Positions 1 to 16,468 of a DNA stretch of 16,468 nucleotides are shown here, one piece after another. Positions within the stretch are counted from its first letter, which is position 1, and every line of letters begins with the position of its first letter. A program made the position numbers and the translations under genes. The DNA is from Polyangiaceae bacterium (GTDB lineage: Bacteria > Myxococcota_A > Polyangia > Polyangiales > Polyangiaceae), in contig JANRKO010000058.1 of the NCBI GenBank assembly GCA_033763455.1, positions 1 to 16,468 on the forward strand. The letters are read 5' to 3'. The notes under the pieces were generated by a model. It had not been told where the DNA came from. It was given only the letters and a program-made list of their open reading frames with translations, and did no database searches.

Positions 1-140
1 ATACATTGAGGTGTTCTACAATCGGAAACGCATTCACACGTTTCTCGGAAACCTGAGCCCATCAACTTTTGAATCTTGCATCGCTCAAAAGTTGGCGGCA
101 TAGTCCTATGAAATCTGTCCAGCAAATCGGATCAGCTCCA
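1..140 (+). mobile_element. IS3-family insertion sequence, 3' end (transposase C-terminus plus right inverted repeat)
   Basis: The frame from nt 2 reads YIEVFYNRKRIHTFLGNLSPSTFE...*, the characteristic IS3 OrfB C-terminus (YN..R.H..LG..SP..FE). It is followed by ctgtccagcaaatcggatcagctcca (115-140), which ends in the 3'-CA typical of IS3 ends. Confidence 0.88.
2..103 (+). CDS. IS3-family transposase OrfB, C-terminal fragment (5' part outside window)
   Basis: Manual translation YIEVFYNRKRIHTFLGNLSPSTFESCIAQKLAA* with TAG at 101-103. Not in the ORF track. Confidence 0.88.
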   Translation, partial: YIEVFYNRKRIHTFLGNLSPSTFESCIAQKLAA

Positions 141-848
141 AACATCTATGCGCTAGTGGAAGGGAAGCGAACTGAAAAGGAGCTCTACCGGGCATGGCTT
201 AGGGCGGCGCTTCCAAAACTTGAAGTCGTCGGTCGACCAGAAGACTTGGGGGGAAATTCGCTCTTTCTCGTTTCCGGAAATGGGTACCCCAGCTACAAGC
301 AGCGTATTATCCAATCGTTGCAGGACATTGCTCAGCACGGCGCTATCGACGCGTTTCTTGTGTGCGTCGATTCGGAGGAAATGTCCAGGGACGAGAAGCT
401 GGAGGAGCTGCAAACTATTTTGAAGTCTGCTCAGCCGTTCCCAAGAACGAAACTTGTCGTTCACGATTGCTGCATCGAAACGTGGCTTCTCGCGCACAGG
501 AAGATTGTTAGCAGAACGCCACAGGAGAGCCAGCTTGGCAAGTTCGTTGCACATTTTGATGTGACTCATTTGGACCCCGAAAAGATGCCTCTCCTGCCCG
601 AGTTTCGCGTTCGCGCCCAGCATCACTTTGCCTATCTCAAAGCGAGTTTTCGGGAACGGGGGCTCTCGTACACAAAAGCGCACCCGGGGTGCGCTTGTGA
701 CGCTAAGTACTTCGAAGAATTAGCCCGACGATGCACGAACACAGGTCACATTTCTTCGTTCCGCGTGCTGCTGGACGTTCTGGCTGAGCTTGGGGCGGAG
801 CCCGAACGCATTGGTCGTGCCGTTTGCAGCGGATACCGCACACGCTAG
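108..848 (+). CDS. TOPRIM-fold (DUF4276/RloB-like) protein; native start displaced by IS3
   Basis: NIYALVEGKRTEK begins at nt 141 right after the IS end (TOPRIM hhhhEG..E motif). It also has the acidic motif LVCVDSE and HDCCIETWLL. An in-frame ATG at 108 lies inside the IS end. Such proteins usually sit downstream of an AAA/ABC ATPase gene. Confidence 0.65.
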   Translation: MKSVQQIGSAPNIYALVEGKRTEKELYRAWLRAALPKLEVVGRPEDLGGNSLFLVSGNGYPSYKQRIIQSLQDIAQHGAIDAFLVCVDSEEMSRDEKLEELQTILKSAQPFPRTKLVVHDCCIETWLLAHRKIVSRTPQESQLGKFVAHFDVTHLDPEKMPLLPEFRVRAQHHFAYLKASFRERGLSYTKAHPGCACDAKYFEELARRCTNTGHISSFRVLLDVLAELGAEPERIGRAVCSGYRTR

Positions 849-884
849 CGTCCGCCCCACGCGCTGAAACTTGGGACGTTTGGC
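823..884 (+). other. degenerate attC-like recombination site
   Basis: L''-like TTTGCAGC (823-830) pairs with L'-like GCTGAAA (863-869) with one extrahelical G. It is followed by ...GGGAC-GTTTGGC (R'-like, 878-884) shortly before the ATG at 898. The R'' box is not recognisable. Confidence 0.5.
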
Positions 885-897
885 CCGACGAGACCCT

Positions 898-1563
898 ATG
901 GCCCCAGGCTCAACAGTCAGACGGCAGGTGGCGACACGAGGTTACATTTTTGTCCCGCGCCTCCTTAGCAACGAATCCACCATTTCCGCAGTTTCGCAAC
1001 TCGGTACCATCGCCACGCTTGCTGGCCTCGATCGCGTTCAGATCCTCTGTCCGCGCAAACGGGCCGATGCTCCCCCTAATATTTATAGCGGGAACTTTGG
1101 TCTCGATGCCTTCCCGTTCCATACTGACCTCGCTCACTGGTCGCTTCCGCCGCGATATTTGGCGCTCCGGTGCATAAGGGGGGCCGCCGAGGTAGCAACC
1201 CGGTTATTTGACTCCGGCGGTATCGTCCACGCAGTCGGGCAAGCCGCTCTGCGTCGAGCGTTGGTGCTACCTCGTCGCCCAGTCGGTGGTGCTCGGTCTC
1301 TCTTACCTCTGCTTCAACGCATCGAAGGGGTAAGCCTATTCAGATGGGATCAGATATTCATTGGACCGGCTACTCGTACTAGCCGCGCGACATGCGAAGC
1401 GGTCAGCAGCTTCCTCGCCGCAGCGCCGGGAGAACACATTTCACTAGCGGAACGCGGAGATACCCTCGTGATTGACAACTGGCGGATGCTGCACGGCAGG
1501 ACGGGCGTTCTTACGACGGCCTTGTCACGTCGAGTAGAGCGCGTGTACCTTGTAAATTTGTGA
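898..1563 (+). CDS. TauD/TfdA-like 2-oxoglutarate/Fe(II)-dependent dioxygenase
   Basis: HxD facial-triad motif (FPFHTDLAHW..PPRYLAL), distal His in DTLVIDNWRMLHGR, and a C-terminal Arg (RRVERVY). ATG 898 is preferred over TTG 871 because 871 lies inside the attC-like element. Confidence 0.85.
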   Translation: MAPGSTVRRQVATRGYIFVPRLLSNESTISAVSQLGTIATLAGLDRVQILCPRKRADAPPNIYSGNFGLDAFPFHTDLAHWSLPPRYLALRCIRGAAEVATRLFDSGGIVHAVGQAALRRALVLPRRPVGGARSLLPLLQRIEGVSLFRWDQIFIGPATRTSRATCEAVSSFLAAAPGEHISLAERGDTLVIDNWRMLHGRTGVLTTALSRRVERVYLVNL

Positions 1564-2519
1564 TGGCCGCAAAGAAGAAGTCCGTGAAAGTTCTGGCTGA
1601 TCCTCACGCCTGGTCGAAGGACGCACTTTTGGCGAAGGCACAGCGCTTCGCGGAGGAGATGGCTTCGAACACGCCGGATGATTGGCGCTTCATGCTCTGG
1701 TCTACGCTGGCATTGGAACTTCTCGCAAGAGCAGCGCTTGCGAACGTCAGTCCGACGCTCCTCGCCGAGAAGGAGTGGCCCAACGTATACTACGCCCTCG
1801 GCCATCAGCCAAAGACGAATAAGTTTGTTCCTCGTTCGATCGATATTACAGCGGTGTTCACAAGGCTGCGCGAAGCTCATACTGGACTTGATCCGCGACT
1901 CGCGGGGTTCGGGGTCCTCCATATGCACAGACGCAACGAGGAGCTTCATTCCGGTAGGCTGTCTCTAGACAACACAAAGAATTCGACTTGGCTCCCCATT
2001 TTCTATGAAACCTGCGAGGCTCTCCTGGTTTCGATGGACGAGACACTGAATACACTTTTTGACGATGAAACGGTTGCCACTGCACAAGCGATGATCGCCG
2101 CAGCGAGAGATCAATCCTCGAAGGCAGTTGAGGGTACGATTCGCGCCCACAAGACGGTTTGGGCGGGCAAGAGCGCCCCCGAAAGAAAGCAATTGGTTGC
2201 GCAGGCAACCGCCTGGGCGACGCGTCATATTGGCCACCGCGTCAAATGTCCGGCTTGTGAGTGTGATTCCATCCTGACCGGCGTACCTACAGGGCCCCCG
2301 AACAAAACTCTCAAGGGTGATGAGATCATTGAGCGTCAGACCCACGTTCCTTCGCGGTTCGAATGCGTCGCTTGCGGCCTTAAGATCTCCGGCCTACCCC
2401 AGCTGCATGCTAGCAATCTGGGGGACACGTTCACCGTAACGTACACCTACGAGGCTGCCGAATACTACGCTCCCGACGATCCGTGGGAGGGATACGAGCC
2501 CGATAACAACGAGCCTTGA
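1563..2519 (+). CDS. putative HEPN-domain protein with C-terminal zinc ribbon
   Basis: Helical N-terminus with ALELLARAAL, Rx4H motif RNEELH, two CxxC pairs (CPAC, CVAC) and an acidic tail. TGATG stop/start overlap with the oxygenase at 1561-1565. Confidence 0.65.
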   Translation: MAAKKKSVKVLADPHAWSKDALLAKAQRFAEEMASNTPDDWRFMLWSTLALELLARAALANVSPTLLAEKEWPNVYYALGHQPKTNKFVPRSIDITAVFTRLREAHTGLDPRLAGFGVLHMHRRNEELHSGRLSLDNTKNSTWLPIFYETCEALLVSMDETLNTLFDDETVATAQAMIAAARDQSSKAVEGTIRAHKTVWAGKSAPERKQLVAQATAWATRHIGHRVKCPACECDSILTGVPTGPPNKTLKGDEIIERQTHVPSRFECVACGLKISGLPQLHASNLGDTFTVTYTYEAAEYYAPDDPWEGYEPDNNEP

Positions 2520-2645
2520 ACGGCGGGTTAACTCAATATTGAATTTCACTCTTCGCTCGGCTTTGCAGCTTAATATTCGTATGTGTTAAGCGAAAGAATC
2601 CAATGCCGTTAGACGTAGACCTCCGCGTTCACTTAGAACAATTCC

Positions 2646-3376
2646 ATGATCGAGACGGGCTACTTTCTTGTCGCTGATGTCCTCGGATTCTCCGCGATGA
2701 TCACGAACACTCCAGCCGCTCAGGTCGATTCCCGCATCGGGCAGTGGGTATCTTTGGTCGAATCTGCAAAGGCTCGGAGTGGAGTTGCCAGATGCAGCCT
2801 TTTTTCGGATACGGTTTTTGCAGCCGCCTCGTGCTCTGTCGAGGGGCTTTCCGCGATTTTGTCGTTCAGCCGCGAGCTCCTTTCTGTGGGACTTGAGAAC
2901 TCGTTCATGGTCCGAGGCGGCATGGCACATGGCACCTACACTTGGGGCGACCTTAGCTACGGGCGCGCGATCATTGATGCGCACAGGCTGGAACGTCGCC
3001 AGAACTGGATCGGGGTGTCATGCCAGGGAGCGATGCCCCACGCCAAGGACGTCTGGGGCATGGACCGAATAGTCGCCCACCTGCCTCCGATGAAAAGTGG
3101 GCCCATGCAGGTTCAACCTGCGGTCGCTTGGCCGATCCCCGAAGCACAAGAACTTACACGGCTCGTGATGAAAAGCAACGCGATCAGAGATGGCGATCTG
3201 CTGCAATGGGAGATTGGGTCTCAACAACACACTTCTTTTCCGCAGCTATTTGCTCGTCATAGGAACGGGAAGGCCTTGATCCGTCGCTCTTTCACGGACG
3301 GTTGCCGTCCCAGGTGTTGGATGAAGTCATTTCAAGCGAACCCACGGCGAAGGCTTTAGCTAGGGAGTCGCCCTAA
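2646..3376 (+). CDS. class III nucleotidyl (adenylate/guanylate) cyclase-like protein; C-terminus probably frameshifted
   Basis: ADVLGFS (metal-binding Asp1), FSDTVF (Asp2), VRGGMAHG, YGRAIIDAHRLE. The ORF as given ends at 3359. Protein-like sequence continues in other frames (LNNTLLFRSYLL from 3220; GLDPSLFHGRLPSQVLDEVI...* to 3376). Confidence 0.65.
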
Positions 3377-3379
3377 GGC

Positions 3380-3520
3380 GCACAACTCTTGGCATCAGGC
3401 GGCAGAGTCGGCTGGAGTGCGGCGTAGACCTGCAGCGCCTCGCGAAGGGAAGATCACGCGAGGTGCTGCGGAACGGTAGGAGCGGGTCGACGCGCCGGAC
3501 ATGGATCTGGTACGTTTGTG
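3380..3520 (+). other. long degenerate attC-like / palindromic element
   Basis: GCACAAC (3380-3386), 5 nt, GCATCAG at the left end; GGTAC-GTTTGTG (R'-like at 3514-3520) at the right end, 4 nt before ATG 3525. Internal 13-bp stem gcagcgcctcgcg (3432-3444) / cgcgaggtgctgc (3457-3469) with one G.T pair, plus imperfect flanking arms. Confidence 0.5.
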
Positions 3521-3524
3521 AGCG

Positions 3525-4484
3525 ATGCGCCTTACCCTGAAGCAATTTAATGGCGTCAAGGATCTCGCGAAGGCTCTGCAGAATTTCCTACCGGGCTCAG
3601 GGGCGTCCTCGTGGAAAGGGCATGTCAACTTCGGAACGGTGGCTGCTGAGCTCGGCCTCTCCGAGTACTGGCCACAATCCGGGAGCAAACTCCCCCGCCT
3701 GGTTTCGCTCCTACAGGCCACACTTGAGTACAGGCCTGAGCGGTTCGAGCCGTTGATCGTAGGCATTGTTCGGAAGGGACTAACCTACCGGGAAGCGCAG
3801 AAAGACCCGGTCAGGTCAGCCGAGGTTGAGGGCATTAACGGTGCGCTACTCGAAGTGGGGATGCGACTTCCTGATTTGTGGGATCCGGCGTTCCGAGACG
3901 CACTGTCGCGCACAGACGTGGAACGCGCCCAGACGAACCTGAGCAGTGCGCGCTTTACCGACGAGGTTCAGAGCACTGAACGAGCAAACCGTTCAAGTGA
4001 GCTTCAGCGGCTACAACAGGAGCTCTGCGCCTTGACGTCCTTGAGCGATCGGCAGGCAGCCGGTCTCAGTCTTGAGCGATTGCTGAACTCCCTCTTCAAA
4101 CTCGAAGGGCTCGTTCCTCGATCATCATTTCGTGTTATTGGAGAGCAGATTGACGGTTCGTTCGTTCTTGACAACGAGGTCTATCTTCTCGAAGCTAAGT
4201 GGCACGTCGACCCGTCTCCTGAAGCTGATCTGCTTGTGTTCCGAGGAAAAATTGAAGGAAAATCGGCATTCACCAGGGGGGTCTTTGTTTCACTCAATGG
4301 TGTTTCGGCGTCGGCCCAGGACGCGATCACGCGAGGCAAGCAGCCAAACTTCTTTGTAATGACCGGCCACGATCTGATGATGGTGTTGAGCAATGCGATC
4401 GGCTTGGTCGATCTACTTCGCCGCCGCCAACGAGTCTTGTCCGAAGAGGGAGCAGTTGTTGTGGAGTTCGCACGCGTCAAGTGA
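3525..4484 (+). CDS. restriction endonuclease-like protein (Mrr_cat-type PD-(D/E)xK C-terminal domain)
   Basis: GLSLERLLNSLF...GEQIDGSFVLDNEVYLLEAKW...GVFVSLNGVS matches the Mrr-like E/ID/ExK catalytic pattern. A helical N-terminal domain of about 130 aa precedes it. Confidence 0.85.
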   Translation: MRLTLKQFNGVKDLAKALQNFLPGSGASSWKGHVNFGTVAAELGLSEYWPQSGSKLPRLVSLLQATLEYRPERFEPLIVGIVRKGLTYREAQKDPVRSAEVEGINGALLEVGMRLPDLWDPAFRDALSRTDVERAQTNLSSARFTDEVQSTERANRSSELQRLQQELCALTSLSDRQAAGLSLERLLNSLFKLEGLVPRSSFRVIGEQIDGSFVLDNEVYLLEAKWHVDPSPEADLLVFRGKIEGKSAFTRGVFVSLNGVSASAQDAITRGKQPNFFVMTGHDLMMVLSNAIGLVDLLRRRQRVLSEEGAVVVEFARVK

Positions 4485-4620
4485 GATTGTGTGCTTCGAA
4501 ATAGCCACCCGCAAGAAAGGGCGAGCTCCACGAGAGCAAATCGATCCGGTTGGACCGAGCGGGGTTGCATGCGGCTATCAGTCGGGTTTTTCTATGCTCG
4601 CTAGCCCGGGCAGGATACAG

Positions 4621-5625
4621 ATGGAAGATTCGAAACCGTTTGAGGCTGTCCCCGAGGACGGGGCGGCCCTCTTCAGGATGGCTTGGCAGCTTGAGAACTG
4701 GTTCCGCCTCATAGTGTATGTGGAACTTCGCGCTGCCTATGTCGACTGGGAGGCACCGATCCGGTCGGTGGTAGCTCAGTGGCCACCACGGGCTCTTGGC
4801 AACGACAAGCGCTTGCATCACATGGCAACCGCCCACGCCTCACCACTCTCGTACCTTACGTTCGCTGAGCTCTGGAAGATCATAGCTGATGATCAGCATT
4901 GGCAACTTTTCGAGCCCTACTTCCCACCAAAGGAAATCACTACGGCCCGAATTGAAGAAGTCCGAGCGATCCGCAATCGGATTGCCCACTTTCGAGCGCC
5001 CCACGTCCACGATGTTGCCCGCTTCACGTTGTTTCTGAATGACATGGCATCGGGACTTCGTCGGTTCTGTCAACGATACAATGCTCCGGCGCATTCCCAG
5101 AAACCGGACGCATTTCACGAGCACCTGGGAGCAAACTGGCGCCGTTACGGCTATGGGACGGAGATGAACGGGCCGAATGGCTGGTTATACGCGCCGCACG
5201 ATCAACGGACGTGCCCGACTTTTCATGCAAGTCTGTCCGTTCATCGGCATCCGTTGTCCGGCGCGCGAACAGCTGGGCTGATGTATTGTCTCGCGCTCTT
5301 TCCGCCGGTTGACAGATATCTAGATGTTTCCGGCTTCCTCGAGGGGAGCCGCAAACTTCACGATAAAGCAATTCACGTCCGGATCGAATCTAAGGAGCGG
5401 GTCAGCGTAGTGCTCCCCGCTGTACAATCCGTTCCAGTGATCGGTGACCTCGCAGCGGGATTCCTACAGGTGGCGCGCGACAACGTCTCACTTAGTGAGC
5501 GATCCTTCCAGGTGAACCCATCGGATTGGTCCGAATCTGTGCTGTGGCCGAGCCATGTCCTCAACATCTCTATTGATGAACCGCACGATCCGCTCCTCGA
5601 AGTCCCATCCCTGCGAGCGGGCTAA
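4621..5625 (+). CDS. Swt1-like HEPN domain protein
   Basis: WQLENWFRLIV, LSYLTFAELWKII..W..FEPYF and IRNRIAH (Rx4H) are typical of Swt1-family HEPN domains. The start is uncertain (ATG 4594 or 4621); the ORF-track start at 4393 overlaps the upstream gene. Confidence 0.8.
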   Translation: MEDSKPFEAVPEDGAALFRMAWQLENWFRLIVYVELRAAYVDWEAPIRSVVAQWPPRALGNDKRLHHMATAHASPLSYLTFAELWKIIADDQHWQLFEPYFPPKEITTARIEEVRAIRNRIAHFRAPHVHDVARFTLFLNDMASGLRRFCQRYNAPAHSQKPDAFHEHLGANWRRYGYGTEMNGPNGWLYAPHDQRTCPTFHASLSVHRHPLSGARTAGLMYCLALFPPVDRYLDVSGFLEGSRKLHDKAIHVRIESKERVSVVLPAVQSVPVIGDLAAGFLQVARDNVSLSERSFQVNPSDWSESVLWPSHVLNISIDEPHDPLLEVPSLRAG

Positions 5626-5644
5626 CAAGGCATTGCTGACCGAC
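5620..5644 (+). other. left half of an attC-like site
   Basis: GGCTAAC overlaps the stop codon, then 5-nt AAGGC, then ATTGCTGA-CCGAC, giving R''-spacer-L'' geometry. No matching right half is found. Confidence 0.5.
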
Positions 5645-5647
5645 ACC

Positions 5648-6442
5648 TTGATCACCCACATTAAAACGCTTCGTTCCCTCTTGGTCTTAGCCATCTCTTC
5701 GTGCCTCATCGCCACCTGTAGGCTCCACGCGGCACACAACCCCGAGAGAGCCCGAAAAGCTCCGAGCGAGCCGATAACGGCAACGGTTGAGCGCCCGCCC
5801 GCAACGCTTGCTCCAGATGTGCGGACCCCGAATGCCTCGTCTGTGCAAGTCCCAGAATTACCAGCCCCAGCCCCGGCACCGCCACCGGCTGAGCATGATC
5901 CCGAGCTTCTTGCACGTTTAACCATTAAAACCACGAAGCCTAAGCCCTTAGCCAAAGCCAAATTTCGATCCGCCGCGGGCCTATTTCGCGAAGTCATCCG
6001 AGGCGTCGCCAATCGCTCCCTGCTTGAGGAGAAAGACGAGGCCTGTCAGCAAACACTTGTTACCGACCAAAACGGGACCGTTCGGGGCTTCACTTGGTTT
6101 GGGGGAACCGAACACCACTACGCTGAGTACCGCCGGTTCTTCGATCAGAACGGCGTACTCCGACTCTTGCTACACATGCGCCGCGACGAGCAGGGCGGTT
6201 GGACCGAAGATGTGGTCGCTTTCGATCAGGCGAGCAACGTCAGCGCGTGCGAACATATTGACCATCGCCAGGGAATGCCTCGGCCAGATCTCTGCGAGGA
6301 CGAGGAGCCCGAGCCCAAGGTCGATCCCGAAGTGCAAGCAGCATTGAAACCCTCTCCTCCCCATCGCCGACGCAACCGCATGTTGGAATATTTGCAGTCT
6401 ATCGATCCGAAGGCACAATTTCGGAAGTGCGAGGGTTATTAG
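5648..6442 (+). CDS. hypothetical exported protein / lipoprotein with Pro-rich linker
   Basis: From TTG 5648: basic N-terminus, hydrophobic stretch LLVLAISSCLIATC, Pro/Ala-rich linker (PAPAPAPPP), then a globular domain. Start uncertain. Confidence 0.55.
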   Translation: MITHIKTLRSLLVLAISSCLIATCRLHAAHNPERARKAPSEPITATVERPPATLAPDVRTPNASSVQVPELPAPAPAPPPAEHDPELLARLTIKTTKPKPLAKAKFRSAAGLFREVIRGVANRSLLEEKDEACQQTLVTDQNGTVRGFTWFGGTEHHYAEYRRFFDQNGVLRLLLHMRRDEQGGWTEDVVAFDQASNVSACEHIDHRQGMPRPDLCEDEEPEPKVDPEVQAALKPSPPHRRRNRMLEYLQSIDPKAQFRKCEGY

Positions 6443-6487
6443 CCGAGCCTTCGCTAGTACGCGTCAAAATTCGGCGCAAACTCAACT

Positions 6488-6523
6488 CTCGCGGGTTGCC
6501 AATCACTGCGCTATACTCAAGGA
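6488..6523 (+). promoter_or_regulatory. putative TA-operon promoter (-10 TATACT at 6512-6517)
   Basis: TATACT lies 6 nt before ATG 6524. The region is homologous to 10174-10209. Confidence 0.5.
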
Positions 6524-6718
6524 ATGCAAATCCCGGTGGAACTCAACGCAAGTGAGGTCGAGCAGCTGAGGGAACGAGCCAAACGGCTTGGAGTCCTGCC
6601 GGAAGATCTCGCCCGCGCCGCCGTGTCGGACCTGCTCAATGTCCCAGATGCCGAGTTTGAGTCGGCCATGGAGTTCGTTCTGAACAAGAACGCCGAGCTC
6701 TATCGACGCCTCGCCTAA
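6524..6718 (+). CDS. antitoxin (ribbon-helix-helix-like) of Doc/Fic module
   Basis: 64 aa with an RHH-like N-terminus and the C-terminal NAELYRRLA tail typical of Doc antitoxins. TAATG overlap with the toxin. Confidence 0.8.
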   Translation: MQIPVELNASEVEQLRERAKRLGVLPEDLARAAVSDLLNVPDAEFESAMEFVLNKNAELYRRLA

Positions 6719-7104
6719 TGCGGTTTGTATCCCTGAGCCAGGTGCTTCGTCTGCACGAGGCATTGCTAGAGCAGTCGGGCGGGAGTGCCGGCCTTCGCGA
6801 TCTTGGAAGGCTTGAAGCGGCGCTGGCTCAGCCGAAGGCATCCTTCGGTGGCGTCGACCTCTATGCCAGCTTGTTCGAAAAGGCGGCCGCTTTATGCTTC
6901 TCAATCGTCCAAGGTCACCCCTTTGTGGACGGAAACAAGCGCGTTGGTCACGCCGCCTTGGAAGTCTTCCTTGTCATGAACGGGTACGAACTCACCGCTT
7001 CTGTTGATGAGCAAGAATCCACAGTGCTCGCGCTGGCCTCAGGCCAACTAAGTCGTGAGCAGCTTACTGAATGGATCGTGCGGGCCGCCGTTCCCAAACG
7101 CTGA
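6718..7104 (+). CDS. doc: death-on-curing (Doc/Fic family) toxin
   Basis: HPFVDGNKR Fic/Doc motif, GLRDLGRLEAAL..P and KAAAL; 128 aa. Confidence 0.93.
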   Translation: MRFVSLSQVLRLHEALLEQSGGSAGLRDLGRLEAALAQPKASFGGVDLYASLFEKAAALCFSIVQGHPFVDGNKRVGHAALEVFLVMNGYELTASVDEQESTVLALASGQLSREQLTEWIVRAAVPKR

Positions 7105-7117
7105 GCGGTTGAAGTCA

Positions 7118-7210
7118 ATGCGCATCCGACTTGCAACAGTAGATGATGCTCCTCAGATCGCTCGGGGAGAGTGGGCCACTGCCGCTATCCCAGGGATGTT
7201 GGTGGGTCGA
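7118..7210 (+). pseudogene. GNAT acetyltransferase N-terminal fragment
   Basis: MRIRLATVDDAPQIAR is a typical GNAT start. After about 31 codons the sequence switches to the reverse complement of the vapC fragment. Confidence 0.55.
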
Positions 7211-7463
7211 ATGCTCTGTGCAATTCTGCGTAGCGATGCGATACTGGCACATCGACCGCCGTTGTGATGACACCATCTTGCGCCAGAAACCATTGCAATC
7301 GCATTTCATTCTTGGCAGCGCGTGTCCCTCGCCGAAAGCCAGAGCGAATCTCCCCAAGAGCAATCACCGACGTGGATTACCTCCGCGGACTCAAGCTGAT
7401 CGAAGACCTCGCCATCGTTTGAAAGCGCGTCTGAAGTCGACTGGTGTCGAGCAGCAGCTTCAC
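7185..7463 (-). pseudogene. vapC: VapC/PIN toxin, frameshifted and 3'-truncated
   Basis: GTG at 7463 overlaps the antitoxin TGA. It reads MKLLLDTSRL / SDALSNDGEVFDQLESAEVIHV / VIALGEIRSGFRRGTRAAKNE...YAELHRA across three frames. The C-terminal PIN acidic motif is missing. Confidence 0.75.
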
Positions 7464-7699
7464 TTCCAGAGTTCCTCGTCAATCACACGGTGTAGCTTCA
7501 GGGATCGATCGAACGCGGCCGCTTCCTCCTTCGACCACGCTCCGGGCAAGCTTCGCAGATTTCGAGGCCTGACAGTTTTCCCAACGCTGTGCGCCAGCGC
7601 CTCGAGTGCCACTTGATTAACACTCTTGTTGAGCCGCCTGGCACGCTCCTTAAGCACTCGGTCTAATTCGGGGGGAATATTGCGTATTGTGTACTGCAT
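7460..7699 (-). CDS. FitA/VapB-like RHH antitoxin
   Basis: MQYTIRNIPPELDRVLKERARRLNKSVNQVALEAL is an RHH antitoxin signature, ending IDEELWK. GTGA overlap with the vapC remnant. Confidence 0.85.
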   Translation of the reverse strand: MQYTIRNIPPELDRVLKERARRLNKSVNQVALEALAHSVGKTVRPRNLRSLPGAWSKEEAAAFDRSLKLHRVIDEELWK

Positions 7700-7927
7700 G
7701 CACTTAATCATGTCCGGTGCCTGCACTCTTTGGAAGCCAAGACCCAATGTGTGCTTTGTCCCGGTTAGGCAGCCCTAATCTGGCAGTCCCGCGCACGAGA
7801 AGGATGGAGCCACTTGGCTGCAGACCGGCACGAAGGTGCGGCAGCTGTGGGAATCGGGGCTGCTCGGCTGGGATTGGTGGTACCGCCGAGGGTTGGTTGA
7901 CCGCGCCCTTTCGTATAGCGTCGGCCG

Positions 7928-9850
7928 ATGATTCAGCGAAGTGCGCCTCATACCCCCTTCACCCACCTGGATGAACTCCGGTCGAAGCTTGCGCTTCGCT
8001 TCAAGTTGCTTACCGCCACCCTCGTTTCCGCAGGTGCCATCTATTGTACGAGCCCGGATAGTGGTCCTTCTGGGGATCCGTCGGCGACCGGCGGCGCGTC
8101 TGCTGGGGGTCAAGCGTCGGACGCTGGTGGTTCGAGGGCGGGGGGCTCGTTAGGCGTTGGTGGCGCGCCCGGAATCGTTGGTGGGGCAGGGGCCGAGGCC
8201 GGTGCGAGCGGGCAAACTCAGGCAGGTGGTGGGCTCGCACTTGGTGGAGCTTCGGCCGGCGGAGCCGCAGGGGGCGTTTCTGCCGTGGGGGGCGTTTCTA
8301 ACGACGGAAGTGGCGGCACCCCTTCTCAGGGCACGGCGGGGCAAGCCGGCCAAGGCAACACGGGTGTGTATCAATGTCAGTCGGAAGCCAATGCCTGCGA
8401 ACAACTGACTCTTTCAAATTGCGAGGCTGCAGAAGGGTGCACGCCGATTGGGTGGTGCGCGGGAACGCCCACTGATACTTGCTCAGCGAAAACCTACGAA
8501 CAGTGCCTGGAGGCCCCTGATTGCCTAGCCCTGGGGATCAACGTCGGTGATTGCCATCTCGCCGTGACCTCATGCGCCGACCTGTCCCAGTCAACATGCG
8601 GGGCAACACCCGGGTGTACGTGGAGTTTCGATTGCGCAGCTCGTCCGTTGCGCTGCAACGAGAAGGTCGAATCGGCCTGTACGATTGTAGGGTGCAACAG
8701 CGGGACCACGGCTAGCCCCCAGCCCCTACTTCCCCTGGGCCTGACGTGGCTTAAGACATTGCCGGTCGCAACCTTCTCGGTGCTGGACGTCAACGACAAT
8801 GGGGACTACCTCGTGGGGGGCACTGGAGTTTTCGACGCGAGCGGCTTCTCTAAGGCATCAGCTCCCCCTACGGCCACCGCAATGGCTGAGAACGGCGCGT
8901 TCCTGGTAACGGGAAGAACCGATTATAGTTTTGGCCCGCAGTACGTTACCCCTTGTTACCAGAACGGAGGCCCCGGGCAGTACTGGTTGTACGTGCAAGG
9001 TCCCGGATTCCCGTGCGCGGAGTTCTCTTTCCGAGTGTTTGACCTCTTGGGGGCGGCAATTTCGGGGAGACCCTTTTCTGCATCAAACGGCCAGGTGACG
9101 ACTTTTGCGACGGGTCAACCGGGACAGCCAACGGGCCACACCGTGGCATTCGACAATACCGGTGTCGAGCTCTGGAGACGCCCAACCTTTGGTTCTGTGC
9201 TCAACCTCGACGCGGCAGGGAATGTGTTCCTTGCTGGTTACCAGTCAACGCTTCAAAACGGAGTCATGAAGGTAGACGGCGCGGGCAAGCATCGTTGGGT
9301 GTCCGGTTTCGATCCTCAGGCTTTCGATCGCGTCGAACTGGCAGTGTCTAGGGAGGGATGGTCGGCCACGGCCTTTTGGTTCTCGGCGGATTTTAGCGTC
9401 GCCGGCGTGCCGGTGAAGGCTGCGTTGAATGCTCAGAACACGGCGGTTGTCGTCTTCGATCCGAACGGCAACCTGGCATACGTCCTCAATCTATACAGCC
9501 ATGAACTCGTTCGGCCAAAACTCGCATTTGGAAAGAACAACGCCCTCTACATCGCAGGCGTCTTTATGGAAAAGGTCACGATAGGCGACCAGACCTCGAC
9601 TATCGACAGCATTGATCTTAACCAGGCCGCGGTGTTTCTAGCATCTGTGGACAGGAGCGGAATCGTTCGGCAGGTCGCTCGAATTGATTCAGAAAAAGGG
9701 AAAACTGGGCCATATCTAGCGGGGCTCGACACCGATGCGGCTGGCAACCTGTACGTTGGCCTCGTTCGCCAGCAGTCGCCGCTCATATTTCCTGGAGCAG
9801 TTGTTGCTGACACAAACAACGGCGTAGTCGCCAAGTTTGCCCAACCATAA
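7928..9850 (+). CDS. secreted protein with Gly-rich linker, Cys-rich repeats and beta-propeller (SBBP-like) C-terminus
   Basis: Signal-like LLTATLVSAGAIYC, about 110 aa Gly/Ala/Ser linker, about 4 Cys-rich repeats (C-x7-C-x4/5-C), and repeated DAAGNVFLAG / DPNGNL / DAAGNLYVG blades. Confidence 0.75.
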   Translation: MIQRSAPHTPFTHLDELRSKLALRFKLLTATLVSAGAIYCTSPDSGPSGDPSATGGASAGGQASDAGGSRAGGSLGVGGAPGIVGGAGAEAGASGQTQAGGGLALGGASAGGAAGGVSAVGGVSNDGSGGTPSQGTAGQAGQGNTGVYQCQSEANACEQLTLSNCEAAEGCTPIGWCAGTPTDTCSAKTYEQCLEAPDCLALGINVGDCHLAVTSCADLSQSTCGATPGCTWSFDCAARPLRCNEKVESACTIVGCNSGTTASPQPLLPLGLTWLKTLPVATFSVLDVNDNGDYLVGGTGVFDASGFSKASAPPTATAMAENGAFLVTGRTDYSFGPQYVTPCYQNGGPGQYWLYVQGPGFPCAEFSFRVFDLLGAAISGRPFSASNGQVTTFATGQPGQPTGHTVAFDNTGVELWRRPTFGSVLNLDAAGNVFLAGYQSTLQNGVMKVDGAGKHRWVSGFDPQAFDRVELAVSREGWSATAFWFSADFSVAGVPVKAALNAQNTAVVVFDPNGNLAYVLNLYSHELVRPKLAFGKNNALYIAGVFMEKVTIGDQTSTIDSIDLNQAAVFLASVDRSGIVRQVARIDSEKGKTGPYLAGLDTDAAGNLYVGLVRQQSPLIFPGAVVADTNNGVVAKFAQP

Positions 9851-9997
9851 CGTCCCGCGACATTGCGGTAGTCGGGTTCAACGGAGGGAGTGGTCGAAGA
9901 GGTAAACAAAACTCGCTTCGTCGAAGGATCGACCGCCGATCACGTTGAGCATGCCGCACAGTCGACGCGCTCCGAAGCGAAGGCAAGTTGAAGCCCC

Positions 9998-10094
9998 TCT
10001 GACCAAGAAACGCCGAGCTCTATCGTCGCCTCGCCTAATGCGGTTTGTATCCCTGAGCTAGGTGCTTCGCTTGCACGAGGCATTGCTGCAGCAG
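9998..10094 (+). repeat. degenerate copy of the antitoxin-doc junction (6679-6774)
   Basis: tctgaccaagaaacgccgagctctatcgtcgcctcgcctaatgcggtttgtatccctgagctaggtgcttcgcttgcacgaggcattgctgcagcag aligns with 6679-6774 with a few substitutions and a 1-nt insertion. It carries a CAG->TAG nonsense change in the doc frame. Confidence 0.95.
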
Positions 10095-10173
10095 GAGGTG
10101 CTGGGGCTCTCGCGCCGGAGCGTCGCCGTAGTCGCCGTTTTTTCCTCAAAATCGGCCTTTGGGCGAGACTGTG

Positions 10174-10209
10174 CTCGCGACTTGCTGATCATGCGCTAGG
10201 CTTGAGAGC
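10174..10209 (+). promoter_or_regulatory. putative TA-operon promoter (-10 TAGGCT at 10197-10202)
   Basis: TAnnnT lies 7 nt before ATG 10210. Homologous to 6488-6523. Confidence 0.45.
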
Positions 10210-10443
10210 ATGGAACACGGTGTTGTAGTTCGTGGAACGCTGCATGGCCGCCACATCGAGCTCAACGAGCGAGTGGACGAACTGGACGGCGAGGTCGAAG
10301 TGTTCCTTCGGTCCGTGGAAGCGACGCCGCGTGCACCGGACGTACTCGAGGTGATCGCCTCAATGCCCGCAGGCACTCGTAGCAAAGACGATATCGACCG
10401 CCACCTCGCCGACGACCGAGCGGGCTGGACAGACCGTGGCTGA
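10210..10443 (+). CDS. putative antitoxin of PIN toxin
   Basis: 77 aa with a beta-rich N-terminus and RSKDDIDRHLADDRAGW C-terminus. Overlaps the PIN gene by 8 nt. Confidence 0.72.
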   Translation: MEHGVVVRGTLHGRHIELNERVDELDGEVEVFLRSVEATPRAPDVLEVIASMPAGTRSKDDIDRHLADDRAGWTDRG

Positions 10444-10894
10444 TATCTATCTCGACGCGTGCTGCTTTATCTACCTCGTGGAGGGGCAGCCTGGGTGGCG
10501 AAGCATTGTCGAGGCAAGGATCCGTGACCTCGACCCCGCGTCGAGGCTCGTCACGTCTCAGCTAACGCGGCTAGAGTGTCGCGCGAAGCCAATGCGTGAT
10601 GGGAACGATGAACTCCTAGAGCGTTACGACATGTTGTTCGGAGCGAGCCGCGTCGCAGTGCTCGACGTGACGGCAAAGGTGATCGACTGTGCAACTGCGC
10701 TGCGTGCACGGCACGGCTTCAAATCGCCCGATGCAATTCACCTGGCGACCGCGATTGAATACGGTGCGACCGCGTTTTGGACGGCGGATGCTGCTTTGTC
10801 TAGCTGCACTAATGTCCCAGTCATTGTGATGCTCCCCGATGCGCCTGAACGTGGAATCGGAGCAAGGCATCCGTCGGGTCACGGCCGTTCTTGA
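10436..10894 (+). CDS. vapC: VapC/PIN-domain toxin
   Basis: IYLDACCFIYLVE, TRLE, PDAIHLATA and FWTAD contain the four PIN acidic residues. Confidence 0.9.
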   Translation: MADIYLDACCFIYLVEGQPGWRSIVEARIRDLDPASRLVTSQLTRLECRAKPMRDGNDELLERYDMLFGASRVAVLDVTAKVIDCATALRARHGFKSPDAIHLATAIEYGATAFWTADAALSSCTNVPVIVMLPDAPERGIGARHPSGHGRS

Positions 10895-11042
10895 CTCGTG
10901 GTAGGTGAGCCGCTCAATTTTGGTCCGCTATCCCGACGACCCAAGCCGCGCCAGTATCAGCGCGCCGACCCGGTTGCCCGCTTCAGCAAATGGGGAAACC
11001 TGTGAGCGATCTTCGTGAGACTGTTCCGACAACACACCGGAA

Positions 11043-11090
11043 AGGATGCCGTGGCGGCGGGATTAATGCGCACAACCGCGCCAGAAACCG
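11043..11090 (-). pseudogene. IS91/ISCR-like (Y2) transposase remnant
   Basis: The minus strand reads FLARLCALIPPPRHP, matching the F.ARL.AL.PPPR.H motif of IS91-family transposases. The flanks do not continue the homology. Confidence 0.6.
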
Positions 11091-11236
11091 CAGGGAACTG
11101 CGCGCTGAACTCGAAGGTGAGGGGCGGCAGCGGACTGCACGCTGCGTAGCAATCACCTTCGCTGCCTGTAGGCCCACGCGGCTCATCAATCTGAAAGAGC
11201 CGACACTGCTGCCGTCCTTGGACTCATCCCCACACT

Positions 11237-13186
11237 TCACCCCCGCTTCCGCTTTGCGGAGGTGCGCTTGGCGACGGCTTTGCCTGCGGACGGACGCTTG
11301 GTTGCCGTTCGTCCGCGCGCTGCCTTTAGGGTAGTCGCAGGGAGTGAGAGGGGCGCTTCTGGCTTAGGTGGCCCAGCGAGGGGTAAAAACGGTGGTGGAC
11401 CCGGCATGGGGTCGCGCAGCCACCAGAACACGTCCGGCTTCGGGATGAGATCACGGAGCCGCCCGAGGTCTAAGGTTGGCATCGCTAGCGCCGCAATCGT
11501 GCCGATAGCAGGGGCGAAGAAGTAACCCCCTCCCGTGGGAGTGACCCATTCGCTGTCGAGCGTGAGCCGCACGGGTCCGCCGGGTGTGGGAAAGTCGATC
11601 TGGCGTTCGCGATTTCCGTAGCGGTCGGCCTGGCCGATGATCGGATCATGCCCACCCAGGTTGGGTTGAATCGTGGAGTTAGCCCAACGCCGCTGCAAAA
11701 ACTCGAATTGCTCCTCGATGTTGCTCTGATAGGAGAGAAACATGAGCCCGCGCTCAGCGCGCTTGAGCGTCGGCTTGGGTTTTCGCACCCCGAAAATATG
11801 CGGCCCGAACGGGATGCCTCGACGCAAGATCAAGCGCAGCATCATGTCCGTGTGCGGGCCCATTTCGGTGGCAGCATCGCGCGTGTTCATTTTGCGAATG
11901 TGAGCAAAATGGGGGCATACGGTGGCCAGAAAATCCTGGGTTGCCTGGGGAAAGGAGTCCCCCGTGTAGCCGGGGATTGAGGTCAACGCAGCGGGCTGCG
12001 AATCGCCTTCAAAGACGAAGTGATTGTTCGCGAAGTCGTCACTACCGAGCGCCGGATTATCGGCGAGGGGGGAGCGCAGGATGGGCGCGCCACTCCGCCA
12101 GCGACCCACCAGCATGGCCGCCACACGCTCGGCAGGGAGACCCACTTGCCGAGAAGCGCTGGCGACGAACCGCCAGAACGCTGGCACATCTTGGCGCAGC
12201 CGGCGAACCACCACAAACGAACCGAGCCTTGCCCAAGCGGGCTGGCTTGCTGCCGCTACGCTTCCGAGGAGATCGCCCGGGGCCTGACGCGGCTCTCCGA
12301 GCAGAAATTGGCCAGGCCATATGAGCGGCTGCCCGGGCTTGGCCATGAATTTTGCCTTGGGATCCCCGGGCGCCATGTAGCGCGGAACGATGAAATCTTG
12401 AGGATGCGATGAGGCACGGCCCCGCATTGCGGGCTGGCTAATCCCATCCCGAAAGCCGAAGTGCTCGTGGCCACGCAGAGCACCGGGAAGCACGTCACCG
12501 CGTTGCTCGAAAACGAGCGAAAGGCCCGCCCCCGTGGCTTCTGTCTGGATCTCCCGAACCTTCGCCACAAGATTTGCTTCAAGATCACTCGCGACGATGA
12601 TCATCAAGTCTGCTGGATTATGCGGCCCCCCCACGCGCCAGCGGCTCTTGTGACCGGGGTGGCTCGGCGACGACGGATCTCCAAGGTACTCTGAGCGCTC
12701 CGCGAGCCCTTGATGAAAGCTCTCCGCATTGAGCTCATCCACGGCTGCAGGATCCATGAGCTTCCTCAAGCCGGCCGAGGAAAAGGCAAGATTCATCCAC
12801 GTGGCGTAAGCGCCAACATCTCGACGGCCTGTTTCGGCGCGGCGCGAGCGGTACCCGCGTACGAAAGCCAACACCTGATCCATGGTGGTGACGTCAGGCA
12901 AGAGCTGGCGCAGGAAAGACCGCGCGTGGTTAACGTGCCCAAGATTGTAAAACAAGAAGTGTTGGTAGGGCTTGTTGAAACCAGGAACTATATTCCCCTG
13001 GATCTGAGCTCGCTTCTCGTCGGAAAACTCGGCTTCGACGGGAGCCCCAGGAATTACGGGTCCGTAGATACGGCTCAGGCTTGGATAGTCCAGGAACGGC
13101 AACTCTAAGCGAGCCTCGGTGCTGAGGCGTTCGAAAAGCCCTTGGCTCGCGATGTTAGCCGTGGCGGAAGGTTTCTTTTTTGGCAT
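11237..13186 (-). CDS. DyP-type (dye-decolorising) heme peroxidase
   Basis: IQGNI, EHFGFRDGISQP (GxxDG distal Asp), GSFVVVRRLRQDV, AHIRKMNTR (proximal His), ILRRGIPFG (distal Arg), GGGYFFAP. AAGGAG RBS upstream. Pro- and Lys/Arg-rich C-terminal tail. Confidence 0.93.
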   Translation of the reverse strand: MPKKKPSATANIASQGLFERLSTEARLELPFLDYPSLSRIYGPVIPGAPVEAEFSDEKRAQIQGNIVPGFNKPYQHFLFYNLGHVNHARSFLRQLLPDVTTMDQVLAFVRGYRSRRAETGRRDVGAYATWMNLAFSSAGLRKLMDPAAVDELNAESFHQGLAERSEYLGDPSSPSHPGHKSRWRVGGPHNPADLMIIVASDLEANLVAKVREIQTEATGAGLSLVFEQRGDVLPGALRGHEHFGFRDGISQPAMRGRASSHPQDFIVPRYMAPGDPKAKFMAKPGQPLIWPGQFLLGEPRQAPGDLLGSVAAASQPAWARLGSFVVVRRLRQDVPAFWRFVASASRQVGLPAERVAAMLVGRWRSGAPILRSPLADNPALGSDDFANNHFVFEGDSQPAALTSIPGYTGDSFPQATQDFLATVCPHFAHIRKMNTRDAATEMGPHTDMMLRLILRRGIPFGPHIFGVRKPKPTLKRAERGLMFLSYQSNIEEQFEFLQRRWANSTIQPNLGGHDPIIGQADRYGNRERQIDFPTPGGPVRLTLDSEWVTPTGGGYFFAPAIGTIAALAMPTLDLGRLRDLIPKPDVFWWLRDPMPGPPPFLPLAGPPKPEAPLSLPATTLKAARGRTATKRPSAGKAVAKRTSAKRKRG

Positions 13187-13202
13187 GTTCTGAAGATCTC
13201 CT

Positions 13203-14132
13203 TCAACGGCCTCTGGAGATGGCGAGGGCGCCGGCCATTACCGTGATGTGTTCCGCAACTTGGCTGCCATAGGCGATGCGCCTGCCCCCTATCCGCATAT
13301 CGCCTACGACGAATCCTTCCCCTGCCGGCACCTGGTATTCAACTCGGAGCGCGGCTCCCGCGTGGCCGCGAACAATGCGCCAGTAGTTGCCCGCCGGTGA
13401 GCCATCTGGCTTGCTGAAACCTGTGTCATCCCAGCCTGCGATGTAGATCCCGATCGGTTCGCGCAACCCCACGCCGAACCCCAAGCGGGTTACCGCAGCC
13501 GCGTCCAGCTTAACCCTTGGATCGGCGGCGTGCGGGGGGGCGGGGTCAGCTTGCTGGGCTTGATTGTCGGGCGTTACGCTCGACGCAAAACCGACTCCGC
13601 CGGCGACCACTCCGACTGCCGCCGCAAGTGTATTGATCCCCACAATGTAGTGCACGATGCCATCGGTGGTGTTCCAGCGATTGGTGGGCAAATACGAGCC
13701 GCCGCCTGGAAACAGATCATTCATAGAAACTGCCGGACTCACGAGGCTGCGGTAGAGGTTGAGCACGAGATTGCGATCGAAATTTGCTAAGGCGCCCCAA
13801 TATTCGCCCGTTTCCGTACAAAACGTGATTTTGGTAATCTTTCCGGCAGCATTGCGCTGCGTATGCCATTCGCAATATTCGAACTGCTGATTCCGTACGT
13901 CTGCGGCAGCGAAGGCTCCCGCTCGGTCATCTCGCAAAGAGCCCATTAAGCGCGTTCGCGGAAACCCAATCCACACGATGGACCGCTCCGCTACCACGCT
14001 CTCGCCTGTCACCCACGGGTTCACGACTCTGCCAACAAGCAGGCCAGCGACTGTGTCGGACCATTGCGTCAAGAAAGGTGAGCCCGAAGGAACGTCGCGT
14101 AGGCCGGCTGGCGTATCGAATATATGCGGCAT
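13203..14132 (-). CDS. conserved hypothetical protein, upstream partner of DyP
   Basis: From ATG 14132 (MPHIFDTPAG). Motif-like segments QFEYCEW, KITKITFCTETGEYW, NRWN, HYIVGINTL, ADP, YWRIVRG and YGSQVAEHI. 16-nt gap to the DyP start. Confidence 0.8.
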   Translation of the reverse strand: MPHIFDTPAGLRDVPSGSPFLTQWSDTVAGLLVGRVVNPWVTGESVVAERSIVWIGFPRTRLMGSLRDDRAGAFAAADVRNQQFEYCEWHTQRNAAGKITKITFCTETGEYWGALANFDRNLVLNLYRSLVSPAVSMNDLFPGGGSYLPTNRWNTTDGIVHYIVGINTLAAAVGVVAGGVGFASSVTPDNQAQQADPAPPHAADPRVKLDAAAVTRLGFGVGLREPIGIYIAGWDDTGFSKPDGSPAGNYWRIVRGHAGAALRVEYQVPAGEGFVVGDMRIGGRRIAYGSQVAEHITVMAGALAISRGR

Positions 14133-14203
14133 AGTGAGCTGCCGCGAAGGATTCCGGTTCAGGTGTTCGTCGGTCAATAGGAGGATGTTTCGCTGTCTCC
14201 ACT

Positions 14204-14656
14204 ATCAGCCAACCCAGATATCTCACTCTAATCAGCGTTGTCGCTGCCGCCGGATGTGCAACTACTTCTCGCTCTAGCTCGCCCGCAAGATCCGTTGATA
14301 ACCGCGATGCTGCTGCCTGCACTCGGCCCGACGTATTCGGGCCCGTGTTGGTGCCACGCGAGCGATTCGAATCCCGCAACGGCGCTCAGGCCGCGAGCTT
14401 TTCGGTGCTCTCCACTAGCCTAGACCGGCCGCTCGAAGAGTGCGGAATCCCGGCTACGCTGCAGAAGCTCGTTGCGCTGCGCTGCGACGACGGATCAAAC
14501 CCTTTTAACCAGGATCTCGGCGAGGCCCACGCATCAAGGCGAGGCTCCGTGGGTCCAGGGGGCCGGTGCGGCAGCATGATTGACGTCTATGAGATCGAAT
14601 GTCCGGAGCGAAGATATGAGGTCTTTTCAGACATCTACGTGTGTCCTCAAAACTGA
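14204..14656 (+). CDS. putative Cys-rich lipoprotein; start codon not evident
   Basis: The frame of ORF 14345-14656 stays open upstream: ...QPRYLTLISVVAAAGCATTSRS (lipobox AAGC). No in-frame ATG/GTG/TTG precedes it. Several Cys in the mature part. Confidence 0.5.
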   Translation: MSQPRYLTLISVVAAAGCATTSRSSSPARSVDNRDAAACTRPDVFGPVLVPRERFESRNGAQAASFSVLSTSLDRPLEECGIPATLQKLVALRCDDGSNPFNQDLGEAHASRRGSVGPGGRCGSMIDVYEIECPERRYEVFSDIYVCPQN

Positions 14657-14716
14657 GGCGCTCGGGGGCTAGGCAACCGTGGCAGTTCGCACTCCGGCGC
14701 TCGTTGGAGTCGTGCT

Positions 14717-14798
14717 ACCCAGCAACCCTTTGCAGCTTAGGACCGTCGGTCGCTTTGCTTCCCCTGGCGCTCGGAGCTGACGGCCTGTACGGTTGGGC
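14717..14798 (+). other. attC-like recombination site (best preserved)
   Basis: ACCCAGC (R''-like, one change from RYYYAAC), 5 nt, TTTGCAGCT (L''), then AGCTGAC (L'), spacer, GTTGGGC (perfect GTTRRRY, 14792-14798). 82 bp long and followed by an RBS and the NUDIX start. Confidence 0.65.
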
Positions 14799-14811
14799 AG
14801 GGAGGAGCGCT

Positions 14812-15261
14812 GTGCGAGTCGTTGACAAGGCCTTTGCGTATGTGACGGATGGTCCGCGGTTGCTGGTTTTTCGCCATAGGGACTTTCCTGACGCGGGCCT
14901 TCAAGTACCAGCTGGCACGGTCCAACCTGGTGAAACCCCGGTAGATGCGGTGCTCCGTGAAGTGCGCGAAGAAGCGGGCCTGGAAGCATTCCTCGGCGCG
15001 CGCGCCCTTGGGGTAGTCGAATTCGATGCACGCACAATTGGCAAGACCGAGCTTCATCGTCGGCAATTCTTCCACCTACCGATTGCAGGTAAGCCCGCCG
15101 ATTCGTGGAGACACTACGAGCGCCACGCCACCGAGAGCGAGAGCGCGGAGGCTCTCGCCTTTGACTTCTATTGGCTGCCGTTCGTCGAGGCCCAGGCACT
15201 GCTTTGCGGCGATCATGGCTGCCTCATCGACACCCTCAAGTCGTGCCCGGACCGCAGTTGA
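14812..15261 (+). CDS. NUDIX hydrolase
   Basis: Nudix box GTVQPGETPVDAVLREVREEAGL and LQVPAG. GTG 14812 is preceded by GGAGGAG. Confidence 0.9.
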   Translation: MRVVDKAFAYVTDGPRLLVFRHRDFPDAGLQVPAGTVQPGETPVDAVLREVREEAGLEAFLGARALGVVEFDARTIGKTELHRRQFFHLPIAGKPADSWRHYERHATESESAEALAFDFYWLPFVEAQALLCGDHGCLIDTLKSCPDRS

Positions 15262-15280
15262 ATAGGGTGAAAACGCAACC

Positions 15281-15613
15281 GTGAAACTCCCCGGTGCAGC
15301 ACACGCCTTCGTAGCTGACGAGAAAGTCCGCGACTACTTGCTGTCGCCCGTTAATCCCCGCGCCCGGGGAAAAGCCGCATTCTTTCGGGCCCTTGGCTTC
15401 GACGACTCCAATTGGGCCCTTCTGCGTGAGGCGTTGCTCGAGATCGCCCGCAGCGGTACCGCAGGGGCGGGTCAGCCCAGCGAGTTTGGGGTTAAGTATG
15501 AGATTCGTGCTACCCTAAACGGGCCTACAGGGCGCCAGGCAACCATCAAGACCGTCTGGATCATGAACGCTGAAGACGACACACCACGCTTTGTGACGGC
15601 ATACCCCGACTGA
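15281..15613 (+). CDS. DUF6883-like protein (putative toxin)
   Basis: MKLP...EKVRDYLL..HP/NP.GKA.FF..LGF...FGVKY...GP.G....I.TVW.....PRFVTAYP pattern. TGATG overlap with the next gene. Confidence 0.75.
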   Translation: MKLPGAAHAFVADEKVRDYLLSPVNPRARGKAAFFRALGFDDSNWALLREALLEIARSGTAGAGQPSEFGVKYEIRATLNGPTGRQATIKTVWIMNAEDDTPRFVTAYPD

Positions 15614-15846
15614 TGTCTGATCAACTTTACCAAGAGGTTGTCCTCACCACCGATGTCCCGGAGCATGGGCTGCGTAGCGGCGATATGGGGACGGTCGTGC
15701 ACGCCTATCCGAATGGTGGTTTTGAGGTCGAGTTCTTCACGGCGTCCGGCAAGACGCGCGCGGTGGTCACCCTTCGGAAAGCCGATGTTCGGGTGGCGTC
15801 CGACAACGAACTCGTGGCCGTTCGTTCCCTCGATCCAACAGGCTGA
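15613..15846 (+). CDS. DUF4926-like protein (putative immunity/antitoxin)
   Basis: LYQEVVLTTDVPEHGLRSGDMGTVVHAY..GGFEVEFFTASGKTRAVVTL is the DUF4926 pattern. Confidence 0.8.
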   Translation: MSDQLYQEVVLTTDVPEHGLRSGDMGTVVHAYPNGGFEVEFFTASGKTRAVVTLRKADVRVASDNELVAVRSLDPTG

Positions 15847-15884
15847 AAAACCGGGCACCTTTGCAGCGACAGGGCGGGCCAACA

Positions 15885-16193
15885 ATGCATCGAATACCGA
15901 CCAAGCGACCGCCCACGCACCCCGGCGAGATGCTCCTTCATGAGTTTCTGGAGCCGCTCAACCTAACCCAAGTGGAACTCGCCCAACGAATCGGCGTGCC
16001 CTTCCAGCGCATCAATCAGATCGTGAAACGAAAGCGAGCTGTCACTCCTGATACCGCCTTGCGTTTCGCCAAGCTGCTGGGCACGACACCAGAATTTTGG
16101 TTGAATCTACAGCAGAACTGGGATCTCTACGAGGCGATGACTTCTACGGCCAAAGAGATCTCTCGGATCAGACCCTTGAGGCAGGCTGGCTAA
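15885..16193 (+). CDS. higA: HigA-family addiction module antitoxin (HTH), orphan
   Basis: PTHPGEMLLHEFLEPLNLTQVELA...RINQIV..KRAVTPDTALRFAKLLGTTPEFWLNLQ..WDL. No higB gene upstream. Confidence 0.92.
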   Translation: MHRIPTKRPPTHPGEMLLHEFLEPLNLTQVELAQRIGVPFQRINQIVKRKRAVTPDTALRFAKLLGTTPEFWLNLQQNWDLYEAMTSTAKEISRIRPLRQAG

Positions 16194-16243
16194 CGGGGCG
16201 ATGCTGCTCTTCTAGTGGACAGCTCACCGCCGATACGTAACAC
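16188..16243 (+). other. attC-like site, right end degenerate or interrupted
   Basis: GGCTAAC overlaps the higA stop, then GGGGC, GATGCTG ... CAGC..CGCC-GATAC-GT. GGCG/CGCC and GCTG/CAGC can pair. About 56 bp. Confidence 0.5.
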
Positions 16244-16468
16244 CTCGCCGTGCCCCGTCGTGACGAACGACGCGAGAGCGACGACAATCTGGGGATGGAA
16301 GACGTAGAAAAGAACAAACTAGAAAAGCAGCTAACAGAGCTGCGACGGCAAATAGCGGCAGTAAAAGCGAGCGGTGAGCGCCGATACGCTGAGGAGGTCA
16401 AAGCGGCGATCGTAGAATATGCGGCGCGAAGAGTTGCGCTTGGAAATAGCGCTGTGGTGGTGGCGACC
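16237..16468 (+). mobile_element. probable IS66-family element, left end with tnpA-like ORF (ATG 16295, runs off window)
   Basis: Begins GTAA like IS66 inverted repeats. ORF MEDVEKNKLEKQLTELRRQIAAVKASGERRYAEEVKAAIVEYAARR... has the RRY.EE.K..IV start of a transposase HTH (HTH_Tnp_1-like). Confidence 0.5.

What the first reader, a model, noticed from the sequence alone, without database searches (positions are those of the whole stretch)
898..2519. Candidate new defence or TA system: 2OG-Fe(II) dioxygenase translationally coupled to a HEPN-Zn-ribbon protein
Seen: a small TauD-like oxygenase with intact HxD...H/R residues overlaps (TGATG) a gene carrying an Rx4H motif (RNEELH) and two CxxC pairs. 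The two lie between an attC-like end (878-884) and a GTTAGAC remnant (2608-2614), so they look like one mobile unit among nuclease genes. Known: HEPN Rx4-6H domains are RNase effectors in Abi and TA systems; in HEPN-MNT systems an enzyme antitoxin chemically modifies the toxin; 2OG-Fe(II) oxygenases can oxidise bases and protein residues. Inference: the oxygenase either neutralises the HEPN toxin by hydroxylation or senses/edits modified phage nucleotides to trigger it. I know of no described system with this pairing.
Basis: partly seen in the sequence, partly recalled or inferred. Interest (0 to 1): 0.82.

Follow-up and report, generated by a model that had tools for sequence, protein, structure and literature searches.

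The report
Oxygenase paired with HEPN-type RNase
Two overlapping genes, a small iron- and 2-oxoglutarate-dependent oxygenase and an unnamed protein with the hallmarks of a HEPN RNase plus a zinc ribbon, travel together as a mobile pair in many bacterial phyla and on plasmids, and probably form an undescribed toxin-antitoxin-like or defence module.

Summary
The two genes exist as described: 898-1563 (221 aa, TauD family) and 1563-2519 (318 aa), joined by TGATG. The attC-like boundaries are not supported.

- **Oxygenase.** It keeps H75/D77/H199/R211. Its model resembles clavaminate-synthase-like amino-acid hydroxylases (Foldseek E 3e-11).
- **Partner protein.** It matches no Pfam, NCBIfam or PADLOC model. 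It has both HEPN hallmarks, ExxxR in helix 2 and an invariant RNxxxH at a helix end. The only fold hits with probability of 0.4 or more are HEPN structures, though none is significant. It also has a four-Cys zinc ribbon and a conserved acidic C-terminal tail ending [YF]xN[DE].
- **Pairing.** The oxygenase gene lies directly upstream in 37 of 41 related genome loci; three of the four misses are contig ends. It is also present in all 7 plasmid loci examined, down to 25% identity. No third gene is conserved.
- **Context.** Flanks are often toxin-antitoxin, restriction, defence or mobility genes.

My reading is a mobile HEPN RNase module whose dedicated oxygenase modifies the RNase, possibly at the tail Asn, as enzyme antitoxins do in type VII systems. 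That step is inferred; the complex prediction never ran. I found no paper on this pairing. It is a new variant of a known kind.

The parts
898..1563 (+). Gene A: minimal (221 aa) clavaminate-synthase-like Fe(II)/2-oxoglutarate oxygenase of the TauD/TfdA family
   Evidence: Pfam PF02668 at E 5.9e-11, above the cut-off. AF2 model pLDDT 92.4. Foldseek against PDB gave 262 hits at E<=1e-3; the top hits are KDO1 lysine hydroxylase (3e-11), clavaminate synthase and AsnO. 325 homologues of about 221 aa were found.
1120..1128 (+). H75-T-D77, the first two ligands of the iron-binding facial triad
   Evidence: H75 and D77 are invariant in A2 (30 sequences) and A3 (31 sequences); T76 is invariant in A2 and at least 90% in A3. 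Divergent plasmid copies have HxD or HxE. Aligns with the HTE of clavaminate synthase.
1492..1530 (+). H199 (third iron ligand), R201 and R211 (the Arg aligned with the 2OG-binding Arg region of BBOX)
   Evidence: Invariant in A2 and A3. Aligned to BBOX and clavaminate synthase. That this Arg binds 2OG is from recall of the family, not from a call.
1560..1565 (+). Stop/start overlap GTGATG, consistent with translational coupling
   Evidence: In all 32 intact pairs (window plus 31 loci) the downstream ORF's first start lies at or before the upstream stop. The overlap is 4 nt in 23, 1 nt in 1 and 13-91 nt in 8, where the first-start rule probably over-extends the ORF.
1563..2519 (+). Gene B: 318-aa protein of an unnamed family, with an N-terminal HEPN-like helical domain, a C-terminal zinc-ribbon/beta domain and an acidic tail
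   Evidence: No Pfam, NCBIfam or PADLOC hit even at E<=10. 881 relatives among the 8000 candidates scored. 1268 representatives at E<=1e-3 in the 50%-clustered library. AF2 pLDDT 88.5, pTM 0.79.
1716..1730 (+). E52-x3-R56, the Ex3[KR] motif in the second long helix
   Evidence: E52 is invariant in A1, A4 and A5. R56 is invariant in A1 and A4 and at least 90% in A5. It lies in predicted helix 41-62. PMC3710099 defines this motif as a HEPN feature.
1932..1949 (+). R124-N-E-E-L-H129, an Rx4H motif with a polar residue after the R
   Evidence: R124, N125 and H129 are invariant in 33 close and 39 diverse members. RNxxxH is present in 119 of 119 and 113 of 113 full-length relatives. It sits at the end of helix 111-129, before a loop.
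2235..2453 (+). Zinc-ribbon/beta domain (aa 225-297) with C229-P-x-C232 and C268-x-x-C271
   Evidence: The four Cys are invariant. The region is predicted as beta strands 225-297. Members give weak matches to zinc-ribbon Pfam families: DUF7129 in 27 of 33 members (best E 6.3e-4) and Zn_ribbon_IS1595 in 19 of 33.
2469..2516 (+). Disordered acidic C-terminal tail ending YEPDNNEP; the family motif is [YF]-x-N-[DE] at or near the C-terminus
   Evidence: N[DE] occurs within the last 5 residues in 114 of 119 close and 84 of 113 diverse full-length relatives. Most exceptions end YxNM or Yx[DE][DE]. N316 is at least 90% conserved at 27-48% identity. pLDDT is 65 and then 48 over the tail.

Best explanation
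Genes 898-1563 and 1563-2519 form a self-contained, horizontally mobile two-gene conflict module of the toxin-antitoxin or abortive-defence kind.

Gene B encodes a metal-independent RNase of the HEPN type (ExxxR plus RNxxxH). It carries a zinc-ribbon domain, which I infer binds nucleic acid or the ribosome, and a conserved acidic tail ending [YF]xN[DE].

Gene A encodes a dedicated, catalytically competent but stripped-down Fe(II)/2-oxoglutarate oxygenase of the clavaminate-synthase-like, amino-acid-hydroxylating branch.

I propose that the oxygenase acts on its partner protein. It would hydroxylate a side chain, most plausibly the near-invariant Asn (or Asp) of the C-terminal tail, and so keep the RNase off. 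This would be analogous to the enzyme antitoxins of type VII systems, where MntA AMPylates HepT and TomB oxidises Hha. Because the reaction needs O2, Fe(II) and 2-oxoglutarate, loss of any of these, or of oxygenase synthesis, would free unmodified RNase.

Shown by calls: the two genes, their motifs, the obligate pairing, the mobility and the context. Inferred: RNase activity, toxicity, that the oxygenase's substrate is the partner, the site of modification and the direction of control.
For: **Pairing.**
- A TauD-like gene lies directly upstream on the same strand in 37 of 41 genome loci found with the HEPN-ZnR protein. The misses are L016, L035 and L038, where the contig ends at the gene, and L036, a degraded fragment.
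- From the oxygenase side, 30 plasmid records match. 24 of them sit next to the HEPN-ZnR hits listed. Four more were fetched and confirmed; two were not checked.
- The pairing holds at 25-27% identity, in P. aeruginosa and Agrobacterium plasmids.
- No third gene is conserved: the next largest flank cluster covers 3 loci.
- Stop and start overlap in all 32 intact pairs.
- Pairwise distances of the two proteins correlate (Mantel r 0.849, 0 of 2000 permutations reach it).

**Mobility.**
- Phyla are interspersed on the tree.
- 49 plasmid records carry the gene, 31 of them conjugative.
- Decayed copies exist: L036, L039-L041, L046, and an IS insertion in L006.

**Context.**
- The window holds Mrr_cat, a PDC-M34B/Swt1-like HEPN, Fic/Doc and PIN genes.
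- 22 of 38 scanned loci have TA, restriction-modification (RM), defence or mobility Pfam domains nearby.
- Plasmid neighbours include an OLD-like endonuclease with UvrD, SIR2, a PLD-like protein and a GIY-YIG nuclease.

**HEPN hallmarks.**. Among the rows listed, all those with probability of 0.4 or more are HEPN proteins: 2hsb (prob 0.95, target TM 0.68), the HepT toxins 6m6u, 5yep and 7ae8, and the sacsin HEPN domain.

**Oxygenase.** It is intact and nearest to the Lys, Asn and Arg side-chain hydroxylases KDO1, AsnO, OrfP and VioC, but about 100 aa shorter.

**Tail motif.**

**Precedent.** Enzyme antitoxins are described in passages of PMC7641770.
Against: - No call tests binding or modification. 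The complex prediction never ran.
- No fused oxygenase-HEPN protein was found (weak evidence by the tool's own note).
- The oxygenase's nearest solved relatives act on free amino acids, not proteins.
- The HEPN assignment has no significant statistic. Foldseek's best E is 0.25 with 0 hits at E<=1e-3. The PDB profile search gave 0 hits at E<=10. No HEPN Pfam family matched any of 33 plus 39 members. hhalign to two HEPN proteins was not significant.
- In L006 the HEPN gene is intact while the oxygenase gene has lost its last strand and is separated from it by an IS fragment.
- In Agrobacterium pAt (L044) the oxygenase lacks the R211 equivalent, yet the HEPN gene keeps RNRELH. Both cases are awkward for an indispensable enzymatic antitoxin.
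- The flank counts have no control baseline.
- There are no matches in 50,697 phage records.
- 29 of 113 diverse members lack the N[DE] ending.
Confidence: 0.45

Rival explanations
1. The two proteins act on a shared nucleic-acid target. The oxygenase oxidises a base, sugar or modification on RNA (host tRNA or rRNA, or phage nucleic acid), and the HEPN-zinc-ribbon protein binds and cuts the marked or unmarked molecule. This corresponds to the first reader's 'senses/edits modified nucleotides' option.
For: The pairing is obligate and the context is defence-like. The zinc ribbon and HEPN motifs suggest RNA binding and cleavage. The short oxygenase lacks about 100 aa relative to its small-molecule relatives, which fits an open active site for a macromolecule.
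Against: The fold relatives are amino-acid hydroxylases of the clavaminate-synthase-like branch. None of the rows listed is a nucleic-acid oxygenase such as AlkB or TET/JBP. This reading does not explain the conserved C-terminal tail.
Confidence: 0.2
2. The oxygenase makes or destroys a small molecule, such as a hydroxylated amino acid, that switches the HEPN protein on or off. It would be a signal-and-effector pair with no covalent modification of the partner.
For: The closest solved structures hydroxylate free Lys, Asn and Arg or similar small substrates. One source names relatives 'L-asparagine oxygenase'.
Against: The protein is about 100 aa shorter than those enzymes. No transporter, synthetase or other small-molecule gene is conserved nearby. 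The strict one-to-one co-divergence of the two proteins fits direct recognition, although co-inheritance alone could also produce it.
Confidence: 0.15
3. An ordinary metabolic or stress pair: a TauD/TfdA dioxygenase for sulfonate or phenoxy-herbicide catabolism next to a CxxC thiol-disulfide protein. This is what automatic names suggest, and it is how a Ralstonia preprint reads genes with those names.
For: RefSeq names the pair 'TauD/TfdA family dioxygenase' plus 'hypothetical protein'. Passages of preprint 10.1101/2024.10.16.618685 read an acquired TauD/TfdA dioxygenase and a CxxC-motif protein this way. I could not verify that those genes are this pair, because its Table S3 is closed.
Against: No catabolic, transport or regulatory gene is conserved beside the pair. 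The flanks vary and are often TA, RM, defence or mobile genes. The CxxC pairs lie in a zinc-ribbon beta domain, not a thioredoxin fold. The RNxxxH and ExxxR motifs are invariant. The best NCBIfam scores are 12-28 bits against cut-offs of 268-450.
Confidence: 0.03
4. An integron gene cassette bounded by attC sites.
For: GTTAGAC at 2608-2614 fits GTTRRRY, and the heptamer count in the window is somewhat high: 39 against 22.7 expected, with 1 of 200 shuffles reaching 39.
Against: 878-884 does not fit the core. No attC-like imperfect inverted repeats or repeat family were found. No integrase domain was found among the 17 window ORFs scanned. In other genomes the pair sits in unrelated contexts.
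Confidence: 0.02

Closest known systems
HepT/MntA (HEPN/MNT) type VII toxin-antitoxin system
   Same: A two-gene operon with the enzyme gene upstream of a HEPN RNase gene carrying Rx4H. In HepT/MntA the enzyme chemically modifies the toxin to silence it (PMC7641770, passages). HepT structures are among the few fold hits with appreciable probability.
   Different: The partner here is an Fe(II)/2OG oxygenase, not a nucleotidyltransferase. The HEPN protein is 318 aa with a zinc-ribbon domain and an acidic tail, against about 130-150 aa for HepT. It has no RX4HXY tyrosine: the motif reads RNEELHSG. Modification is not shown here.
Hha/TomB (type VII toxin-antitoxin, oxidative neutralisation)
   Same: The antitoxin neutralises the toxin by an oxygen-dependent oxidation of a side chain, with only transient contact (PMC7641770, passages).
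   Different: As far as I recall, TomB is not a 2OG oxygenase, and Hha is not an RNase. There is no sequence relation to either.
Clavaminate-synthase-like amino-acid hydroxylases (KDO1, AsnO, VioC, OrfP, clavaminate synthase)
   Same: The same double-stranded beta-helix fold and the same HxD/E...H...R iron and 2OG site.
   Different: The window's enzyme is about 221 aa against 310-330 aa. It belongs to no biosynthetic cluster. It is always coupled to a HEPN-ZnR gene.
Swt1/Abi2-type HEPN proteins fused to a zinc ribbon, listed in the 2013 HEPN census (e.g. Npun_R5629)
   Same: A HEPN domain with a C-terminal zinc ribbon in bacteria (PMC3710099, Table 1 passage).
   Different: I could not check whether that protein belongs to this family. 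No family member matched Pfam HEPN_Swt1. The census text does not contain 'dioxygenase', '2-oxoglutarate' or 'TauD'.
FIH-type asparaginyl hydroxylation of a C-terminal regulatory region (eukaryotic oxygen sensing); recalled, not from a call
   Same: The proposed logic is the same: a 2OG oxygenase hydroxylates an Asn near a partner's C-terminus, so that the partner's activity reports O2 and 2OG.
   Different: FIH is a JmjC-type enzyme, not TauD-type. The analogy is of mechanism only and is untested here.

Membership tests
HEPN superfamily | Rx4-6H motif at the end of core helix 3 and the start of the following loop (PMC3710099) | tested here: met
   R124-x4-H129 is invariant and present in 119 of 119 and 113 of 113 relatives. 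It sits at the end of predicted helix 111-129, followed by loop 130-139. The definition was read.
HEPN superfamily | Polar residue (N, D or H) directly after the conserved R | tested here: met
   N125 is invariant. The definition was read.
HEPN superfamily | Second conserved acidic residue in helix 2, typically within Ex3[KR] | tested here: met
   E52 is invariant and R56 is at least 90% conserved, both in helix 41-62. Divergent plasmid homologues read ELLGK, EFLAR or EFFIR.
HEPN superfamily | Four-helix up-down bundle superposable on solved HEPN domains | tested here: inconclusive
   Foldseek against PDB gave 0 hits at E<=1e-3. Among the listed rows, all those with probability of 0.4 or more are HEPN proteins: 2hsb (prob 0.95, target TM 0.68, rmsd 3.4 over 151 columns), 6m6u, 5yep, 3o10 and 7ae8.
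HEPN superfamily | Significant profile match to a described HEPN family | tested here: not met
   No HEPN Pfam family matched at E<=10 for P0002 or for 33 plus 39 members. The PDB profile search gave 0 hits. hhalign to two HEPN proteins gave probabilities of 0.4 or less. HHpred-type searches against HEPN profiles were not available.
HEPN superfamily | Metal-independent RNase activity | not testable with these tools
   Needs a cleavage assay with R124 and H129 mutants.
TauD/TfdA Fe(II)/2OG oxygenases (PF02668), clavaminate-synthase-like branch | Profile match above the curated cut-off | tested here: met
   43.2 bits against a cut-off of 27, E 5.9e-11.
TauD/TfdA Fe(II)/2OG oxygenases (PF02668), clavaminate-synthase-like branch | HxD/E...H facial triad and a 2OG-binding Arg | tested here: met
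   H75, D77, H199, R201 and R211 are invariant and align to clavaminate synthase and BBOX. One divergent lineage, L044, lacks the R211 equivalent.
TauD/TfdA Fe(II)/2OG oxygenases (PF02668), clavaminate-synthase-like branch | Double-stranded beta-helix fold like the solved members | tested here: met
   Model pLDDT 92.4. 262 PDB hits at E<=1e-3, with query TM 0.72-0.78 to KDO1 and 0.72-0.74 to clavaminate synthase.
Equivalogs: AsnO, taurine dioxygenase, clavaminate synthase, BBOX and others | Score at the NCBIfam equivalog cut-off | tested here: not met
   The best score is 27.9 bits against a cut-off of 450 (ClavSyn_CS1); the others score 12-23 bits against 268-419. The source name 'L-asparagine oxygenase' is therefore not warranted.
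Type VII toxin-antitoxin system | Two-gene operon in which the enzyme gene is coupled to the toxin gene | tested here: met
Type VII toxin-antitoxin system | The toxin arrests growth, and the antitoxin neutralises it by covalently modifying it | not testable with these tools
   Needs toxicity and rescue tests and mass spectrometry. The complex prediction could not be run.
Known anti-phage systems (PADLOC-DB v2.0.0) | Match to any system protein model | tested here: not met
   0 families for either protein at E<=0.01. DefenseFinder was not available.
Integron gene cassette | attC sites (paired imperfect inverted repeats with a GTTRRRY core) at the cassette ends, and an intI gene nearby | tested here: not met
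   878-884 does not match the core. No attC-like repeats were found. No integrase domain was found in the 17 window ORFs scanned.

The most novel reading that the evidence does not exclude
A bacterial counterpart of oxygen-sensing protein hydroxylation used in conflict. A dedicated minimal 2OG oxygenase hydroxylates the conserved C-terminal Asn of its HEPN RNase partner. The RNase is then released when O2, iron, 2-oxoglutarate or oxygenase synthesis fails, for example during phage takeover or loss of a plasmid. This would be the first oxygenase antitoxin or immune switch, and a new class of enzyme-neutralised (type VII-like) module spread over at least six phyla and many conjugative plasmids.
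Probability: 0.2. Interest if true: 0.88.

Novelty: new variant of a known kind. Interest (0 to 1): 0.7.

Why it matters
HEPN RNases are common effectors of toxin-antitoxin, abortive-infection and CRISPR systems. Enzyme antitoxins that chemically modify their toxins are a recent and small class.

Pairing with an Fe(II)/2OG oxygenase would add oxidative protein modification to that repertoire. It would also tie an RNase switch to oxygen, iron and central carbon status.

The family is large and unnamed: 1268 representatives at 50% clustering, and RefSeq calls the protein 'hypothetical protein'. One preprint reads genes with these names as herbicide-degradation and redox genes, so a correct reading would also improve annotation.

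The conserved C-terminal [YF]xN[DE] tail gives a specific residue to test.

Tried and rejected
- **Complex prediction** of the oxygenase with the HEPN-ZnR protein (A3 + A4): the job was never accepted or answered, so there is no result of any kind.
- **Profile routes to a named HEPN family** all failed. These were Pfam at E<=10 on P0002 and on 72 members, a PDB sequence profile, hhalign to the window's Swt1-like ORF and to a RiboL-PSP HEPN, and the protein atlas, which returned only unnamed clusters of the same family.
- **The exhaustive profile search** listed only strong family members, all at E 1.6e-52 or better. No distant named relative could be reached through it.
- **BFVD fold search:** 0 hits at E<=1e-3.
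- **Phage records:** no match.
- **Fused oxygenase-HEPN forms:** none found (weak by the tool's own note).
- **Literature search for 'TrlF'** returned only spectroscopy papers.
- **Rfam, tRNA and promoter/terminator scans** of the window found nothing relevant.
- **Integron reading:** rejected.
- **Metabolic reading:** rejected as unlikely.
Full report
**What is there.** The window carries two same-strand genes. Gene A is 898-1563 (221 aa, P0001) and gene B is 1563-2519 (318 aa, P0002). The junction reads GTGATGG, so the TGA stop of A shares a base with ATG 1563, or four bases with GTG 1560.

The proposed attC boundaries are not supported.
- 878-884 reads GTTTGGC, which does not fit GTTRRRY.
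- GTTAGAC at 2608-2614 does fit, but it is one of 39 such heptamers in the window (22.7 +/- 4.9 expected).
- No attC-like repeats exist.
- No Rfam family, tRNA or sigma-70-type promoter was found around the pair.

**Gene A.**
- It matches Pfam TauD above the curated cut-off (E 5.9e-11). It reaches only 12-28 bits against NCBIfam equivalogs whose cut-offs are 268-450. The name 'L-asparagine oxygenase' that one source gives to relatives is therefore not warranted.
- 325 relatives of about 221 aa were found.
- H75, D77, H199, R201, R211 and R215 are invariant in alignments of 30 and 31 members.
- The AF2 model is confident (pLDDT 92.4). It gives 262 PDB hits at E<=1e-3. The top hits are KDO1 lysine hydroxylase, clavaminate synthase, AsnO, BBOX, OrfP, VioC and CarC.
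- Gene A is thus an intact enzyme of the clavaminate-synthase-like branch, roughly 100 aa shorter than those relatives.

**Gene B.**
- It matches no Pfam, NCBIfam or PADLOC model, even at E<=10.
- Its family is nevertheless large. 881 relatives scored E<=1e-3 among the 8000 candidates examined. The exhaustive search gave 1268 representatives at E<=1e-3, 782 at E<=1e-10 and 371 at E<=1e-30.
- No source that names a relative gives more than 'hypothetical protein', as does RefSeq on plasmids.
- The AF2 model (pLDDT 88.5, pTM 0.79) has a helical part (19-221), a beta/zinc-ribbon part (225-297) and a disordered tail.
- Across 39 members at 27-48% identity the invariant residues are K25, E52, L66, R124, N125, H129, W143, C229, P230, C232, C268 and C271.

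**Is gene B a HEPN protein?** The 2013 HEPN census (PMC3710099; passages read) defines the domain by three features:
- an Rx4-6H motif at the end of helix 3;
- a polar residue after the R;
- a second acidic residue in helix 2, usually within Ex3[KR].

Here R124-N-x3-H129 ends helix 111-129 and E52-x3-R56 lies in helix 41-62. All three sequence hallmarks are met.

Fold evidence is weaker. Foldseek found no PDB hit at E<=1e-3. Among the listed rows, however, all those with probability of 0.4 or more are HEPN proteins: 2hsb at 0.95 with target TM 0.68, the HepT toxins, and the sacsin HEPN domain. Every profile route to a named HEPN family failed.

I therefore call it HEPN-like with good but not conclusive support. 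The zinc-ribbon part gives weak hits to zinc-ribbon Pfam families, for example DUF7129 in 27 of 33 members.

The family ends in an acidic, aromatic tail with a near-fixed Asn: ...YEPDNNEP in the window, and ...YGND or ...YDNE in distant members.
- N[DE] lies within the last five residues in 114 of 119 close and 84 of 113 diverse full-length relatives.
- Most exceptions end YxNM or Yx[DE][DE].
- The linker before the tail varies in length and sequence.

**Is the pairing real?** Yes.
- With the HEPN-ZnR alignment as query, 41 loci were fetched from Pseudomonadota, Acidobacteriota, Chloroflexota, Planctomycetota, a cyanobacterium and Ignavibacteriota. A homologue of gene A lies directly upstream on the same strand in 37 of them.
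- The four misses are three contig ends (L016, L035, L038) and one degraded fragment (L036).
- In all 32 intact pairs the downstream start lies at or before the upstream stop. 23 of them have a 4-nt overlap.
- Clustering of 416 flanking ORFs found no third conserved gene. The next largest cluster covers 3 loci.
- On plasmids, 49 records carry gene B and 30 carry gene A. 24 of the 30 lie beside the listed gene-B hits. Four more were fetched and confirmed by profile search. Two were not checked.
- All 7 plasmid loci examined have both genes, down to 25-27% identity.
- Distances between the two proteins correlate across 31 pairs (r 0.849, 0 of 2000 permutations reach it). Co-inheritance alone could produce this.
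- Phyla are interspersed on the tree.
- Decayed copies exist: frameshifts or deletions in L039-L041 and L046, and an IS630-type ORF between the genes in L006.

**Context.**
- *Window:* it also holds a weak RloB/AbiLii-like ORF, Mrr_cat, a PDC-M34B/Swt1-like HEPN ORF, Fic/Doc and PIN genes.
- *Related loci:* by a strict reading, 7 of 18 (L001-L018, full flanks) and 15 of 20 (L022-L041, +/-4 kb) have TA, RM, defence or mobility Pfam domains nearby. These include YhaV, HicB, AbiEii, MmeI, RES, HipA, Shedu SduA_C, Cap4 nuclease, Mrr, integrases, relaxases and ArdC. The rest lie among housekeeping genes. L019-L021 were not scanned, and I computed no control baseline.
- *Plasmid neighbours:* an OLD-like ATP-dependent endonuclease with UvrD, SIR2, a PLD-like protein, TrlF-family ATPases and a GIY-YIG nuclease.
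- *Phages:* no phage record matched.

**How it most likely works.**
- *Shown:* a mobile, obligate two-gene unit made of an intact oxygenase and a protein with HEPN catalytic hallmarks, a zinc ribbon and a conserved tail.
- *Inferred:* B is an RNase toxin or effector, and A is its dedicated modifying enzyme. A would hydroxylate B, most plausibly at the tail Asn/Asp, and hold it inactive. This parallels MntA acting on HepT and TomB acting on Hha (PMC7641770, passages). The O2/Fe/2OG requirement would then make the switch conditional.

The gene order (enzyme first), the overlap, the short and probably open oxygenase, and the tail motif all fit this model.

Against it:
- no binding test could be run;
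- no fusion of the two proteins was found;
- the nearest structures act on free amino acids;
- L006 and L044 pair an impaired oxygenase gene with an intact HEPN gene.

The rivals are a shared RNA target, a small-molecule signal, plain metabolism and an integron cassette. They are weighed in their own section.

**Comparison and novelty.**
- The closest known system is HepT/MntA. The logic would be the same, but the chemistry, the partner enzyme and the HEPN architecture differ.
- PADLOC-DB v2 does not hold the pair.
- Five searches found no paper on the pairing: HEPN+TauD; HEPN+2OG-Fe+defense; HEPN+dioxygenase+toxin-antitoxin; TauD+anti-phage; and HEPN+zinc ribbon+dioxygenase.
- The HEPN census text lacks 'dioxygenase', '2-oxoglutarate' and 'TauD'. 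It does list a zinc-ribbon-fused Swt1/Abi2-type HEPN (Npun_R5629), which I could not compare.
- A Ralstonia preprint (passages) reads an acquired TauD/TfdA dioxygenase and a CxxC-motif protein as metabolic genes. Ralstonia megaplasmids do carry this pair, but I could not confirm identity because bioRxiv supplements are closed.

**Not checked.**
- Metagenome contigs and viral contigs (closed)
- DefenseFinder and HHpred (not available)
- 19 of the 49 plasmid records (not listed)
- hits H58 and H59
- the flanks of L019-L021
- the protein complex

**Verdict.** I rate it a new variant of a known kind, with interest 0.7.

Noticed in passing
window 6689-6774 and 10009-10094: An 86-nt direct repeat at 93% identity. 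The first copy spans the end of small ORF 6524-6718 and the start of the Fic/Doc gene 6718-7104. The second lies upstream of the 10210-10443 / PIN 10436-10894 pair. It looks like a duplicated junction or a remnant of a phd/doc-like module.
   Followed up: no
window 69-848, 3525-5625, 6718-7104, 10436-10894, 15281-15613: The window reads like a TA/defence island. It holds a weak RloB/AbiLii-like ORF, a Mrr_cat ORF overlapping a PDC-M34B/Swt1-like HEPN ORF by about 90 nt, Fic/Doc, PIN and DUF6883. It also holds a 649-aa DyP-type peroxidase (11237-13186, minus strand) and a NUDIX gene.
   Followed up: partly
L006 5569-5979: In a cyanobacterial MAG, an IS630-type transposase HTH ORF sits between the oxygenase gene, which has lost its last strand, and an intact HEPN-ZnR gene.
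   Followed up: partly
L043 6124-8970; L047 and L048 1-2814: A 'TrlF family AAA-like ATPase' gene adjoins the divergent pairs on a P. aeruginosa plasmid (downstream) and on pSinA and an A. vitis plasmid (10 nt upstream, with a GIY-YIG nuclease gene downstream). The divergent branch may belong to a larger system. A literature search for the name was uninformative.
   Followed up: partly
L027, L030, L032 (about 3900-9600): Three alphaproteobacterial loci share the order ArdC-like anti-restriction gene, oxygenase/HEPN-ZnR pair, relaxase. The pair therefore rides on one family of conjugative elements.
   Followed up: no
L044 4354-5945 (Agrobacterium pAt): The oxygenase homologue lacks the R211 equivalent and is absent from the plasmid gene table. 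Its partner's tail ends YQDE, without the Asn, while RNRELH is kept. This is a single-lineage coincidence between loss of an oxygenase residue and loss of the tail Asn.
   Followed up: partly
L046 2839-4590 (plasmid pRSB223): The HEPN-ZnR gene is split by a frameshift into two ORFs. The deposited annotation places a hypothetical gene on the opposite strand over the oxygenase region.
   Followed up: partly
window, whole: GTTRRRY heptamers are somewhat over-represented (39 against 22.7 +/- 4.9; 1 of 200 shuffles reaches 39). They lie mostly within coding sequence, so this is probably a codon or composition effect.
   Followed up: no
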